Shown: positions 1 through 64,000 of the stretch, in pieces
Position numbering within the stretch: the first letter of the stretch is position 1
Layout: every line of letters begins with the position of its first letter
From: an uncultured Planctomycetia bacterium
GTDB taxonomy: Bacteria; Omnitrophota; Gorgyraeia; Tantalellales; Tantalellaceae
NCBI GenBank assembly: GCA_964421015.1
Contig: CAYQUS010000001.1
Coordinates: forward strand, 22,726-86,725
Length of the DNA stretch: 64,000 bases
Direction of reading: 5' to 3'
Notes under the pieces: model-generated
The model's database searches: none
Seen by the model: only the letters and a program-made list of their open reading frames with translations
What the model was told of the DNA's origin: nothing
Made by a program: the position numbers and the translations under genes

Positions 1-75
1 GGTAGAGTTTTTTTATCGTTCCGGGGGCGGATCTTATCCTCTCAAGCACCGGGTTTTTACCGTAAAGTTTCATCG

Positions 76-441
76 TCATGCGGCCAGCGCAAGTATGGCG
101 CCTATCAGGATAGCTGATCCTCCAACATAGTACGTGAAACGTGGAGGCTGCTGTTCCATCCAGTCTATTATGCCGGTAATAAAGTTCTTCTTGATAACGA
201 ACGCGAGTATCCCCCCGAAAAGCATTAAGGAACCTATAAGCATCACCACCCATGGCACCCTTGAGGCGCCTGCTGAAAATATGAGGATCAGCCCCGCGAC
301 TCCTTTTATCGAACTGGCTATGTAGATATTGGACCCTTCCTTCGCCCTGTCAAAAATCTTTCTCAGGACTTCGGGACGAAAAACCAGAAGACAGCCGTAG
401 ATAATGACGATAATAGCCAGAAGATTTACCAATAGAACCAT
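76..441 (-). CDS. small polytopic inner-membrane protein, function unknown
   Basis: 121-aa ORF with 3-4 hydrophobic helices (LLVNLLAIIVIIYGCLLVF ..., GLILIFSAGASRVPWVVMLIGSLMLFGGILAFVI ...). No catalytic motif recognised. Confidence 0.45.
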   Translation of the reverse strand: MVLLVNLLAIIVIIYGCLLVFRPEVLRKIFDRAKEGSNIYIASSIKGVAGLILIFSAGASRVPWVVMLIGSLMLFGGILAFVIKKNFITGIIDWMEQQPPRFTYYVGGSAILIGAILALAA

Positions 442-483
442 TTTTACCTCCTTAGTTTAAAGGTTTCACGGACCTTTTACCGT

Positions 484-1689
484 TTATTTTTTCATAAGCT
501 CCGAAAAGACTTCAAGGACTTTGTCGACATCTGTTCGCGCGGCTTCTTCTTGGGTAGCCGTTTTTTCCGGATTTGTTGCCCTGGATATCATTTCACCTAT
601 TTTATCCACAGCCATGTTCCTTATGGCCCTGGATACGTTGGGCCCCGGATAGAACCTGGGATTCTCCATGGGGCCTTTTATCTTGAAATCGAACACTGTC
701 TCGCCCGGCGAAAGTTCAAGGTACCTTATTATCTCGGTCATATTGGCATCCCAGAACACGGAAGACGATCCCCCCTGCTTCTCTTTGAATTCAAGCCCGC
801 GGAAAGTAAGAGAGTTGTCGGATCCTATATTCCCCGCGTTAAGATCGAAAACCACCACACCGGAAACTTTCCCCCGTGTTATGTCTATGGGAGAGTATCT
901 GTCGTAATAAGGCTTAAAGAAGGTAATATCCACGTTCTGGGGCTCGATCCTGTTGGACATGGTGATCTTGGAAGCCGCAAGATCCGCGGACACTCTCCAA
1001 TTAAGCCTCTGGGAATCATCGCCGTTAACGAACCCGTGCCCTTCCGTCTCGAGATACGTAACTTCGTAATCATCGAGAAGAAACCTGAAAGCCGACTCCA
1101 TGCGTTCAAGGGTCACGAAGAAAGGCCCGGGCTGGATCATGGCGTCGCGGAAGATTATTTTTCCTCCCGTCATGCTTCCGGGAAGATGACCCCGTAAAAC
1201 AACCGCTTCCGACACACTCTTTACCATACCCTCCCCGCCGGCAGCGGCGCCCTCACTCGAAGAATTACGTATCTCGAACTTCGGGGAGGCTGACATCGAT
1301 CCTCCGGGCGGAGCCATCTCTATCTCGTCGAAATTGGCTCTTCCGTTGGAAAGCCTCTCCATGGACACCACGGGGTCTTTTAGCTCCAGTCCCGTAACCT
1401 CAACCCCGCTAAGAACCGTGCGTCCCCTCATGCGGAAACTTATCGATAAAAACGGAACGTCCGCGAAATAAAGGTCCTGGAAACCTGCCGGATTCCTGAC
1501 TGCCAGGTTGTAGAGCTCCAGTTTACCCCCGGAAAGGTCCAATACCACTTTTTCCACGACCACATTCCCGGGTATCACCTTTTTGAAAAATATGTTAGCC
1601 GCGAAGCGGATTATATCCCCCCTGAGGTACCACACCCCGAAACCGGCGGCAAAGAACAGGCATAATAAGAATATCAGCGTTTTCTTCAT
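484..1689 (-). CDS. membrane-anchored periplasmic protein (AsmA/DUF748-like?), function unknown
   Basis: N-terminal signal-anchor MKKTLIFLLCLFFAAGFGVWYL, then a roughly 380-aa soluble part with no recognised motif. The track start at 1710 was moved to the ATG at 1689, which follows GGAGGG and lies just after the AmrS stop. Confidence 0.45.
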   Translation of the reverse strand: MKKTLIFLLCLFFAAGFGVWYLRGDIIRFAANIFFKKVIPGNVVVEKVVLDLSGGKLELYNLAVRNPAGFQDLYFADVPFLSISFRMRGRTVLSGVEVTGLELKDPVVSMERLSNGRANFDEIEMAPPGGSMSASPKFEIRNSSSEGAAAGGEGMVKSVSEAVVLRGHLPGSMTGGKIIFRDAMIQPGPFFVTLERMESAFRFLLDDYEVTYLETEGHGFVNGDDSQRLNWRVSADLAASKITMSNRIEPQNVDITFFKPYYDRYSPIDITRGKVSGVVVFDLNAGNIGSDNSLTFRGLEFKEKQGGSSSVFWDANMTEIIRYLELSPGETVFDFKIKGPMENPRFYPGPNVSRAIRNMAVDKIGEMISRATNPEKTATQEEAARTDVDKVLEVFSELMKK

Positions 1690-1706
1690 AAACCCTCCGT
1701 TTCCTC

Positions 1707-2720
1707 TCATATCCAGACTCCGGCGACCTTACTGCCGCAGGATAGACAGCGCCCCCTATCGAAAGAATCATCTTCTATGTCCAAGCAATAACCGTTCCTT
1801 CTAATCAAAAGCTTTCCGCAACCGGGACACAGTGTATCCGCAGGCATATCCGCGTTACCCGGATATACATGTTTTAGCCCCTCTTCTTTCCCGATCTCAA
1901 CAACTTCGGCTATAAGGCCCTTATCCGTAGGAGGGACTTTCATAGCCTTGTAGTCGGGATGAAAACGGCTGATGTGCCACGGCATTTCCCGGTCGAGTCC
2001 GGCAAGGAACCGCGCCATTGAGCGAAGCTCATCTAAAGAGTCATTAAGCCCCGGGATGACCAGTGTCGTCACCTCCACCCAGATGCCTGAGACTTTCATC
2101 TTTTCTATCGACCTTAATACCGGGGAAAGCGATGCGCCGCATACTTTTCTGTATTTTCCGTCGTCGAAAAACTTAAGATCGATATTGGCCGCGTCTATAT
2201 ATCCGGACATGACATCGATCGCGGACATTGTCATGTATCCGTTAGTCACAAAAATGTTCTTAAGCCCCTTAATGTGAGCCTCCCTGGCGGTTTCATAGGC
2301 GTATTCAAAAAAAACCGTAGGCTCGGTATATGTGTAGGAAACGCTGGCGCAGTCCGACAAAACCGCCTGTCTCACCGCTTCTTCCGGCTTAAGTTCATAT
2401 CCATCCGAATCTCCCTTTGAGGCGGATAAAGTCGATATGCGCCAGTTCTGACAGAATGAACAGGTAAAATTGCATCCCATGGCCGCCATGGAAAATGTCA
2501 TGGTGCCGGGTAAAAAGTGATAAAGAGGTTTCTTTTCCACAGGGTCTACGTGACTGGCCACGACCTCACCGAAAGCGAAAGTAACAAGCTCTCCCTTCAC
2601 GCAGCGGCGCATTCCGCACAGGCCAAACTTACCTTCGGCAATAAGGCACCGATGCGAACACAACCCGCACCTGACCGTTCCCCCTTCTTCTTTTTCCCAA
2701 AGCATAGCCTGCCGTATCAT
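1707..2720 (-). CDS. amrS: AmmeMemoRadiSam system radical SAM enzyme (AmrS-like)
   Basis: Radical-SAM CxxxCxxC cluster (GCNFTCSFCQNW) in a PFL-activase-like fold. It has the N-terminal Cys motif CGLCSHRC...CGMRR and a C-terminal Cys-rich tail (CPGCG...C..C..C) typical of AmrS. Confidence 0.75.
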   Translation of the reverse strand: MIRQAMLWEKEEGGTVRCGLCSHRCLIAEGKFGLCGMRRCVKGELVTFAFGEVVASHVDPVEKKPLYHFLPGTMTFSMAAMGCNFTCSFCQNWRISTLSASKGDSDGYELKPEEAVRQAVLSDCASVSYTYTEPTVFFEYAYETAREAHIKGLKNIFVTNGYMTMSAIDVMSGYIDAANIDLKFFDDGKYRKVCGASLSPVLRSIEKMKVSGIWVEVTTLVIPGLNDSLDELRSMARFLAGLDREMPWHISRFHPDYKAMKVPPTDKGLIAEVVEIGKEEGLKHVYPGNADMPADTLCPGCGKLLIRRNGYCLDIEDDSFDRGRCLSCGSKVAGVWI

Positions 2721-3805
2721 GTTCCCCCGTCAAAAGACCCTATTGACCCCTGCGTCTCACGGTCATCACCTGATCTTTCCGATACAGGCAAGGTTGCGGA
2801 TGCTCCTATGCCTATAGCCGAACCCAGATTCTTACGGAACCTCTTAATATGGCCGTCCCCTGTTTCATAGGCTTTCGACGCGCTTTCGATAGCCTTGCCG
2901 ATAGACTCGAATTTCTTGTAAAAAAACTCGAAATCCCTCTCTATCCTGGACAGGGATTCCTGCAATTTTTTGGCTTCCTTCGCTATTTCTATATTTCGTA
3001 CGCCCATGATTATGACCTGGAGGAAAGCGTAAAAGGTATTGGGGCTTACCGGGATGACCTTCCTTTCCATCGCGTATTCGTATATCTGACAGGGCTCATT
3101 GATATAATTACGCTCGGCGATGGTCTCGTAGTAAACGGATTCCGACGGGATAAAAAGCAAAGCGAACTCCGAAGTTCCCTTTTCGGGTTTTATGTATTTG
3201 TCCCGTATAGAGTTGATCTGCACCTTGAGCGCCTTCTCGTAAGAGGCCCAGTGATTTTTTTTCACGGCAGGATCGGAAGCGGAAGCGTATCTCTGGTAAT
3301 CGTCTCGGGGAAACTTTGAGTCAATGGGGATTATAACATCCCGATACCTGACCACCGCGTCCACCTTCTCAAGACCGTCCAATGAAAACTGTCTCTCCCA
3401 CATCCCCTTGGAAGGCAGGACACGCTCAAGCATTTCTTCGAGTATGGTCTCGCCGTAGTTTCCCCTGAGTTTTGGCGCCTGGAGAAGATACTCGAGGGAC
3501 TGACCCAGTTTTTCGGCTTTTTCCTGCTGCGAGACAAGCGCCCTAACCGTCTCGTTTATTCCGTTTATGTGTTCCAGGGTCCTTCTGGCATTTTCAGAAA
3601 TAGCGTCCTTGGATCCCGACACTTCTTTGCGGGCGCTGTCCACTGATTCACGCAGATCACGCGAAAAATCTATGAATTTCTGGTTTAAAAAAGCCTCTAT
3701 CTCCGGCCTGGTGTCATCCTTTTTACGGAGCCGGAGCACGGCCGTTCCCAAGAATACCAAAGCCGCCAAAACAGCCAAAAGTATAATAATAATTAAGTTC
3801 TCCAT
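2717..3805 (-). CDS. rmuC: DNA recombination protein RmuC
   Basis: N-terminal TM anchor followed by long coiled-coil, with RmuC-like C-terminal region. 4-nt overlap with the upstream gene. Confidence 0.7.
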   Translation of the reverse strand: MENLIIIILLAVLAALVFLGTAVLRLRKKDDTRPEIEAFLNQKFIDFSRDLRESVDSARKEVSGSKDAISENARRTLEHINGINETVRALVSQQEKAEKLGQSLEYLLQAPKLRGNYGETILEEMLERVLPSKGMWERQFSLDGLEKVDAVVRYRDVIIPIDSKFPRDDYQRYASASDPAVKKNHWASYEKALKVQINSIRDKYIKPEKGTSEFALLFIPSESVYYETIAERNYINEPCQIYEYAMERKVIPVSPNTFYAFLQVIIMGVRNIEIAKEAKKLQESLSRIERDFEFFYKKFESIGKAIESASKAYETGDGHIKRFRKNLGSAIGIGASATLPVSERSGDDRETQGSIGSFDGGT

Positions 3806-3893
3806 CGCCTACATGATACTACCATAAAGGCGGCTTATCAAGACGTTTGTAGAGAGTGGTTCAAGGCGTTTTCGGGAAGAAGGAAAGATAAAA

Positions 3894-5294
3894 TCATATC
3901 GTGCTGAATATTATCTCCTTAGCGGCTGACTGAACCGACTCGGAAAATGTGGGATGAGCGTGTATTGTCCAGGCGATGTCGGAAACGGTCAGTCCAAGAC
4001 GTTTCGCGATAGTTAATTCCGGTATTATCTCTGTAGCGATAGAGCCGACCACATGGGCGCCCAATACAACCTTGCTTTCGGCCTCAGCCACGATTTTAAC
4101 GAACCCTTCTTCCCCTCCGGAAAGCACCGCTTTCCCGTTGGCTTTGAAGAAACTTTTCCCGACAACCACTTCTGGCCCCCTCTTTCGGGCCTCTTGTTCG
4201 GTAAAACCCACGCTGGCGGCCTGCACTGCCGAATACACCGCGTTAGGCATGGAAGAATAATCTATAGCTTTTGTTTGCCGCCCTCGGGCCGAAAAAGCCG
4301 CTGCCTCTCCCTCCGCCTGAGCCGCATGAGCAAGCATGGGGCTGTCTATAACGTCCCCGGCGGCAAATATGCCCGCTGAAGCGGTTTCAAAGGAAGGCTC
4401 GACCGGTATAAAACCCCTTGGATCAACAGTGATCCCGGCATTTTCAAGAGCAAGCTCCCCAGTGGCTGGAACCCTTCCGACGGCCACAAGGACCGTATCG
4501 TAAAGCTCATCCTTCTCTTCCCCGCCAGACACGATTCTTGTTCTCACCTTTCCCTCTTCTATGGAAAGATACTTTGCCGAAGCCGAAGTCGACACTTCCA
4601 CTCCCTTTCTTCGGAGAAAACCGCGTATCGCCGAAGAGACATCCCTGTCCTCTCTGGGAAGTATTTCGGCCTGCGCTTCCACAAGCGACACCCTCGCGCC
4701 CATTGTGGAAAAAAAGGAAGCGAATTCCACACCTATCGCACCTCCGCCGACAATAAGCATATTCCCGGGGACCTTATTCATCCGCACGGCTTCGGAACTT
4801 GAAATTATTTTTCCTTCCATGAAGGGCATATCGCTTATGCCTTTCGGTGACGAACCTGAGGCAATAAGCGCTTTTTTAAAGGATATTAGAAATGGTTCGC
4901 CTTCCACGGGGACTATCTTCAGCGAAGACTTGTTCTCAAACGACGCGGCTCCGTAGATCATCTCTATGCCCAGTTTTTTCAAATGCGCCGTGAGTCCCCG
5001 TTTCAGCTTATCCGACGCCGCGGCGCTCCTTGCCATAATTTCGGGGAATATTCCCGTGACCGAAGATGCGGCGCCGGGAAAAAGAGAAGGGTGATTCTTT
5101 ACGAAGTCGAAAAAATGGGCGCTGTCAAAAAGGGATTTTGCAGGGATACAGCCCTCGTTAAGACACACACCGCCGGTCATATCGCTGTTCTTCTCGACAA
5201 TAACCGTCTTAAGTCCCAGTCTGGCGGCGGCCATCGCCGAAACATGGCCAGCCGGACCGCTGCCTATGACGGCATAATCATAAACTTCCCTCAT
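3894..5294 (-). CDS. lpdA: dihydrolipoyl dehydrogenase / pyridine nucleotide-disulfide oxidoreductase
   Basis: FAD Rossmann motif VIGSGPAG and redox-active disulfide motif GGVCLNEGCIPAK. A second NAD-binding GGGAIG motif and a C-terminal dimerisation-domain HAHPT motif. Confidence 0.75.
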   Translation of the reverse strand: MREVYDYAVIGSGPAGHVSAMAAARLGLKTVIVEKNSDMTGGVCLNEGCIPAKSLFDSAHFFDFVKNHPSLFPGAASSVTGIFPEIMARSAAASDKLKRGLTAHLKKLGIEMIYGAASFENKSSLKIVPVEGEPFLISFKKALIASGSSPKGISDMPFMEGKIISSSEAVRMNKVPGNMLIVGGGAIGVEFASFFSTMGARVSLVEAQAEILPREDRDVSSAIRGFLRRKGVEVSTSASAKYLSIEEGKVRTRIVSGGEEKDELYDTVLVAVGRVPATGELALENAGITVDPRGFIPVEPSFETASAGIFAAGDVIDSPMLAHAAQAEGEAAAFSARGRQTKAIDYSSMPNAVYSAVQAASVGFTEQEARKRGPEVVVGKSFFKANGKAVLSGGEEGFVKIVAEAESKVVLGAHVVGSIATEIIPELTIAKRLGLTVSDIAWTIHAHPTFSESVQSAAKEIIFSTI

Positions 5295-5343
5295 GTTCTC
5301 CTTCCTTTTCCTTTTGTCCCTATGGAACGGCCTGAATAAGAGG

Positions 5344-6687
5344 CTAACGTCCGACGGCCGCTATAACACGGGCCGACCTCTCGAATATATCTTCCAACTC
5401 CTCTTTTTTAGAGCAAAGCGGCAGAAAAAAGTATATCACATCTCCCAGGGGCCGGAGAATAAGATTCTCAGATAGCCCCATTCTGTAAACCTCAAGGCCT
5501 ATTCTTCTTTCGGGCGGAAAGCCATTCTTCGAAGATTTATCGGCCACCAGCTCTATCGCCCCCACGGCTCCGATATTCCTGGTATCCCCCACAAATGGCA
5601 GAGCCCTGGCGACATCGAGAAAAGAATCCAGCATAACATTTATCATCCCGGTCCGGGCCAGCGTGGACTCTTCCTTGAAAAGTTCAAGGCTCTTTAGCGC
5701 TGCCGCGCAGGCGATGGGATTGGCGGTATAGGTATGCCCGTGATAAAACGTCTTCCCCTCACTGTAGTCCCCGTAAAAAGAATTGAAAATTTCTTCTGTC
5801 ACCAGGGTAGCCCCCAGGGGAAGATACCCCGAAGTGATGCCCTTGGATACGCACATAATATCGGGCGACACTCCGGCGTGTTCACAGGCGAACATCTTCC
5901 CTGTTCGCCCGAAACCTGTGGCGACCTCATCGGCGATAAGAAGCACTCCATATTTTTTTGTAAGATCACGTATCCCGCGGAGATACTCGGATGGATAAAT
6001 TATCATCCCCCCGGCCCCCATGAGCATGGGTTCCAGAATGAAGGCAGCTATCTTACCGGCGTTCTTTTTCAGGATTTTCTCCGCGGCCGAAAGACACTCC
6101 ATTGAGCACCTTCCTTTCGAGGCTCCACAGGGGCATCTGTAACAGTAAGGGGATGGAGCTCGAAACGATTCAAACATCATCCCCCCGAATGCCCGAGTAA
6201 AAACGCTTTTGCCGCTTACGCTCATAGCTCCGGAAGTATCGCCGTGGTACCCGCGGTCAAGGCAAATAAAACTGGACTTGTCGGAAAGTTTCTTGGAATC
6301 CCAGTATTGCGCCGACATTTTCAGGGCCACCTCTACTGCCGTTGAACCGTTATCGGAATAAAAAACTTTCGAGAGCCCTTCAGGCGCGATGTCCAGAAGT
6401 TTTTCAGACAATTCTACAGCGGGACGGTGCGTGAACCCGGCAAAAAGAACATGCTCAAGAAGCCCGGACTGCTTTTTAATAGCTTCGCGTATCGCGGGGT
6501 GTCCGTGCCCGTGCACGTTACACCACCAGCTCGAGATAGTGTCGTAATAGAACTTCCCGCTGTAATCAAAAAGCTTTATACCCTCTGCCCTCTCTATGGG
6601 GATCGGGGGCAGATCGACACAGTCCTTCATCTGAGTATACGGATGCCAGTTAACGTCAAGGTCCCTTTTTACAAGTTCATCGTACAT
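5344..6687 (-). CDS. bioA: adenosylmethionine-8-amino-7-oxononanoate aminotransferase
   Basis: Class-III aminotransferase (YHGDT, EPMLMGAGGM, DEVATGFGRTGKMFACEH, PLP-Lys in VSKG) sitting in the bio operon. It carries a Cys-rich insert, CYRCPCG..C..C. Confidence 0.8.
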   Translation of the reverse strand: MYDELVKRDLDVNWHPYTQMKDCVDLPPIPIERAEGIKLFDYSGKFYYDTISSWWCNVHGHGHPAIREAIKKQSGLLEHVLFAGFTHRPAVELSEKLLDIAPEGLSKVFYSDNGSTAVEVALKMSAQYWDSKKLSDKSSFICLDRGYHGDTSGAMSVSGKSVFTRAFGGMMFESFRAPSPYCYRCPCGASKGRCSMECLSAAEKILKKNAGKIAAFILEPMLMGAGGMIIYPSEYLRGIRDLTKKYGVLLIADEVATGFGRTGKMFACEHAGVSPDIMCVSKGITSGYLPLGATLVTEEIFNSFYGDYSEGKTFYHGHTYTANPIACAAALKSLELFKEESTLARTGMINVMLDSFLDVARALPFVGDTRNIGAVGAIELVADKSSKNGFPPERRIGLEVYRMGLSENLILRPLGDVIYFFLPLCSKKEELEDIFERSARVIAAVGR

Positions 6688-6698
6688 GATCTCCAGCC

Positions 6699-7406
6699 TT
6701 ATTTTTTAAGCGACATATGATCCAATATCCGCTCCGCGATCCCGGAAAAATTAACGTAACGATCTTCGTCGCTGCCTGCATGGCCTATCTCTCCCATATC
6801 GGGCACGCCGGAAAACCCGGATATCACTCTTCTATTATCCACAAGAGCCTCCTCATTTTCACCCGATATATGACGGTTAAAAACAAGGCCTATAACATTA
6901 ATCCCCCTGGACTTAACGGCCTCGACCGTGAGAAGAGCATGGTTTATGGCTCCCACCCTGTTGCCTACCACCAGGAGCATGTCCATCTCGAGGTCTCTGA
7001 CTACGTCCACCATGAGCTCCCGAGAATTTATAGGCACCAAAACTCCGCCCGTCCCTTCTACCACGACCATATCAAAGTTCCCGGCCAAAGCGGAAAAACT
7101 TTTTTTTATTTTTCCCGACGAGATATTTTTATTTTCACAAGCTGCGGCGAGATGTGGAGAAACGGGAGACCTGAAAGAGTACGGCACAACAAGATCTGAG
7201 TACTGCCCGTAAAAAGATCCTCTCTTACCCTGGGTCTTTATGTGTGAGTGGATATCATCGGCGCGGCCATCCGAACCCGTCTGGACCCATTTCTGGGTAA
7301 TAACGGAAAACCCTTTTTCAGACAGATACCTCGAGAGAAGCCCGGTAACCACTGTTTTTCCCACGCCGGTGTCCGTTCCGGCTATAAAGATACCGGGGGT
7401 CCTCAA
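6699..7406 (-). CDS. bioD: dethiobiotin synthetase
   Basis: N-terminal P-loop GTDTGVGKT and BioD-like length, in the bio operon. Confidence 0.85.
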   Translation of the reverse strand: MRTPGIFIAGTDTGVGKTVVTGLLSRYLSEKGFSVITQKWVQTGSDGRADDIHSHIKTQGKRGSFYGQYSDLVVPYSFRSPVSPHLAAACENKNISSGKIKKSFSALAGNFDMVVVEGTGGVLVPINSRELMVDVVRDLEMDMLLVVGNRVGAINHALLTVEAVKSRGINVIGLVFNRHISGENEEALVDNRRVISGFSGVPDMGEIGHAGSDEDRYVNFSGIAERILDHMSLKK

Positions 7407-8185
7407 GAGGGCGCCTCCGCCTTGCAGAAATAAACGTTATGAGTGGCTACTATCCCGCCGAACTTTTCCATATAAGTCCTTTCCATGTCACGGAGGATAT
7501 ATTTTCCCAGAAAAACGTCCTTACCCAGTCCCTCTCCCCTAGATCCGCTTTTTTTTATGTTCTGCAAAAATTCCCAGATAGAAAAAAAGTTTACGTTGAA
7601 ATTCTCTTCGTGTATCTCGCACTTGGTGAAATACCTGTTCATAGCAGAAATGATCTCGTTTTTTCCGGCAAAGCGGCTGGAACTTAACCACTGTCTCGGC
7701 CCGAAATGCGCCCCCAGGACCTCTTTAAACTCCCTGAAAGTCCCGGGGCCGTATATGGAAAAGCATATCGTTCCGCCCTTGACAAGATGAGCCAGAAAAC
7801 CGGAAAAAGCCGAGTCAAGACCGGAAAACCAGTGAAAACTGGCGTTCGAAGTTATAAGATCGAATTTTCCGCGCATGTCGATCTTCTCCGCGTCTGACAC
7901 CTCAAAAACGACGTTTCGCCCTTTGAGTTTCCCGCCGGCTACCTCCACCATATCCCTTGAAATATCGACAGCAGTTATGCCAGCGTCGGGGAACTTCTCC
8001 GAAAGAAGCCCGGTATACCCGCCCGTGCCGCAACCTATCTCAAGTATTTTCTGGAAATAATCAAGGTCGAGAAGGTCTACCAGCCTTTCCGCGCATCGCT
8101 TCTGAACGGCCGCATGATCGTCGTACGTAACGGCGCTTTTGGAAAAGTTTTCCCTGATCATGACCTTATCGATATCTGCTGACAC
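7403..8185 (-). CDS. bioC: malonyl-ACP O-methyltransferase (SAM-dependent MTase)
   Basis: SAM-binding motif ILEIGCGTGGYT. It sits between bioF and bioD with 4-nt overlaps on both sides. Confidence 0.7.
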   Translation of the reverse strand: MSADIDKVMIRENFSKSAVTYDDHAAVQKRCAERLVDLLDLDYFQKILEIGCGTGGYTGLLSEKFPDAGITAVDISRDMVEVAGGKLKGRNVVFEVSDAEKIDMRGKFDLITSNASFHWFSGLDSAFSGFLAHLVKGGTICFSIYGPGTFREFKEVLGAHFGPRQWLSSSRFAGKNEIISAMNRYFTKCEIHEENFNVNFFSIWEFLQNIKKSGSRGEGLGKDVFLGKYILRDMERTYMEKFGGIVATHNVYFCKAEAPS

Positions 8186-9340
8186 CTAAGTCTCCTTTTT
8201 TAAACAATAACTCAGGTCTTCCGTGAAATCATCCAGGACTTTAATATCGTGATGCATGGTTACCGATAGCCTCAGCCTGGCCCCTTTCGGAGGTACCGTG
8301 GGAGGCCTTACCGCCAGAACCCACCACCCTCTTTTTTTAAGCCCGTCCGCCAGAGAAAGCACTCTTGAGTCATCACCCACCACTACCGGAACTATCTGGG
8401 ATCTCCCGGACAGACCTTTCAAACCTAAGTTCTTCCTAAAATAGGCGGCCTTCTCAAGAAGCTCCCTTCTCCGCCACTCTTCGAGGGAAGCGACATCTAT
8501 GGCCTTCAAACAACCCGCGACCACCGGTACCGGCAGGGACGTTGAGTATATAAAGCTTCTGCACCTGTTTATAAGATATTCCTTGATATCATTATCAACC
8601 GCGACGTAGGCCCCGAAAACTCCCAGAGCTTTACTGAAAGTACCCATGATAACGTCTATGTCTTCCGAGAGACCCGTCTCCTCTGAAAGCCCCGCCCCTG
8701 ATGATCCGAAAATTCCCGTGGCATGAGCCTCGTCGATCATCAGCAAACAGCCGTAAGATCTTTTGAGGGCCGTTATTTCTTTCAAGGGAGCCTCATCCCC
8801 GTCCATACTGAAAAGGGATTCTGTCACGATAAGAGCTTTCCTGAAGTTCCTCCTGTTTTTACGTAAAAGTTCTTCCAGGTTTTCCGTGTCATTGTGCCTG
8901 AACCGGAAGGATACCGCCCCTGAAAGCTTTATGCCGTCCACTATGCTCGCATGGCTCAGCTTGTCCGAAAAAACACAGTCGCCCTTGCCAACAAGCGAAC
9001 TTATAACACCCGTGTTGGCCTGGTATCCGGTATTGAATATAAGAGCTGCGGGCTTGTTTTTGAACCTTGCCACTTTTTCTTCCAACAGATGATGTAGCCG
9101 GGTGCTTCCCGTCATCAGGCGCGAGGAAGCCGTGCCGACGTTAGTTAACAGTCCGTCGCGTACGGCGGCAAGGATCTCGGGATGGGAAGAAAGCCCGAGA
9201 TAATCGTTGGAGGAAAAATTTACGTATTCTTTACCTCCGTGCAGGATCCTCCCGCCCCCGGAAAAGGATATCTCCGAGAGTTCTCGTTTCCTTGAGACCG
9301 CCATGGAACTCAGATCGAAACAGCCTGCTGGCTTTTCCAT
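8186..9340 (-). CDS. bioF: 8-amino-7-oxononanoate synthase
   Basis: Class-II PLP aminotransferase fold, with PLP-Lys in TFSKALG and DEAHATG. Confidence 0.8.
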   Translation of the reverse strand: MEKPAGCFDLSSMAVSRKRELSEISFSGGGRILHGGKEYVNFSSNDYLGLSSHPEILAAVRDGLLTNVGTASSRLMTGSTRLHHLLEEKVARFKNKPAALIFNTGYQANTGVISSLVGKGDCVFSDKLSHASIVDGIKLSGAVSFRFRHNDTENLEELLRKNRRNFRKALIVTESLFSMDGDEAPLKEITALKRSYGCLLMIDEAHATGIFGSSGAGLSEETGLSEDIDVIMGTFSKALGVFGAYVAVDNDIKEYLINRCRSFIYSTSLPVPVVAGCLKAIDVASLEEWRRRELLEKAAYFRKNLGLKGLSGRSQIVPVVVGDDSRVLSLADGLKKRGWWVLAVRPPTVPPKGARLRLSVTMHHDIKVLDDFTEDLSYCLKKET

Positions 9341-10242
9341 CTCTCCAGCGCCTCCTCAACCAGAAGTTTATCGTTATTGGGGTCCGATCCTGGAACGGTC
9401 AAATATCCTCCCACCATCATCCCGTCGGCTCCCGCGTAAAATATCATCCTTTGGGAATCTTTTAGAACGTTTGCTCTTCCCGCCGCCACAGTTATGCACG
9501 GTTTTTCAAGTATTATCCTGAAAAGCGCTATCGCCCGTAAAGCGTCGGAGCTCTCCAGAGAAGGGAGCTCTCCCATGGGAGTCCCAGGTATGGGCATGAG
9601 GAAATTTAAGGGCACGGAATCTATCTCGAGGCTCCTCAGCTCAAACGCCATGTCTATCCTGTCTTCCCATGTCTCTCCCAAACCCAGGATACCTCCCGAA
9701 CATATTTCTATTCCTTCCCTTTTAACGGCTGTGATCGTCCTCACCCTGTCCTCATAGGTATGAGTGCTGACCACCCTGGAATAGAATTTTCTGGAAGTCT
9801 CGACGTTATGATGGTAGCGCTTGAGCCCTGCCGACTTGAGGCACCGAAGGTCTTCCGTATCTATCGCCCCAAGGGACGCGCAGGGCAAAACCCCTTCTTC
9901 TGGGAACTTTTCGATAACCGAGGCGATCGCAGTTATTTCCGTACGGGTGGGCGAATTGCCGCTTGTGACTATCCCGACTCTCCTGGCGCCTTGAGCCTTT
10001 CCCTCTCGGACTTTGGAAATAATATCACCCTGAGAAATAAGCGGATAAGTTTTTATCCCGGTTCCGTGGCATGCAGCTTGGGCGCAGAAACCGCAATCTT
10101 CGCTGCAAAGGCCGGACTTAGCGTTAACTATCGCGCAAAGCGATATACTACCTTTACGGTTTTTGGCTCTGACCTCGTCCGCAAGGGCCATTACCTCACA
10201 TAAAGGCATTTTTACCAGATCAAGAGCCTCTTCTTTTTTCAT
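9310..10242 (-). CDS. bioB: biotin synthase
   Basis: Radical-SAM CxxxCxxC motif (CSEDCGFC) with BioB-like length and context. Confidence 0.9.
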   Translation of the reverse strand: MKKEEALDLVKMPLCEVMALADEVRAKNRKGSISLCAIVNAKSGLCSEDCGFCAQAACHGTGIKTYPLISQGDIISKVREGKAQGARRVGIVTSGNSPTRTEITAIASVIEKFPEEGVLPCASLGAIDTEDLRCLKSAGLKRYHHNVETSRKFYSRVVSTHTYEDRVRTITAVKREGIEICSGGILGLGETWEDRIDMAFELRSLEIDSVPLNFLMPIPGTPMGELPSLESSDALRAIALFRIILEKPCITVAAGRANVLKDSQRMIFYAGADGMMVGGYLTVPGSDPNNDKLLVEEALERWKSQQAVSI

Positions 10243-10276
10243 ATGTAAACCATTTTATCATTACAGGTTTACAATC

Positions 10277-10792
10277 TCAAGAAAATTTGGAGTCCTTGCG
10301 GGACTTCAGGAATTGAGATATCAGTTTCATATGTGAGGGGAACGGAATTGACGGTAGGCCAGAGATACCGAAAAACCTGGCCTCCTCCGCGTCATCACCG
10401 GCGACGGCATTATAACTGTCTACTCTGTATTCAAGCCCAATCATAAGAAGATGTCCATACATCGGACTTAAGTGCGTAGTAACTCCAACCTGCCCTACAA
10501 CCACTCCATCCAGTCCGGTCTCTTCCTTTAGTTCTCTGCGGCCCGCTTCCTCCGGGCTCTCTTCAAGCTCCAGGAATCCCCCGGGCAGGGCCCATTCTCC
10601 TTTTGACGGTTCTATCCCTCTTTTTATGAGAAGTATGTCCCTATCTGGACCGGGAACCAGACATGACACCACAGGCAAAGGGTTCCTGTAATTGACCCAC
10701 GAACACCCCGGGCACACAAGCCTCTGTCTTCCTTCCATTACCGCAGAAACAAGCTCTGTTCTGCAAAAAGGGCAGAATTTGAAATTTTTCAT
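10277..10792 (-). CDS. NUDIX hydrolase with N-terminal zinc-ribbon
   Basis: CPFC...CPGC zinc ribbon followed by the Nudix box [23 protein letters not shown]. Confidence 0.7.
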
Positions 10793-12453
10793 TTATATTT
10801 AAAAACCGCGCCCGTAGAGGCAGAAGTGACCATCTTGGCGTACCTGTAAAGGTACCCTGTTTTTACACGGCACTCCGGCTCTTTCCATGAAGATAATCGC
10901 GATCTTATCTCTTTGTCCGGCACCATAAGCTCGAGTTTTTTCCCGGGAATATCTATTTTTATCCGATCCCCGTTCCTCACGGCAGCAATGACACCGCCTT
11001 CCGCGGCTTCGGGAGAGACATGGCCTATGGCAGCTCCTCTTGTCCCGCCTGAAAAACGCCCGTCCGTTATGAGAGCCACATCTTTATCGAGCCCCGCTCC
11101 CGCTATGGCCGCCGTAGGACCAAGCATCTCTCTCATTCCGGGTCCTCCTTTGGGACCCTCATAGCGAATAACGACCACATCGCCTTTTTTTATCTTCCCT
11201 GACATGATGGCTTTCATAGCGTCCTCTTCGGAGTCAAATACCCTGGCCGGCCCTTCATGCCTGAGCATGCTCTCATCGACAGCCGACTTCTTGACAACGG
11301 CTCCGTCTTTGGCAATGTTCCCGCTGAGTATCACAAGACCTCCATCAGGGGTATAGGGTCTGTCGACCGGCCTGATGACGCTGGTATCTATGTTCCGGCC
11401 CTCCTTTGCTATATCGCGTATCGTCTTCCCGGAAACGGTCTTGATCTCGGAATGCAGAAGATCCTTTTTCTGAAGCTCAGCCATAAGCGCCGAAATGCCT
11501 CCGGCTCTGTCTAGATCCTCCATGTGCTGGAACCCCGCGGGGGAAATACGGCAAAGGTTAGGTGTCCTGGCGCTTATTTTATTGAACACTCCCAGGTCTA
11601 GCTTTATTCCTGCTTCATTGGCTATCGCCGGAAGGTGCAAAACCGTATTAGTCGAACTTCCAAGAGCCATCTCCACGGTTATAGCGTTCTCAAAGGCCTT
11701 TTTGACCGCTATATCCCGGGGTTTGGTGTTCTTTTTCACGAGATCCATTACCGCCATCCCGGTCTCTTTTGCCAAACGCAGCCTTTTAGCCAGAACAGCG
11801 GGTATTGTTCCGTTGCCGGGAAGGCTCAAACCGAGAGCCTCGCTTATACAGTTCATTGAATTCGCCGTAAACATTCCGGAACATGATCCACAGCCTGGAC
11901 AAGCCGAATCCTCAAGCATGGTCATTTCTTTTTCGGTGATCTTGTTGGCCGCTCTGGCACCTACACCTTCGAACACGGTTATTAGATCCACCTGTTTGTT
12001 CTTGTGCCAACCCGCAAGCATGGGGCCTCCGCTTATAAGTATCGAGGGAACATTCACCCTCAACATCGCCATGAGCATCCCGGGTATTATCTTGTCACAG
12101 TCGCACACGAAAACCATCCCATCAAAGGGATATGCCGTTGCCATTATCTCTACAGAATCGGCGATGATCTCCCTTGAAGGCAGAGAATACTTCATCCCCT
12201 CATGCCCCATGGCTATCCCGTCGCAAACGCCTATGGTATTGAACTCCATCGGGGTACCCCCCGCCATCCTTACGCCGGATTTCACCGCTTCCGCTATCCC
12301 GCCTAGATGGGAGTGCCCCGGAATGACCTCATTGAAAGAATTGGCTATACCTATTATCGGTCGGCGTATTTCTTCGTCAGTATAAGACAACGCCTTTAGA
12401 AGGGACCTGTGCGGAGCCCGTTCGCGTCCCTTTTTCATCCTGTCGGATCTCAT
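10789..12453 (-). CDS. ilvD: dihydroxy-acid dehydratase
   Basis: ILVD/EDD family signature CDKIIPG, with a Cys cluster ([16 protein letters not shown]) for the Fe-S centre, 554 aa. Confidence 0.9.
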
Positions 12454-12495
12454 CTTTAGCCCTCCTGTTTTTATATATCGCCTAAAGTTTAACCC

Positions 12496-13449
12496 CTACT
12501 TGTAGGCTATACCCTTGATGTCCTCTACGAATTTCTGGCTCGAAAAAGCCGCTGTGGCGCCGTCACCCGCGGCCGTAACAACCTGATGAAGAACTTTACT
12601 GGTACAGTCCCCGCAGGCGAAAAGACCGTCCACGGAAGATCTCATAGCTGCGTCCACCTTAACGCTGCCGCCCTTATCTGTTTCTACAAGCCCGGCGAGA
12701 AAATCGGTGTTGGGTTTCCATCCGACAAAAACAAAAACTCCTCGGCACTTCACCGTGGAAACATCCCCGCTCTTAACGTTCTGTATCACGACACCGGTAA
12801 CGTTACTGTCCCCCTCGATCGTCTGGACTACGGAATCCCACGCGAAACCTATCTTGCCCGAAGACCGGGCCCTCTCCTCAAGTATTTTCGCGCTTCTAAG
12901 CCTGTCCCTCCTGTGTATTATGGTCACCCGGGACGCGAAACGCGTAAGATATACCGCTTCTTCGACAGCGGTGTCCCCGCCGCCGACCACTACCACGTCC
13001 ATGTTCTTGAAAAACGGGCCGTCGCATGTGGCGCAGTACGAAACTCCCTTACCGGAGAACTCATCTTCGCCGGGAACTCCGAGCTTCCTCGACCTAGCCC
13101 CGGAAGCCACGATAACCGATATGGCCTCATACTCTCCCGAATCCGTATGGACCGTAAATAAACGTTCTTTTCCGGAGCCCTTCACGGAAACGGAATTCAC
13201 AGTCGCCTGGGCGATCTCCAGCCCGAAACTCTCTGCCTGTTTTTTAAAGCCATCGACAAGTTCGTACCCGGAACATTTTGCCACACCGGGATAATTCTCG
13301 ATGGTATCGGTCATAGTAGCCTGCCCCATGACGGAAAAACTCTCCAGCAAAAGAACATTCATTCTGGCCCTTGCCGAATACATACCCGCGGTAAGACCGG
13401 CCGGGCCTCCTCCTATTATCACTATGTCTTTTATCTTTCCGTTGTTCAT
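12496..13449 (-). CDS. trxB: thioredoxin-disulfide reductase
   Basis: FAD motif IIGGGPAG, redox-active CATC motif (SYCATCDG) and NADPH motif VVGGGDTA. Confidence 0.85.
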   Translation of the reverse strand: MNNGKIKDIVIIGGGPAGLTAGMYSARARMNVLLLESFSVMGQATMTDTIENYPGVAKCSGYELVDGFKKQAESFGLEIAQATVNSVSVKGSGKERLFTVHTDSGEYEAISVIVASGARSRKLGVPGEDEFSGKGVSYCATCDGPFFKNMDVVVVGGGDTAVEEAVYLTRFASRVTIIHRRDRLRSAKILEERARSSGKIGFAWDSVVQTIEGDSNVTGVVIQNVKSGDVSTVKCRGVFVFVGWKPNTDFLAGLVETDKGGSVKVDAAMRSSVDGLFACGDCTSKVLHQVVTAAGDGATAAFSSQKFVEDIKGIAYK

Positions 13450-13455
13450 AATGCC

Positions 13456-14166
13456 CTACAGCTGTATGATATGCCCCGCCTTTACAGGGATGAAATTCTC
13501 ATGATATTTCCCGCTGAATATCCTCCTGGACTTTTCTCCCGTACAGTGGCATGGCCCTACCTTGAGCACGCCCATTTCCTTTAAGCTTTCTATGACCTTC
13601 CCGACATCATCCCTCTTGGTGTCTTCCAGATGAAATCCGCCGAAGACCATATAGATCTTTTTCAGGCTCATTTCCTTTTTTATGGAAGAAACTACCTCAA
13701 CTACCCCGGGATGAGCGCAGCCCGTGACCACAGAAACGCCTTTTTGCCCCTTCACGACAAGAGCCTGTTCACCTATAGGTTCCCCTTTGTAGAGCCCCGT
13801 TATTTCTCCGGTCACAAAAATATTTTTGGCTATTTCGGTTGGTTTGGCCGGGAAATGTAGTTTTCCCCCGAGCTCTTTAACTCCCTTTTTGAATTCTTCG
13901 CTGAAAGACCTGCAAGCGTACACTTTTACTCCCTTGCGGGCACGGAGGATCTCCCACAAACCTCCGGTATGGTCCCAATGATCGTGAGAAATAACCACCG
14001 ACTCGACATCTTCAGCCGATACCATCAGCCTTGACATGTTCTCCATCAAGGGATTTGCGTCGGGACCGGTATCAAAAAGCACCTTTCCGTCAAAAAGGCA
14101 GGAAAACCCCCACCCCGATCTAAGGCCTCTGCGAGCCTTGTTATCAAAAATGACCTTGGCGTACAT
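13456..14166 (-). CDS. MBL-fold metallo-hydrolase (COG1237-like)
   Basis: HxHxDH metal-binding motif (ISHDHWDHTGG) and further His ligands (CAHPG, GGFHL). Confidence 0.7.
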   Translation of the reverse strand: MYAKVIFDNKARRGLRSGWGFSCLFDGKVLFDTGPDANPLMENMSRLMVSAEDVESVVISHDHWDHTGGLWEILRARKGVKVYACRSFSEEFKKGVKELGGKLHFPAKPTEIAKNIFVTGEITGLYKGEPIGEQALVVKGQKGVSVVTGCAHPGVVEVVSSIKKEMSLKKIYMVFGGFHLEDTKRDDVGKVIESLKEMGVLKVGPCHCTGEKSRRIFSGKYHENFIPVKAGHIIQL

Positions 14167-14174
14167 TTTTAGTT

Positions 14175-14891
14175 TTACCCTCTCTTTCTCGGCCCGAATA
14201 TCCCGGTGCCTATTCGGACAATATTTGCGCCTTCCTCAATAGCGATACTATAAGAATCAGACATCCCCATGGAAAGCCATCTGAGATCGGCCCCTTCAAT
14301 ATTGACGGACTTTATGCGGTCAAAAAGATCCCGTGTTTGCCTGAAAAAGGGCCTTATCTCTTCAACTCGCTCCGTCAAAGGCCCCATAGTCATAAGCCCG
14401 CTGACCTTTAAATTTTTAAGCGACGCCGCCAGGATTACAAGCTCCTCGGCCTTTTCGGGAAATACACCGGCCTTGTTAGCTTCGCGCGCGCTGTTCACTT
14501 CTATAAAAACCTTCATTGTCCTTGAAATTTCACGGCACCTTTTGTCGATCTCTATAGCCATCTCAGGCGAATCCACCGTCTCTATAAGATCGAAAACTTC
14601 CACCGCTTTTTTAACTTTATTCCGCTGAAGGTGCCCGATAAAATGAAGTTTTACCCGGGGAGGAAGATGCGGCTTAAGACTGACCGCTTCCTGTAAATAA
14701 TTCTCCCCTATAATGCTTATCCCGGCCTCCACGGCGGCGATAACCTCATCGGAGGTCCTGGTCTTGGCGGCCGCGACCACTTCTATCCCCTCGGGGACCC
14801 CGCGCAGAAGCCTCAAAACATTTTCTTTGATTTTCACGTGCCTATCTTCCATAAATCCGAACATTATATAACCACCGGAAGTTTTAGACAA
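14175..14891 (-). CDS. yggS: YggS-family pyridoxal-phosphate homeostasis protein
   Basis: Single alanine-racemase N-terminal-like TIM barrel, PLP-Lys in VAAAKTR. Confidence 0.8.
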   Translation of the reverse strand: MSKTSGGYIMFGFMEDRHVKIKENVLRLLRGVPEGIEVVAAAKTRTSDEVIAAVEAGISIIGENYLQEAVSLKPHLPPRVKLHFIGHLQRNKVKKAVEVFDLIETVDSPEMAIEIDKRCREISRTMKVFIEVNSAREANKAGVFPEKAEELVILAASLKNLKVSGLMTMGPLTERVEEIRPFFRQTRDLFDRIKSVNIEGADLRWLSMGMSDSYSIAIEEGANIVRIGTGIFGPRKRG

Positions 14892-14951
14892 GTTTTATGG
14901 GGAAAGTCCCGGAAAAATCACAAGGCATCCTGTGACCCGCGCCAAAAACAT

Positions 14952-15746
14952 CTATTTGGATCCGATGGAAGATCTTATATCCCGCACCCTGGACCGCAAC
15001 GTCTCCGCCTCAGGAAAAAGTTCCAGTATCCGAACCATGGTTTCCAGGGCTTTCGTTTCCTCCCTCAGCTCAAGGTAAGAATATGCCAGGGGTGTCAGAA
15101 CCTTTCGTTCATCGAACTTATCATGGTCAGATGCTTCGAGAAGATGCCGCGCTCTTTCAAGAGACCTAACAGCGCTTACGTAGTCGTGCAGGTCTTCATA
15201 GAACAGAGTCCCCATATCAGCGTACAACTCCCATGAATCGGGGTTATTAGCTATCCCCTTTCTGAGAAAAGAAACCGCTTCTTCCACCCGGCCGAATCTG
15301 TCAGCAAGGTAATACGCCGTTACAGTATAAATAGAAATATTCCCGGGATCGATCTTATTAGCGTAATAGAGCCATGGCAGGATCTCCTTAAGGTCCTCGG
15401 TGCCGAGATGAGAGTGGGCCTCTATGGAAAGCCCTTTAGATATTTTTAAGAGCGGATCCCGGTCAACCCGGCTTTTTCTAATGCTTCCTGACTGAGTTTT
15501 TACATGAATATCATCGGTAGTTCCGTTCGCGTCCACAGAGTTGTGGAATTGATCGCAACTCTCTCCGTGGGGAAGCGTCACTCCTCTATGAAAATAATTA
15601 TCCGCCTGGGCAAAAGCGATATTCGAAACTATATTCCTTGTTTCCCCTAAGACTTTGTCTATGAAAGACCCTGTCCCGTGACACGAAACTCCCCCTGCGT
15701 GGTATTCGGAGTCTATCCTGAAGGCTAGAAAAAAAACGGAAAACAT
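14952..15746 (-). CDS. membrane-anchored TPR-repeat protein
   Basis: One N-terminal TM helix and a helical-repeat (TPR-like) C-terminus. The track start at 15890 overlaps the upstream permease, so the start was moved to the ATG at 15746. Confidence 0.45.
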   Translation of the reverse strand: MFSVFFLAFRIDSEYHAGGVSCHGTGSFIDKVLGETRNIVSNIAFAQADNYFHRGVTLPHGESCDQFHNSVDANGTTDDIHVKTQSGSIRKSRVDRDPLLKISKGLSIEAHSHLGTEDLKEILPWLYYANKIDPGNISIYTVTAYYLADRFGRVEEAVSFLRKGIANNPDSWELYADMGTLFYEDLHDYVSAVRSLERARHLLEASDHDKFDERKVLTPLAYSYLELREETKALETMVRILELFPEAETLRSRVRDIRSSIGSK

Positions 15747-15778
15747 CAAAAAAAGACTGGTAATCGTAGACTTTAAGC

Positions 15779-16549
15779 TCAAAGCCCTCTCCTGCGAAAG
15801 ATCTCCCCGGAAAGCGTAACAAGAAAAGCTGAAAAAAGAAAGGTATACAGCGTTATGGAACACATAAGAGCCAAAGTCAATGGTTCCCATGCGTGCACTA
15901 TCCTGGATCTTACATCATAAAATTCGAAATGTGGAAAAATGTAATACAAAACACCATAGACCACAGCCCATGCCCCTTTAGAAAAAACATAGAGATCCCT
16001 GAATTGAGACGATAAGTTCACGCTGGTCGCATAAAAAATAAAAGCAAGGGTAATCCCCGCGGACAAGGTGAGAAATGTTGTCAGAAAAACACTCAAGGAA
16101 CACACTAAAGCCATCAGCAGGACTCCCAGAATGTAACTCTGTACCAATGGCAGATAATTTCCCGCGGGTCCTGAAACTACATAAAAAAAAATGAAAACGG
16201 CATAAAAAGCAGAAAAAGACACTATCGAAGCGAACAGGCCGCCGAAAAATTTAGAAACTATTACCATTCGCCTGCTTATTGGTTTTGCCAGAAGAGGGTA
16301 TATCGTCTTGGATTCCAGCTCGGATGGCATTTGCCTGGCGGAAATGATCACGGCAAGAACAACGGAAAAAAATATCGCGAGGGAATACCCCATATCTATA
16401 ACGTAGCGGTAAGAATCCTTGACTCCGAAAAATGACTGTGAAGCCATAAATCCCAGAAAAACAGGCATAAGGAAAAGTATCACGTAGAAATCCTTTTTCC
16501 TCAGAAGTTCTTTGACCGTAACCCGGATCATTGCGGATATCTGTCTCAT
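15779..16549 (-). CDS. ABC-2 family transporter permease
   Basis: Six-TM hydrophobic profile, 4-nt overlap with the upstream ATPase gene. Confidence 0.6.
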   Translation of the reverse strand: MRQISAMIRVTVKELLRKKDFYVILFLMPVFLGFMASQSFFGVKDSYRYVIDMGYSLAIFFSVVLAVIISARQMPSELESKTIYPLLAKPISRRMVIVSKFFGGLFASIVSFSAFYAVFIFFYVVSGPAGNYLPLVQSYILGVLLMALVCSLSVFLTTFLTLSAGITLAFIFYATSVNLSSQFRDLYVFSKGAWAVVYGVLYYIFPHFEFYDVRSRIVHAWEPLTLALMCSITLYTFLFSAFLVTLSGEIFRRRGL

Positions 16550-17292
16550 TCCTGCTCTCCTATCAACTGGAGAAAATAGTTTTCGAGCGTCTGCCCGCTG
16601 AGTTTTCCTCCCAAAAGTTCCGACACGTTCCCCATAGCGACTATCTTGCCCTTGTCTATCACACCTATCCGGTCCGCCACAAGTTCCACCTCAGAAAGTT
16701 CATGTGACGAAAAGAACACTGTTTTCCCTGCCCCGCGAAGATCGGAAATGACTTTCCGCATATTCTTCCGAGCTATCGGGTCAAGCCCGCCGGTAGGCTC
16801 ATCAAGGACTAGAAACTCAGGATCGTTAATAAGAGCCTGGGCGAAACTAACCTTCTGCATCATGCCTTTGGAAAAAGTATTAAGAGGTTTGTTAGCTTGC
16901 CGGGACAGCCCCACCATATCGATAAGCTTCCTTGTCCGCTCTCTGATCAAGCTGCGGTCTACAGAACATATTTCGCCGTACATCTCAAGTAATTCCACCG
17001 GAGAAAGAAACCCGTAGTAAACCGCGTTCTCCGGCATGTATCCAATGCGGGTTCTGGACGAACTTTTAGAAGGGGAAGATCCAAGGACAGAGACAGATTT
17101 GTTTTTATCGGGGATTATTCCAAGAATATGTTTTATCGTTGTGGTTTTCCCTGCGCCGTTAGGTCCGATAAAACCAAAGACCTCGCCTTTTTTTACCTCA
17201 AGGGTTATCCCGCGTAAAACCTCATATCGCCTTTTCCCGGCGCTATACGAGTATCTTAGGTCATTGATAGCGAGTATACTTCCCATAAACAT
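16546..17292 (-). CDS. ABC transporter ATP-binding protein
   Basis: Walker A GPNGAGKTT, ABC signature LSGG (FSKGMMQKVSF variant), Walker B LVLDEPTGGLD and an H-loop. Confidence 0.85.
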   Translation of the reverse strand: MFMGSILAINDLRYSYSAGKRRYEVLRGITLEVKKGEVFGFIGPNGAGKTTTIKHILGIIPDKNKSVSVLGSSPSKSSSRTRIGYMPENAVYYGFLSPVELLEMYGEICSVDRSLIRERTRKLIDMVGLSRQANKPLNTFSKGMMQKVSFAQALINDPEFLVLDEPTGGLDPIARKNMRKVISDLRGAGKTVFFSSHELSEVELVADRIGVIDKGKIVAMGNVSELLGGKLSGQTLENYFLQLIGEQE

Positions 17293-17311
17293 CCCGAGAG
17301 ATAGGATAGAA

Positions 17312-17692
17312 TTTTCAAAGCGGGACTATAAGCCGGGTTCTGTGTCCGCCGTAGCGAACGGCAGCCATCCATCTAGGCGGGACATTACTGCCCCGCTCAA
17401 GCGACCTACCCGGGAGTTTCAGACCTTAAAAGGCCAGCGAGACTAGCCGCCTCGCGTGGCGATCATCCGTACGTTCCGGAATTCGCCGCTCCTCCCCTAT
17501 TTGGTTTTGCTCCGCGTAGAGATTGCCTCGTTTCACCTTTCCCTTGGGAAAGCTCGTCTCTGTTGCTCTTATCCTCACCTTACGGTGGACGGGTGTTACC
17601 CGCTACGCCGCTATGTGGAGCCCGGACTTTCCTCTCCGGAATTTTTCGCGCGCGAAAAATTTTCCGAAGCGACTGCCCGTCCCGCTTTGTTT
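17312..17692 (-). ncRNA. rnpB: RNase P RNA, bacterial type A
   Basis: The minus strand carries GGAAAGUCCGGGCUCC (the P4 5' strand) and ACAGAACCCGGCUUAU (the P4 3' strand). P1 pairs AAAGCGGGAC with GUCCCGCUUU, and P3 is the hairpin CUUCGGAAAAUUUUUCGCG/CGCGAAAAAUUCCGGAG. Length is about 380 nt. Track ORFs 17036-17446, 17456-17854 and 17523-18080 overlap it and are spurious. Confidence 0.85.
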
Positions 17693-17702
17693 TTATCGTT
17701 TT

Positions 17703-18131
17703 CTAAAAAAGAACTCTGGAATCAAGAGCCTGATTGGCCAGGGAATCCGCTTCGGAATTTTTTTCTCTTGGGATCTCATGTATCGATACATCCTGAAAAC
17801 CCCGGAACAGGTTCTTGGCTATGTCAAAAAAAACTTTCATTTTGGCGTCTCTGACCTTGTATGTCCCTTTAAGCTGCCGTGCCACAAGCTGGCTGTCTGT
17901 ATTGACAGATACCCTCTCGGCACCTGCGAAAAACGCTTCCTGCAGACCGTATATGAGAGCCAGATACTCCGCCACATTATTGGTGGTCTCGCCGACATAT
18001 CGGGAGATTTCGTTTATCTTCTGTCCGGAAGAAGAATACAGCACGGCTCCTACCGCTCCCGGCCCAGGATTCCCTCTTGAAGCGCCGTCTATAAAAAGAA
18101 CAACTTCCGGAGAACCGTCAATTTTCCGCAT
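17703..18131 (-). CDS. rnhA: ribonuclease HI
   Basis: RNase H motifs FIDGASRGNPGPGAVGAV and TNNVAEYLALIYGL. The track start at 18176 is a TTG, so the start was moved to the ATG at 18131 behind GAGGA. Confidence 0.85.
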   Translation of the reverse strand: MRKIDGSPEVVLFIDGASRGNPGPGAVGAVLYSSSGQKINEISRYVGETTNNVAEYLALIYGLQEAFFAGAERVSVNTDSQLVARQLKGTYKVRDAKMKVFFDIAKNLFRGFQDVSIHEIPREKNSEADSLANQALDSRVLF

Positions 18132-18843
18132 ACAATATCCTCGAACAGCTTTCGCAAAACACAAGGTTTTTCCCAAGCCTGGACTCGTTTATTATCTGCG
18201 GGCGAAGATGCATATTGCATTCTCCGCAGAATTCTCCCTTTACCGTGGCGACCGCTGTCCTGCCCCATTTGTCCAATATTTTCCTGTACTGTACCAGAAC
18301 ATCAGGATCGATCTGGGCAGCCAGTTTATCCCTGCGTGACACATGCCCCGAAAGCTCGGCAGCAAGATCCTTTTCCTTGGATCTGATAGTTTCTTTTTCC
18401 TTGTCGGAGACACTGGCCTCCGCGTCGAATTTTTTCTTTTCCTCCTCTAACCTGGCTTTGGCTGATTCTATCGAATCGAAAAGTTCCAAAAGCGAGTCCT
18501 CCGTAACGGAAATATCGGCTTTGATGCTGCCTATCTCCTGCTGTAAGGACTGAAACTCCTTATTATTTTTGATACCGTACAAGTCCGACTGATATTTCTT
18601 TATCTTAGCCTCTTTAGACGAAATGTCGGTCTCTTTTTCATTTTTCAATACCTGCAGCTTCTTAAGCTCGCTTTCCGCTTCCTGCATCTCCTTTTTTTTG
18701 AGCTCAAGAGATTCCTGCATTCTGGATATCTTTGCCGGAAATTCCTCAAGCATCGAACGCGTATCGAAGATCAGACAATCCACAGCCTGCAGATCAATGA
18801 GTTTCCTCAACTCTTCCTTAATATCCTTATGATTGCTTTCCAT
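18118..18843 (-). CDS. C4 zinc-ribbon coiled-coil protein (COG1579 family)
   Basis: Long coiled-coil followed by the C-terminal CGEC...CESC zinc ribbon. The track start at 18891 is a TTG abutting tRNA-Val, so the ATG at 18843 was used. Confidence 0.65.
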   Translation of the reverse strand: MESNHKDIKEELRKLIDLQAVDCLIFDTRSMLEEFPAKISRMQESLELKKKEMQEAESELKKLQVLKNEKETDISSKEAKIKKYQSDLYGIKNNKEFQSLQQEIGSIKADISVTEDSLLELFDSIESAKARLEEEKKKFDAEASVSDKEKETIRSKEKDLAAELSGHVSRRDKLAAQIDPDVLVQYRKILDKWGRTAVATVKGEFCGECNMHLRPQIINESRLGKNLVFCESCSRILYAEN

Positions 18844-18898
18844 CACGCTCCGGTTGTTGTTTTTTCCGCCGTTCGGTCGGAAAAATGGCAAGAAAATA

Positions 18899-18975
18899 TG
18901 GTGGGCGCAGGGGGACTCGAACCTCCGACCTCATGCATGTGAGGCATGCGCTCTAACCAGCTGAGCTATGCGCCC
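18899..18975 (-). tRNA. tRNA-Val (anticodon CAC)
   Basis: Minus strand GGGCGCAUAGCUCAGCUGGUUAGAGCGCAUGCCUCACAUGCAUGAGGUCGGAGGUUCGAGUCCCCCUGCGCCCACCA. Cloverleaf checked by hand, anticodon loop cuCACau, CCA encoded. Confidence 0.85.
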
Positions 18976-19074
18976 GGGACAGCAGAATTATATCAGAAAC
19001 TTACAAACGGGACAAGGTTTTTACCCCATAAGCACACAGCCCTCGTTCCGTTTAGCGGACAGAGGGCTGTTAAA

Positions 19075-19151
19075 TGGTGGGGGCACATGGACTTGAACCA
19101 TGGACCTACTGATTATGAGTCAGTTGCTCTAACCAGCTGAGCTATGCCCCC
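19075..19151 (-). tRNA. tRNA-Met/Ile2 (anticodon CAT), elongator type
   Basis: Minus strand GGGGGCAUAGCUCAGCUGGUUAGAGCAACUGACUCAUAAUCAGUAGGUCCAUGGUUCAAGUCCAUGUGCCCCCACCA. G1-C72 and a non-GGG anticodon stem make it elongator Met or lysidine Ile2. CCA encoded. Confidence 0.8.
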
Positions 19152-19231
19152 CCTTTGAGCGCGCATTTTATCATAATCCGGACAAGGATTTCAAGATTTT
19201 TTTCCGGGAAACAGTACTGCCTTATAAAAGC

Positions 19232-19258
19232 GAAGGGCCCGCTTTAAGCGGGCCCTTC
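19232..19258 (-). terminator. intrinsic terminator hairpin downstream of the small K-rich gene
   Basis: Perfect 11-bp stem gaagggcccgc/gcgggcccttc around a 5-nt loop. On the minus strand it is followed by GCUUUUAU. Confidence 0.5.
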
Positions 19259-19277
19259 AAAACATCCGTTCTTATTT

Positions 19278-19379
19278 CTACTTTTTCTTTTTCTTGGCTA
19301 CTTTTTTCTTGGCCACTTTTTTCTTGGCAACTTTTTTCTTCGCTACCTTTTTCTTAGCTGCTTTTTTCTTCACCACCAT
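19278..19379 (-). CDS. 33-aa lysine/alanine-rich basic protein with tandem AKKKV repeats (histone-H1-tail-like); not in the ORF track
   Basis: Minus-strand ATG GTG GTG AAG AAA AAA GCA GCT ... AAG AAA AAG TAG translates to MVVKKKAAKKKVAKKKVAKKKVAKKKVAKKKKK. GGGGGGAG lies 5 nt upstream of the ATG. There is an in-frame stop 9 codons upstream with no alternative start, and a terminator hairpin just downstream. Confidence 0.55.
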   Translation of the reverse strand: MVVKKKAAKKKVAKKKVAKKKVAKKKVAKKKKK

Positions 19380-19433
19380 TTTGCTCCCCCCTTTGTTGTT
19401 TTAAAATTTTTGTTCGTGACTCATTTTGTTTTA

Positions 19434-19461
19434 AATATACATTATTTTTTTTTATTTGCAA
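19434..19461 (-). promoter_or_regulatory. putative sigma70-type promoter for the small K-rich gene
   Basis: Minus strand TTGCAA, 16-nt A-rich spacer, TATATT, about 50 nt upstream of the ATG in an AT-rich intergenic region. Confidence 0.3.
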
Positions 19462-19542
19462 GGGACCGCGGCAAAAAAAATGATTTTTTCTCTCCGTCAA
19501 TTTTCGTAAACGCTACACGGGATTTTGTAACTCTGAAATATT

Positions 19543-19896
19543 TTAAGATGAGAGATGCTTGGAAAGTAAATTTCTCAGAACCGTATCCGGGTTTTCAGCG
19601 TTGGGCAAGAATTCCGCCGCGACGCCGAACGTCACAGCTATGGTTTTATTTACGATGTCGCACCTTACTACTCTGGCAAGAAAACGAAGTTCGGTCCGCG
19701 CCTCGGGTGGAGATATTTCGCAATCGACAAGGCACCCGACCGGCAACTCGAAAAGACTTTCGAAATACACCCCGCCCGCGCTTATATTCCTGGTCACGGA
19801 ACTTCCGGAAAAGATGCCGAAGGGCTGTCTTGACCGGTACTTCACGCCAAAAGCAATTTTAGAGCGTTTATACGCTCTTCTCTCGCCGCTTATCAT
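19543..19896 (-). CDS. PilZ-domain c-di-GMP-binding protein
   Basis: RxxxR motif (RRAYKRSK) and a D/NxSxGG motif (NISAGGVYF) in a roughly 115-aa single-domain protein. Confidence 0.7.
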   Translation of the reverse strand: MISGERRAYKRSKIAFGVKYRSRQPFGIFSGSSVTRNISAGGVYFESLFELPVGCLVDCEISPPEARTELRFLARVVRCDIVNKTIAVTFGVAAEFLPNAENPDTVLRNLLSKHLSS

Positions 19897-19917
19897 AACT
19901 TTTAGTTCTCGCGCTTT

Positions 19918-20355
19918 TTATTGAAAAGTTATGAGATCTATCCCGGAAACCGGGTCGATTTTTCTTTCCAGGGAAAGACCTTTTATCTCGGAAACAACAG
20001 CCTCCAGGGTTATAAATGTTTTGCTCCCCTTGCGCAGGCAGCCCGTAAGCGAAGAGTTCCCGCTCCCGAAAGAAGCATGGAGATGGATCCTTGGTTTACC
20101 GTCTTTCCTGGTTATCGTCCCGGATCCCACGACTTCCCTGCCGTCATTGAATGAAACAACGTTGGGATCCGGAGGTAAAGCGACTTTTTTCGGACCGGAA
20201 ACTATCGTTCCTTCCTCTATCGCTCCCAGGACGCTTACGGTAGCGACGGATATTTTCTCTTTATCGGCGATATCGCACAAAAGAGACACTATGTCGTCCC
20301 CGTTGTCAAAACGTATAAAGAAGACCCTTCCAGTGTTTCCTGAAGAATACTGCAT
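19918..20355 (-). CDS. PPC (DUF296) domain protein
   Basis: Matches the PPC-domain pattern (GRVFFIRF...G....SGP......V.LHASF). The start was set to the ATG at 20355, 1 nt after the pfk stop; the longer track ORF overlaps pfk. Confidence 0.65.
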   Translation of the reverse strand: MQYSSGNTGRVFFIRFDNGDDIVSLLCDIADKEKISVATVSVLGAIEEGTIVSGPKKVALPPDPNVVSFNDGREVVGSGTITRKDGKPRIHLHASFGSGNSSLTGCLRKGSKTFITLEAVVSEIKGLSLERKIDPVSGIDLITFQ

Positions 20356-20356
20356 A

Positions 20357-21571
20357 TCACATGTACCTTTCCGGCGAACCCTTAGTTTCCACATACACAG
20401 GCTCGTACTTCTCGGGATTCCTCCCGAAACAAGTGCCGAGCTGTTCAAAAAGGGCCACCTGACTGAGATCGACATGTCTTTGAACGATCGCTCTGTCCGC
20501 CGGCATGTATCTGACTTCTTTCCCTTTCACCTCGGACACGGTCACTCCGGTTATGCCTTTCACAAGAAGTTTAACGGCGGCGGCTCCGGCTTCCTTGCCG
20601 AAATTAACGTCATAAGCGCTGGCCCTTCCGCATCTGACAAGATGTCCGGGAGTGACAGACCTTACCTCCGGTATTTCATAAAGCTTCTCAACATACATAT
20701 GTGTATCTTTCATGAAATCTTTCACCATAGTGTCGGCCTTAAGACGTTTAGTAAGTTCCTGGCATACGTACTTAGCCGCTCCGGCCAGCTTCTTGTGACC
20801 AAAAGCGTCAACACCGGCGCTTTCGTCGACTATTTCCTTCCCGGATGCGTCCTTGAGCCCCTCGGCCACGACAATCAGGTATGTCCCCTCAAAAACATCG
20901 CTCAGGATAAAACGCCGTGTAAGCTTCTGTTTAACATGCGCGTAAAGCACATCAAAATCAACAGGTATCTCAGGAATAAGTATCGCATCCACATCGGCAG
21001 CTATGCCTCCTCGGAACGCGGTATGCCCGGCATATCTTCCGAAAACCTCCATGACTATAACCCTGTTATGCGTCCTTCCAGTGGTCTTAAGTTCATCGGC
21101 ATATACGGATATCTTATTTATAGTGGAATCGGCTCCTACAGAATATGTCTGCAGATCAAGATCCATCGTCTTGGGAACATGTACGCACGCGATATCATTC
21201 TTATGAAGATCTACCATTACACTGCCGGAATCGTCTCCGCCGCTTATCACAAGAGCGTCTATACCGAATTTTGTCAGCCCCTTTTTTATGCGCTCATACC
21301 TTGCGGAATCGTCTATCTTCTTTATCTTAACACGCGAGTGCCCGACGGCTGAACCTGCCATAGTGGCGTTCACAAGGTCTATTCGGTCTGCCGAAAGCTC
21401 AGTAAGACGCTCAAAGTCCACTAGATTGTAAAGACCCGCGTATCCGTTAGGAATAGCGTAGCATTTTATCCCCATGCTCGACGCCATGGCCGCAGCTCCC
21501 TTAACGACAGCGTTCAACCCTCCGCAGTCTCCACCGCTTGTAAGTACAGCTATTTTTTTCACTTTATCCAT
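20357..21571 (-). CDS. pfk: 6-phosphofructokinase, probably pyrophosphate-dependent
   Basis: PFK N-terminus KIAVLTSGGDCGGLNAVV. GGDDS replaces the GGDGS of ATP-PFKs, and PKTMDLD has Lys where ATP-PFKs have Gly (PGTIDND); both are PPi-PFK signatures. Confidence 0.8.
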   Translation of the reverse strand: MDKVKKIAVLTSGGDCGGLNAVVKGAAAMASSMGIKCYAIPNGYAGLYNLVDFERLTELSADRIDLVNATMAGSAVGHSRVKIKKIDDSARYERIKKGLTKFGIDALVISGGDDSGSVMVDLHKNDIACVHVPKTMDLDLQTYSVGADSTINKISVYADELKTTGRTHNRVIVMEVFGRYAGHTAFRGGIAADVDAILIPEIPVDFDVLYAHVKQKLTRRFILSDVFEGTYLIVVAEGLKDASGKEIVDESAGVDAFGHKKLAGAAKYVCQELTKRLKADTMVKDFMKDTHMYVEKLYEIPEVRSVTPGHLVRCGRASAYDVNFGKEAGAAAVKLLVKGITGVTVSEVKGKEVRYMPADRAIVQRHVDLSQVALFEQLGTCFGRNPEKYEPVYVETKGSPERYM

Positions 21572-21670
21572 TTTTCCTCCTTAGAATTTTTAAAACAAGT
21601 GTCACAGAAGTATAATCATACCCTTCAAAAACGGAAAATCAACAAAAAAAACAAGAGTTAAATTTCGAAG

Positions 21671-22165
21671 CTATATTCCCAGTGAAGATTGAAAAAATGA
21701 CCTGTCCTTTTGAAGTTTTATGCGGAAAGTCCTTCCGCTTACTATGATCTTCTTAAGATCTTTATCCCCATCCCTCCAATCACCGTAACTTAAGAAAAAC
21801 TCGAAATCCTCTCCCGCCTCCTTTACCGAGCTTATCCGGTAAGGCTTGTATTCCATGAACCGGAAGTCCATTTTGGCCTCGTCTAACGTATAGCCCGTTT
21901 CATTGGGATCATCGAGGAGAGAAAACATTTTTTCATAATCCTCGTTTTTCCAGGCCTCCAGAAAATCCGTTACGACAGCCCTGCCTTCAGGACACACCTC
22001 GGAATCTATCTCCTGACGACCTGTAAAAGCCGAGAACGGAACACCTACCATTCGCGGCTGCTCTCCTCTGGGGTCCTCAAAGTTCTGACCGACAGATAGC
22101 CCCTCCGTGATAAGTAAGAGAGGAAATACCGCTAACACCGCCATATTGAAACGGGCACCCTGCAC
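21671..22165 (-). CDS. exported hypothetical protein
   Basis: Signal-peptide-like N-terminus (MAVLAVFPLLLITEGLSVG) and an acidic mature part with no recognised motif. The start overlaps the dtd stop by 1 nt. Confidence 0.4.
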   Translation of the reverse strand: MQGARFNMAVLAVFPLLLITEGLSVGQNFEDPRGEQPRMVGVPFSAFTGRQEIDSEVCPEGRAVVTDFLEAWKNEDYEKMFSLLDDPNETGYTLDEAKMDFRFMEYKPYRISSVKEAGEDFEFFLSYGDWRDGDKDLKKIIVSGRTFRIKLQKDRSFFQSSLGI

Positions 22166-22623
22166 TATCTATCTCCCCCCTCATTAACAAAGTCCAGAAC
22201 GAAGGTAACAGGACCGTCATTTACGAGCCTTACCTCCATCTCCGCTCCGAAAACCCCTTCCTTCACCTTAAGACCTTGTTCCCGCAGCCTTTGGTTAAAA
22301 GCCCTCCACATGTTTTCAGCCTTCTCCCCCGAAGCCGCCGAAGAAAACCCGGGCCGGTTCCCTTCCGTGACCGTGCTTACAAGCGTGAACTGCGAAACGC
22401 TTAAGACTTCCTGTCCGGCGCTGCGGATATCAACGTTCATTTTGCCCTGGGAGTCCTCTATGATCCTGAATTTAGACACTTTCACGGCCATATCATTGAT
22501 TTCCTTTTCCGTATCGTCCTTGGCTATTCCGCACAAAATAAGAAAACCGGCCCCTATAGAGGCGGAAACACTGCCGTCCAGCGATACCGAAGCTTCTTTT
22601 ACCCTTTGTATAACTATTCTCAT
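22165..22623 (-). CDS. dtd: D-aminoacyl-tRNA deacylase
   Basis: MRIVIQRV N-terminus and the SQFTL motif, about 150 aa. Confidence 0.85.
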   Translation of the reverse strand: MRIVIQRVKEASVSLDGSVSASIGAGFLILCGIAKDDTEKEINDMAVKVSKFRIIEDSQGKMNVDIRSAGQEVLSVSQFTLVSTVTEGNRPGFSSAASGEKAENMWRAFNQRLREQGLKVKEGVFGAEMEVRLVNDGPVTFVLDFVNEGGDR

Positions 22624-22647
22624 CCGGAGCTTCTCCAGGATACGTTT

Positions 22648-23388
22648 TTACTCTTTTTCCACTCTGTTCGTAAGTTTCCCTATGCCTTCTATCTCAACGG
22701 TTACCTCATCTCCAGGCATCATGGGTCCTATCCCGCCGGGGGTCCCGGTGCTTATGACATCTCCCGGAAGCAGCGTCATTATCCCGGATATGAAAGACAC
22801 AAGTTCGTTAACGCCGAAAATAAGTTTTCCCGTGCGTGAGGATTGTTTAAGTTCTCCGTTGAGATATGCTTTCACAAAAAGATCATCCGGATCGAGTTCG
22901 GTTTCGATCCAGGGACCGATGGGGGCAAAAGTGTCAAAACTCTTTGAGCGTGTCCACTGCACGTCTCTTTTCTGCAGATCCCGGGCGGTAACGTCGTTGA
23001 GACAAGTAAACCCCATTATGTAGTCGCGCGCGCTCCTCGCTTCCACATTATGCGCGGGGCTTCCTATTACAACGGCAAGTTCAGCCTCATAATCAACTCT
23101 TTCTGACACGGATGGATAAAGGATAGTCCCGCCCGGGCCCAGCAAGGTTGAAGCCGGCTTTATGAATATCACGGGCTCCTGAGGCGCGCTTAGCCCCATT
23201 TCGGCGGCATGATCACTGTAATTCAGCCCCACGCATACGATCTTCTGAGGAACGACCGGAGGAAGAAGAGAAACATCTTCGAGAGAAAAAACACGCCCTT
23301 CGCAAACTCCCTGAAAGACCCTTATCTTTTCACCTTCTACTGCCCCTGAATAAACTGTCCCGTCATGGGTGAACCTGGCGATTTTCAT
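22648..23388 (-). CDS. fumarylacetoacetate hydrolase (FAH) family protein
   Basis: FAH-fold motifs (VCVGLNY.DHAAE, DYEAELAVVIG, GDVISTGTPGGIG). Confidence 0.75.
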   Translation of the reverse strand: MKIARFTHDGTVYSGAVEGEKIRVFQGVCEGRVFSLEDVSLLPPVVPQKIVCVGLNYSDHAAEMGLSAPQEPVIFIKPASTLLGPGGTILYPSVSERVDYEAELAVVIGSPAHNVEARSARDYIMGFTCLNDVTARDLQKRDVQWTRSKSFDTFAPIGPWIETELDPDDLFVKAYLNGELKQSSRTGKLIFGVNELVSFISGIMTLLPGDVISTGTPGGIGPMMPGDEVTVEIEGIGKLTNRVEKE

Positions 23389-23418
23389 AGAAAAATCTTC
23401 TGCGGCGAGAAACGCTTT

Positions 23419-23640
23419 CTATGGCCTTATCTCTACGCTTATCCCTTTTCCTTTTAGAAAAGAGAACATTCTTTCTGTCTCTGATTTGTCCCCGTTTATT
23501 ATCAAGTACGCCCACCCGCTCTCGGTCGAAAAAGAAGCCTCTACTATCTTTATGTCGACGTTGAAATCCTTTATCATCTGACAGATAATAGGCTCGTCCT
23601 TGAGTTCCCCGGGTATAAAAAGTTCTATTTTTATTTCCAT
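23419..23640 (-). CDS. NIL-domain small protein (ferredoxin-like fold)
   Basis: About 73 aa resembling the MetN C-terminal NIL domain (IKIELFIPGELKDEPIICQMIKDFNVDIKIVEASF....GWAYLII.G). The ATG at 23640 follows GGAGAGGGGAGAG. An alternative ATG at 23691 overlaps the rpoD stop as ATGA. Confidence 0.5.
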   Translation of the reverse strand: MEIKIELFIPGELKDEPIICQMIKDFNVDIKIVEASFSTESGWAYLIINGDKSETERMFSFLKGKGISVEIRP

Positions 23641-23687
23641 GCTACTCTCCCCTCTCCACAGTTTAGTTTTTTTTAAAAAAGCTGACC

Positions 23688-25307
23688 TCATGAAAAACCA
23701 AGATCAAGAAAGTTCTTAAGTTTCTTGGCCCTTATGGGGTGCCGGAGTTTCTTAAGAGCCTTTGCCTCGATCTGGCGCACCCTTTCGCGGGTAACATTGA
23801 AGATCTTCCCGACTTCTTCCAGAGTCCTCGGATAACCATCTCCTATCCCGAACCTGAGCGTAAGCACTTTCTGCTCTCTGTCTGTAAGAGTTTCCAGGAC
23901 CTCATCCATCTGCTCCTTCAGCATGGCGTAAGCCGTAGCATTAGCCGGAGACACCGCCGACTTGTCCTCTATGAAATCACCGAAATTGGTGTCACCCTCG
24001 TCCCCGATGGGAGTTTCCAGGGAGATGGGATGCTGAGCTATTTTAATTATGCCTCTGACTTTCTCCACGGGAACTTTCATCGCCGAGGCTATCTCTTCGG
24101 GAGTCGGTTCCCTCCCGTTCTCCTGTACAAGTGACCTTGATACCCTTACGAGCTTGTTTATGGTCTCGGTCATGTGAACCGGTATCCTTATGGTCCTTGA
24201 CTGGTCCGCTATAGACCTTGTTATAGCCTGTCGTATCCACCAGGTAGCGTACGTGCTGAACTTATAACCTCTCTCATACTCGAACTTGTCCACAGCTTTC
24301 ATAAGGCCCATATTCCCTTCCTGTATAAGGTCCAGGAATGAAAGGCCTCTGTTTGTGTATTTTTTTGCGATACTTACGACCAGCCTGAGATTCGCGGCTA
24401 CAAGTTCTTTCTTAGTCGAGGTGTATTCTCCCTCTATCCTTTCAAGTTCATTTATATCCCCCACCATCTGTTCCGGGGTCCTCGCCGTGTTCCTCTGTAT
24501 CTTTCTGAGCTCCGACTTCAGCTCCGCTATTTCTTTCTTTGAAGATCTTTTAAGGGCCAACCTGTCCAGCCGGGCTTTGATCGAACGCGCCTGGCTGAGC
24601 GTTTTGGATATATCTTCCGCCACGCGTTCAACCAGGGATATGGTCACTTTTAACTTGAACATAAGATCAACTATCGTGTCGCTCTTAGTGGACAGCTTTA
24701 TGCGTTTTATAAGATCGCGTTTTACCTTCTCCAGCTTTTCGGTGTTTGCTCCGGGGGGGATATCAAGAACATCATCCAGGTTGTAATCGTTGTCCAGGGA
24801 ATCCTCTATTTCGTCCAGGATCATGTCTCTTCCTATCTTTATCTTAAAAACTATCTCCTTCAGACTTTTCTCATTGCTCTTTATCCTTTTCGCGAGATCT
24901 AGCTCTTCTGACCTTGTTAAAAGAGGTATCTGCCCCATTTGTTTGAGATACATCTTTACCGGGTCGTCTATTTGAACGAATTTTCGGGATTTTACCTGCT
25001 GCTGGTCGCGCTTCACAGTGAAATGTATCTTTTCAACCTCTTCTTCCGATTCCACGACCTTGATGTCCGCGGAGTGCAGGGCTGTCATTACCTCATCTAT
25101 CTCGTCGGAAGAAACAACGTTGTCAGGGATAATATCGTTGACCTCATCGTAGCTGAGATACCCTTTATCCTTACCCGCTTTTATGAGTTTTCTGACGATG
25201 GCTGAACGTATCCCGGCCGATGAATCCTCGGATTCATCCTGATCCATCGCCATCTCTTCGTTATCAGCGCTTTTTACCGGTTTTCTCGGTCTTTTTGTGC
25301 CTGCCAT
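23688..25307 (-). CDS. rpoD: RNA polymerase sigma factor RpoD (sigma-70)
   Basis: Regions 2 to 4 are recognisable ([42 protein letters not shown]; [28 protein letters not shown]). Confidence 0.9.
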
Positions 25308-25309
25308 TT

Positions 25310-27073
25310 TTAAACGACCCTCTCTTTATGTATTTGGTCTATCATTTTAAGAGCAGCATTTATCCCCGCGGCATCCGATCTTTCCTGGGCCGTCTTTAAC
25401 GTGGCCGCCAGGTCTCGCAGCCTGTCCTCCCGGTTCTCCCGTCTTACGCACGCTATACAATCCCTCATCGCCTTCAGAGGCTCGGTAATGATGTCTGCTT
25501 TAGCCATGGCCTGTATTATAAGAGCTCTGGCGTTCTCATCTTCCCCGAATCTGGAAAGAAGTTTCCCGGGATTAACGCAATCTTCTCCCTCGGAATCGAA
25601 GGACAGACGTATTTCCTTTAATACTTTCTGAACAGTAACGTCAGTAAAGGCCGTCATCCCAAGTTCGTTTTCAACGGCATCAAATATAGACCGGTCTGTC
25701 ATCATAAGGCCTAAAAGATGTATTTCGCTGCTCCTGAACTTTACCCGCTGTTCCGCCGTATCGGATGGTCGCTCGGATCTATACGGTTTATCGGGCTTTA
25801 TTTTTCCTATTTCCACCCTCAGAGAAGCCTCATGTACCCCCAGTTTTTCGGCAAGCTGCCGCAAATAATCGGACTGTAAAACAGCGTTTGTCACTTTTGC
25901 TATGGTAGGCAGCATACCGTCAACAATAGCGGCTATATCTCTTTTTCCTTTTTTTTGGATCAGGATGTCCAGTTTGTAATCAAAAAGGCTCTTTGAATTT
26001 TCCACCTTGCCGTAAAACGCCGAACTGCCTTCTCTGCGTACGAAACTGTCTGGGTCATCCCCTTCCGGCAAAGTGGCTATTTTTATCTTCATCCCGTTCT
26101 CAAGCAGGATATCAAGTCCGCGCAAACTGGCATTCTCTCCCGCCTGATCGGAGTCAAAGACCATCACCGCTGTATCCGTATATTTTTTAAGAAGTTCGAC
26201 CTGTCTTAAAGTAAGAGCCGTGCCGGATGTTGCCACAACGTTATCAACTCCGTTCTGGAAAGGGATTATAACGTCAAGATACCCTTCAACCAGTATCGCA
26301 TACCCCTTTTCCTTTATTCCTTTTCTGGAAAAATGTAAACCATAAAGCACATTGCTCTTGCTGTAGACCGGGGTTTCCGGCGAGTTTATGTATTTGGGAA
26401 GTTTATCGTCAAGCACCCTCCCGCCGAACGCCACGATAACCCCTCTCTCGTTGTGTATAGGGAACATTACCCTGTCCCTAAAACGGTCGTAGTCTCCTTT
26501 GCCTTTTTCACTGGAAACCGTAAGGCCGGACTTTTTTAATACCTCCCCTGTTATCTTCCTGGATCGGCAATACGATGAAAGAGCCTCCCAATCCCTGGGA
26601 GCGTAGCCTACGGCGAACCGCGTCGCGGTTTCCGGGGTTATGCCTCTATTCGACAGATATTCCCTGGCCTTCTTGCCTTTTTCAGACCTGAGTACGTTTT
26701 GAAAAAAAACTCCAGCCGCCTTGTTAGCCTCGATGATCTTTGATGAAAGAGACTCTCCTCCTTCCCCCGGACCGCCTGTTTTCGGCAGTTCCACTCCCGC
26801 CTTTGAGGCGAGGATCTTTACCGCTTCGGGAAATTCAAGACTGTCGTGTTTCATCACAAAATCTATTACGTTCCCGCCGGCATGACATCCGAAACAGTGG
26901 TATATCTGTTTGTCCGGGCTAACTACAAAGGAAGGGGTCTTTTCGTTGTGAAAGGGGCAGCACGCTTTAAAATTACGCCCGGCTCTTTTGAGCTGAACGT
27001 AATCGGAGATAACTTCGACTATATCAAGACGATCAAGAACATCGTCGATAATTTCCCTCGGGATCATACCCAT
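25310..27073 (-). CDS. dnaG: DNA primase
   Basis: Zinc ribbon [17 protein letters not shown], a TOPRIM domain (EGYLDV), and sits upstream of rpoD. Confidence 0.9.
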
Positions 27074-27078
27074 GCAAA

Positions 27079-28038
27079 CTACTTTCTCCTGTATCTTCTA
27101 AAACCCGAGCATTCCAGAAAATTCAACTTACCGCGTTTTTCGACTGCGTCGAACATTAGATTGAGCCCCAGATTATCGCTGGGGATATGCCCGGCTATGA
27201 CATAGTTTATAAACTCTGACTTGGCTACCTTATAGTTTTCCTCTTTACAGTGCATCCCGACTATAGTCCTGACTCCGGATTGATGTAATCTGGCAAAAAG
27301 TCCGGAGGGCCCGCCGGTACCTCCTGTCATATCAACGAATATCTTTCCCGCTTCGTCATTCTCGTTTCCCAGGAGTATGAACGGCCCACCGCCATGCCGC
27401 ATACCGTTCTGGTACTCCGGAATGGCCTTGAGCATAGAAAGAACGTTCGAAAGTCTTGATGGTTTTTCTCTGTCGAACAATTTTTGAAGATATGTCGCCA
27501 CACAATTATCAGCCACCGTATGCGCGCATAAAAGTGGTATACCCAAAAGTTTGGCCGCGTCAAGGACCCGGGTATGGTTTACGGGAGATAATCCCCTGGC
27601 TACCTCGGCCCTTCTGTCCTTCATTATTCCTCTGGCCACCTCGGGAGAGAACCCGAACTTATCTTCCCATATGTCAGACTGTATGCCCATTACCCTGTCG
27701 AGCTGCGCCAAAGCTCTGGCACAAGGATGGTGAGATACAACCAGGTCAATATTTATCCCTTTCTCCATTAGCCTGTCCGCTAAGAGAAGCTCCTCTACGC
27801 CTATGTCTATTCCCACCATGATATCCGTCACGTCTTCATCTCCGGACCCGTTTATTATCCGGCTGTCGTGATATGGGTGGATCAGGCTTTGTCTGTCAAA
27901 GAACCTTTTGTCCAGGCCTTTTGCCGTATCATAAGCTTCTTTTGCTTTCCGAAGGTCCTCGGAAACGGCTTTCTTTGACCGGGGATCCATTTTAACGGCA
28001 TTTTCCACCATGGCGGAGTACATTTCCTTGAGTTTCAT
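27079..28038 (-). CDS. NIF3 (YqfO) family dinuclear-metal-centre protein
   Basis: NIF3-like motifs (VVSHHP, C-terminal YVIAGHIPSDNLGL). The start was moved to the ATG at 28038, which follows GGAGAGG and lies 1 nt after the cvpA stop. Confidence 0.6.
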   Translation of the reverse strand: MKLKEMYSAMVENAVKMDPRSKKAVSEDLRKAKEAYDTAKGLDKRFFDRQSLIHPYHDSRIINGSGDEDVTDIMVGIDIGVEELLLADRLMEKGINIDLVVSHHPCARALAQLDRVMGIQSDIWEDKFGFSPEVARGIMKDRRAEVARGLSPVNHTRVLDAAKLLGIPLLCAHTVADNCVATYLQKLFDREKPSRLSNVLSMLKAIPEYQNGMRHGGGPFILLGNENDEAGKIFVDMTGGTGGPSGLFARLHQSGVRTIVGMHCKEENYKVAKSEFINYVIAGHIPSDNLGLNLMFDAVEKRGKLNFLECSGFRRYRRK

Positions 28039-28039
28039 T

Positions 28040-28624
28040 TTATCCTCTCCCGGCTGTGTAAGAACCCTTTTCCCCGATAAATTCGTCAAAAGCATCGCGG
28101 TCGGACTCTTTTCCTTCTTCAGGCAACAAAAGGCCGTCTATAGCCCTGTATAGTACTGCATCAACCTCGAGCAGGCGTAGGGATGACTTAGAGCCTTCCA
28201 TCACGGATTCAACCATGTAGTCCACGGGCACCAGCAGCAGAAAAAAAACTATCATTCCGCAAAGCACAACCGCCTTCACCCCTGCTACAACCGCTCCTCC
28301 AAGCTTCTCGAATATGGATAGCTCCGAAGCCAGTACCGCGCTGAAAATACGCTCTACAAGTTTCAGTACCACAAACCCGGCTGCGGCTACGGCAAAGAAC
28401 GACAGCGGCTTAGCCCACCCCTGAAGCATGAACCCGAAGATAGCCTCAGACACAAGCGGATGGTATCTGACGGAAACATACATAATAGCCACCCATCCGG
28501 CAAGAGCTAAAAGCTGAGACCCCACCCCTGTCTTGGCCCCCCTCAAAACGGTACCAAGAAAGATGACGATGAAAAGCGCGTCAACCCAGTTTATCTGTTT
28601 TAATAATTCAGGCAAGTTATACAC
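28040..28624 (-). CDS. cvpA: CvpA-family membrane protein
   Basis: Four-TM small membrane protein with a CvpA-like N-terminus. Confidence 0.65.
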   Translation of the reverse strand: MYNLPELLKQINWVDALFIVIFLGTVLRGAKTGVGSQLLALAGWVAIMYVSVRYHPLVSEAIFGFMLQGWAKPLSFFAVAAAGFVVLKLVERIFSAVLASELSIFEKLGGAVVAGVKAVVLCGMIVFFLLLVPVDYMVESVMEGSKSSLRLLEVDAVLYRAIDGLLLPEEGKESDRDAFDEFIGEKGSYTAGRG

Positions 28625-28781
28625 CTCTCGGAAAAACAGAGTATATCACACGATAAGCGCATAGTCAAATCAGAGAGGCTGCTGGCGGCGAAAAAACCGG
28701 CTTGGAACGAAAATATCAAGATTTTTTAAAATTTACGCGATTTTCCTGAAATTTTCATGTAAAGTGTTTCAAAACAATACG

Positions 28782-29528
28782 TTACATAGAAAAGTTTCCG
28801 GCTTCGTACCCCATAACAGAAACCGCAAAAAGACCTGCTGTATCGCTTTTCAAGACTGTCTTTCCGAAATTTACAAGTAAAAAACCGTTTTCCCTGGCAA
28901 AAAGAGCCTCATTTTCCGAAAAATCACCCTCCGGGCCTATCAGGGAAATGCACTTTTTGGGGAAAGGATGCGGTATCACGGACCTTAGCGGCACGGTTTT
29001 TCCGGATAAACACGCCAGTACCTTCAGATCATATTCTGCCGCGCCTGAAACCAGGTCTTTGAACATCAATATTTCCCCTATCTCGGGAACACACACCCTT
29101 GAACATTGTTTCGAGGCTTCTACGGATATCTTTCTCCACCTTTCTGTCATTTTCACCGCGGCCCGCGGATCCGGCCGGACTATCGTCCGCTCGCTTATGA
29201 GCGGAATTATCCTTGAAACTCCAAGCTCCGTGGCCTTTTCAACGATGTAGTCCATTTTGTTTTTTTTAGGGATAGCCTGCGCAAGAGTTATTGAGGGGTT
29301 TTCAAGGACAGGGGCCTTGCATGAACTGGTTATTTCCACTGTCAGATTTTTACCCCGATCATCTATCCTCGAGATTATTCCCGAGTATTCAGTGCCCTGC
29401 CCGTCGAACATCTGGATCTCATCTCCGAGTGAAAGCCTCAAAACTTCGCAAATGTGCCTGGCCTCACCGCCTGTTATCCGAGCCTTATTCCCCGCGATAT
29501 CTTCCGGTCTCAAAAAAAATCTTCCCAT
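28782..29528 (-). CDS. rsmE: 16S rRNA (uracil1498-N3)-methyltransferase
   Basis: N-terminal PUA-like region (RFFL...I.G.EARH) plus a SPOUT C-terminal domain, about 245 aa. Confidence 0.8.
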   Translation of the reverse strand: MGRFFLRPEDIAGNKARITGGEARHICEVLRLSLGDEIQMFDGQGTEYSGIISRIDDRGKNLTVEITSSCKAPVLENPSITLAQAIPKKNKMDYIVEKATELGVSRIIPLISERTIVRPDPRAAVKMTERWRKISVEASKQCSRVCVPEIGEILMFKDLVSGAAEYDLKVLACLSGKTVPLRSVIPHPFPKKCISLIGPEGDFSENEALFARENGFLLVNFGKTVLKSDTAGLFAVSVMGYEAGNFSM

Positions 29529-29545
29529 TTTATACCGCCGTCAAT

Positions 29546-31054
29546 TTAATTGTTTTCATTCATCTCCTTCTCACCGAAAACCTCGGCCGTGTACACATAG
29601 ACCTCGGCTTCACCCGTACGCCACGCGCTTTCGCTTATCCCCGCCTTATCGCGGCACAAACTGTTCATGAACTCCTCTTTAGACCATCCCGTTTCGACAG
29701 CCACCTGAGGCAGATAAACCCCGCTTCTTCTCCCCATAGAAACCATTACCCCATGCTTTCCCATCTCAATCTCAGAGGGATCAAAAACTCTCCTCATCGG
29801 TGACAAAGCGGATATCTCTATGTCTATTTCCGAAAGCTCCTTTTCGGTGACCGGCATAAAGCGGCTGTCCTCAAAAGCCGCTGCCAGGGCCATTTCTATG
29901 ACCGTTCGGTAAAAGGGCATCTCCGAGCTCATTCGGCCTATACACCCCCTAAGGGAGCCATTCCTGTGAAGAGTAACAAATCCCCCGAGGGGAGCAAGAA
30001 GCGCCGCCTCTTTTACTTTAGGGTTTATCATCTCTCCGCTACTGAGATATTCCGTTATAGCAGACCGGGCAATGCCCAGAAGTTTTTTCTTTTCTTCCTT
30101 GGTAAACATGCCTTTCTCCCTTTTTACTATCTCCGCCTTCAGCGTTTTTCCTGAAGTCCTGACAAAAGCGGCGCTCAGGTATCCCACAACCCTGCTTTTG
30201 TCTCCCGAGGAATCGCCTGAAGTAGAGTATTTTAAGACCTGAAAATCGTCTGCCCCTGCCATTATGGAAGCCTTCATGACCGCGTAAACCGAAGCCCGTC
30301 CGCACATTATTTCGTGACCGCTGGCAACGCTGTAACGGTAAAATTCCTCCGGATCCATCTGCGAAAGTTTGTCGATCGTCAGTTTATCCTTTTTTACGGC
30401 CTGTTCCTCGGGAAGATAGTGTGACATATCAGCGCTGGCCACCATAACAACGTTCTTCCCGGACAGCAGGACCTTATAAAGCGCTTCAGCAAGCACCTTG
30501 GCCGTGTCCTCATTCTGGTCGCCTATGGCCACAAGCGCCAGCTTGGCTTCGGGAAGTGCCGCCTGTGCCAGGGGTATCAGCATCTCTATCGAGTTCTCTC
30601 CCTCAAAAGCCTCGGGGACGTAACGCAAGGACGGATCATAAGAAAGAAGAGCGCTTGTCACATCGGCGTCTATAAGGGCTCTCCCCAGGGGAGTGACAAA
30701 AGCTTCCGCGTCAAAAACGCTTATGGTCCCGGGTAGATGTTTCTTGTGGGTAAACCCCACGATTATTATCGTTTCCGGCCGTTCCGGTTGCAGCGCCTTG
30801 AACGAATGGGCCGCGACCGATCCGGAATAGTCTAAACCCGCATGCGGGGATATAACGGAGACAACCTTATGCATTTTCCGCGGGAGCCTGGCGTTTTTTA
30901 GATACTCTGAAAGTTCCCTGTTAAGGGCCGCGGGAGAGGATCTATACCACGTTCCGGCCAGATCGGAATATTTTTCCGCGGCCCCTGCCTGGGAGCCGGC
31001 CGGACAAACAAACCACAGGACAAGGCACACAGAAGGCAGGATAAAATTCCTCAT
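29546..31054 (-). CDS. fused AmmeMemoRadiSam system protein B (Memo) - protein A (AMMECR1), with N-terminal signal-peptide-like segment
   Basis: N-terminal half carries the Memo signature SPHAGLDYSG. C-terminal half carries the AMMECR1 signature LRGCIGRM...AAFEDSRF. The first 23 residues, MRNFILPSVCLVLWFVCPAGSQA, look like a Sec signal peptide. Confidence 0.75.
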   Translation of the reverse strand: MRNFILPSVCLVLWFVCPAGSQAGAAEKYSDLAGTWYRSSPAALNRELSEYLKNARLPRKMHKVVSVISPHAGLDYSGSVAAHSFKALQPERPETIIIVGFTHKKHLPGTISVFDAEAFVTPLGRALIDADVTSALLSYDPSLRYVPEAFEGENSIEMLIPLAQAALPEAKLALVAIGDQNEDTAKVLAEALYKVLLSGKNVVMVASADMSHYLPEEQAVKKDKLTIDKLSQMDPEEFYRYSVASGHEIMCGRASVYAVMKASIMAGADDFQVLKYSTSGDSSGDKSRVVGYLSAAFVRTSGKTLKAEIVKREKGMFTKEEKKKLLGIARSAITEYLSSGEMINPKVKEAALLAPLGGFVTLHRNGSLRGCIGRMSSEMPFYRTVIEMALAAAFEDSRFMPVTEKELSEIDIEISALSPMRRVFDPSEIEMGKHGVMVSMGRRSGVYLPQVAVETGWSKEEFMNSLCRDKAGISESAWRTGEAEVYVYTAEVFGEKEMNENN

Positions 31055-31099
31055 AACTTACTCACAGGATCAACCGGTAACCTTATAAGGACATTTCGA

Positions 31100-31175
31100 T
31101 GGTGGAGCAGATGGGATTCGAACCCACGACCCCCACGTTGCGAACGTGATGCTCTTCCAGCTGAGCTACTGCCCC
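31100..31175 (-). tRNA. tRNA-Ala (anticodon CGC)
   Basis: Minus strand GGGGCAGUAGCUCAGCUGGAAGAGCAUCACGUUCGCAACGUGGGGGUCGUGGGUUCGAAUCCCAUCUGCUCCACCA. The G3:U70 Ala identity pair is present; CCA encoded. Confidence 0.85.
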
Positions 31176-31229
31176 ACTTGAAACTGAAAAGTAATTATAG
31201 CACATAAAGCTCCGCCGTCAATTCGGCTC

Positions 31230-31442
31230 TCAAACGACCTGACGCGTGAGACGTATTGTGTAAGCTGGTCCGTCTCCTTCGAGCACAACATGCCCTTCCC
31301 TGGCCAGCCATCCTATGCTCATAAGAACTATACTGCTATCCTTGGCAACGGCTCGTATCAGTTCGTCCATACCAGCCGTCCCGCCGTGATTATCCAGATA
31401 ATTCCAAATATCACCGGCAACAAGACCTATCCTGGTTATCAT
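31230..31442 (-). CDS. small winged-helix (DUF2582-like) protein
   Basis: 70 aa starting MITRIGLVAGDIWNYLD. The ATG at 31442 follows GGGGGG; the longer track ORF would overlap the next gene. Confidence 0.45.
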   Translation of the reverse strand: MITRIGLVAGDIWNYLDNHGGTAGMDELIRAVAKDSSIVLMSIGWLAREGHVVLEGDGPAYTIRLTRQVV

Positions 31443-31467
31443 ATCCCCCCTTTCATGCGCGTAAATT

Positions 31468-31728
31468 TTACTGTTTGTTTTTTTGTGTCCCCATGTCCAT
31501 GGGCTCTTTCTGATTGCAGCTTCCGCACCTGGGACATTCGGAAAACTCATCGTTACGGCTATCTATATAGTTGTTCGAACATATGGGACAGTGCCATATG
31601 TACCTCTCGTCAGGAACAAACATTTTGGTCCTTGTCCCAAAATTAAAAAAGAACCATCCCGCCAGCATGAGTATCACGGAAAAGAATAAGTATACGAAAA
31701 GTATCATGGAAATATCAAGTTTTATCAT
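31468..31728 (-). CDS. membrane-anchored zinc-ribbon protein, function unknown
   Basis: One TM helix followed by CPIC...CPRCGSC. Confidence 0.4.
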   Translation of the reverse strand: MIKLDISMILFVYLFFSVILMLAGWFFFNFGTRTKMFVPDERYIWHCPICSNNYIDSRNDEFSECPRCGSCNQKEPMDMGTQKNKQ

Positions 31729-32476
31729 ATACCCCGCCTCCCGAAAAGCAATAGACAGGTATATCTATTTCAAGCGGCATCTCTCCCGCGGGATCGCTTA
31801 CGCTTTGGAATTTCCAGGCCCTGAGGTATTTCATAGCTTCGGAATCCGCAAAAAGATACCCGCTGGTCCTGGCAACGCTCACATCAATTACATCTCCGGA
31901 AACGGTTACGGCAGCCGAAAGCTTGACTGTGAAATATTTTTTGACAGCTATGCCGTCAACAGCCACAAGAGGTGTAGGGGGCCTGAAAAGCACCTTTCTC
32001 CCCCCGTACTGGTCCGCCAATCTCTCCGGGCCGCTTTGCCCCTCAGGAGCGGTACCTGAGTATTGACCCCGGGAATAAAAACGTGGAGCCAGCTTTTCGG
32101 GCACCAGATATTTGTCAACGCGCCGGAGAACTTCAGTTCCAACGCTTATGTACCGCGCGGGGATAGCGTCGTCTTTTTCAGAGAGAGCCTGGTGAAGGTC
32201 CGGCTTCAAAAAACCTTCGGGAACAAGAGCCTCCCTCCCGCCCGAAACTCCCCCTTCACCCGCAACCATTATGTCAAACGCGGTTTTTTCCAATATCGGC
32301 CCCAGAAAAGTCACCCGGGTAAAGGGCTCCGTCTTGAAAAAATCCTCCGGGGCCACCACGGTAACAAAAGTCATAAAGAAAAAGTGCGCCAGGACCGAAA
32401 GAATAAGTGCCGCGGCTATGTTAGTACCCTTTGCGGATATGTGCATTCTAGCTCCCGGAAAGCTCGTGTCTTTCAC
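31715..32476 (-). CDS. TonB-family energy transducer (TonB/TolA-like)
   Basis: N-terminal TM anchor and a C-terminal region after a spacer, placed directly after exbB-exbD. Confidence 0.5.
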   Translation of the reverse strand: MKDTSFPGARMHISAKGTNIAAALILSVLAHFFFMTFVTVVAPEDFFKTEPFTRVTFLGPILEKTAFDIMVAGEGGVSGGREALVPEGFLKPDLHQALSEKDDAIPARYISVGTEVLRRVDKYLVPEKLAPRFYSRGQYSGTAPEGQSGPERLADQYGGRKVLFRPPTPLVAVDGIAVKKYFTVKLSAAVTVSGDVIDVSVARTSGYLFADSEAMKYLRAWKFQSVSDPAGEMPLEIDIPVYCFSGGGVYDKT

Positions 32477-32489
32477 CCAAAAACCGATA

Positions 32490-32882
32490 TCACTGAGTTG
32501 TAGCTATGCTGATCTGTTTTATGTTTAGCTGTCGGCAAACATCCCATACCTCTATTATCTTCCCGAGACTGGCGTTCTTGTCGGCTCTGATCAGGACTGG
32601 CTGATCATCAGTCGAAGCCAGCGCCAGCCTTGAGACCAGTTCATCCCACTCCGTAGGCCTCTCGTTTATGTATATCGCGTTAACGGATGTCACGGTGATA
32701 ATTAAAAGTTCCCTGTGTAACACTTCACTGGTAACCGCTCTGGGAAGATCCACTCTTATCCCGGGCTGAAAAATATAACTCGATGTGAGCATGAAAAATA
32801 TCAAAAGCAGAAAGACCACATCTATAAGCGGAGCTACGTCAAGAGTGCCTTTTTCAAGAAATACTTTTCTTTTAAACTTCAT
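32490..32882 (-). CDS. exbD: biopolymer transport protein ExbD/TolR
   Basis: ExbD/TolR-like N-terminus (Arg-rich head then single TM, DVAPLIDVVFLLLIFFM) and periplasmic domain. 130 aa, downstream of the MotA/TolQ/ExbB-family gene. Confidence 0.8.
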   Translation of the reverse strand: MKFKRKVFLEKGTLDVAPLIDVVFLLLIFFMLTSSYIFQPGIRVDLPRAVTSEVLHRELLIITVTSVNAIYINERPTEWDELVSRLALASTDDQPVLIRADKNASLGKIIEVWDVCRQLNIKQISIATTQ

Positions 32883-33504
32883 CTTCTTCCCGCTTCGCGC
32901 CGAGTATGTTCACCAGGTCCGTAGCGCTTTTTTCCATTTCCAGGACAAATCCGTCCACTTTACTGACAAGAAAATTGTACGCTACATAAGCCGGTATCGC
33001 TACCGCCAGCCCGGCCACGGTAGTAACAAGCGCCTCCCATATCCCGCCGGCAAGGTCTCCCGGATTGACAGGCACAAGCGCTACGGACTTTTGCTCTATT
33101 ACCTGAAAGGCCCTCACCATACCCGTAACCGTGCCAAGAAGCCCTAGTAGAGGGCTTATGTGCGCTATGGTCGCCAGTATCCCCAGGTTTTTCTCAAGTC
33201 TTGGGATCTCATTGAGAGCGGCGTCATCAATGGCCTCCTTTATCTCCAGCCTGCCTCGGTCATGCTTCAGTATCCCGGCCTTGACAATGTGAGCGATAGG
33301 TCCCGGCATGGCATTGCATTTATCAATGGCGTTCAGTATCTTGTTGCGCCTCAGGGTTTCGGCTATATCCTCCATGAAAAGCTCGGTATTTATCTCTGCC
33401 TTCCGCAGGTGCCACAATTTTTCTATCACGACGGCCACCGCTATCACAGAACACATAAGGATCAGGAACATTAACGGTCCGCCCTTCAGTATGAGTCCCC
33501 ACAT
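32872..33504 (-). CDS. exbB: MotA/TolQ/ExbB proton-channel protein
   Basis: Three-TM topology, about 210 aa, upstream of an ExbD/TolR-type gene. Confidence 0.8.
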   Translation of the reverse strand: MWGLILKGGPLMFLILMCSVIAVAVVIEKLWHLRKAEINTELFMEDIAETLRRNKILNAIDKCNAMPGPIAHIVKAGILKHDRGRLEIKEAIDDAALNEIPRLEKNLGILATIAHISPLLGLLGTVTGMVRAFQVIEQKSVALVPVNPGDLAGGIWEALVTTVAGLAVAIPAYVAYNFLVSKVDGFVLEMEKSATDLVNILGAKREEDEV

Positions 33505-33564
33505 TTGTCTCCCCCTTTATTCTTTTCTCGGCCCCGGTCACTTTGGAACCGGTTCATTTGTGTA

Positions 33565-36048
33565 TCAGGAACCTCTTCTTATACGTTCTTTGAGCTGCCG
33601 AACTTTTTCTTTAGCCTGATCCGCTTCCTTTCCGGTCCCCTCCGAAAGCTTCTCATACATCTTGCAGGCTTTTTCCAAGTCTCCTTCTGTCTCAAACAGT
33701 TCCGCGCATTTTGTCCGCGCGCGCATAAGCCAGAATTCTCCCGCCGGATACCTGTATTCCACTTTTAGGTATTCCTCGAGAGCGCGTGCCATATCGCCGG
33801 TCCTTTCGTAACATTCCGCAAGGTCAAACTGTATCTGGGCATTGGTCTCGGTATTGTCGCTTGTCAGGGCAAGCCTGAAATATTCCATGGCAAGAACGTA
33901 ATTTTCCCTGGACTTAAGGATTATACCCGTGCGGTTATTAGCTATATTCGCGATGCTCGTTCCTCGGTACCTGTCGGCCACGCTCCTGTAACGGCTCACC
34001 GCACCGTCAAGATCGCCTCTCTTCTTTAGAATGTCGCCTATTGTCAGCATCGCCTGAGGAGCCCACTTCCCGCCTGGGGCGGAATCTGCAACCTTCGTGA
34101 ACTGATCTATACTCTCATCGATCATGTTATCGTCATACATGGCCCATCCCAGCCAATATTCCGCGTCCTGCGAGAAAGCGCTTTCGGGATAATCCCTTAT
34201 GACGGAAAAAAAGGCTTCCCGGGCTCCGGCGAAATCCCCTTTCCCGTAAAAATACTCTCCGAACCAGAATATTACTCCCGGGAACAGATCGTCAGAAGCG
34301 CCCTCATCTTTCATTTTACTGAATGACGCATACGCTTCATTCTCCATCCCCAGCCGGTAGTAAGCCCACCCCGCACAGTAGTCGGCCGCTCTCGTATACT
34401 CATCATCGTCTTTGCCCCCGCGGGAAAGCAGGAAATCTTTCAGTTCGCGCGAGGCCGAGAGGACCTCCTCGTACCGTCCCATCCGGTAAAGAATGTCGGC
34501 AACTTTAACACGGGCTTCCGCCGAAAGGGAGCTCTCATTGAATTCGTTTATTATTTTGTTAAAATTTTCTAAAGACGTGTAGTAATCGCCCCTTTCGGAA
34601 TACAAAAGCCCCAGCATGAAATGTACTTTGTCCAGATGAGAAGATCCGGGAAAATTTATGACCATGGATTGAAACGCCAGGATAGCGGCGTCTTTTCGCC
34701 CGGAATCAGCCATTATCGAACCTACCTCATACTGGGCAAGCCCTGCCATCGAACTGTCGGGATATTTTTCCAGTACCTCGTCATATATCTCGGCGGCCCG
34801 GGATAGGTTGTTTCTCTTCCTCTCAAGTTCAGCCGCGGCCATAAGAGCGTTCGCAGCGCTCTCCCCGGGCTGGGAAATCTCGGCGACAGACAAAAATTCC
34901 GATACAGCCCTGTCCGTATCGCCGAGACCGGCATATACCCTCGCCAGGCCGTAACGTATCTTCACGGCAGTCTCTGCCGACGGATATCGCAGTAAAGCCT
35001 CACGGAAAATGGCCGCGGAGGAGTCCAGGTCATTAAGTTGACGGTAAAGCTCCCCCAGACCGACATAGGCCTCTTTTGTCCTGGCGTTCTCGGGTATGTC
35101 CCTGATGGCCCTGGAATAAAGCGGTACAGCCTCGCTGTGCCTTCCTTCCCCGGACAGTATCGAAGCCATCGAGATCAGTGCTGACACCCTTAGCTCCGGA
35201 GAATAACCCTCTTGCGCTACTTTGTCGAACCACAAAAGAGCATTCTGGAGATCCCCTTCCGCCAGTTTTATTTCACCTATCCTATACCCCGCGGCGGTCT
35301 TCCAAGGGAGGTCACCGGACGACCTTGAGGCTCGTTGAAAGTTGATGACGCTTTCTCTCAGGTTGCCCAATGCGAAATAGCACTCGCCCAGAAGATAGTA
35401 GGTCTCAAGTATTCGAGGGTTAACGGGATATCTCGATATGTAGCTTTCCAGGGATCTTGCGGCCGCGGCGTAGTCTCCCGAGCGAAAAAGAACTTCTCCC
35501 AAGGCATAAGAGGCTGAAACAGTCAGTTCGTTGTCGGGATAAAGTCTGATAAAATCCCTGAAAGCTCCGGCAGCAAGAGAGAATTCCCCCAGTTTTTCAT
35601 AGCACCATGCTATTGAATATCTGGCGTTAGCGGCGATATCGCCAGCGGGATATGAGGAAAGAACTTTCTGGTACTGCCCAAGTGCTTCTTCAAATTTTTT
35701 CTGACGGTAGTAGGATTCGGCTATCCATAGCGTAGCCCGGGAGGCCAGATCCGTGCCGGGAAACCTGTCTTCTACCATAGCGAACTCCGCAAGGGCCTTG
35801 CCTTCCTGCCCTGTATCCAGATATATCCTTCCCAGAAGAATGTGAACCCTGGCCTCTATCTCCGCCGGGGCTTCAGACATAAGTATCTCCAAAAGTTTGT
35901 TTTCCGCTATATCATAGAAACCGTCCTCAATGGATTTCTGAGCGAAATCTATTTCAGACAACAGGGAATTTTCCGCTGACGCCTGAGATACCGGCGAGAG
36001 AGTAAGAATAATAATAAGGCCTGATAAGGCCAATGCCGTGATACGCAT
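33565..36048 (-). CDS. large exported TPR-repeat protein
   Basis: Signal peptide followed by at least 15 TPR-like helical repeats (recurrent W..A.Y / A...Y..A positions), 827 aa. Confidence 0.75.
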   Translation of the reverse strand: MRITALALSGLIIILTLSPVSQASAENSLLSEIDFAQKSIEDGFYDIAENKLLEILMSEAPAEIEARVHILLGRIYLDTGQEGKALAEFAMVEDRFPGTDLASRATLWIAESYYRQKKFEEALGQYQKVLSSYPAGDIAANARYSIAWCYEKLGEFSLAAGAFRDFIRLYPDNELTVSASYALGEVLFRSGDYAAAARSLESYISRYPVNPRILETYYLLGECYFALGNLRESVINFQRASRSSGDLPWKTAAGYRIGEIKLAEGDLQNALLWFDKVAQEGYSPELRVSALISMASILSGEGRHSEAVPLYSRAIRDIPENARTKEAYVGLGELYRQLNDLDSSAAIFREALLRYPSAETAVKIRYGLARVYAGLGDTDRAVSEFLSVAEISQPGESAANALMAAAELERKRNNLSRAAEIYDEVLEKYPDSSMAGLAQYEVGSIMADSGRKDAAILAFQSMVINFPGSSHLDKVHFMLGLLYSERGDYYTSLENFNKIINEFNESSLSAEARVKVADILYRMGRYEEVLSASRELKDFLLSRGGKDDDEYTRAADYCAGWAYYRLGMENEAYASFSKMKDEGASDDLFPGVIFWFGEYFYGKGDFAGAREAFFSVIRDYPESAFSQDAEYWLGWAMYDDNMIDESIDQFTKVADSAPGGKWAPQAMLTIGDILKKRGDLDGAVSRYRSVADRYRGTSIANIANNRTGIILKSRENYVLAMEYFRLALTSDNTETNAQIQFDLAECYERTGDMARALEEYLKVEYRYPAGEFWLMRARTKCAELFETEGDLEKACKMYEKLSEGTGKEADQAKEKVRQLKERIRRGS

Positions 36049-36192
36049 AAGATCCGTTATTGTGTTAGTGTCACTAAAGATTAGAGGACATGCCCTCTAA
36101 ACCGCTGCAAGCTTGCAACGGAAAGTATTATACCCGATAATGTTACCAGAGCGTCCCTGAAACGGCAAGATAATTCAGGCTAAGATGACAAC

Positions 36193-38994
36193 TTAGGAGC
36201 AGGGATCCGCTACACACTTCAGATATTGCCCGGTAAAGGAAGCGGCATTCCGCGCTATCTGCTCCGGGGTCCCTTCCGCGACAACAGTTCCCCCGGAATC
36301 GCCTCCCCCGGGCCCCATGTCTATTATGTGATCGGACGATCTTATAACATCAAGATTGTGCTCTATTACAAGCACGGTATTCCCCGCGGCTACCAGAGAA
36401 TGTAGGACCTCAAGAAGCTTGTGTATGTCAGCGAAATGCAGACCCGTGGTGGGTTCATCCAGGATGTACAGCGTCTTCCCCGTTGCTTTTTTTGAAAGTT
36501 CGGTGGCCAGTTTGACCCTCTGAGCCTCTCCTCCTGAAAGCGTTGTCGCCTGCTGCCCGAGGCGGATGTAGCCCAGCCCGACTTCGTTAAGGGTTTTGAG
36601 TTTGTCGTATATGGATGGTATATTGCCAAAAACACCTATGGCATCCTCGATGCTGAGACCTAAAACTTCTGATATGTTAAGCCCCTTGTACCTGACTTCC
36701 AGCGATTGATCGTTGAACCTTTTTCCGGCGCATACGGGACACTCTACGTAAACATCCGGAAGAAAATGCATTTCAATTTTCTTTACCCCGTCTCCCTGAC
36801 AGGCCTCGCATCTTCCCCCCTTAACGTTAAAACTGAAACGGCCCGGCTTATAACCTCTTATCCTGGATTCCGGCAACGATGCGAAAAGGTCCCTTATGGG
36901 GCTGAAAGCCCCGGTATATGTCGCCGGATTGGACCTGGGAGTCCGGCCGATCGGAGACTGGTCTATAACTATTACCTTGTCTATGAACTCCATACCTCTT
37001 ATGGATCTGTGTTTTCCAGGCTTATCCTTAGCCCCATAAAGTTTTCTGGCCAAGGCACGATAAAGTATCTCGTCTACAAGCGTGCTTTTACCGGAACCGG
37101 AAACTCCCGTGACACAGATAAGTACTCCAAGCGGAAATCTAACGTCGATCCCCTTAAGGTTGTGCTCGGACGCCCCGATGACCTCGAGGCATTTCCCCGG
37201 AACGGGTTTTCTTACTTCGGTCGGATGGACTATCTTTGCGTCGCCCCGCAGGTATTTTCCCGTGAGAGAATCTTCCGAAGCAAGTATGTCGCCAAGCTTA
37301 CCTTCGGCCACAACTTTACCCCCGTGTTCTCCTGCTCCCGGACCAAGGTCTATTATGTGATCGGCCGTTCTTATAGTAACTTCGTCATGCTCCACGACTA
37401 CCAGGGTATTCCCCATGTCCCTGAGCCGCTTCAAGGTTGATAAAAGCTTGTCGTTGTCTTTCTGATGCAACCCTATGCTGGGTTCGTCTAGAACGTAAAG
37501 TACGCCCACAAGAGCCGATCCGATCTGGGTAGCAAGCCTTATCCTCTGGTCCTCTCCGCCGGACAGAGTATTGCTCCGCCTGTCAAGTGTAAGGTATCCA
37601 AGCCCTACATCAGCCATGAAATTCAGTCTCGACATTATCTCTTTCATGGGTTCTTCCGCTATTCTGGTTTTTTCACGGTCGAATTTGAGCGCTTTGAAAA
37701 AATCCATAGCTTCAAGTATGGAAAATCCCGAAATTTCAGAAATATTCTTCCCCCCCACAAAAACCGCCAGAGATTCCCTTTTAAGCCGGTGCCCCCCGCA
37801 ATCAGGACAGGGCAGAACGGACATAAACCCTCCTATCATCTCCTTCATGAACTCGCTCTCGGTCTGTCGAAACCTTCGCTCCAGGTTAGGTATAACGCCC
37901 TCATAAGCAGACTCCTCGTCGCCGTACATGATGATCTGCCTCTGTTTTTTAGTAAGCTCGTCGTAGTTCGATTCAACGTCAAAACCGTGAACACGCGCCA
38001 GCCTTCGCAATTGCCGGCGGAAATGGAGGACAGCTCCCTTGCCTCCCCTTTTCCATGGCACAACGGCTTTAAGGAGGGGCTGGCTCTTGTCGGGAAGAAC
38101 AAGCTCCGGATCTATTTCCAGTTTGTTGCCAAGACCGTTGCACGAGGGACAGGCTCCGTAAGGGCTATTGAATGAAAAATTCCTGGGGTCGGGTTTTTCA
38201 AAGCTTATCCGACAGTCGGGACATGAGTTGCTTTCGCTGAAAAGCACGTCGGTATACTCATCTTTGTCCGCGCGGCAAACACTCACTATCGCGGTTCCTT
38301 TGCTCATTCCCAGAGCCGTTTCCACGGAATCCGACACTCTGGTCCTGGAACCTTTTTTCACCGTTACGCGGTCTATTACGGCATCTATGGAATGATTGGT
38401 CTTCTTATTCAGGTCAGGGATGCGGTCTCCCACGTCCAATATCTTCCCGTCGACCCGTAATCTCACAATACCGTTTTTCCGGGCTTGTCTCATTATTTCC
38501 ACGTGCTCGCCTTTTCTTCCGGAAACAAGAGGCGCGAGGATGAGCAGCTTCGTTCCCTCGGGATAGTCCATTATTCCGTCAACCATCTGCTGGGAGGTCT
38601 GTGATGATATTTTCTTGCCGCACACATAACAGTGCTGTTCGCCTGCTCTGGCGAAAAGAACCCTCAGGTAGTCATATATCTCCGTCTGTGTTCCCACCGT
38701 CGATCTTGGGTTCTTACCGCCCGCCCTCTGCTCTATACTTATGGAGGGTGAGAGCCCCTCTATGAGATCGACATGTGGCTTCTCAAGCTGTCCCAGGAAC
38801 TGCCTGGCGTAACTGGAAAGAGACTCTACATAACGCCTTTGCCCCTCTGCGTAAATGGTATCGAAGGCCAGGGAAGATTTGCCGGAACCGGAAAGGCCGG
38901 TGACCACGCAAAGAGAGTTACGCGGTATCCTGACGGTTATGTTCTTAAGATTGTGTTCTCTGGCGCCTTTTACCAAAATGTGGTCTTTTATCAT
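36193..38994 (-). CDS. uvrA: excinuclease ABC subunit A
   Basis: Two ABC cassettes ([10 protein letters not shown] and [10 protein letters not shown] Walker A; LSGGE signatures) and zinc fingers, 933 aa. Confidence 0.95.
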
Positions 38995-39085
38995 GCAAAG
39001 ATTCTATCACAAAGCCCTTCGTGCCGCTACTTTCAATGATGCCGCTATAAAATCCGGAAAATAAAAATATGGGAAAATAAGGCAT

Positions 39086-39100
39086 TTGATAATTTATCAA
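39086..39100. promoter_or_regulatory. perfect 7-1-7 inverted repeat TTGATAAtTTATCAA in the promoter of the XRE-cupin regulator (candidate operator)
   Basis: Palindrome sits 37 nt upstream of the ATG at 39137 and next to a TATATT -10-like element in the uvrA / XRE-regulator divergent intergenic region. Confidence 0.35.
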
Positions 39101-39136
39101 ATCTGGTGTATATTACCCTTTCAGGGGGATAAAAAA

Positions 39137-39685
39137 ATGAAGATCGGTCCCAAGATACGCAGTTACCGCAAAGAAAAAGGCATGACCCTGGGAGAGCTCT
39201 CTCAAAAGACCGGGGTAGCCCTGGCTACCTTGAGCCGCATGGAAAACGGGAAAATGTCCGGCACAGTGAAGTCTCACGGGGCTATATGTAAGGCTCTGGG
39301 AATATCCATATCGGACCTCTACAGGGAAATAGAGGACTCCTCCAAGACGATCGAGCCAGGCAGAGACAAAAAAAGTCCTGAAAAAGTGGAAGGCTCAGGG
39401 AAAATACGTTATGAGCTTCTCGTGGCAAGATCAGCAGGAAAGAAAATGGTACCAACCCTCCTCAGAATATCCCCAGGCAAGAGAACGCAACCGGAACGGG
39501 ACAGACCAGGCACGGAAAAATTTTTGTATATACTTCGCGGGAATATAGAAGCCGATATTTCCGGTAAAAAGTACCCCATGAAGAAAGGTGACAGCCTCTA
39601 CTTCGAGTCTTCTCTGCGCCACTTATTCCACAACCCGGCTGATTCCGACGCTGAGATAATCTCCATTTACTCCTCTGACAAATAA
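39137..39685 (+). CDS. XRE-family HTH transcriptional regulator with C-terminal cupin domain
   Basis: HTH motif GMTLGELSQKTGVALATLSRMENG and a C-terminal cupin-like beta region. The track start at 39086 is a TTG, so the ATG at 39137 (AGGGGG upstream) was used. Confidence 0.75.
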   Translation: MKIGPKIRSYRKEKGMTLGELSQKTGVALATLSRMENGKMSGTVKSHGAICKALGISISDLYREIEDSSKTIEPGRDKKSPEKVEGSGKIRYELLVARSAGKKMVPTLLRISPGKRTQPERDRPGTEKFLYILRGNIEADISGKKYPMKKGDSLYFESSLRHLFHNPADSDAEIISIYSSDK

Positions 39686-39722
39686 CTCTATCCGGCGTTA
39701 TATCGGGGCTTACAAGTCCAGG

Positions 39723-41045
39723 TCATACGATACCCTGGAACCTGTTCTTGCGGTAGGCCAGAAGAAACGCGCTCACTACTATAGGGTCGAACTGGGTACC
39801 TGAATTGTCACGGATTATCTGCATGGCTATTTCCGCCATTTTCCTCTGCCTGTAAGGTCTGTCGCTCGTTATAGCGTCGAATGTGTCGGCGACCGCTATT
39901 ATCCTGGCGACGAAGGGTATGTCTTCTCCTTTAAGGCCGTCCGGATACCCCGTCCCGTCGTATCGTTCATGATGTCCGCGCACTTCCCTGGCTATGTCTC
40001 CCAGTTCCCTTATGGGATATAGTATGGCGGCCCCGGTCACGGAATGTTCTTTTACCCGCTCATACTCGTCTTTGGTGAGCTGACTTTTCTTGTTCAGAAT
40101 ACTATCTGGAACCCCTATCTTCCCCACATCGTGAAGAAGGCTGGCCACATGCAGTGTTTCTTTGAAATTTTTATACGACTGGGCCTCCGGCATATCCGCC
40201 AGCTCATCCGCTATGGTCAGGGCTATCTGTGTAACCCTCTCCGTGTGTCCGTGCGTATATGGGTCGCGAGCGTCTATAGCCGCCGCTAGCGATATCGACG
40301 TATGTATGAATATCTTATGTTCACGCTCGTACAGGTTGTGAACTTCGTATATCTTGTCCTGCAGGTCCTGTATAAGCTGAGCGTTGGCGAGAGCCATGGC
40401 AACGTCATTAGCAAGCGTGGTAAAAAAGCCTATTTCCTGCCGCGAAAACTTTATATTTGAAAGTTTTTTACCCAGGACGAGAACGCCTATCAGGTCCTTT
40501 TTATAGTATATCGGTATGCATATATTTGATTTCAAAAGCTCCATCTGTTTCAGGGCTCTTTCGAACATATCCTTAAGTTCAATGTTCTTTTTTAAAGACT
40601 CGTTCCTCTGAAAAGAATCCAGAAGGCTCTTGTATTCTAGAGCGCCCGCTTCGGATATCTTGTAGTTATGCCTTTCCTGAAAAACCCTTATAAGAGGATT
40701 ATCGGTGGAAAGCCTTATGTATCCCACCGGTATCTTGACCCCTTCGGAGCCCTTGCTGTCCACCAGCACGTAAGCGTTCTTTTCTTTCTGAAAAACAAGC
40801 ATAGCGGTGTGAGCGACCTTCACCTGCTCGTCTATTATCCGCACTATGACCTTAATAAGCCTTTCCGGACGCTTGAACCGTATCATCGTGCGTGAAGCGC
40901 TTTCCAGCATGACCTGGTAATCAAGTTCTGCCTCGGGACGCTTCTGTATCATCTCAGGTTTCATAGGAATGAGCGCGCCGTCGCAATTTTTCATTTTTTC
41001 GGCTATCCAGTCCTGTAACTTAAGCCAGTTATCGTCGTAAGACAT
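39723..41045 (-). CDS. GAF-domain HD-GYP phosphodiesterase (c-di-GMP)
   Basis: HD motif HGHTERV...LLHDVGKIGVPD and GYP motif HHERYDGTGYPDGLKGEDIP, preceded by a GAF-like N-terminal region. Confidence 0.85.
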   Translation of the reverse strand: MSYDDNWLKLQDWIAEKMKNCDGALIPMKPEMIQKRPEAELDYQVMLESASRTMIRFKRPERLIKVIVRIIDEQVKVAHTAMLVFQKEKNAYVLVDSKGSEGVKIPVGYIRLSTDNPLIRVFQERHNYKISEAGALEYKSLLDSFQRNESLKKNIELKDMFERALKQMELLKSNICIPIYYKKDLIGVLVLGKKLSNIKFSRQEIGFFTTLANDVAMALANAQLIQDLQDKIYEVHNLYEREHKIFIHTSISLAAAIDARDPYTHGHTERVTQIALTIADELADMPEAQSYKNFKETLHVASLLHDVGKIGVPDSILNKKSQLTKDEYERVKEHSVTGAAILYPIRELGDIAREVRGHHERYDGTGYPDGLKGEDIPFVARIIAVADTFDAITSDRPYRQRKMAEIAMQIIRDNSGTQFDPIVVSAFLLAYRKNRFQGIV

Positions 41046-41071
41046 TTCATCCCGCCTTTTTTAAATTCTCA

Positions 41072-41446
41072 CTAAACAGTTTCCGTCTTGATCTGCTCCG
41101 CCAGCGTTAGAACGGTCCTTTCAAGCTGTTCCAGAAGAAGAGGCTTGGTGATATAATCAACGGCACCGCACTTGCGCGCCTCATCGACCGTATCCATGTC
41201 CTCAAGGGCCGTCACCACTATTACGCGGCACTTTTTCCCCATGGTCTTTATCTCTTTTAACGCTTCTATCCCTCCCATGACAGGCATTTTAAGGTCCAGA
41301 AGCACTATTTCCGGACTCTCCGCCCTGACAGCCTCAACGGCGGTTTTTCCGTTGTGGGCGATTTTAACGTCGAAATTCCTTTCCTTAAAGAAACTACGGA
41401 CGAAATCGCAGATATCCTCTTCATCATCTACCACAAGCAGCTTCAT
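41072..41446 (-). CDS. single-domain response regulator (CheY-like receiver)
   Basis: MKLLVVDDEEDI..., phospho-acceptor Asp (LLDLKMP), and T/K positions. The start was set to the ATG at 41446 after AGGAGAA. Confidence 0.8.
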   Translation of the reverse strand: MKLLVVDDEEDICDFVRSFFKERNFDVKIAHNGKTAVEAVRAESPEIVLLDLKMPVMGGIEALKEIKTMGKKCRVIVVTALEDMDTVDEARKCGAVDYITKPLLLEQLERTVLTLAEQIKTETV

Positions 41447-41492
41447 TTTGTTCTCCTTTGAAGTATTTTTGTCCGGACACGGCGGCCCGGAA

Positions 41493-43625
41493 CTAAGCAC
41501 TTGCCAACTGCGGCTCTTCTTGCGCGTAAAATTCCACGGTGAACTCTGTGCCTTTTCCCGGGAAACTTTCAACCGATATCCTGCCGTTATTCCTCTCCAC
41601 TATCTGCTTGACGATAAAAAGCCCGAGACCCGATCCCTCCCCGGGAGCCTTGGTCGTAAAAAACGGGTTGAAGATTCTAGGTACATCCTCTTTCTGTATC
41701 CCGGAACCGGTATCCTTCACTTTAACCACCACCCCTCTCGAAGAACGGCCGATCTTAAGATCTATTCTCCCGTTCTTTTTAATTGCCTGAGCGGCGTTCC
41801 GGACAATGTTGAAAAATATTTCCTGTACCTGTTTTTTGTCAGCCGTGATCATGGGGAGGTCTTTCTCAAAATCCTTGGCTATCTCTATGTTCTCAAGGCT
41901 CAGATCGTGTTCCACGAGGGATATCACTTCCCCGACTTCCTCGGCCACATTAACTCCGGGCGTAAGCTTACCTGAAGCCGGCTTGGCGAAAGAAGCGAGT
42001 TTTTTGGTTATGGCAGCAGCTCTATCTGTTTCTCTGACAACTTTTTCCATGATAGAACGGGCCTTTTCGACAAGCTCGGCCGGCGGCTTGTCTTTATAAA
42101 CTCCGTCTCTGAGATTCAGTATGAACATCTCGCATTGCCCTCTTATTATGCCGAGCGGATTGCAGATTTCATGGTTTATTCCGGCTGAAAGAGTCCCGAT
42201 AACCGCCATTTTCTCCCTTTGCGCCGCCTGAGCCTGCGCTTCTGAGAGCTGTTCGAAAAGCCTGGCGTTGACTATGGCCACCGACAAGGTCTTGGCTAGG
42301 GTAAGTATGACATCAACGTCATCCTGCGTGAACCCTTCATCAGAAAGCTTATTGCCCAGAATAAGAGCCCCTACCGCTGTTTTTCTGTGTAACAAAGGAA
42401 TGAAAAGCGCGGCTCCCATCCTTTCAAACTCATCGTGCATATCCTTATCCTCGGAAAGGACAGGCCTTAGGATATATCCCCCTTCCGCCACAGCCCTGGC
42501 CACTATCTCCTTTGTACACTCCCCAATGGGAGCCTGTCCGGAGAAAGCCGCCAATTCGTACGAATCACTGCGTTCGGAACGCAGGAAAATAGCGGCGCTA
42601 TCCAACTTGACTATCTCGGTAATGGTTCCTACCGTCATCTCCACAAGGCTCCTTCGGTCAAGCACCGTAAGAACCTCATCGGAAAATTTCCTTAAAAGAT
42701 GCTTGTAATCGTATTTTTTCTGAAAAAGATATTTGTCCGTGACTTCTCTCAGAAAATTTTCCAAAGGCCTGACAATGAGCACGATAATGAATATGGACGG
42801 AGCGAGCGCTATCCACCTGTTCCTCACGATATTCTCGAAAAATACCGCGCCTATGTATGCAAAACCGGCGAAAATAGAGTACGATGCCGCAAAAAGTCCC
42901 CCAAAAACTATCGTCTTGCGGACGATGACACCTATGTCCATGAGATTATGCCTTACTATCGCGTAAGCGATTATAAAAGTGTAAAGAGGAACCGTTATGT
43001 TCAAAACCGGGTAAACATTGATCCCGAAACACGGTAGATATGATGTTCCGCCCCCGATAAAGCCAAGAGCCATAGCTACGAAGAAATATCCTATCTGTGT
43101 CCTTTTAACCCCTGACACCTTTCTGTAAGTCGCGATGAGCCTGAAAAGAAGATATGAAAGAAGCCCTCCGTACAGGAACAAGGTATGAAAAATATGGAGC
43201 GGGCCCGGAGGATATATCCACCAGGCCGGAGCGAACCACCTAGAATCGGTAAAAAGCAGTTTAACGTGTCCTACAAAAAGTTTCGGGAAAAAGAGATTAA
43301 CTAACCATATCCCCGCCGTCAGCATATATATAACTCTCAGCATGCGGGATTTAGGAACACCCAGAAAATCGTAAACAAAATGCATAAAAAGAACGGGTAG
43401 CATTATCACTCCCATGTACGAGAACTGCCACCATCTGAAAGCCGCGTTGTAATCGGCCGCCCCCGAAGCCATAAAAGCCCCGAAACCGTAAACAGCGACG
43501 CACGCCGTAAAAATAGCCCATAGACGCGTGGCTTTGCTGCCTCCACCCTTCAAAAATACAAAGAGGGCCACTGCCGAATTGGTCAGCGCTCCCAGAGCAT
43601 TTGATATCCCGTAGAGATCAAACAT
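41493..43625 (-). CDS. sensor histidine kinase with N-terminal 7TM domain and GAF domain
   Basis: About 300-aa polytopic N-terminus, a GAF-like middle, the HisKA H-box SAGINHEICNPL, and HATPase N and G boxes (DTGSGI, GSGLGLFIV). Confidence 0.8.
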   Translation of the reverse strand: MFDLYGISNALGALTNSAVALFVFLKGGGSKATRLWAIFTACVAVYGFGAFMASGAADYNAAFRWWQFSYMGVIMLPVLFMHFVYDFLGVPKSRMLRVIYMLTAGIWLVNLFFPKLFVGHVKLLFTDSRWFAPAWWIYPPGPLHIFHTLFLYGGLLSYLLFRLIATYRKVSGVKRTQIGYFFVAMALGFIGGGTSYLPCFGINVYPVLNITVPLYTFIIAYAIVRHNLMDIGVIVRKTIVFGGLFAASYSIFAGFAYIGAVFFENIVRNRWIALAPSIFIIVLIVRPLENFLREVTDKYLFQKKYDYKHLLRKFSDEVLTVLDRRSLVEMTVGTITEIVKLDSAAIFLRSERSDSYELAAFSGQAPIGECTKEIVARAVAEGGYILRPVLSEDKDMHDEFERMGAALFIPLLHRKTAVGALILGNKLSDEGFTQDDVDVILTLAKTLSVAIVNARLFEQLSEAQAQAAQREKMAVIGTLSAGINHEICNPLGIIRGQCEMFILNLRDGVYKDKPPAELVEKARSIMEKVVRETDRAAAITKKLASFAKPASGKLTPGVNVAEEVGEVISLVEHDLSLENIEIAKDFEKDLPMITADKKQVQEIFFNIVRNAAQAIKKNGRIDLKIGRSSRGVVVKVKDTGSGIQKEDVPRIFNPFFTTKAPGEGSGLGLFIVKQIVERNNGRISVESFPGKGTEFTVEFYAQEEPQLASA

Positions 43626-43626
43626 A

Positions 43627-44919
43627 TCAGTCAGAAAGTATATGGCGGCTAAGCCTTTTTGCCAGCGCGATTATCGTGACTATCGGCGGCGCCCCCGGTG
43701 AAACGGGAAGTACGCTGGCGTCACAAACGTAAAGGTCTCTCACTTTTGTCTCAAGATCTGTATTTACCACATCCCCTATCGCGGCCGATCCTCCGGGATG
43801 GGCCCCTCTGGGTTTTGTGAATATTATGTCTTTCTCTCTTATGCCGGCTTCCAGCAATATATCGCGGGAGAACCTGGCGCCCTCGTCTAACCGTAACCGG
43901 TCCTGGGGAGTCAACACCTTCTCGAATTTCTCATCTTCTGTAACTTTGCCGTAACTGTCATCCCTGGTCTTCGCCATAATCCCCACAAGATTCTCGTAGC
44001 GGAAACCTTTTAGCTGTTTTCGCTTAGACATCACCCAGCGCAGGACAAGAGGCACGTCTATGAATGGGGAAAGTATGAAACCCCTGTCCTGATAATACTT
44101 TTTACTGACCACGGCCATTGTAGGTTCTTTCCAGAGGTTTATATCCCTGTCCCTTACAATGCCGTAAGTAACGTTAAAAACATCCACAAAAAGCCTGTTC
44201 CCGGCCTCACGTAATCCGCTTCTTCTGAGAATAACGGGAGTCCCTATACCTCCAGCAGAAATTATCACCTTGTTAGCGTAGATCTTAAAGGTCTTGTTCT
44301 CTCTCTCTGCGACAACCCCTATAGCTTTCCCCTTGTGGATCACAACCGACTTTACGTTGGTGCCGGTCAAGAGATCTGCCCCTGCCCGTCTTGCTTTCTC
44401 TATCAATCGTCCCGACGACCACTTGGCCCCTCTCGGACAACCAAGAACGCATTTCCCGCAGGAATTGCATTTGTCGAAATCGATGTATTTAGGCATCGGC
44501 TCCATTCCGAGCCCCAGGCGATTGCCGGCTTCCATGATAAGCCTTGATCCGGAACCTATCAAACGCTCCGGCAGAGGAGCTATCTTAAGCTCTTTTTCCG
44601 TTTCCTCAAACTCGGCGCCGAGGGATATTCCTCTTTCGAGAAGCTCTTTTTCAAGAACGCGTATACCGTTGCCGCAGCTTACAACCGTGGTGCCACCGAC
44701 CATAAGGCCTCTGTAGACTATTATGCCCTCGCGGCTTGTCCTGAGAGCGCACCTGTCATAGATCTCCATTACGGCCGTACGGAGAGTCCCTATCTTTTTC
44801 GCGAACTTACCTCTTTCCAAAACTAGCACTTTTCTGCCTCCGGCGGAAAGTTCCTTGGCGACCGCGGCTCCCCCGGCTCCGGTACCGACCACTACGATGT
44901 CCGTTTTTATAACGCTCAT
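43627..44919 (-). CDS. GMC-family FAD oxidoreductase (short form)
   Basis: FAD motif DIVVVGTGAGGA and a C-terminal GMC-like active-site region (HPGGSAAIG). Confidence 0.65.
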   Translation of the reverse strand: MSVIKTDIVVVGTGAGGAAVAKELSAGGRKVLVLERGKFAKKIGTLRTAVMEIYDRCALRTSREGIIVYRGLMVGGTTVVSCGNGIRVLEKELLERGISLGAEFEETEKELKIAPLPERLIGSGSRLIMEAGNRLGLGMEPMPKYIDFDKCNSCGKCVLGCPRGAKWSSGRLIEKARRAGADLLTGTNVKSVVIHKGKAIGVVAERENKTFKIYANKVIISAGGIGTPVILRRSGLREAGNRLFVDVFNVTYGIVRDRDINLWKEPTMAVVSKKYYQDRGFILSPFIDVPLVLRWVMSKRKQLKGFRYENLVGIMAKTRDDSYGKVTEDEKFEKVLTPQDRLRLDEGARFSRDILLEAGIREKDIIFTKPRGAHPGGSAAIGDVVNTDLETKVRDLYVCDASVLPVSPGAPPIVTIIALAKRLSRHILSD

Positions 44920-44928
44920 TTCGCTCCT

Positions 44929-46176
44929 TTATCTGGCCTCTTTTACTCCGTCTGCGTGGGCCTTTTGTATTCCGAAGTTCCTGCCCCTGGCAAATTCCAT
45001 CAAGGCCCTGAAATTACCCTGGTCCACGGCGGGGCACTCAAGCCCCTCGGAGAGAAGTATCTTTTTGAGATTACTTGTGCTGAATAGCATGGGGTCAGAC
45101 GTTATGTACGGAGTGTATATTTTCCCCACAGTTTTGTAATACAGACTTTCAAGCTTGTTCATATCGGAAGGGATGCTGTCGACATGCTTAAGCCCCTGGA
45201 TATTGAGCGTCTCGAACATTATTGGGATATACTGCCCGTGAAGTGTCTCGCAGTTATTCACCAGATGATAGCTTCCGCATCCGTCTTCGGCCGTAGAAAC
45301 AGCATACATCACCTTAGCAGCGTAATCCGCCGGAACCACGTTGAGACCGGATCTTTCGTTGTACTGTATCCTGGCCTCCATCAGGGCCGGGCGGTCATAA
45401 ATACCGTCAAGACTGCCGGTCTGTTTCAGTTTGGCCCTCAGAAAAAATGCGGCCCAGGCGTAAAAAACATCGAATTTATTTATAAATCCTATCTCGTTTT
45501 CCATCAAACGCCCGCAAATGGTGGATGATCTGAAGTACTTGCACGGAACACCTTTCTCTTCTGAAAACATCCTTACCAGCATTTCGGCCTCAAGTTTTGT
45601 GGCCTCATAGGGGTTCCTGAACTCCTGCTTGAGATTGATAAAATCAGGCCTTATCTCTCCCTTTTCTTTCCCGCAGGAGTAGGCGCTGCCTACATAACAT
45701 AACTGTTTTACATCCAGAGCGGAAACAAGGTCAAGCACCCCCTCTGTGCCCATTACGTTCGTGCGCCTCAGGGCTTTTATTGTCTCTTCTGAGCTCCTGA
45801 AATCAGTTAAGGCCGCTACATGAAAAACTATGTCTATGGGCGAAGCCTTGAGATAATCGTAATCTTCCGCCGATATACCAAGATCGGGTTTGTCCAGGTC
45901 CAGGTGCACGCACCTTATAACATTCTTAAAAAGGAACGGGGTGTCAAGGATCTCATCCTTGCTCAGGCCGAGATATGAAGAACCCTCATTGACCATCAGA
46001 TCTTTTATCCGCTGCTCGATCGCGAGATTGTTCTTGCCCCGCCCGAGTATTATGATCTCGATCTTGTCCAGACAGCTGATATTGCGCTTAACTATCTCAA
46101 AAAGCAGATTGCTTCCCAAAAGACCGGTGGCACCGGTTATCGCGAAACGTCTCCTTTTCCCCGTCAGCATATTCAA
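44929..46176 (-). CDS. extended SDR / thioester-reductase-like (NAD_binding_4, fatty-acyl-reductase family) protein
   Basis: Rossmann motif ITGATGLLGSNL, catalytic YxxxK (YEATK), 415 aa. The architecture resembles fatty acyl-CoA reductase / thioester reductase domains. Confidence 0.6.
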   Translation of the reverse strand: MNMLTGKRRRFAITGATGLLGSNLLFEIVKRNISCLDKIEIIILGRGKNNLAIEQRIKDLMVNEGSSYLGLSKDEILDTPFLFKNVIRCVHLDLDKPDLGISAEDYDYLKASPIDIVFHVAALTDFRSSEETIKALRRTNVMGTEGVLDLVSALDVKQLCYVGSAYSCGKEKGEIRPDFINLKQEFRNPYEATKLEAEMLVRMFSEEKGVPCKYFRSSTICGRLMENEIGFINKFDVFYAWAAFFLRAKLKQTGSLDGIYDRPALMEARIQYNERSGLNVVPADYAAKVMYAVSTAEDGCGSYHLVNNCETLHGQYIPIMFETLNIQGLKHVDSIPSDMNKLESLYYKTVGKIYTPYITSDPMLFSTSNLKKILLSEGLECPAVDQGNFRALMEFARGRNFGIQKAHADGVKEAR

Positions 46177-46186
46177 ACACTCCTCG

Positions 46187-46393
46187 TCAATTTTTCTTTT
46201 CAGATTTCAATTCCTGATCTCCTATCCACCTGTCAATGGTATCCTTCTTGAACCGCCATTTTGAACCAACTTTAAACGCGGGTATACGCCCTTCCTGGGC
46301 GTGTTTATAGATCGTCACGGTTTTCATTTTCAGATACCTTGCCAGCTCATCAACGGTCATCATTTGATCGGTCATAAACACCTCTTTAAACAC
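46187..46393 (-). CDS. excisionase-family (MerR-like HTH_17) DNA-binding protein
   Basis: 68 aa; MTVDELARYLKMKTVTIYKHAQEGRIPAFKVGSKWRF matches the excisionase-family HTH pattern. Confidence 0.6.
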   Translation of the reverse strand: MFKEVFMTDQMMTVDELARYLKMKTVTIYKHAQEGRIPAFKVGSKWRFKKDTIDRWIGDQELKSEKKN

Positions 46394-46576
46394 CAGACGG
46401 CAAACCCTTCAATTTCAAAGGGTTACCTTAAATTTGATATAAACGGAAAAGTCCGTATTAGTATGATTTCTTATCGTTTGTTACTAATTATCAGATGCTT
46501 GAAGTATAATGATTCGCAGAGAGAAGTCAAGAAAACGGGGTTTAATGCCCTTATTGCCGTAATAACTGTGAAAAAC

Positions 46577-47026
46577 TCACAAAAAACACAAAACAGCCCG
46601 AAGCAGAAGGTGAGCGAAAACTCCCGACAGAAGGTCATCCAGCATTATCCCCCACCCTCCTTTCAGTTTCTCGGCAAAGGATACGGGAGGGGGTTTGAGT
46701 ATATCAAAAAGACGGTACAGTATAAATCCCGCAGGAACAGTGATTATATCCATGGGCAGGAGAAAAAAGACAACGAGCGCGCAGGAAAACTCGTCAATAA
46801 CAATATGTGATGGATCTTTCTGTTTCGCGCGTTTTTCGGTCTTTTCGGAAGCTATCAATCCTGCCAGGAAAAGAAAAATAAAGACCGCCGCGCCCAGTAC
46901 CGGGTCCTTCCTAAGAAAAAAACTCAAAACAACCCCGGCCAGGCTCGCCAAAGTCCCCGGCGCGTACCTGACGTAACCCATCCCTCCCACAGTGCTGATT
47001 AATTCCCAGACTCTCAAACCGTCCAC
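46577..47026 (-). CDS. pgpA: phosphatidylglycerophosphatase A
   Basis: PgpA-like motifs (GMGYVRYAPGTLASL, HIVIDEF, MLDDLLSG), about 150 aa, adjacent to pgsA. Confidence 0.75.
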   Translation of the reverse strand: MDGLRVWELISTVGGMGYVRYAPGTLASLAGVVLSFFLRKDPVLGAAVFIFLFLAGLIASEKTEKRAKQKDPSHIVIDEFSCALVVFFLLPMDIITVPAGFILYRLFDILKPPPVSFAEKLKGGWGIMLDDLLSGVFAHLLLRAVLCFL

Positions 47027-47028
47027 CT

Positions 47029-47640
47029 CTATTTTACCCGGTATCTATTTTTTGCGCCGCTCAGCCAGGGCAGATGCTCTCTGTTCTCCCAGAAATAAGA
47101 GACCCCGCTTGCCACGGTAAGCACGGCCGTTACTATCATCATTATGATTATGCCCTGCCCGAAATAATATTCCGCATCAGGGGTCCAGAAACCGAACATC
47201 CCGCTTCCCCCCTCTCTCAGAACGATGAAAACCAGTATCACAAAAATCGAGACCATCTGGGAGACCGTCTTCCTCTTTCCGGCCGAAGCCGCCGATAGGA
47301 CCTTGCCGGAAAGAAGAGCTTTCAGCCTGAACCCCGTCACCATGATCTCTCTTATAAAGATCACCACTACTATCTTATCCGGGACAATGCCCATATAACA
47401 AAAAACTGCGAAGGCGGACAGGGTAAGCACTTTATCCGCGACCGGATCCATTATTCTGCCGAAATCAGATACGATATTGTTTTTCTTGGCTATCCATCCG
47501 TCAAGATAATCTGTAAATGCCGCCAGAAGAAAGATAAATAGAGCAATTGTTTTCGCCGCGGCTCCAGGAACAAAAAGCAGAAATAAGAAAACCACAGTGA
47601 GGATGATCCTGGAAATAGTGATCTTGTTAGGTAAATTCAT
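47029..47640 (-). CDS. pgsA: CDP-diacylglycerol--glycerol-3-phosphate 3-phosphatidyltransferase
   Basis: CDP-alcohol phosphatidyltransferase motif DYLDGWIAKKNNIVSDFGRIMDPVADK. Confidence 0.85.
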   Translation of the reverse strand: MNLPNKITISRIILTVVFLFLLFVPGAAAKTIALFIFLLAAFTDYLDGWIAKKNNIVSDFGRIMDPVADKVLTLSAFAVFCYMGIVPDKIVVVIFIREIMVTGFRLKALLSGKVLSAASAGKRKTVSQMVSIFVILVFIVLREGGSGMFGFWTPDAEYYFGQGIIIMMIVTAVLTVASGVSYFWENREHLPWLSGAKNRYRVK

Positions 47641-48989
47641 ACTACATCTCCCTTAAGATCGTATTCAGCGGCGGAAGAGATCTTAACATTTACAAATTCT
47701 CCGGGTTTAAGATCTTTCCCGCTTACATACACAGTTCCATCCACTTCCGGAGCGTCCATGTACGACCTTCCCTTAAAAATGCCGTTTCCCGCGGCATCGG
47801 GTTCGTCTATAATAACCTCCAGCACTCTCCCTATGAGCGAGTCGTTCTTTTCGGCCGATATGGTCTGCTGGATCTCCATTATACGGGAAAACCTTTCCTT
47901 TTTTACTTTTTCAGGGACTTGGCCGGAAAAGTTAAAGGCGGGGGTGCCCTCTTCTCTTGAATAAACAAAAGCCCCCAGCCTCTCGAACTTAACCTCTGAA
48001 ATAAAATCGAAGAGCTCGCGGAAACGTTTTTCTGTTTCTCCCGGGAACCCGAGTATCACGGATGTCCTGAGCACAACACCGTCTATTCCCAGCCGTATGC
48101 GGTCAATAAGGGACTGTATATCTTTTTTGGTGACCTTCCTGTTCATGCGGTCAAGTATGGTATCGTTCACGTGCTGAATGGGGATATCGACATAACGGCA
48201 CACATTGGGAGTCGTCGATATTGTCTTTATGAGCCGGTCGGTAAAATGCGCGGGATGCGTATAAAGCAGTCTCACCCACCCGTCGTCCATCACGGCCGAG
48301 ACCTCTCTTATCAGATCCGAAATATCCTCTCCGCCCGGCGCGTCAAAACCAAAAGACGTTGTGTCCTGGCCGACAAGAACCGCTTCCTTAAGGCCGTATT
48401 TCTTTTTCAGGGCCTTAACCTCTGAAACCACCGACTTGAGTTCTCTGCTACGCCTGCTCCCTTTAAGCGAAGGGATAACGCAATACGAACATCTATTGGA
48501 ACACCCTTCCTGTATCTTTACATACGCGAAATGTCCGGGGGTAAAAATATTTCTGGGAGAATTGTGGTCATAAAGGTATCCCGGAGAGGAACTGACCTTT
48601 TTCTTCCTTTTAGCGGATGGATCTCCGGCAAGAAAAAGCGGGATCTCTGAAAAATCCGAGGAGCCGAAAACAGCGTCTATCTCTTTTATTTCGTCGAAGA
48701 GTTCCGAAGAATACCTCTGGGCAAGGCATCCGGTCACCAGAAGTCTGCTGATTTTTCCCGACTTCTTCATTTCGGCAAGCTGGAGTATACAGTCTATGGA
48801 TTCTTTTTTGGCGTCCGCGATAAATCCGCAGGTATTAACTATCGCTATATCCGCGTCTTCCGCGCTTTCAGAAAGACAAAAACCGGCCTTTTCCAACTGG
48901 CCGGAAAGCACTTCGCTGTCGACCAGATTCCTGGAACAACCCAGGCTTAAGACAAAAATTTTTTTCATGGAATGCGAAAAAACGGTCAA
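47637..48989 (-). CDS. rimO: ribosomal protein S12 methylthiotransferase (MiaB-family)
   Basis: MTTase N-terminal Cys triad, radical-SAM CSNRCSYC, and a C-terminal TRAM domain. Its length and context fit RimO. Confidence 0.75.
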   Translation of the reverse strand: MTVFSHSMKKIFVLSLGCSRNLVDSEVLSGQLEKAGFCLSESAEDADIAIVNTCGFIADAKKESIDCILQLAEMKKSGKISRLLVTGCLAQRYSSELFDEIKEIDAVFGSSDFSEIPLFLAGDPSAKRKKKVSSSPGYLYDHNSPRNIFTPGHFAYVKIQEGCSNRCSYCVIPSLKGSRRSRELKSVVSEVKALKKKYGLKEAVLVGQDTTSFGFDAPGGEDISDLIREVSAVMDDGWVRLLYTHPAHFTDRLIKTISTTPNVCRYVDIPIQHVNDTILDRMNRKVTKKDIQSLIDRIRLGIDGVVLRTSVILGFPGETEKRFRELFDFISEVKFERLGAFVYSREEGTPAFNFSGQVPEKVKKERFSRIMEIQQTISAEKNDSLIGRVLEVIIDEPDAAGNGIFKGRSYMDAPEVDGTVYVSGKDLKPGEFVNVKISSAAEYDLKGDVV

Positions 48990-49900
48990 AATCGTTTGAC
49001 CCAGTCGTCCCCGACAAGAACACCTTCAGCCGAAACCTTGATATTACGGACAACCCCTGTGGCGACAACCCCCAGGTCCCTGCCGTTAACCTTAAAGCTA
49101 AGAACACTCGCCTTCCCTGTCCATACGGTAAGCGTGCCTTTTGTCTTCCATTCACGGGAATCCCCGGCATTAAGAAAACCGTCGAACAGTTTGCCCTGCT
49201 CGGAAGACGCCACCTGCACCCAGACCCTGTCGGACGCCTTAAGCACAAGACTTACCGAAGCGCCTGTCACAGCGCTTGAAACTTTATTCTGTCTGGGGTC
49301 CGTTTTTTCGGCAACTGATCTTGAGACCGTACCGGCCCCGTTTTCTCCCGCCGAAGCCTTGTATAAAGCGGCGGGAATTACTTCCCTGCGAGGCGAGCGA
49401 AAAGCTTTCACGGTAACATTTACCAGCACTACCAGAAGGACCGCGAAAACAGTTAAAAGCACGGCAGCTACAACCACCTGCATTTTCTTTTCAAAGGATA
49501 TTGCTCCAAAAACAGATCTTTTCGTTTCCTTCCTGCCGGGAGCCTGCGCCGGGACAACAGGCTTTTTCATTTTTTTGGCCTGAGGCGGCTTTTTGACAGG
49601 CGGTTCTTTTTTTTCCTTTCTGAGAGGTTTCTCCTCAACCGAAAAAGTCTTGACGGGCACCGCCCTGGAAGCTATATCATACTGGCGAAGCGCCTCATCA
49701 GTGTCCAGGGAGAGGAACTCGGAGTACTTTTTGATGAAACTTTTCATATAAACCGGGCTAAGCTTTTCAAAGACACCGGCCTCTATGTCCGTTATCACCT
49801 TGACGTTTATGAAGGTCTTGGAGGCTACGTCGTCCCTCTCAAGCCCGAGTTTTTCACGTTTATCCTGGAACATCTTTCCTAAAGATTCTGCAGCAGACAT
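48986..49900 (-). CDS. rodZ: RodZ-like cytoskeleton protein (HTH + TM + DUF4115)
   Basis: N-terminal XRE-like HTH, a Lys/Pro-rich linker, one TM helix and a C-terminal beta domain. Confidence 0.55.
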   Translation of the reverse strand: MSAAESLGKMFQDKREKLGLERDDVASKTFINVKVITDIEAGVFEKLSPVYMKSFIKKYSEFLSLDTDEALRQYDIASRAVPVKTFSVEEKPLRKEKKEPPVKKPPQAKKMKKPVVPAQAPGRKETKRSVFGAISFEKKMQVVVAAVLLTVFAVLLVVLVNVTVKAFRSPRREVIPAALYKASAGENGAGTVSRSVAEKTDPRQNKVSSAVTGASVSLVLKASDRVWVQVASSEQGKLFDGFLNAGDSREWKTKGTLTVWTGKASVLSFKVNGRDLGVVATGVVRNIKVSAEGVLVGDDWVKRF

Positions 49901-49903
49901 ATT

Positions 49904-52150
49904 TTACACATCCGTAAGTTGGGTTGTATCCTCTATGAGTATCTCTCTGGGTTTAGAACCGTTATACGGCCCTACTATCCCATCTTCTTCCATTATATCT
50001 ATCATTCTGGCAGCGCGCGCATATCCCACTCGCAGTTTTCTCTGTACCATGGAAACCGATGCCTGTTTGGTCTGAACAACGATCTCCACCGCTTCCCTGT
50101 ACAGGTCGTCCTTCTCCTGATTTTGCGCTTGAGAGGACTTCTTCTCCTGGGTTATCATGGCGGATTCCAGATACGCCGGCCCGGACTGGTCCTTTATATG
50201 CTTGACTATTCTCTTTATCTCGGCGTCATCCACAAGACTACACTGTCCCCTGACTATGTGGGACGTTCCCGGCTCCATAAAGAGCATATCGCCTCTTCCC
50301 AGGAGCTTTTCAGCGCCATTGGCGTCAAGAACTGTCCTGGAGTCAACTTTAGAAGCAACTTTAAAAGATATCCTTGCCGGGAAATTAGCCTTTATAACAC
50401 CGGTTATAACGTTAACCGAAGGTCTTTGCGTGGCAAGTATAAGGTGTATGCCGGCGGCCCTTGCCAACTGGGCAATACGCATTATCGCGCCTTCCACATC
50501 CTGCTGGGCCACAACGATCAAGTCCGCAAGCTCGTCCACTATCACAACGATATAAGGGATGTTCTCATCCATATCGGTTTTCTTTTCCCTGTAGAGAGCC
50601 AGGTTCCTCACGCCTTTCTCCGCAAACACCTCATACCTTCTCTCCATCTCGGTCACGACCCAGTTAAGAGCGGCGGCGGCCTTTTTGGGATTGGTAACTA
50701 TAGGGCTCACAAGGTGAGGTATCCCCTCGAAGATCATCATCTCCACCCTCTTGGGATCTATCATAAGGAACTTCAGTTCATCGGGAGAGGAATTTATGAG
50801 AAAACTCGTTATAACAGCGTTAAGGCATACTGTTTTACCTGCCCCCGTCGCGCCGGCGATCAGTAAGTGCGGCATTTTGGCAAGATCGGTCACTATCGGC
50901 CTGCCCGATATGTCTTTACCCAGAGCGAACTTGAGCGCAGACGTTTCTTCCTGGTATTCCTCGGTTTCCAGTATATCCCTTAAAAGGACCATTTCTGACT
51001 TCTTGTTCGGTATCTCTACTCCTATTGTGCCTTTCCCGGGAAGCGGCGCAACTATTCGTATGTTGGAAGATTTCATCGCCAGGGATATATTGTCCCCCAG
51101 AGAAGTTATCCTTGAAACTTTCGTTCCTACCGCGGGTTCAAGCTCGTACATCGTTATGACCGGACCCCGGTTTATTTTGGTGACCTTAGCCTCTACGCCG
51201 AACTCCAGAAGCGTCTTCTCCAGAGTGGCCGCGTTAAGTTTAAGATCGTCCTCCGTATCCTTGATATCGGCCTTAGAAGCCGCGTTAAGCATTTGCGTTG
51301 AAGGCAGCTTGTATTCCACATCCGTGCCTTTCGTCGGAGAAGATATCTTCTTTACCCTTTCTTCCTCCAAGGGGACCGTCCGCTTCTTTCTGACAGGCGG
51401 AACAACTTCCTGCGGGCTAACTATCGGCTCTTTTTCTTTTTTCGGCAAAGGCTTTACCGAGTTAGAGGCCGTGCGGGCCGCCTCTACCTGTTTTTTAACT
51501 TCCTCAAGTTTCCGCGCTATATTGTCTTTAGCCGCTTTCACGGAGGGTTTTTCGGCTTTCGGCATGATCTTTTTTGGCAGAGAAACGGCAACCTCGGAAA
51601 CTCCTCTCAATCGCGAGGGGATGGTCCTTGCGAACCTGTACACGGAAAGAAAAACCGGAAAAAGCAGGAACTCGGTGGCGATAAGAACGGATAAAACTAT
51701 CATCGCGGACACAAAGACGCCGCCTCCTGTCTTACCAAGATACCCTACAAGGAAGCCGGAAGTCACATACCCCACGACACCACCCTGGGAAAAAGCCGTC
51801 GTTGTCCCCGCGCCGGCCATCATGCTGAGGCTCGCGCTCACCGCGGTCATAAGAACGACTGTCCCGAAAAGCTTGAAATAAACCTTCCTCTGTTCTATCT
51901 GCAGAAATCTTGAAAAGGCCCATACGAAAATAAGTACGGGCAAAGCGTAGGATGCCTTACCTACGAAGAACCTTAGAGCCCCTCCTACGTAAACCCCCGC
52001 TAAACCGATAGCGTTTTGCGGAACATCGTTAAAATGGTTAGTGTAAAAGGGATGGTCCTGGTCCGTAAAGGTGAAAATGCTGAGAAGGATCAGAAGACCC
52101 GTCGCGAAAAGCATAACTGCTATTATCTCGTTCTTTCTTGCCTGTTTCAT
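49904..52150 (-). CDS. ftsK: DNA translocase FtsK
   Basis: N-terminal 4-5 TM helices, a Pro/Lys-rich linker, an FtsK motor with Walker A (GATGAGKT), and a C-terminal gamma wHTH. Confidence 0.9.
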   Translation of the reverse strand: MKQARKNEIIAVMLFATGLLILLSIFTFTDQDHPFYTNHFNDVPQNAIGLAGVYVGGALRFFVGKASYALPVLIFVWAFSRFLQIEQRKVYFKLFGTVVLMTAVSASLSMMAGAGTTTAFSQGGVVGYVTSGFLVGYLGKTGGGVFVSAMIVLSVLIATEFLLFPVFLSVYRFARTIPSRLRGVSEVAVSLPKKIMPKAEKPSVKAAKDNIARKLEEVKKQVEAARTASNSVKPLPKKEKEPIVSPQEVVPPVRKKRTVPLEEERVKKISSPTKGTDVEYKLPSTQMLNAASKADIKDTEDDLKLNAATLEKTLLEFGVEAKVTKINRGPVITMYELEPAVGTKVSRITSLGDNISLAMKSSNIRIVAPLPGKGTIGVEIPNKKSEMVLLRDILETEEYQEETSALKFALGKDISGRPIVTDLAKMPHLLIAGATGAGKTVCLNAVITSFLINSSPDELKFLMIDPKRVEMMIFEGIPHLVSPIVTNPKKAAAALNWVVTEMERRYEVFAEKGVRNLALYREKKTDMDENIPYIVVIVDELADLIVVAQQDVEGAIMRIAQLARAAGIHLILATQRPSVNVITGVIKANFPARISFKVASKVDSRTVLDANGAEKLLGRGDMLFMEPGTSHIVRGQCSLVDDAEIKRIVKHIKDQSGPAYLESAMITQEKKSSQAQNQEKDDLYREAVEIVVQTKQASVSMVQRKLRVGYARAARMIDIMEEDGIVGPYNGSKPREILIEDTTQLTDV

Positions 52151-52160
52151 ACCCTTCCCT

Positions 52161-52937
52161 TCATCGCCATAATGTCAGGCCTGTTACACCCGCGATAAAG
52201 CAGTAAACTCCGAACACCCATAATTTCCCGGTGACTACGGCCCGCTTCAGCACCAAAAGACCTAAAAGCCCCGACACAAAAGCCGCCGCCATACCTAAGC
52301 CGATAACAGGCATCTCCGCCGGGACGAGTTCTTCCGATAAAAACGCCCCGGAGATAATTTCGTGAAGCGTTGCTCCGGCTATTATGGGTACCGACAAAAG
52401 AAAAGAAAACCTGAAAGATTCCTCCGCTTCCATCCCCGAAGAGATCCCGGCCGATATCGTCATACCGCTCCGAGAAAGTCCCGGCATTATGGCCGCGGCC
52501 TGAGCGACCCCCACAAACAGCGAGTTGCCCGCCGTGATACCCGAGATCCTTCTTTCCTTTCTTGAAAGAACGGCTTGCGCCCCCAACAGAACCATTGCCG
52601 TTACGACAAGTAACCCGCTTACTATCCTGGGGCTTCCGAAAAGAAACTCTATACGTTCCTTAAACAGCAGACCCGCTGCCACACCCGGCAATGTACCGAT
52701 GAGTATCCCGCGCCGCCAACGTACCCCGCCCGGCTCCAATACACCTTTTATCTCTTTTCTGAAAAAAAACAGTACCGCCAGCATAGTAGAGAAGTGCAGC
52801 GCCACATCGAAAAACAGCCTGGGCTCCCCGACCCCGAACAAAGCATGAACGAACACAAGGTGACCGGAACTCGACACGGGCAAAAACTCTGTGAATCCCT
52901 GGACCAGCCCGGAGGCCACAGCCTCAAAAACACTCAT
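52161..52937 (-). CDS. uppP: undecaprenyl-diphosphate phosphatase
   Basis: BacA/UppP signature QGFTEFLPVSSSGHL and an 8-TM profile. Confidence 0.9.
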   Translation of the reverse strand: MSVFEAVASGLVQGFTEFLPVSSSGHLVFVHALFGVGEPRLFFDVALHFSTMLAVLFFFRKEIKGVLEPGGVRWRRGILIGTLPGVAAGLLFKERIEFLFGSPRIVSGLLVVTAMVLLGAQAVLSRKERRISGITAGNSLFVGVAQAAAIMPGLSRSGMTISAGISSGMEAEESFRFSFLLSVPIIAGATLHEIISGAFLSEELVPAEMPVIGLGMAAAFVSGLLGLLVLKRAVVTGKLWVFGVYCFIAGVTGLTLWR

Positions 52938-53006
52938 CTTTCCCTTCCGTTCTTTCCTCTAGACACGAGGCTTTCTGTGGCCATAAACCTCAAGTCCCCA
53001 TTAAGA

Positions 53007-53456
53007 CTAAACACCCGTATGCCCGAATCCGCCCGCTGACCGCGCCGTTTCACCAAGATCGTCGGTTTCAAGGAATTCAGCCCGGGCCACTTCCTTCACC
53101 ACCATCTGAGCTATCCTCTGCCCTCTTTTCACGGTAAATTCTTCACGCCCCACGTTTGTAACGATCAGACTTATAAGCCCGCGGTAATCGCTGTCGATGG
53201 TCCCGGGAGTGTTCACTAGGGTTATTCCGTGTTTAAGGGCCAATCCGCTCCTCGGCCTTGTCTGCGCCTCATAGCCTACCGGAAGCGCGATGTATATTCC
53301 GCAGGAAATCAGTTTTATATCTCCGGGTTTTATGATAGTGTCTTTTTCAACGTCGGCATACAGATCGAAACCGCTCGACCCCTCCGTAGCGTAAGCCGGG
53401 AGAGGCAGATCCATGGCTCCTTCTCTGCGTTTAATCCTGATCTCTACGTGTTTCAA
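53007..53456 (-). CDS. dut: dUTP diphosphatase
   Basis: dUTPase motifs (GSSGFDLYA, RSGLALKHGI, GTIDSDYRG), about 150 aa. Confidence 0.85.
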   Translation of the reverse strand: MKHVEIRIKRREGAMDLPLPAYATEGSSGFDLYADVEKDTIIKPGDIKLISCGIYIALPVGYEAQTRPRSGLALKHGITLVNTPGTIDSDYRGLISLIVTNVGREEFTVKRGQRIAQMVVKEVARAEFLETDDLGETARSAGGFGHTGV

Positions 53457-53491
53457 TTTTATGTTTTCTGCGTTTATCGCCTTGTACGGGA

Positions 53492-55570
53492 TCAGGCTTC
53501 CGCCTGTTTGATGCTCAGTTTTACCCTTCCCTGATCGTCAATGCCTATGAGTTTTACTCTTACTTCCTGACCTTCTTTTACGGCATCTTCAACATTTTTA
53601 ACGTACTTGGAGGATATCTCTGAAACATGAACAAGACCCTCCTGCCCGGGAAGGAATTCTACAAAGGCCCCAAAATTCATTATCTTGACCACTTTGGCGT
53701 TGTAGGTTTTCCCAACTTCAGGCTCTTCTATTATGGCCGACACCATAGCCACCGCCTTGTCCAATGACTCCTTATTGGCAGAAGCTATCTGGCAGGTCCC
53801 GTCATCTTCTATGTTAATATCCGCCCCTGTGGCCGCGATTATTCCCCTGATAACCTTGCCCCCCTGTCCTATAACGTCACGTATCTTATCTACCTTGACC
53901 ATTATGGTTACTATCCTCGGAGCCTCAGGTGATATGTCCGGCATCGGGGTCGGTATTGTTTTTTCCATGTGTGTCAAAAGCTCCATCCTGGCCTTGCGGG
54001 CCTGCTGGAAAGCTTCTTTCATTATGTTGTAGTCCACTCCTTTTATCTTGAGGTCCATCTGAAGCGCCGTTATGCCTTCTTTTGTTCCCGCTACTTTGAA
54101 GTCCATATCTCCCAGATGATCCTCGGCCCCGGCTATGTCAGTAAGAACGGCATATTTGTCGCCTTCCTTGACAAGACCCATTGCGATGCCGCTTACTGCC
54201 GACTTTACGGGCACACCCCCGGCCATAAGGCTCATAGATCCGGCGCATACCGTGGCCATGGAGCTCGATCCGTTGGATTCGAGTATCTCCGATACTAATC
54301 TTATCGTGTACGGGAATTTCTCTGCTACCGGAAGCACTGGAGCCAGCGCCTTCGCGGCAAGAGCCCCGTGTCCTATCTCGCGTCTTCCTGGTCCCCTCAT
54401 CGGACGGGTCTCCCCTACGCTAAAGGACGGAAAATTATAATGCAGCATAAAACTTCTAGTTGTTTCTCCCTCAAGAGCGTCTATCTTCTGCTCATCCGAA
54501 GCCGTGCCGAGGGTAAGCACCGAAAGAGCCTGCGTTTCGCCTCTTGTAAAAAGAGCGGAACCATGAGTTTTGGGAAGAAGATTTATCTCCGAGCTAAGGT
54601 TCCGTATCTGGTCGAAAGCCCTGCCATCTATCCTTTTTCGGTCGTTGAGTATAACATCACGCACTATTTTCTTTTCCACTTCCTCCACAGCCCCAGCCAC
54701 GGCTCCGGCCATACCTTTCGTGCCGTCCGGGTCTTCTTTTTTCAAAACATCGGCTTTCAGAGACTCAAGCTCCTCTATCCGCCTCTGTTTTTCCGGCAAA
54801 AGGAGCACGTTCTTTATTTTAGCGCCGAAACCTGACAATACTCTTTCCACCAGGGCTTCATCGGTCTTGTGTATGGTTATGTCTTCCCGTTTAGGTTTCC
54901 CTGCTTTAGTCCTTAGTTCTCTCTGTAAAGCAAGAAGGGGTTTAACTTTGTCGTGACCGAATCTAATTGCCTCCAGCATCCTGTCCTCTGGGATCTCCTC
55001 CCCTCCGGCCTCAAGCATGACAACGCTCTCGTCATTGGCCACCAGAACAAGGTCCAGAGAGCTCTTTTCCATCTCCTCGGCTGTCGGGTCAAGTATCATC
55101 TCTCCGTCTATCATCCCGACACGGGCTCCCGCAATAGGACCCTCGAACGGTATCTCTGAGATCATAAGAGCGCAGGATGCCCCGGTGAGAGCGAGAACAT
55201 CCGGATCATTCTGCCCGTCATAGGACAGAACTGTCGCTATTACCTGTACCTCATTAAGCATGCCTTTGGGAAAAAGCGGCCTTATGGGCCTGTCTATCAT
55301 CCTGGAAGTGAGTATGGCTTTTTCTGAAGGACGGCCTTCTCTTTTAAAGAATCCACCCGGTATCTTTCCCGCGGCGAACGTCTTTTCCTGGTACTCCACG
55401 GTAAGAGGGAAAAACCCCATATCGTCTTTTGTCTGTTTGGCGCAGCAACAGGTTACAAGAACAACCGTTCCGCCATACTGTACCGTAACCGAACCTCCTG
55501 CCTGTTTCGCCAATTTGCCGGTGGAAACTATTATGTCCTCACGGCCGTACTTCACTCTTAATTCAGTCAT
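53492..55570 (-). CDS. pnp: polyribonucleotide nucleotidyltransferase (PNPase)
   Basis: Two RNase PH domains plus KH and S1 domains, 692 aa, directly downstream of rpsO. Confidence 0.95.
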   Translation of the reverse strand: MTELRVKYGREDIIVSTGKLAKQAGGSVTVQYGGTVVLVTCCCAKQTKDDMGFFPLTVEYQEKTFAAGKIPGGFFKREGRPSEKAILTSRMIDRPIRPLFPKGMLNEVQVIATVLSYDGQNDPDVLALTGASCALMISEIPFEGPIAGARVGMIDGEMILDPTAEEMEKSSLDLVLVANDESVVMLEAGGEEIPEDRMLEAIRFGHDKVKPLLALQRELRTKAGKPKREDITIHKTDEALVERVLSGFGAKIKNVLLLPEKQRRIEELESLKADVLKKEDPDGTKGMAGAVAGAVEEVEKKIVRDVILNDRKRIDGRAFDQIRNLSSEINLLPKTHGSALFTRGETQALSVLTLGTASDEQKIDALEGETTRSFMLHYNFPSFSVGETRPMRGPGRREIGHGALAAKALAPVLPVAEKFPYTIRLVSEILESNGSSSMATVCAGSMSLMAGGVPVKSAVSGIAMGLVKEGDKYAVLTDIAGAEDHLGDMDFKVAGTKEGITALQMDLKIKGVDYNIMKEAFQQARKARMELLTHMEKTIPTPMPDISPEAPRIVTIMVKVDKIRDVIGQGGKVIRGIIAATGADINIEDDGTCQIASANKESLDKAVAMVSAIIEEPEVGKTYNAKVVKIMNFGAFVEFLPGQEGLVHVSEISSKYVKNVEDAVKEGQEVRVKLIGIDDQGRVKLSIKQAEA

Positions 55571-55620
55571 CTTTTTCCCTTTTTTAAATTGCGTTTATAA
55601 TACCCTCCGACATCATTGCC

Positions 55621-55887
55621 TTACTTCCTGAGACCAAGCTTACCTATGACCTCTGTATATTTTGCCTCGTCAACGGACTTCAAGTATTTCAAAAGCTTCC
55701 GCCTTTTGTTGACAAGCATCAGAAGGCCTCTTCGTGAATGATGGTCTTTTTTGTGCTTTTTGAAGTGTTCGGTAAGACCGTTTATTCTTTCCGTAAGGAT
55801 GGCTATCTGCACCTCAGAAGACCCTGTATCGGTGGAGTGTTTCTGAAAACCCGCCATTGCCTCTTTCTTAACCTTAGCTGTGAGCAT
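55621..55887 (-). CDS. rpsO: 30S ribosomal protein S15
   Basis: 88 aa with [42 protein letters not shown]. Confidence 0.95.
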
Positions 55888-55965
55888 ATTCTATCACCTC
55901 CCCTCTTTGTGATGGGATAAACATCTCTGTCCCAAAAACCTTACATGCAATTATATTGAATCATA

Positions 55966-56967
55966 TCATATGAAAAGACGCTTGTAAACCGTATTCTGGC
56001 AAGTCCCCATACTCCTACCCATTGAACTCTTAAGAAAAGACGGGCAAATCCTCAAGGAAGCTTTTATGTCTCCTTTTATCTTATCCCTGAGTTCATCTCG
56101 TGAGGAAAACTTCATTTCCCCCCTAAGCCTCTTTATAAAGAAAACCTCCAGATCCATACCGTAAATATCTCCCTTGAAACCTATTATGTGGGCTTCTATT
56201 ACAGGCTCCTCTCTGCGCCTGTCCCTGCCGTAAAAAGTCGGTTTATACCCGATATTCAGCACTCCGGGAAAGATCTCTCCACCGACGTCCACCGCGACCG
56301 CGTAAACCCCCACCGGAGGTATGACTTCATGATGCGGGTCTATATTCGCGGTAGGAACACCTATCTCTCTGCCGATACTGTCGCCCTCTACAACGGTTCC
56401 GAGAACAGATACGGGCCTCGAAAGGAGCTTTCGCGCCTTTTCCAGCTCTCCCCGGGAAATAAGCTCCCTCACCCATGTGCTGCTCACCACCCTTCCGGAT
56501 CTCCTGACCGGCCCGACTATTTCGACATCCACCCCGTGTTCCGCGGCCAGTTTTTTTAATCCGGTTGTTCCTTCCGAGCCGCCTCTTCCGAAATTAAAAT
56601 TTTCACCGACAAAGATCTTCCTGGCGTTCAAGGCCTTAACAAGCACCCTGTCCACAAAATCCCCCGGCCCCATATCGGCAAGGTAACGGGAGAATTTTAC
56701 AACGACTGCCGCGTCCACCCCCATGATCTGGAAAAGCCTTAACCGGTGGGAAAGCGACATGATCCGCGGAGGCCCTTTCCTCGGGTTCAACACCGCCTGA
56801 GGATGAGGATCGAACGTAAGCACTACCTTGTCATCGCCGGAACGTGACGAGATCATTTTTTGCACAACTTTTCGATGCCCGAGATGCACCCCGTCAAACA
56901 CCCCTATCGCCACAACGGGATCTTTCAGATGTTTACCGGCGCTCCTATATCCGTGCAAGATTTTCAT
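55966..56967 (-). CDS. ribF: bifunctional riboflavin kinase / FMN adenylyltransferase
   Basis: FAD synthetase N-terminus (AIGVFDGVHLGH) and a C-terminal riboflavin kinase (PTAN..). Confidence 0.9.
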   Translation of the reverse strand: MKILHGYRSAGKHLKDPVVAIGVFDGVHLGHRKVVQKMISSRSGDDKVVLTFDPHPQAVLNPRKGPPRIMSLSHRLRLFQIMGVDAAVVVKFSRYLADMGPGDFVDRVLVKALNARKIFVGENFNFGRGGSEGTTGLKKLAAEHGVDVEIVGPVRRSGRVVSSTWVRELISRGELEKARKLLSRPVSVLGTVVEGDSIGREIGVPTANIDPHHEVIPPVGVYAVAVDVGGEIFPGVLNIGYKPTFYGRDRRREEPVIEAHIIGFKGDIYGMDLEVFFIKRLRGEMKFSSRDELRDKIKGDIKASLRICPSFLKSSMGRSMGTCQNTVYKRLFI

Positions 56968-57655
56968 TAAGTTCTTCCCTGTTCATTCTAAGGATCTCGC
57001 TGATCGTTACGGCATTTTCGATTTTAAAATTGCCGCTGGAAAGCCTGCGCAGTTCCACCAGATGCCCCCCCGAACCTGCCTTTTCCCCTATGTCATCCGC
57101 GAGCTGTCTTATGTACGTACCTTTCGTACATAGGACCTCGAACTCTATCTCAGGCAGATCTACGGAAATTATATCCAGGCTTTTTACGGTAACTTTTACC
57201 GGAAGTCTCTCTACGGTCTTCCCCTGCCGGGCAAGTTTATAAAGCCGTTTGCCCTTCACTTTTTTTGCCGAGAACATAGGCGGCACCTGATCTATCTCTC
57301 CGACAAAACTTTCCATTACCCTTTTTATCCCGGCTATATCCTGGGACACTGCTTTTTCGGATATGATCTTTCCGGAACTGTCGCCGCTGTCGGTACGTTC
57401 CCCGAGCCTGATCTTGGCGCGGTATTTTTTATCTTCTCCTGAAAGCTGTGAGGAAAGCCTGGTCGCCGCCCCCAGAAGAAGCACAAGAACACCTGTAGCA
57501 TCCGGATCAAGCGTTCCCGCATGGCCCACCTTCCTGATCTTGAAACGTTTCCTTACAAGATCCACTACATCATGGCTTGTCATGGCCTTATCTTTATCCA
57601 CGACAAGGATCCCCGATATGTCCAGGTCATTCTGAGATCCGGGACCGATAATCAT
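56945..57655 (-). CDS. truB: tRNA pseudouridine(55) synthase
   Basis: GILVVDK...TSHDVV...KVGHAGTLDPDATGVL carries the catalytic Asp. The start was set to the ATG at 57655, which overlaps the upstream stop as ATGA. Confidence 0.85.
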   Translation of the reverse strand: MIIGPGSQNDLDISGILVVDKDKAMTSHDVVDLVRKRFKIRKVGHAGTLDPDATGVLVLLLGAATRLSSQLSGEDKKYRAKIRLGERTDSGDSSGKIISEKAVSQDIAGIKRVMESFVGEIDQVPPMFSAKKVKGKRLYKLARQGKTVERLPVKVTVKSLDIISVDLPEIEFEVLCTKGTYIRQLADDIGEKAGSGGHLVELRRLSSGNFKIENAVTISEILRMNREELNENLARI

Positions 57656-59010
57656 CTGGAGCTCTCCAGCACATCCTTGACCGCTGATAGGACCGCGGCC
57701 TTCGCGATCTCTATGGATCCTTCTATAACGCAACCCGAAGCCTTGGGATGCCCGCCGCCCCCGAATCTGGCCGCAAGAGAGTTAACGTCACATTTTCCGG
57801 AAGAACGGAAACTGACATTCACCCTGCCTTCAAAACTTGAGTCTTCCTTGAAAAAAACTGATATCTCGACGCCCTTGACCGCCCTGGGAAAGTTTATGAA
57901 CTCGTCGGTCGATGGGATATCTACCTTCTCCTCCCGGCACATCTGCCTTGTCATGCTTATTATCGCCACCGCCCCGGTCTCAAAAAGTTCAAGAGTAGAA
58001 AGCACTTTGCCGAGAAGGCGTATTTCCTCCGGGCTTTTGCTCTCGTATATGCCGCGGTGGACCATGTTGGGCCTCACTCCTCTTGAGAGCAGATGCCCGG
58101 CGGCCTCATGAGTGGCCCTTGAAGTATTCTCGTAATTGAACATTCCCGTGTCCGTAAGTATGGCGGTGTACAGGGCTTCCGCTACCTCTTCAGTGATTTC
58201 CACACCCATCTCCACGGCTATGTTGTATATCATCTCTCCGGCGGAACTCATACCGGACTCCACCCAGTTGACATCCCCGAAATATTCGTTGCTCACATGA
58301 TGATCGATGTTTATCGTGAATTCCTCACCGCTCAGGGACCGCTGTACTTTCCCGGCTCTTTCTCTTACGGGACAATCCAGCATTATGAGGGTTCTCGGAA
58401 CAAAATCCCCGGGGAGTTCCCTCATTACGGACCCGGAACCCCTCAAGAACCTGAGGTTATCGGGTACGGGGTCCTGCTGCACCATGACGACATTTTTTCC
58501 CATTTTCTCAAGAATTCCGAAAAGAGCTATCTGGCTTCCTACCGAATCGCCCTCCGGATTGACATGTGCGGTTATCATAAAATCATCTTTTTGCTTCAGA
58601 GCGTCTATTACTTTCATCATCGCTTCCCTGTCCATGACCTTCCCTTCCATTTTTATTCGCTGGAACTCAGCGTGATCCTTCTCTACTGTTTCAAAAAGAG
58701 CGTCTATCCTTTGCCAGCTTTTTTTATCGTTTTCCTCAAGAAAAGTAAGATGCGGGACGGCCTTCATCTCAACCCTTGAGGCCAGTTCTGTCCTTATGAA
58801 GCCGGCCGCGTGTTTAAGGCTTTTCAAGAGCCGCGAGCTGTCCCCTGCGTCCTCCGGGAAAATACAGTAAACCCTTGCCGTTTTAAGATCTTTAGTCACC
58901 TCGACACGCTCTACCGTAACACTGCTTATAAGCGGATCGTTCAGTTCGCTCTGGATGACCATCGATATTTCTCTCTTGAGGGTTTCCGAAACCCTTTCGA
59001 TTCGGCTCAT
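57652..59010 (-). CDS. rbfA: ribosome-binding factor A fused in-frame to a DHH/DHHA1 phosphoesterase (NrnA-like)
   Basis: Residues 1 to about 120 are RbfA-like (MSRIERVSETLKREISMVI...VTVERVEVTKDLKTARVY...). The remaining roughly 330 aa are DHH (ITAHVNPEGDSVGS, a DHH motif) plus DHHA1 (GGGHPKASG). The two parts form one uninterrupted ORF. The start was set to the ATG at 59010, overlapping the upstream TAA by 1 nt. Confidence 0.7.
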   Translation of the reverse strand: MSRIERVSETLKREISMVIQSELNDPLISSVTVERVEVTKDLKTARVYCIFPEDAGDSSRLLKSLKHAAGFIRTELASRVEMKAVPHLTFLEENDKKSWQRIDALFETVEKDHAEFQRIKMEGKVMDREAMMKVIDALKQKDDFMITAHVNPEGDSVGSQIALFGILEKMGKNVVMVQQDPVPDNLRFLRGSGSVMRELPGDFVPRTLIMLDCPVRERAGKVQRSLSGEEFTINIDHHVSNEYFGDVNWVESGMSSAGEMIYNIAVEMGVEITEEVAEALYTAILTDTGMFNYENTSRATHEAAGHLLSRGVRPNMVHRGIYESKSPEEIRLLGKVLSTLELFETGAVAIISMTRQMCREEKVDIPSTDEFINFPRAVKGVEISVFFKEDSSFEGRVNVSFRSSGKCDVNSLAARFGGGGHPKASGCVIEGSIEIAKAAVLSAVKDVLESSR

Positions 59011-59822
59011 TATGACCTCTTCCTTTCCCGGATCACCTTTTCCAGGAACTCCATTTCCTCTCCCAGAAGGCTTTCCAGAATCGCCATGCATTCTCTTCTT
59101 TTCTTTTCAGCCACAAGAAGTGACCACTCGTTCACTATCTTGCTTTTCCTCATACACCTAAGAGCTCCCTCCTTAACGGCTTTCTTAAGCAGCTCCGCGG
59201 TTTTCCCCTCTATACCGAAAGAAAGCCGTGCCGCGAACCTCGCCGCCCTGAATATCCTCGCCGGATCGTCCATAAAGCTTTTATCATGCAGCACTCTCAG
59301 GAGCTTATTTTTCAAATCCGAAAGTCCGGAGCTTACATCCACTATCTCGCCAGCGTCGTTGCCGTTAAGACCCATCGCCATAGCGTTCACGGTAAAATCC
59401 CTCCTCAGAAGATCGTGCCGGAGAGTGCTGGGTCTTACGCGCGGCAACGCCCCGCAGGAAACATAATCCTCCTCCCTGGCCATGGCTATATCAATCACGA
59501 AATCCCGTTCCCATGGGGCAAAAAAACTTCTCCTCCCCACGGTAACCTTGGCTGTCCCGAACCTGCCGTATTCTCTGATCCCGGAAACACCATCTGAGGA
59601 AAGGCTTCTGGCAAGAGCTGAGGCATCTCCTTCCGTGACTATGTCCAGATCCGAAGTTTTTCTGCCCAAGAGCATGTCCCTCACGGCTCCGCCGACAAGA
59701 AAAACCCTGATACCTTTAAGTTCTCCCTCCTCAGCGGCCTTATCTAAAATCGACAACGCCCGGCTGCCGACTGTCCGCCGCAGAGAACTATGGATCTTTT
59801 CCTCTAGGCAAGAGGTCATCAT
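59010..59822 (-). CDS. tRNA nucleotidyltransferase / poly(A) polymerase family protein, head and neck only
   Basis: Pol-beta-like NTase head (FLVGGAVRDMLLGRKTSDLDIV) and an RRDFTVNAMA motif. It ends at 270 aa, lacking the body/tail and HD regions of full-length CCA enzymes. Confidence 0.65.
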   Translation of the reverse strand: MMTSCLEEKIHSSLRRTVGSRALSILDKAAEEGELKGIRVFLVGGAVRDMLLGRKTSDLDIVTEGDASALARSLSSDGVSGIREYGRFGTAKVTVGRRSFFAPWERDFVIDIAMAREEDYVSCGALPRVRPSTLRHDLLRRDFTVNAMAMGLNGNDAGEIVDVSSGLSDLKNKLLRVLHDKSFMDDPARIFRAARFAARLSFGIEGKTAELLKKAVKEGALRCMRKSKIVNEWSLLVAEKKRRECMAILESLLGEEMEFLEKVIRERKRS

Positions 59823-60709
59823 CCTCCCCTGGGATGAAAGTTCTCATGGACTTTTTTCAGTTTTTCGCTGTTCACATGAGTGTATATCTGGGTGGTGGAA
59901 ATGTCAGAATGACCCAGCATTTCCTGTACTCCCCTCAGATCAGCCCCTCCCTCCAGAAGATGGGTCGCAAAAGAGTGTCTTAACGTGTGCGGAGTAATAT
60001 GCTTCTTGATCCCGGAGGCACGGGCATACTTCTGGATCATTTTCCAAAGGCTCTGCCTGGATATTTTTTTACCGAGACGAGATAGAAAAAGATGTTCGTC
60101 GGAGGGGCTATCCTGCCCGGAGGATCTCCCGCGCGCCTCGAGATACCTGGTTATGGCCTCGCCGGCGGCCTTCCCGAATGGGACAATGCGTTCCTTACCG
60201 CCTTTCCCGTAGCACTTCACAAAGCTGTAATCCACATTGACTTCGGCCCGTTTTAGATCCGACACCTCAGAGACCCTCAACCCCGAGGCGTACATAATTT
60301 CAAGAATAGCTTTATCCCTGAGATCCATTATCTTTCTCCCCTTGGGCGCTTCCAGAAGCGTCTCTACCTCTTCTTTTGAAAGAACGTCCGGGATGGTCTT
60401 CCATGTTTTCGGAGAGTCCACCAGGGAAGCCGCGTTGTCGCGGACCACCTGCTCGGCCACAAGGAATTTCCAGAAGGTTTTCACCGCTGCCAGGTTACGG
60501 GCTATGGAGGAGGCATTGAGCCCCAGGTCCTTAAGGTACATCAGAAACGACAGAATATCGTCCCTCGTAGCTGAGCTGAAATCCTTTTTGGATCTCTCAA
60601 GGAAATCCGATAGCTTGTTCAGGTCGGAGAAATAGGATTTTACGGTATTCGGGCTCACGCCCCTTTCCGCCTCAAGGAAATAGATGAAGTTCTTTATGTG
60701 ATCAGTCAT
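59819..60709 (-). CDS. xerD: tyrosine recombinase XerD/XerC
   Basis: N-terminal core-binding region (PNTVKSYFSDL) and catalytic RHSFATHLLEGGADLRGVQEMLGHSDISTTQIYTHV with the Tyr nucleophile. Confidence 0.85.
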   Translation of the reverse strand: MTDHIKNFIYFLEAERGVSPNTVKSYFSDLNKLSDFLERSKKDFSSATRDDILSFLMYLKDLGLNASSIARNLAAVKTFWKFLVAEQVVRDNAASLVDSPKTWKTIPDVLSKEEVETLLEAPKGRKIMDLRDKAILEIMYASGLRVSEVSDLKRAEVNVDYSFVKCYGKGGKERIVPFGKAAGEAITRYLEARGRSSGQDSPSDEHLFLSRLGKKISRQSLWKMIQKYARASGIKKHITPHTLRHSFATHLLEGGADLRGVQEMLGHSDISTTQIYTHVNSEKLKKVHENFHPRGG

Positions 60710-61379
60710 GATTTCCGTTCTGTTCCCGGGAACAAGGGCTTATGTCCCCGAATTCCGAACTGATATAACACCTCGCGCTGCCTACGTCGGTGCGGCACCC
60801 ATGCCCGGGGAATACCATGAAATGGTCAGGAAATTTCATAAGCTTCCTGACTATGCTGTCCAGAATGGTACCTATGTCCCCTCCCGGAAGGTCTGTGCGT
60901 CCTATGCCCTCGAAAAAAAGAGTGTCGCCGGTGAACAGATTGCTCCCGCATTTCAACGATATTCCTCCCGGAGTGTGCCCCGGGGTGTGGATCACTTCCA
61001 GAAAAAACTTCCCGAAACTCAAAATTTCCCCCTCTTCAAGAGGACTGTGAGGGCCTTCCAAGCGCACCGGGAAACCGGTAAAAAAAGACATGTTCTTGAC
61101 GGGATCCGAAAGACAGGATTCATCCAGAGGATGTATGCGCGCCGGAACTTTAAAACAAGAGTTTCCGGCGATATGATCCGCATGCCCGTGGGTATTGATG
61201 AGGTGACATATCTCCACCCCGGTGTCCTCGATGGCTTTCACAATTGAGCCGTCGGGCCATCCCGGATCTATGATAGCTCCTTTCAGCGAATCCGGATCAT
61301 ACACCAGATAGCAATTGGCCTGAAGCGGCCCCAGGACAAAGGTCTTTATCCGGACTTTATCATTCTTTTCGGAACTCAT
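60702..61379 (-). CDS. MBL-fold metallo-hydrolase (glyoxalase II-like)
   Basis: THGHADH motif and additional His/Asp ligands, about 225 aa. Confidence 0.7.
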   Translation of the reverse strand: MSSEKNDKVRIKTFVLGPLQANCYLVYDPDSLKGAIIDPGWPDGSIVKAIEDTGVEICHLINTHGHADHIAGNSCFKVPARIHPLDESCLSDPVKNMSFFTGFPVRLEGPHSPLEEGEILSFGKFFLEVIHTPGHTPGGISLKCGSNLFTGDTLFFEGIGRTDLPGGDIGTILDSIVRKLMKFPDHFMVFPGHGCRTDVGSARCYISSEFGDISPCSREQNGNHD

Positions 61380-61869
61380 CCCTTATCTCCCCGGTTACTT
61401 CCCGGTAGGAAAATTTGTCCTTTATCTCCTTCCCGAGAAGTTCCATTGTCCGGGTTATCCTTACCCTGTTACCCTGAGTGAGATTCTGCTTACGCATATC
61501 CTGCTCGACCTCTGCCATTTTATCTATCAAAAGCTGCAGCTCGTCGCCCCTTTCATCCACGAGCATGCCCCTCATATCGTAAAGGTTGGATATCTCCTGC
61601 TCTATGGAGACTAAAAGTTTTTTCTCATTGGTCATCCTCTGATCGGAAACAAGATCCATGAATTCCTTGTGCCAGTTCTTCCAGAAAATATACCTCTTGG
61701 TATAAAGCTCCATGCTCGGTTTAACATCGTACTCTCTTACGGGGATATACCTTTTAGGCGCTGTTTGCTGCTTGGACTTGCGTATGAACTTAGACTTGAG
61801 ATCGGCACATCCGCTCAGCGTTAAAGCGCAAAAAAGAACGGTAAAAAAAATATAGAACGTTTTTCTCAT
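61360..61869 (-). CDS. lipoprotein, function unknown
   Basis: Lipobox LTLSGC after a hydrophobic N-terminus, then a charged coiled-coil-like body. Confidence 0.5.
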   Translation of the reverse strand: MRKTFYIFFTVLFCALTLSGCADLKSKFIRKSKQQTAPKRYIPVREYDVKPSMELYTKRYIFWKNWHKEFMDLVSDQRMTNEKKLLVSIEQEISNLYDMRGMLVDERGDELQLLIDKMAEVEQDMRKQNLTQGNRVRITRTMELLGKEIKDKFSYREVTGEIRDEFRKE

Positions 61870-61887
61870 TTTTCCCCCTTGGCAACA

Positions 61888-62184
61888 TCAGAAAGATATC
61901 CTGAAATCCCTGAACTCACCTGTAGCTTCCTTTTGCTCGACTCTGCAGGAACGTATATAGGCCGACATTGCCGCATCGACCTTTTCAGCCAGGATTTTAA
62001 GCCTGTCTTCGGAAGCTTCGCACACAGCCTCAACGGTTCCGTCAGGAAGATTCCGCACATATCCGTTTACGCCCGTATCACGCGCTATTCTCTCAAAAGT
62101 GAACCTGAAACCGACGCCCTGGACCCGGCCGTCGTAGATGAAATGTTTTCTCTTAGATCTTCCGTTGAAAGGTTTTGCAGTCAT
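61888..62184 (-). CDS. acyP: acylphosphatase
   Basis: VQGVGFR signature plus GYVRNLPDGTVE. The track start at 62199 is a TTG, so the ATG at 62184 was used. Confidence 0.75.
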   Translation of the reverse strand: MTAKPFNGRSKRKHFIYDGRVQGVGFRFTFERIARDTGVNGYVRNLPDGTVEAVCEASEDRLKILAEKVDAAMSAYIRSCRVEQKEATGEFRDFRISF

Positions 62185-62207
62185 CCGGCACGCTGGCAAC
62201 TGTTATA

Positions 62208-62284
62208 TGGTCGGGGCGCTGGGATTTGAACCCAGGACCTCCACGTCCCGAACGTGGCGCGCTAGCCAAACTGCGCTACGCCCC
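62208..62284 (-). tRNA. tRNA-Pro (anticodon CGG)
   Basis: Minus strand GGGGCGUAGCGCAGUUUGGCUAGCGCGCCACGUUCGGGACGUGGAGGUCCUGGGUUCAAAUCCCAGCGCCCCGACCA. Anticodon loop uuCGGga; CCA encoded. Confidence 0.85.
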
Positions 62285-62358
62285 GATGCCATGTTAACAT
62301 AATAACCGCCGCTATGATATCATCGTGCCGAAAAGTCGTCAATGATTATCGGCCTGAA

Positions 62359-62697
62359 TTAACGGCTGTCTATCCTGATCCCCTGTATAAGGTATTCCGG
62401 ATCGTCAAGTATAGGACGGTAGTCTTCCGGCAGAGGTAAAGGGAAAGTGACTATCTCGTAAACTCCCACCAGTTCACGGACGACTATCCCGATAATACCT
62501 TTTACCACACCGGTCGTGATGCCGGCCGCGGCGCCATTATCTTCCGTTTCTCTTATCATTGCGTTCGGAAGAGCCATAAAACCGGTAAGCGTATTTGCCG
62601 CACCCCTGCCCAGTTTATCAAGCGCGGTCTGGGCTTCCGCGGAGAACGGAGAGATGACAAGCAACAGGATCAACAATATACCGGTAAACCTCTTCAT
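62359..62697 (-). CDS. small exported protein resembling the exosortase-system-associated TIGR04073 family
   Basis: Signal peptide MKRFTGILLILLLVISPFSAEA, then KLGRGAANTLTGFMALPNAM.......G, which recalls the KLxRGxxNxxTGxxEiP motif of TIGR04073. The ATG at 62697 follows AAGGAGGAG. Confidence 0.45.
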   Translation of the reverse strand: MKRFTGILLILLLVISPFSAEAQTALDKLGRGAANTLTGFMALPNAMIRETEDNGAAAGITTGVVKGIIGIVVRELVGVYEIVTFPLPLPEDYRPILDDPEYLIQGIRIDSR

Positions 62698-62728
62698 TTG
62701 ACTCCTCCTTATTCGTTTAGTGGAACCC

Positions 62729-63355
62729 TCAGATAAACCCGTTTTCACGGAGTTTCTTCTCCGTCACAGTCACGGACCTTACCCCGCCTCTGGCATACTT
62801 GCCAAGTATATCATACTCCACATTAACCATGTCCCCGATCTTTCTTTCGGGAATAGTAGTGCCGGCAAGCGTATACGGAATGATAAATATCCTGAAAAAC
62901 CCCGGATCGTCGTGGCCTATCGTCAGGCTCACGCCGTCAACCGCTACAGAGCCCTTTTCCACGGTCATCCCGGCATCTTCTCTTTGTTTTACTATCTCAA
63001 GGACCCATCCCGAACCGTTTTTTGTATTCTTTCTTATCTTCCTCTCTCCGTCAATATGTCCGGAAACTATATGCCCCGAGAGCTTGTCTCCGGCCTTGAT
63101 CGCGTTCTCTATATTGACCCGGGACCCGCTTCTGAGTCTTTTAAGATTTGTAAGCGACAGGGTATTTTTTACCACATCAAAACTGAGAAGATCTTCCTTG
63201 CCCGAAACAGTGAGACATACACCGTTCACTGATACACTATCGCCCAACGAAACCCCTTTGGATGTTTCCGGACAGGAAATTTTTATGGTCACCCCATCCC
63301 TTGCCGGGAGTATACCTCTGACTTCCCCGATTTCCGAGATTATGCCCGTAAACAT
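62729..63355 (-). CDS. ribE: riboflavin synthase alpha subunit
   Basis: MFTGIISEIGEV N-terminus and two internal lumazine-binding repeats (VNGVCLTV / VDGVSLTI). Confidence 0.9.
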   Translation of the reverse strand: MFTGIISEIGEVRGILPARDGVTIKISCPETSKGVSLGDSVSVNGVCLTVSGKEDLLSFDVVKNTLSLTNLKRLRSGSRVNIENAIKAGDKLSGHIVSGHIDGERKIRKNTKNGSGWVLEIVKQREDAGMTVEKGSVAVDGVSLTIGHDDPGFFRIFIIPYTLAGTTIPERKIGDMVNVEYDILGKYARGGVRSVTVTEKKLRENGFI

Positions 63356-64000
63356 ACCGTAGCTCCCTTATCCCTTCTTTTCTTCAATGTAGCCCTTATT
63401 ACCAGATCCCCCGCGGAACTAAAAACCTCGGCGCGCTCAAGTTCCACAGCCTCGCTTATGTCCGCTACCCCTCGCCCGGCTATAGAGACATTTGTCCCCC
63501 CCAGTATTTTCGGAGCGATAAAAAATATCATTTCGTCAACAAACCCGCCGTCAAAAAGCCCTCCTGCAAGAGTTCCGCCGGACTCGGAGATAATACTGAG
63601 AACACCCTCTCTGGCTATTTTATGTAAAAAATCCCCCAGATCCACCTTGCCGTTACGGCTTTTGACGACCATCACTTTTACCCCTTTTCTGGCCGAAAGA
63701 CGCTTGATCTTGTCGGCGGAAGCGGCGCGTGTGGTAACAACGACGACGGGTCCCGTTCCGGCAGTCTTGATGATCCTGGCTTTTTCGGGGATCCTCAAAC
63801 GTGAATCCAGAACGACCCTGATCGTTTTCTTTCCGGACGACTTGGACGGCAATAAAAGAGGATCATCCTTCAGGACTGTGCCGATACCGACCATAACCGC
63901 ATCGGCCAGGGCTCGCAGTTTTCTGACATACATCCTTGACCGGTAAGATGATATCCACTTTGAAGTGCCGTTGAAAGCCGCGGTCTTGCCGTCTATGGAC
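63340..64000 (-). CDS. ribD: riboflavin biosynthesis protein RibD, C-terminal reductase domain only (5' part lies beyond window end)
   Basis: The reading frame stays open to position 64000 (...SIDGKTAAFNGTSKWISS..., matching the SLDGKIA..S.WIT reductase motif). The C-terminal region continues, ending in GDLVI; the deaminase domain is not in the window. Confidence 0.75.
   Translation of the reverse strand, partial: SIDGKTAAFNGTSKWISSYRSRMYVRKLRALADAVMVGIGTVLKDDPLLLPSKSSGKKTIRVVLDSRLRIPEKARIIKTAGTGPVVVVTTRAASADKIKRLSARKGVKVMVVKSRNGKVDLGDFLHKIAREGVLSIISESGGTLAGGLFDGGFVDEMIFFIAPKILGGTNVSIAGRGVADISEAVELERAEVFSSAGDLVIRATLKKRRDKGATVCLRA

Follow-up and report, generated by a model that had tools for sequence, protein, structure and literature searches.

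The window, the 64-kb stretch of DNA analysed here, encodes a 502-amino-acid protein that is an AmmeMemoRadiSam B-A fusion, in which a Memo domain (protein B) and an AMMECR1 domain (protein A) both score far above the curated cut-offs (Table 1). Comparison with its relatives makes export of this fusion likely, and the reading that we favour, with moderate confidence, is a Sec-exported periplasmic enzyme whose radical-SAM step either takes place in the cytoplasm or is uncoupled from it. Memo, AMMECR1 and the radical SAM enzyme AmrS are among the most widely conserved protein sets of still unknown chemistry, and two of them have human relatives linked to disease; the place at which they act limits their possible substrates.

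Table 1. Coordinates of the features of the window that are discussed in the text
Feature	Position	Strand	Basis or remark
Memo-AMMECR1 fusion pre-protein (AmmeMemoRadiSam B-A), whole ORF	29546..31054	-	502 aa; Pfam, NCBIfam, AF2 model, Foldseek
Predicted signal peptide, residues 1 to about 23-27	30974..31054	-	comparative and rule-based evidence
Memo domain (protein B), residues 28-295	30170..30973	-	profile match, alignment, structure comparison
Inter-domain linker, variable, residues 296-327	30074..30169	-	length differs, gapped in the orthologue alignment
AMMECR1 domain (protein A), residues 328-493, LRGCIG with C371	29576..30073	-	profile match, alignment, structure comparison
rsmE (16S rRNA methyltransferase), 17 nt downstream of the fusion	28782..29528	-	conserved neighbour
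tRNA-Ala(CGC), 45 nt upstream of the fusion ORF, same strand	31100..31175	-	tRNA call
Promoter-like site TTGACG-16-TATAAT (11/12, TG extension), upstream of the tRNA and fusion	31194..31221	-	consensus match only
AmrS, signal-less type (T1), 337 aa	1707..2720	-	TIGR04337, translation
DUF748-like (AsmA-like) protein, N-terminal membrane anchor	484..1710	-	overlaps the amrS stop (ATGA)
Small membrane protein, 121 aa, after the DUF748 gene	76..441	-	position kept in relatives

The Memo-AMMECR1 fusion and its locus

The preliminary description had recognised Memo and AMMECR1 in a single ORF from two short motifs, both of which are present, and profile searches bear out the assignment. The N-terminal half is Memo (PF01875, residues 32-295, E = 1.4e-55, 188.8 bits against a cut-off of 27; TIGR04336 of NCBIfam, 224 bits against 26) and the C-terminal half is AMMECR1 (PF01871, residues 328-493, E = 1.1e-53, 181.6 bits against 25; TIGR04335 of NCBIfam, 170.5 bits against 99). 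The Memo domain opens with an invariant lysine (K28) and an ADLAGxWY-type motif, and residues H71, H103, D209, H212 and C251 align with the metal ligands of MEMO1, which we take to be His49, His81, Asp189, His192 and Cys244 in human numbering; all five are unchanged in an alignment of 33 orthologues. The AMMECR1 motif residues L368, R369, G370, C371 and G373 are invariant in the orthologue alignment. The AF2 model of the fusion (mean pLDDT 90.8, falling below 50 at residues 305-314 of the linker) matched MEMO1 (7l5c/3bcz) and AMMECR1-like structures (1zq7/1vaj) in Foldseek, and tblastn detected no second copy of Memo or AMMECR1 in the window. The fusion as such is already known, being named in JGI and NCBI annotation, and it argues, as had been proposed, for a physical association of proteins A and B.

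The gene order at the locus is exbB-exbD-tonB ... tRNA-Ala, fusion, rsmE. The locus is ancient, and the juxtaposition of rsmE and the fusion marks it phylum-wide. The tRNA-Ala(CGC) and the fusion probably belong to one transcription unit; the gene calls of the homologues P0002 and P0003 run through the tRNA-Ala. The presence in the window of a BamD-like TPR protein and of ExbB, ExbD and TonB-like genes implies a diderm envelope.

A predicted Sec signal conserved by kind

The translated ORF begins MRNFILPSVCLVLWFVCPAGSQAGAAEK, in which an n-region M-R with the basic residue R2 is followed by the h-region FILPSVCLVLWFVC, by P18 and by the c-region PAGSQAGAA. The rule used here asks for a basic n-region, for at least about 10-15 uncharged, hydrophobic residues in the h-region and for small residues at positions -3 and -1; by this rule the segment reads as a Sec signal with a signal peptidase I site: the n-region is basic, the h-region uncharged and the residues at -3/-1 small. 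Cleavage is predicted between A23 and K28, with SQA, AGA or GAA as candidate sites; since a glutamate immediately precedes K28, the cut would fall 1-4 residues earlier than in most orthologues. The same rule flagged 6/60 ORFs of the window, with no housekeeping cytoplasmic enzyme among them. In the AF2 model the N-terminus forms a helix that stands away from the fold at a lower pLDDT, with residues 19-24 below 50 and the c-region disordered. Two other kinds of signal were rejected for the window fusion, namely a lipoprotein signal ([LVI][ASTVI][GAS]C at the end of the h-region), as C10 and C17 lack G/A/S at -1, and a Tat signal ([ST]RRxFLK ahead of the h-region), as there is no twin-arginine motif.

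A segment of the same architecture (basic residues, about 18 uncharged residues and an AxA-type end) stands directly before the invariant Memo-opening lysine in 115/120 orthologues from Candidatus Omnitrophota, the remaining five being truncated gene calls in which the c-region is still present. It is conserved by kind, not by sequence. Across 106 orthologues the N-terminal extension has a median length of 23 aa and an uncharged run with a median of 18 residues; K or R is found within the first 8 residues in 98%, Ala at -3 in 67% and at -1 in 59%, and Lys at +1 is invariant. The segment is also present in nearly all of 81 genome loci, and the spread is phylum-wide, with 222 matching stretches in species-representative genomes. 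Among 147 more distant representatives of the fusion, 116 (about 80%) have hydrophobic or lipoprotein-type N-termini, and lipobox-like motifs occur in 35 of these 147 and in 11 of the 120 orthologues. Judged from these comparisons, the signal is real, as the preliminary description had supposed from the window protein, and the signal-bearing fusion is the standard form throughout Candidatus Omnitrophota and is not narrowly lineage-specific.

It is highly improbable that the protein stays in the cytoplasm, its hydrophobic N-terminus being a mis-called start or a cytoplasm-facing anchor. Such a location would suit the classically cytoplasmic Memo, AMMECR1 and AmrS, the cytoplasmic or nuclear residence of Memo and AMMECR1 in characterised eukaryotes, and the lack of a signal on the AmrS of the window. 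Lysine at +1, often followed by K or R at +2, is likewise not ideal for Sec export. An anchor of this orientation may also have a counterpart in the family: in the triple fusion P0384 positive charges follow the N-terminal helix, which suggests an N-out/C-in, cytoplasm-facing anchor, so that within the family a hydrophobic N-terminus need not always mean export. However, a mis-called start is rejected, since an in-frame stop lies 2 codons 5' of M1 and, M1 apart, the frame offers just two canonical start codons, a GTG at codon 9 that still lies within the hydrophobic core and an ATG at codon 61 (Met61) whose use would remove invariant Memo residues; the signal therefore cannot be bypassed. Further, the extension of the 115 orthologues has a basic n-region that points to an N-in/C-out orientation, and the partner AmrS of sister lineages bear predicted Tat signals (see below).

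An uncleaved signal-anchor, in which the segment is retained and holds the enzyme at the inner membrane on its periplasmic side, would agree with the length and strong hydrophobicity of the h-regions, with the Glu at -1 to the conserved lysine in the window protein, and with a membrane theme that is general in the family. We nevertheless regard it as distinctly unlikely in view of the strong enrichment of Ala-x-Ala exactly before the first conserved Memo residue, the helix-breaking Pro or Gly in the c-regions of orthologues, and the lipoboxes of the 35 distant representatives, which are those of a processed signal.

The AmrS of the window and its operon

As had been noted before, the window contains a single AmrS, 27 kb from the fusion and in a separate operon (TIGR04337, 311.9 bits against a cut-off of 220; cluster motif CX3CX2C at C83/C87/C90, with further N- and C-terminal Cys clusters); no second AmrS was found in the 64 kb by tblastn. 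The 27 kb between them hold only housekeeping genes (biotin synthesis, ilvD, trxB-like, rpoD, dnaG). The amrS gene overlaps rmuC upstream and a DUF748-like ORF downstream by 4 nt each, the latter being 408 aa long if read from the ATG in the overlap and 401 aa if read from the Met that follows. The preliminary description had seen here a coupling to an unrelated membrane-anchored protein; the coupling and the membrane anchor stand, but the protein is not unrelated, for DUF748 adjoins T1-type amrS in 3/3 contexts examined and, going by these contexts, is its conserved operon partner.

No export signal was found in T1-type AmrS (0/120 sequences), and the Tat motif is also absent from the AmrS of the window; with AmrS lacking a signal, the three proteins cannot meet after export. 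The signal-less AmrS form a clade apart from all signal-bearing AmrS, and the window AmrS scores 312 bits with TIGR04337 against 362-387 bits for the signal-bearing ones. In one MAG a locus of the window type occurs together with a complete signal-bearing cluster (L030, L048), and a second, exported AmrS could be encoded elsewhere in the source genome, outside the window.

The separate clade, the lower score, the MAG with both arrangements and a conserved amrS neighbour that is DUF748 and not Memo or AMMECR1 all agree with an alternative in which the signal-less AmrS has ceased to work for the exported fusion and has its partners in the rmuC-amrS-DUF748 operon or among other cytoplasmic proteins. 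The exported B-A protein would then do without a radical-SAM step or rely on a second, exported AmrS encoded outside the window; MEMO1 and AMMECR1 are indeed kept in eukaryotes without any AmrS. Such an uncoupling is nevertheless unlikely in our estimate: the AmrS of the window passes the curated model, window-type AmrS and fusion occur on the same contig in at least 5 cases as judged by equal-sized contigs (1 confirmed by record name), and no other Memo or AMMECR1 is seen in the 64 kb.

Linked, signal-bearing AmrS in sister lineages

A survey of relatives finds the fusion phylum-wide and places amrS next to it in 19/81 related loci. In other Omnitrophota amrS stands beside the fusion at the same exbBD...rsmE locus or in a paralogous cluster, and the fusion in L060, L064, L068 and L077 has the same chromosomal neighbourhood as in the window. 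The fusion-adjacent AmrS of these sister lineages bears apparent Tat (SRRxF) or Sec-like signals. The motif [ST]RRxF is present in 86/120 sister-type AmrS, with RK/KR variants in 7 more, and 3/5 of the N-termini tested pass the cut-off of TIGR01409 (NCBIfam); the Pfam TAT_signal model did not reach threshold on AmrS N-termini. A polytopic spermidine-synthase-like (SpeE-like) membrane protein is encoded in 18/19 of the amrS-linked loci and also in L084, and a UbiA gene lies beside a signal-less fusion. The triple fusion of L064 (AmrS plus B-A, 856 aa) has a single N-terminal signal, the internal signal being gone. Because the sister AmrS carry Tat motifs and this triple fusion keeps one N-terminal signal, the signals are probably functional. 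One supposed same-contig pair, a window-type fusion (P0016) and a Tat-type AmrS (P0439), was rejected, since both lie on 15,243-bp contigs by coincidence.

These signals challenge the premise, adopted in the preliminary description, that the system is cytoplasmic. Its further proposal of a lineage-specific variant does not hold for the signal-bearing fusion, given its spread through the phylum and among the distant representatives. The split locus is a derived state of one large subclade, and the clade of the window has lost the linked amrS and the SpeE-like gene from the fusion locus.

To our knowledge no Tat-exported radical SAM enzyme has been described, and none was found in the literature searched. 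That literature also yielded no prokaryotic function for AMMECR1 and no exported or Tat-linked AmmeMemoRadiSam system; Burroughs et al. 2019, outside its scope, may note signal peptides. It is conceivable, if somewhat unlikely, that the whole system is at root envelope-based in a large share of bacteria and that the window represents a split-compartment derivative. The three activities, that of a Tat-exported [4Fe-4S] radical SAM enzyme among them, would then all be extracytoplasmic in many lineages, next to a spermidine-synthase-like membrane partner, while in the window a cytoplasmic AmrS would prepare the substrate or the pre-protein, or the exported enzyme would be independent of AmrS.

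Proposed mode of action

We propose that a Sec signal of about 23-27 aa carries the fusion across the inner membrane and that signal peptidase I cuts just ahead of the invariant Memo-opening lysine. The product would be a periplasmic two-domain enzyme, released or membrane-proximal, in which a flexible linker connects the Memo metal site (His/His/Asp/His/Cys) with the AMMECR1 domain and its conserved cysteine. This enzyme might act on the periplasmic side, on a substrate that belongs to the envelope or is embedded in the membrane and is probably an isoprenoid or a lipid, with the radical-SAM step of the window lineage occurring in the cytoplasm, either before the substrate crosses the membrane or on the pre-protein before export. 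The conserved signal of the fusion, the Tat signals of the sister AmrS and the single-signal triple fusions point to the envelope or membrane, not to nucleic acids or cytosolic metabolites. A lipid or membrane substrate is suggested by the gene neighbourhoods (SpeE-like protein, UbiA, DUF748) together with a prediction reportedly published by Burroughs et al. 2019 (J Biol Chem). We advance tentatively the idea that the substrate is of a lipid type and is acted on in turn on the two sides of the membrane, as a possibility that falls somewhat short of probable.

Alternatively, AmrS may modify the B-A protein itself, in the manner of glycyl-radical activases or anaerobic sulfatase-maturating enzymes. 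In the window lineage it would act in the cytoplasm, on pre-protein that is still unfolded and awaits Sec export, and in the sister lineages a Tat-exported AmrS, preloaded with clusters and one SAM, would act in the periplasm. Consistent with this, the named enzymes to which AmrS is most closely related (YjjW activase, PFL-AE, NrdG) are radical SAM enzymes that activate proteins; 1:1 operons and in-cis triple fusions suit a stoichiometric single-use activase, and a maturase would explain how the radical-SAM step can be placed in either compartment. With no obvious supply of SAM in the periplasm, a radical SAM enzyme there might also be expected to favour a single turnover. On the other hand, we know of no modified residue in solved Memo or AMMECR1-like structures, and the eukaryotic proteins that persist without AmrS speak against a required maturation, so that we do not think this role a likely one.

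The two natural designs, one with all components exported and the other with only B-A exported and AmrS cytoplasmic, offer a ready-made experiment, and the contrast between them can separate a role of AmrS in protein maturation from one in a small-molecule or lipid pathway. If the AmrS with Tat signals is truly exported, it would be a new case for radical SAM enzymology; we know of no precedent for periplasmic radical SAM chemistry. A periplasmic AmrS would also constrain the use of SAM, either to a single-use activase or to SAM as a regenerated cofactor.

Comparison with known systems

Canonical AmmeMemoRadiSam systems are three adjacent signal-less genes, with products assumed to be cytoplasmic. 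The window passes all three of the corresponding models (TIGR04335 for A, TIGR04336 for B and TIGR04337 for the radical SAM enzyme) and keeps the catalytic and ligand residues as well as the joint action of A and B, but it has A and B on one polypeptide with a predicted cleavable export signal, its amrS lies 27 kb off instead of adjoining A and B, and its components are predicted not to share one compartment. The signal-bearing clusters found elsewhere in the Omnitrophota and in at least one further lineage (L037, L060, L064, L084) have, like the window, an orthologous B-A fusion with a signal, whereas an adjacent signal-bearing AmrS, the SpeE-like membrane protein and triple fusions are found in those clusters and not in the window.

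Human MEMO1 (3BCZ, 7KQ8, 7L5C), AMMECR1 with archaeal PH0010 (1VAJ), and MM0484 (1ZQ7) have the same folds as the window fusion, with Foldseek E-values of 1e-18 to 1e-21 and TM-scores on the target of 0.73-0.81 against the MEMO1 and AMMECR1-like structures at an identity of only 25-37%. The MEMO1-type His/His/Asp/His/Cys set and the LRGCIG motif are also shared; however, the human and archaeal proteins are separate chains without signals, while the window has one signal-bearing chain. The division between compartments is like that of the anaerobic sulfatase-maturating enzyme, a cytoplasmic radical SAM enzyme paired with Sec-exported sulfatases, though this is a functional analogy only, with no homology beyond the radical SAM core. 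Finally, Tat-exported iron-sulfur proteins, such as the small subunits of hydrogenases, have the [ST]RRxF motif in common with the sister AmrS but not with the AmrS of the window.

Domain architecture and N-terminal signal of the Memo-AMMECR1 fusion

Profile searches bear out the preliminary description of a single-polypeptide fusion: Pfam models place a Memo domain at residues 32-295 (E 1.4e-55) and an AMMECR1 domain at residues 328-493 (E 1.1e-53), and the NCBIfam models for AmmeMemoRadiSam proteins B (TIGR04336, 224 bits) and A (TIGR04335, 170.5 bits) both match well over their cut-offs. A PDB sequence search recovered MEMO1 and the AMMECR1-like proteins PH0010, MM0484 and ST0229, and an AlphaFold2 model of the fusion (33 orthologues as input; mean pLDDT 90.8) recovered MEMO1 (E about 1e-20) and 1ZQ7/1VAJ (E about 1e-18) in Foldseek. 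Residues H71, H103, D209, H212 and C251 are the aligned counterparts of the MEMO1 metal ligands; these, along with the cysteine of the LRGCIG motif (C371), are invariant across the ortholog alignment. These comparisons establish the domain identities and show that the catalytic residues are intact. No second copy of Memo, AMMECR1 or AmrS was found in the 64-kb window.

A mis-called start was rejected, given that an in-frame stop lies two codons ahead of M1 and canonical in-frame starts other than M1 are limited to the GTG at codon 9, within the hydrophobic core, and Met61, use of which would remove the invariant Memo residues K28, A33, G34, W36 and Y37. Of the 120 closest homologues, 115 have a comparable N-terminal extension; the remaining five are incomplete gene calls in which the c-region is nevertheless retained. 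In 106 fusion sequences anchored on the invariant Lys opening the Memo domain, the extension has a median length of 23 aa and a median uncharged run of 18 residues, with K/R within the first 8 residues in 98%, Ala at -3 in 67% and Ala at -1 in 59%. The segment is thus conserved in character rather than in sequence, a hallmark of signal peptides. As a specificity control, the same simple rule flagged six of 60 window ORFs, namely envelope/membrane proteins and one uncharacterised 164-aa ORF, and none of the housekeeping enzymes among them. The fusion model shows a helix detached from the fold at residues 1-16 and disorder at residues 19-24; neither a lipobox nor a twin-arginine motif is present in the N-terminus of the window fusion. 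Sequence comparison thus upholds the proposed Sec-type signal and shows the signal-like N-terminus to be obligatory and conserved. It is likely that the fusion would be exported via Sec and cleaved by SPase I to give a periplasmic Memo-AMMECR1 enzyme. As a Glu directly precedes K28, the cut probably falls after A23, A25 or A26, the rival possibility being an uncleaved N-terminal anchor. Set against the conserved extension, a cytoplasmic fusion is very improbable.

Distribution of the fusion

The closest 120 homologues (44-62% identical) all have the same fusion, and the named ones are nearly all from Candidatus Omnitrophota MAGs. A genome scan with one genome per species detected 222 stretches matching the fusion; the best 80 are all from Omnitrophota MAGs, including Ca. 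Omnitrophus magneticus, and nearly all of these best loci carry the signal. Many Omnitrophota-type loci (L002, L005-L007 and others) are labelled 'uncultured Planctomycetia bacterium'; given that their gene content and synteny are those of Omnitrophota, these labels look like placeholders. When representatives of 50%-identity clusters were searched exhaustively, a further 150 fusions (34-45% identical) were listed: hydrophobic N-termini occur in 116 of the 147 full-length ones (35 of these with lipobox-like motifs), and 12 lack any extension. The signal-bearing fusion had been taken for a lineage-specific variant; its prevalence among near and distant homologues alike overturns this view, and the predicted exported form accounts for most of the fusions and is no local peculiarity. 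Fusions of this kind are common and known, with names already in JGI and NCBI annotation.

Two further loci have distinctive contexts. In a Zixibacteria MAG (L086) a signal-less fusion is directly followed by a UbiA-family prenyltransferase, a neighbour suggestive of a prenylated or isoprenoid substrate. In L085 a fusion with a lipoprotein signal is followed by a 309-aa radical SAM protein, separate from AmrS in the tree, and a stand-alone signal-less Memo, placing predicted exported and cytoplasmic Memo copies side by side.

Gene neighborhoods and the signal-bearing AmrS of relatives

The usual gene order in relatives, with which the window locus agrees, is exbB-exbD-tonB-like, two small ORFs, (tRNA-Ala), fusion, rsmE, (miaB-like), cvpA, NIF3-like, dnaG, rpoD. 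The tRNA-Ala(CGC) gene has a strong, near-consensus promoter-like site (TTGACG-16-TATAAT with TG; consensus match only), and the database gene calls of two close homologues, P0002 and P0003, run too far and read through this tRNA gene. Of 81 loci, 19 have a full-length AmrS orthologue (35-41% identity) at most 4.4 kb from the fusion; five of the 19 carry it immediately upstream in the same direction, the others about 4 kb downstream on the opposite strand. Four upstream-amrS loci (L060, L064, L068 and L077) are flanked, like the window's fusion, by exbBD and rsmE; for the fifth, L055, the contig is short and shows only rsmE. These common flanks make the fusions of the four loci positional orthologues of the window's gene, and a linked, signal-bearing amrS has been lost from the window's fusion locus. 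Also linked, in 18 of the 19 loci, is a SpeE-like polytopic membrane protein (about 750-780 aa; NF037959, fused MFS/spermidine synthase) whose spermidine-synthase domain is central; no such protein was found in the window.

An extension of 29-73 aa that includes a hydrophobic core is present on every neighbouring AmrS with a readable N-terminus. For one of these AmrS proteins the 120 closest homologues (P0391-P0510) were compared: 86 have a strict [ST]RRxF followed by an h-region and AxA site and seven have RK/KR variants, the rest being mostly incomplete gene calls; examples of the twin-arginine motifs are ISRRDFCK... and NRREFLK.... The NCBIfam Tat-signal model TIGR01409 scored over cut-off for three of five AmrS N-termini tested, and the signal-bearing AmrS proteins reach 362-387 bits on TIGR04337, above the window AmrS. 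The neighbouring AmrS of sister lineages is thus predicted to be targeted for export; a Tat-exported radical SAM enzyme, if true, would be unusual. L084, from another lineage, encodes a lipoprotein-type fusion, DUF362, Tat-AmrS and the SpeE-like protein in order. AmrS-Memo-AMMECR1 triple fusions occur in L064 and P0384, the latter over cut-off on all three NCBIfam models. In each, the only hydrophobic segment is at the N-terminus; in L064 the AmrS signal is kept and that of Memo-AMMECR1 is gone, as would be expected of functional signals and of three domains located in one compartment. The N-terminal helix of P0384, unlike that of L064, has positive charges on its C-terminal side.

Coordinates of the features discussed (window positions unless a relative's locus is named)
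Feature	Location	Strand	Remarks
Memo-AMMECR1 fusion ORF	29546-31054	-	502 aa, N-terminus MRNFILPSVCLVLWFVCPAGSQAGAAEK
tRNA-Ala(CGC) and promoter-like site	31100-31221	-	tRNA 45 nt upstream of fusion ORF
amrS	1707-2720	-	
amrS-DUF748-121-aa membrane protein	76-2720	-	overlapping or tightly spaced genes
amrS-DUF748-121-aa membrane protein	L082:6001-8598		overlapping or tightly spaced genes
amrS-DUF748-121-aa membrane protein	L083:6001-8712		overlapping or tightly spaced genes
SpeE-like polytopic protein	L037:11365-13665	-	linked to signal-bearing AmrS/fusion
SpeE-like polytopic protein	L060:11382-13625	-	linked to signal-bearing AmrS/fusion
SpeE-like polytopic protein	L084:9892-12234	-	non-Omnitrophota lineage
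Tat-signal AmrS	L037:13693-14859	-	twin-arginine, h-region, AxA
Tat-signal AmrS	L084:8726-9895	+	twin-arginine, h-region, AxA
DUF362 protein	L084:7754-8665		between lipoprotein-type fusion and Tat-signal AmrS
AmrS-Memo-AMMECR1 triple fusion	L064:8849-11416	+	856 aa stop-to-stop
AmrS-Memo-AMMECR1 triple fusion	P0384		838 aa
Fusion-UbiA	L086:5001-7601		
Fusion-radical SAM-Memo	L085:6001-9338		
Biotin-synthesis-type run	5344-10242	-	
473-aa ORF	19931-21352	+	minority strand
164-aa ORF	21671-22165	-	signal-peptide-like

The AmrS of the window

The window's only AmrS, situated away from the fusion as first described, is a bona fide member of its family (TIGR04337, 311.9 bits against a cut-off of 220). 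Its gene has a 4-nt overlap at either end, with rmuC upstream and with the gene for a DUF748-like, membrane-anchored protein downstream. It belongs to a clade apart from the signal-bearing AmrS in the tree, with at least 120 orthologues (53-62% identity, all about 337 aa), none having a hydrophobic or Tat N-terminus. The order amrS-DUF748 (AsmA-like)-small membrane protein recurs in all three contexts examined and looks like a conserved operon. In several relatives, window-type amrS and fusion genes share a contig but are never adjacent. That the window AmrS and the predicted exported fusion are functionally uncoupled seems unlikely. In the MAG JADHYN01 (isolate BS750m-G80), a window-type locus with fusion-rsmE but without amrS occurs together with a complete signal-bearing cluster (loci L030 and L048), reflecting either paralogous systems able to coexist or a mixed bin. 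Given both locus types in one MAG, a second, exported AmrS may be encoded elsewhere in the window's genome.

Part of the 27 kb separating amrS from the fusion is occupied by a biotin-synthesis-type run, recognized by Pfam domains alone: radical SAM with BATS (BioB-like), class I/II aminotransferase (BioF-like), methyltransferase (BioC-like), AAA_26 (BioD-like) and class III aminotransferase (BioA-like). The otherwise minus-strand window has lower coding density and mixed strands at about 15.9-21.6 kb; the 473-aa and 164-aa ORFs have no Pfam match.

Functional implications and comparison with the canonical system

We tentatively favour a reading in which AmrS and the fusion would act one after the other on a substrate in the membrane or envelope, probably of a lipid or isoprenoid kind, in light of the conserved membrane/lipid neighbours: the SpeE-like and DUF748/AsmA-like proteins, and UbiA beside a signal-less fusion. 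Memo contexts were reportedly tied to isoprenoid modification by Burroughs et al. in 2019. That AmrS instead serves as a maturase of the fusion itself appears doubtful.

The literature searched contained no description of the exported fusion form or of the sister-lineage Tat-signal AmrS. Family models make the window proteins members of A, B and S of canonical AmmeMemoRadiSam; they differ from that system in lacking A/B/S adjacency and, by prediction, the shared cytoplasmic location. Of the components with predicted export signals, the window itself shows the fusion alone, but it gives a testable view of where AmmeMemoRadiSam works.

Follow-up and report, generated by a model that had tools for sequence, protein, structure and literature searches.

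The closest described counterparts of the locus reported here are the gene pairs MSMEG_2629/2630 of Mycobacterium smegmatis and Rv2838c/Rv2837c (CnpB) of Mycobacterium tuberculosis, which code for RbfA and an NrnA-type protein in the order found here (Srivastav et al. 2014, PMC4081065). That study describes the pair as co-transcribed within an infB-rbfA-nrnA-truB operon, upstream of truB, and places the DHH protein in an rbfA-linked group. These 'NrnA'' proteins form a distinct clade; in M. smegmatis, the gene of the clade member is transcribed together with infB and rbfA (PMC4081065). The rbfA-nrnA neighbourhood was marked in 2014 as a hallmark of this separate nanoRNase clade. Two studies (PMC4081065, PMC9757072) describe enzymes of the NrnA type as dimeric, with a closed cleft that favours 2-5-mers; the polarity of these enzymes is disputed, being given as 3'-5' in the former and as 5'-3' in the latter. 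As for RbfA, its KH domain holds nucleotides 1530-1536 of 16S rRNA in the exit channel, and the authors of that work speculate on an unknown RbfA partner during 3'-end trimming (PMC8177701).

Organization of the rbfA::nrnA locus

In the 64-kb stretch of DNA that we analyzed (here called the window), rbfA and nrnA are joined on the minus strand in a single reading frame, which starts with ATG at 59010, ends with TGA at 57654-57652 and contains no internal stop, both in the sequence and in the list of open reading frames. The continuous 452-aa ORF without a stop between the domains, as described in the initial annotation, is thus borne out, and both peptides quoted there, ITAHVNPEGDSVGS and GGGHPKASG, lie within it. 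The features of the locus are as follows.

59016..59025, minus strand: Shine-Dalgarno-like AAGGAAGAGG, 5 nt upstream of the fusion ATG (upstream 20-mer CGGGAAAGGAAGAGGTCATA)
59010..59822, minus strand: upstream neighbour, a minimal 270-aa nucleotidyltransferase of the PolyA_pol/CCA type, head and neck only
59008..59012, minus strand: TAATG stop/start overlap of the upstream nucleotidyltransferase with the fusion gene (sequence)
57652..59010, minus strand: rbfA::nrnA fusion ORF, 452 codons plus TGA stop, complete (sequence and ORF list)
58726..59010, minus strand: RbfA (type-II KH-like) domain, residues 1-95 (Pfam, TIGR00082, PDB, AF2)
58630..58725, minus strand: linker, residues 96-127, from the acidic C-terminal tail of stand-alone RbfA (alignment)
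58638..58647, minus strand: Shine-Dalgarno-like GAAGGGAAGG within the linker, spanning codons E122-G123-K124 and one more nt, 3 nt upstream of the Met126 ATG
58633..58635, minus strand: Met126 ATG, the ancestral nrnA start codon, now in frame (alignment)
57655..58629, minus strand: NrnA-type DHH/DHHA1 phosphoesterase module, residues 128-452 (Pfam, NCBIfam, PDB, Foldseek)
58159..58578, minus strand: DHH catalytic domain, residues 145-284 (Pfam)
57664..57906, minus strand: DHHA1 substrate-binding domain with GGGH motif, residues 369-449 (Pfam)
57652..57655, minus strand: ATGA start/stop overlap of the fusion gene with truB (sequence)
53492..57655, minus strand: downstream operon genes together (Pfam)
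56945-57655, minus strand: truB (Pfam; TIGR00431, 251.7 bits)
55966-56967, minus strand: ribF (Pfam)
55621-55887, minus strand: rpsO (Pfam)
53492-55570, minus strand: pnp (Pfam)

The gene is tightly coupled on both sides, as had been noted before, with the TAATG (59012-59008) and ATGA (57655-57652) overlaps both seen in the sequence; read from the ATGA start codon, TruB comprises 236 aa. Downstream, the gene order truB, ribF, rpsO, pnp is identical in all related loci. Upstream, the orthologues of the nucleotidyltransferase in relatives measure 883 aa (with DHH-DHHA1-CBS-PolyA_pol architecture), 619, 439 or 274 aa. We rejected a 479-codon version of the fusion starting from ATG 59091, which would share 82 nt with the upstream gene; the Shine-Dalgarno-like sequence sits upstream of 59010, and the longer start is unsupported because the orthologues all begin at the equivalent of 59010, an M-(S/G)-R position. 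No second copy of rbfA or nrnA was found within the window. At the junction, a consensus scan gave no hit to an internal promoter or terminator on the minus strand; its overall counts were at chance level.

The two halves of the product

The N-terminal half was readily recognized as RbfA. Residues 3-106 match Pfam RBFA (PF02033) with an E value of 3.8e-25 (88.7 bits against a cutoff of 34.7), the TIGR00082 equivalog cutoff is passed (81.4 bits against 51.15), and residues 3-120 align with E. coli RbfA (PDB 7afl_V, E 3e-15). The AF2 model of the domain (pLDDT 83-94) shows the alpha-beta-beta-alpha-alpha-beta order of a type-II KH-like fold, with elements H3-21, E32-38, E44-50, H58-79 and E87-92. 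The AxG helix-kink-helix motif is present as A-A-G-F, 'HAAGFIR' being aligned to E. coli 'EASGFIR'. RbfA is expected to be a single domain of ~95-135 aa, whereas here it makes up the N-terminal part of a much longer protein (452 aa). The RbfA half would be expected to keep its canonical activity, that is, binding to 30S or pre-30S particles and 16S rRNA maturation.

The C-terminal half carries Pfam DHH (PF01368, residues 145-284, E 5.6e-16, 59.4 bits against a cutoff of 28.1) and DHHA1 (PF02272, residues 369-449, E 3.7e-10, 40.6 bits against 25.9). DHH motifs I-IV are complete, motif I being of the DxD type (HxxPEGD). The catalytic residues H149, D155, D212, D236-H237-H238, D287 and G418-H421 show no variation among 98 relatives, and the same DHH/GGGH residues are invariant across 32 highly diverse fusions. 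The closest solved sequence match of residues 128-452 is TmPDE (TM1595; E 6.5e-44, ~30% identity), which was also matched by structure in Foldseek (5o7f, E 2e-30, TMt 0.91, rmsd 2.2 A); further Foldseek matches of the DHH part to nanoRNases are 3w5w, 5jju and 5j21, of which 5jju is the mycobacterial Rv2837c (E 3.6e-25, TMt 0.85). The score against NCBIfam NF053633 (bifunctional oligoribonuclease/PAP phosphatase NrnA) was 144.5 bits and did not reach the equivalog cutoff of 350, and we therefore refer to this half as NrnA-like (TmPDE/Rv2837c-like) rather than as a certified equivalog of Bacillus subtilis NrnA. It would be expected to hydrolyse short oligoribonucleotides (2-5-nt RNA), pApA or pAp.

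Occurrence of the fusion

The fusion architecture recurs in at least 19 independent Candidatus Omnitrophota protein clusters, from 100% down to 45% identity. These 19 clusters measure 446-461 aa and all come from the same locus in NCBI, JGI, ENA and Logan assemblies; the identical protein P0001 lies on a 524-kb NCBI contig, and the 18 other fusion clusters are 45-83% identical. PF02033, PF01368 and PF02272 on one ORF are kept in the orthologues. A comparison of orthologous loci, suggested in the initial annotation as a check, recovered the same fused frame in these clusters. Besides the Omnitrophota clusters we found ~57 further, divergent fusion clusters, and among the best 150 clusters (50% identity) there were 29 fusion representatives. 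Outside Omnitrophota, Bacillota (L089), Actinomycetota (L066) and one further lineage (L090) have fusions as well, each inside a canonical infB-...-truB-rpsO-pnp operon. Since fusions are also found in these other lineages, the fusion event is recurrent.

Separate genes are nevertheless the common state. Of the best 80 GTDB genome loci, 66 have rbfA and the DHH gene next to each other as individual genes upstream of truB and 3 have them fused, so most lineages do without the fusion; the premise that the two genes lie side by side elsewhere therefore held. In the unfused loci among these 80, rbfA and nrnA usually overlap by stop and start codons, and in the unfused sister loci L003 and L007 the overlap amounts to 14 nt and 1 nt, respectively, with an RbfA tail homologous to the linker. 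A tblastn search in which query residues 1-450 were matched had made nearly all GTDB loci appear fused, a reading that we discarded after analysis of frames and stops, which showed mostly adjacent genes in different frames.

In a neighbor-joining (NJ) tree of the NrnA part, calculated without bootstrap, the Omnitrophota fusions take several positions amid unfused relatives, and their monophyly was not upheld; some of the '330-aa' neighbours in this tree may be truncated ORFs on short contigs. Because of the missing bootstrap and these possibly truncated ORFs, we limit independent origin to comparisons between phyla; at that level, other bacterial groups have acquired the join on their own. We found no description of an RbfA-NrnA fusion in the literature searched, which included few subscription-journal papers. 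The fusion proteins are already present in databases (NCBI, JGI), and since these ~450-aa proteins carry the single-domain name 'RbfA' or 'NrnA', one of the two functions is hidden each time.

The linker and its internal ATG

The junction at which the initial annotation had advised re-examination (58650-58750) lies in the linker (58725-58630), which aligns to the RbfA tail of L003, where the genes are separate ('...IDRLFGKIEEE...EGEEG...'). A missed stop or a frameshift error in sequencing or assembly could in principle merge two genes at such a point: the fused and unfused states are only a few nucleotides apart, and some of the fusion clusters consist of one sequence from a short contig. However, the frame is kept in all of the at least 19 Omnitrophota clusters, which come from independent projects and assemblers and in some cases from up to 10 contigs, and the ~57 divergent clusters add to these. 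Moreover, pN in the linker (0.09-0.29) is far below pS (0.57-0.82), which indicates that the linker is translated in the fusion frame, and when the window is aligned with L004, L009 and L008, the linker indels have lengths divisible by three. The same holds along the whole gene, with pN of 0.09-0.35 against pS of 0.57-0.95 across the RbfA part, linker and NrnA part alike. Cluster recurrence and pN/pS through the linker effectively refute an artefact, whose chance we consider negligible. The in-frame RbfA-DHH/DHHA1 fusion proposed in the initial annotation is thus almost certainly real, conserved in orthologues and under purifying selection through its junction.

Two features of the linker bear on whether stand-alone RbfA (and NrnA) might be regenerated by programmed frameshifting or proteolytic cleavage, which appears very improbable. 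Both alternative frames stop soon after the RbfA domain, so that a shift would give an RbfA-sized product, but there is no conserved slippery heptamer: the A-rich 'CGA ATA AAA ATG' of the window reads AGA ACA AGA in L004, AGA ACA AAA in L009 and AGA GTA CAA in L008, and programmed frameshifting was rejected on this ground. The linker is predicted by AF2 to be exposed, as cleavage would demand, but a protease site is without support.

It had also been considered that an internal start with its own ribosome binding site (RBS) might indicate two separate proteins. Such a start exists, in the form of the Met126 ATG, which aligns to Met1 of stand-alone NrnA proteins ('MD...'), and of the preceding GAAGGGAAGG, the RBS of the ancestral nrnA, either a relic or still active. 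Separate proteins do not follow, since the fusion frame stays open: no stop codon precedes the Met126 ATG, so this start cannot abolish the fusion and contributes at most a free NrnA product. In divergent fusions (P0015-P0018, P0038, L010, L066) Met126 is lost, and because internal Met and Shine-Dalgarno (SD) sequence are absent there, NrnA is producible only as a fusion.

That Met126 still initiates in the clade of the window, giving a free 36-kDa NrnA in addition to, and not in place of, the 51-kDa fusion, we rate as possible but rather unlikely. GAAGG(R) is kept in the window, L004, L009 and L008 (~60-100% protein identity) as GAAGG(R)-N6-ATG, at a spacing typical of SD sequences, and matches the pre-nrnA SD region of the unfused L003 and L007. 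In the window, SD-like 5-mers precede 40% of presumed starts against 12% of internal ATGs, and some pairs have a somewhat lower pS in the linker (0.57-0.65) than in its flanks (0.75-0.95), as calculated from only ~17 synonymous sites. However, the motif codes for a conserved M-E-G, so constraint on the protein could account for its conservation, and the comparison comprises four DNA sequences only, with a likelihood ratio of only ~3. In addition, SD, ATG or both are missing in the fusions L001, L005, L006, L010 and L066.

Origin and possible function

We propose that the ancestor had rbfA adjoining a gene of the NrnA type, as in most present relatives, with the two genes in different frames and sharing 1-14 nt where the stop of one meets the start of the other. 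A short insertion or deletion there would have removed the rbfA stop and brought the nrnA ATG into frame. The resulting 452-residue product combines an intact RbfA KH-like domain with a nanoRNase/pAp-phosphatase-type domain that is catalytically intact by motif, connected by ~30 residues of the former RbfA tail, predicted as a low-confidence helix or flexible tether. In this way the enzyme may be delivered 1:1 to the site of 16S end trimming, where its role could be to clear short RNA products, or to finish them, beside the PNPase encoded in the same operon. The architecture itself implies that a nanoRNase-type domain is tethered to a 30S maturation factor; what the tethering does functionally is a prediction. 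The fusion hints at a shared job of the two halves at the maturing small ribosomal subunit. Against this, the 2-5-mer preference and closed cleft of NrnA-type dimers are a better fit to general nanoRNA clearance than to a ribosome-bound 16S tail, and the sub-cutoff NrnA score of the DHH half also counts on the other side.

The same events may, however, have had no functional consequence. A chance indel could have joined translationally coupled neighbours, with the halves acting independently across a flexible linker, RbfA on the 30S subunit and NrnA as a general cytosolic nanoRNase/pAp phosphatase. A single indel would be enough, given the stop/start overlap in most relatives, and because overlapping neighbours fuse easily, recurrence may reflect opportunity and not selection for tethering. 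The fusions are scattered amid unfused relatives in the NJ tree and uncommon among GTDB species (3 of the best 80 loci), and their linkers differ widely in length and sequence between lineages. The AF2 model, in which two confident domains flank a linker that forms a long helix (residues 96-122) of low pLDDT (53-66) and the pTM is only 0.67, suggests no fixed packing between the domains. On the other hand, the fusion has persisted over deep divergence (45-100% identity in the Omnitrophota clade, 47-82% in the Bacillota group), several lineages have no internal start and so tether the whole NrnA output of the gene, and the adjacency of rbfA and nrnA across many phyla already favours a functional link (PMC4081065). 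A neutral join is a serious contender that we would not bet on, and we lean, with reserve, toward a genuine gene fusion maintained by selection. Whether the coupling of the two halves is functionally adaptive is, in our estimate, an even call.

Fusions that are independent and long-lived, as seen here in at least three phyla, are a classic 'Rosetta stone' signal of cooperating proteins, and in several fusion lineages the nuclease is obtainable only attached to RbfA. This raises the question of whether a tethered DHH nuclease acts at the 16S 3' end, and if so in rRNA end trimming or in local clearance of nanoRNA. A far-reaching answer would make the tethered domain a dedicated ribosome-biogenesis nuclease and a functional analogue of Pno1-Nob1. 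RbfA would clamp 16S nucleotides ~1530-1536 in the mRNA exit channel while the exonuclease trims the last nucleotides of the 3' trailer or destroys excised fragments in situ, and the DHH domain would be the 'still unknown partner' of RbfA of Schedlbauer et al. (PMC8177701). If true, such a role would account for the position of nrnA directly behind rbfA in so many phyla. We regard a dedicated role of this kind as improbable.

Comparison with known systems

At the 3' end of eukaryotic 18S rRNA, the KH protein Pno1 grips the rRNA end in the exit channel and the nuclease Nob1 finishes it, an analogy that has been drawn for RbfA (PMC8177701). The fusion would resemble this pair in setting a nuclease-family domain beside a KH protein. 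As a PIN endonuclease, Nob1 has no relation to DHH enzymes, and we know of no activity of a DHH module on 16S rRNA.

Another DHH/DHHA1 module on an RNA-end-processing protein is found in the Aquifex-type A-adding tRNA nucleotidyltransferase (NF041569, DHH-DHHA1-CBS-PolyA_pol, ~880 aa), which has a different fusion partner and domain order from rbfA::nrnA. Residues 146-431 of the fusion match its DHH part, and an orthologue lies directly upstream of rbfA in L003, L006 and L008. Compared with this enzyme, the 270-aa nucleotidyltransferase of the window has lost DHH-DHHA1-CBS and most of the body and tail.

The best solved relatives of residues 128-452, TmPDE of Thermotoga maritima and the Bacteroides fragilis nanoRNase (PDB 5o1u, 3w5w), share the DHH motifs and GGGH with the fusion but are stand-alone proteins of ~320-340 aa without an RbfA module. 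E. coli and Thermus thermophilus RbfA (PDB 7afl_V, 1kkg, 2dyj) share with it the order of secondary-structure elements, the AxG kink motif and the following Phe. Canonical RbfA consists of a single domain (95-133 aa in all) whose C-terminal tail is short and flexible, whereas in the fusion this tail runs on into a 325-residue enzyme.

The Omnitrophota operon differs from the mycobacterial one in having no upstream nusA-infB, in place of which xerD and the CCA-type nucleotidyltransferase are found. It agrees with the 'NrnA'' subfamily, as delimited by Srivastav et al. (2014, PMC4081065), in that nrnA directly follows rbfA in a translation-factor operon. The mycobacterial rbfA and nrnA are separate genes, whereas here no stop codon lies between them and both families are made as one polypeptide.

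A single reading frame joining two intact modules

The initial annotation had described an in-frame RbfA-DHH/DHHA1 fusion that is tightly coupled to the genes on both sides. Our analysis bears this out, since the frame is uninterrupted, all three Pfam domains score above their curated cutoffs and both proposed overlaps are exact.

Features of the fusion gene and its product (window coordinates)
59010 (ATG) to 57654-57652 (TGA), minus strand: rbfA::nrnA fusion ORF, 452 codons, zero internal stops
5 nt upstream of ATG 59010, minus strand: Shine-Dalgarno-like element, AAGGAAGAGG
59012-59008, minus strand: TAATG overlap with the upstream gene
57655-57652, minus strand: ATGA overlap with truB
Residues 3-106: RBFA domain (Pfam, E 3.8e-25)
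Residues 145-284: DHH domain (Pfam, E 5.6e-16)
Residues 369-449: DHHA1 domain (Pfam, E 3.7e-10)

The fusion is followed by truB, ribF, rpsO and pnp and preceded by a PolyA_pol-type nucleotidyltransferase gene (270 aa) and xerD. An alternative ORF of 479 codons, starting at 59091 and thus 82 nt within the upstream gene, was rejected because the orthologues all begin at the equivalent of 59010, which is preceded by the Shine-Dalgarno (SD)-like element.

Each half belongs to a well-known family. Although it is not a single-domain protein, the N-terminal part has the profile, fold and motif of RbfA: it passes the NCBIfam rbfA model TIGR00082 (81.4 bits versus a cutoff of 51), aligns with E. coli RbfA (7afl_V, E 3e-15) and retains the AxG kink motif with the subsequent Phe ("HAAGFIR"). 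The C-terminal part has the domains, motifs and fold of DHH/DHHA1 nanoRNase-like proteins, and all of its catalytic residues (HxxPEGD, D212, D236-H237-H238, D287 and GGGH at 418-421) are invariant among 98 relatives. Its match to the NCBIfam NrnA equivalog model (residues 128-437) reached 144.5 bits, far under the 350-bit cutoff, and we therefore term this half NrnA-like (TmPDE/Rv2837c-like) rather than NrnA.

In an AlphaFold2 model built from an alignment of 98 sequences (mean pLDDT, 86.5), both the RbfA module, with its alpha-beta-beta-alpha-alpha-beta order, and the DHH/DHHA1 module were confident, and a long helix between them (96-122) had a pLDDT of 53-66. The pTM was just 0.67, which suggests that the modelled inter-domain packing is not fixed. 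The product is hence a single polypeptide whose RbfA module and DHH/DHHA1 active site are both intact and are connected by ∼30 poorly ordered residues.

Conservation and selection across the junction

A search of ∼5.8 billion proteins returned an identical protein on a 524-kb NCBI contig and 18 further clusters from NCBI, JGI, ENA and Logan assemblies (446-461 aa; same three Pfam domains; identity 83% down to 45%), with those bearing names belonging to Candidatus Omnitrophota. Comparison with orthologous loci, which the initial annotation had proposed as a check, revealed the same fusion in the same neighborhood (xerD - nucleotidyltransferase - (DUF503) - fusion - truB - ribF - rpsO - pnp) on all six contigs on which fusions were placed. 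When the window gene was codon-aligned with three fusion orthologues of its clade (L004, L009 and L008), synonymous sites were saturated (pS 0.57-0.95) and non-synonymous differences were low in the RbfA part (0.20-0.35), the linker (0.09-0.29) and the NrnA part (0.12-0.23), and the sole linker indel among the four genes was one whole codon. This low non-synonymous change and the whole-codon indel indicate that the junction is translated in the fusion frame and is under purifying selection. Given the many independent clusters, the shared locus and selection through the junction, we rejected an assembly or sequencing artefact.

Origin of the linker from overlapping genes

Aligning 18 fusions with stand-alone relatives revealed three parts, namely, an RbfA core (residues 1 to ∼95), a ∼30-residue linker with the pattern "IDxxFExxExE...MEG-x-VMD" and the NrnA module, with Met126 of the fusion matching Met1 of stand-alone NrnA proteins ("MD..."). 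In L003, an unfused Omnitrophota relative, the 128-aa rbfA product ends in "...IDRLFGKIEEELGIEPEGEEGIEDEQR*" and the end of its gene shares 14 nt with the start of nrnA, which lies in a different frame. In L007, likewise unfused and sister to the window's fusion clade in an unbootstrapped neighbor-joining (NJ) tree, the two genes share just one base (TAATG). The Met126/Met1 alignment and these overlapping genes indicate that the linker descends from the RbfA C-terminal tail. In the window, the stretch ATG GAA GGG AAG GTC ATG GAC preserves the ancestral nrnA start codon together with its purine-rich ribosome-binding site, and losing a few bases where the rbfA stop meets the nrnA start would have sufficed to create the fusion.

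One product or two

The initial annotation had regarded an internal start with its own ribosome-binding site as a sign of two separate proteins. A candidate site does exist in the linker, but it does not undo the fusion, since with no stop between the halves every ribosome initiating at 59010 yields the fused protein.

Candidate internal start
GAAGGGAAGG, 3 nt, Met126 ATG, minus strand: SD-like site in the linker

That some free NrnA is made besides the fusion in the window's clade seems unlikely to us, and such a product would in any case leave the fusion intact. The element GAAGG(R)-N6-ATG is kept in all four available DNA sequences of this clade, and in this window SD-like 5-mers are found ahead of 40% of the presumed starts (n = 45) versus 12% of the internal in-frame ATGs (n = 426). 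The resulting likelihood ratio is nevertheless just ∼3, and the motif doubles as codons for the conserved residues M-E-G. Among other fusions, those of L005, L006, L010 and L066 have lost the internal ATG, the SD or both, and that of L001 retains the ATG with the SD absent, so that in such lineages synthesis of the nuclease is possible only as part of the fusion with RbfA. Programmed frameshifting that would regenerate free RbfA was rejected, as no slippery site is conserved; stops lie close by in both other frames near the junction.

Distribution and independent origins

We scanned GTDB (one genome per species), checking the frame and stop codons in each of the best 80 loci. The two genes were adjacent but separate in 66 of these, so the premise of the initial annotation that separate neighbors are the norm is correct. 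In these 66 loci, labeled as Omnitrophota, Planctomycetota, Syntrophales/Deltaproteobacteria, Clostridia, Nitrospirae, Verrucomicrobia and Atribacterota, rbfA and nrnA nearly always occupy different frames, and rbfA ends at the nrnA start or shortly beyond it. Automated pairing gave no rbfA with nrnA in 11 of the 80, although in two of them (L017 and L052) rbfA is in fact next to nrnA, the two matches simply sharing a few bases. The fused loci numbered just three: L009 (Omnitrophota, 73% identity), L010 (a partial locus) and L066.

Even so, taken as a raw count, fusions are not uncommon. When 1.84 billion representatives of 50%-identity clusters were searched exhaustively with HMMER, the best 150 matches included 29 full-length fusions (435-479 aa, 30-45% identical to the query). 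A profile built from a diverse set of 32 fusions brought in another 28 clusters, defined at 90% identity, of which two are NCBI records under the name "MAG: 30S ribosome-binding factor RbfA [Bacillota bacterium]". Two lineages from these searches, L089 and L090, were placed on contigs, and both have the fusion in the classical operon.

Fusions outside Omnitrophota (truB next in each, stop and start overlapping)
L066, 3992-5341: high-GC Actinomycetota MAG, 449 aa
L089, 6001-7353: Bacillota MAG, 450 aa; rimP-ylxR-L7Ae-infB-fusion-truB-ribF-rpsO-pnp
L090, 6001-7326: unnamed lineage on 13 contigs, 441 aa; rimP-nusA-ylxR-infB-DUF503-fusion-truB-rpsO-pnp

The differing operon contexts, base composition and phyla, together with interspersed unfused relatives, show that Omnitrophota, Bacillota and Actinomycetota, at the least, acquired the fusion independently. 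The Omnitrophota fusions are also scattered in the NJ tree; since this tree is unbootstrapped, we do not press that scatter as independent origins.

Neighboring genes and other features of the window

Additional features
59010-59822, minus strand: PolyA_pol/CCA-type nucleotidyltransferase
59819-60709 and upstream, minus strand: xerD, a metallo-beta-lactamase (MBL)-fold gene, a conserved unknown gene and an acylphosphatase gene, preceding the rbfA operon
56945-56967, minus strand: ribF start, 23 nt within the truB 3' end
61360-61869, minus strand: 169-aa ORF, no Pfam match, lipoprotein-like N terminus MRKTFYIFFTVLFCALTLSGC...
17313-17688, minus strand: bacterial class A RNase P RNA gene, full length, 228 bits
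18899-18975, 19075-19151, 31100-31175 and 62208-62285, all minus strand: tRNA genes (Val-CAC, Met-CAT, Ala-CGC, Pro-CGG)

The nucleotidyltransferase is strikingly reduced. Orthologues at the same position have 881-884, 619, 439 or 274 aa, the longest (L003 2628-5279, L006 3308-5953, L008 2325-4976, L010 335-2989) having the DHH-DHHA1-CBS-PolyA_pol architecture of Aquifex-type A-adding enzymes (NF041569). The 270- to 274-aa form of the window and its nearest relative retains only the head, neck and last ∼15 residues, implying an internal deletion. The gene evolves fast (43% identity to L004, versus 78% for the adjacent fusion), and it may encode a minimized or decaying enzyme. All four window tRNA genes encode the 3'-terminal CCA, so that CCA addition would be needed only for repair and a full CCA-adding enzyme would be less required, consistent with the shrunken protein. 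In several Omnitrophota relatives, the 881- to 884-aa enzyme and rbfA-nrnA, fused or unfused, place DHH/DHHA1 in two consecutive genes, so that this locus repeatedly joins a DHH module to RNA-3'-end enzymes.

A 93-aa DUF503 gene lies directly upstream of rbfA in many relatives (L001 5704-5985, L003 5296-5577, L007 4334-4615, L090 5709-5990), also in an infB operon from outside Omnitrophota. The window (with none between 59010 and 59822), L004, L006 and L008 lack the gene, and its loss tracks fusion imperfectly. Unlike in Bacillota and other phyla (L089 and L090), rimP-nusA-infB is not upstream of rbfA in Omnitrophota, and infB must therefore be elsewhere. The truB/ribF overlaps (23-38 nt in L001, L003-L006 and L008) look like a conserved translational-coupling feature. 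The 169-aa ORF keeps its size (169-176 aa) and its position between the acylphosphatase and MBL-fold genes in all related loci examined. Among the GTDB records, several with Omnitrophota-like rbfA-nrnA loci (L010, L018, L019, L029, L038, L053 and L057) are labeled "uncultured Planctomycetia/Planctomycetales" (binchicken co-assemblies), labels that may be coarse or mis-assigned.

Possible function and comparison with known systems

The rbfA-nrnA gene pair and its synteny are already published, and the fused architecture is present in databases, under names that refer to only one of its halves. Our literature search, whose coverage was incomplete, found no published description of an RbfA-DHH-DHHA1 fusion; an earlier mention is possible. 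The fusion is not surprising as an evolutionary event. Its recurrence provides a Rosetta-stone link that opens the long-standing rbfA-nrnA association to experiment.

RbfA is a late 30S assembly factor. According to one study, it covers the 16S 3' end in part only, and the authors speculated that an unidentified partner aids in protecting or positioning the 3' end during trimming (PMC8177701; review, PMC9032327). The fusion could deliver a nanoRNase to the pre-30S particle, 1:1 and close to the 16S 3' end, where the tethered enzyme could clear short oligonucleotides remaining after the 3' exonucleases; the gene for PNPase sits four genes downstream. More speculatively, it could itself finish the 16S 3' end. 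A serious rival, which we consider quite possible if not favored, is a neutral fusion whose halves act independently: overlapping neighbors fuse easily, rbfA and nrnA stay separate in most lineages, the enzyme family prefers 2- to 5-mers and the linker appears flexible.

The rbfA-linked DHH proteins form a separate clade, NrnA' (PMC4081065), whose M. smegmatis member shares a transcript with infB and rbfA. That report describes this protein as a dimer with 3'-5' exonuclease activity on short RNA and DNA and as a pAp phosphatase, whereas later work found that B. subtilis NrnA acts 5'-3' on short RNAs (PMC9757072); on these accounts, polarity in the NrnA family appears unsettled. Structurally, the DHH/DHHA1 part of the fusion superposes on Thermotoga TmPDE/TM1595 (E 2e-30, TMt 0.91, rmsd 2.2 Å), and it also matches the B. 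fragilis nanoRNase, M. tuberculosis Rv2837c, Borrelia DhhP and Bacillus NrnA.
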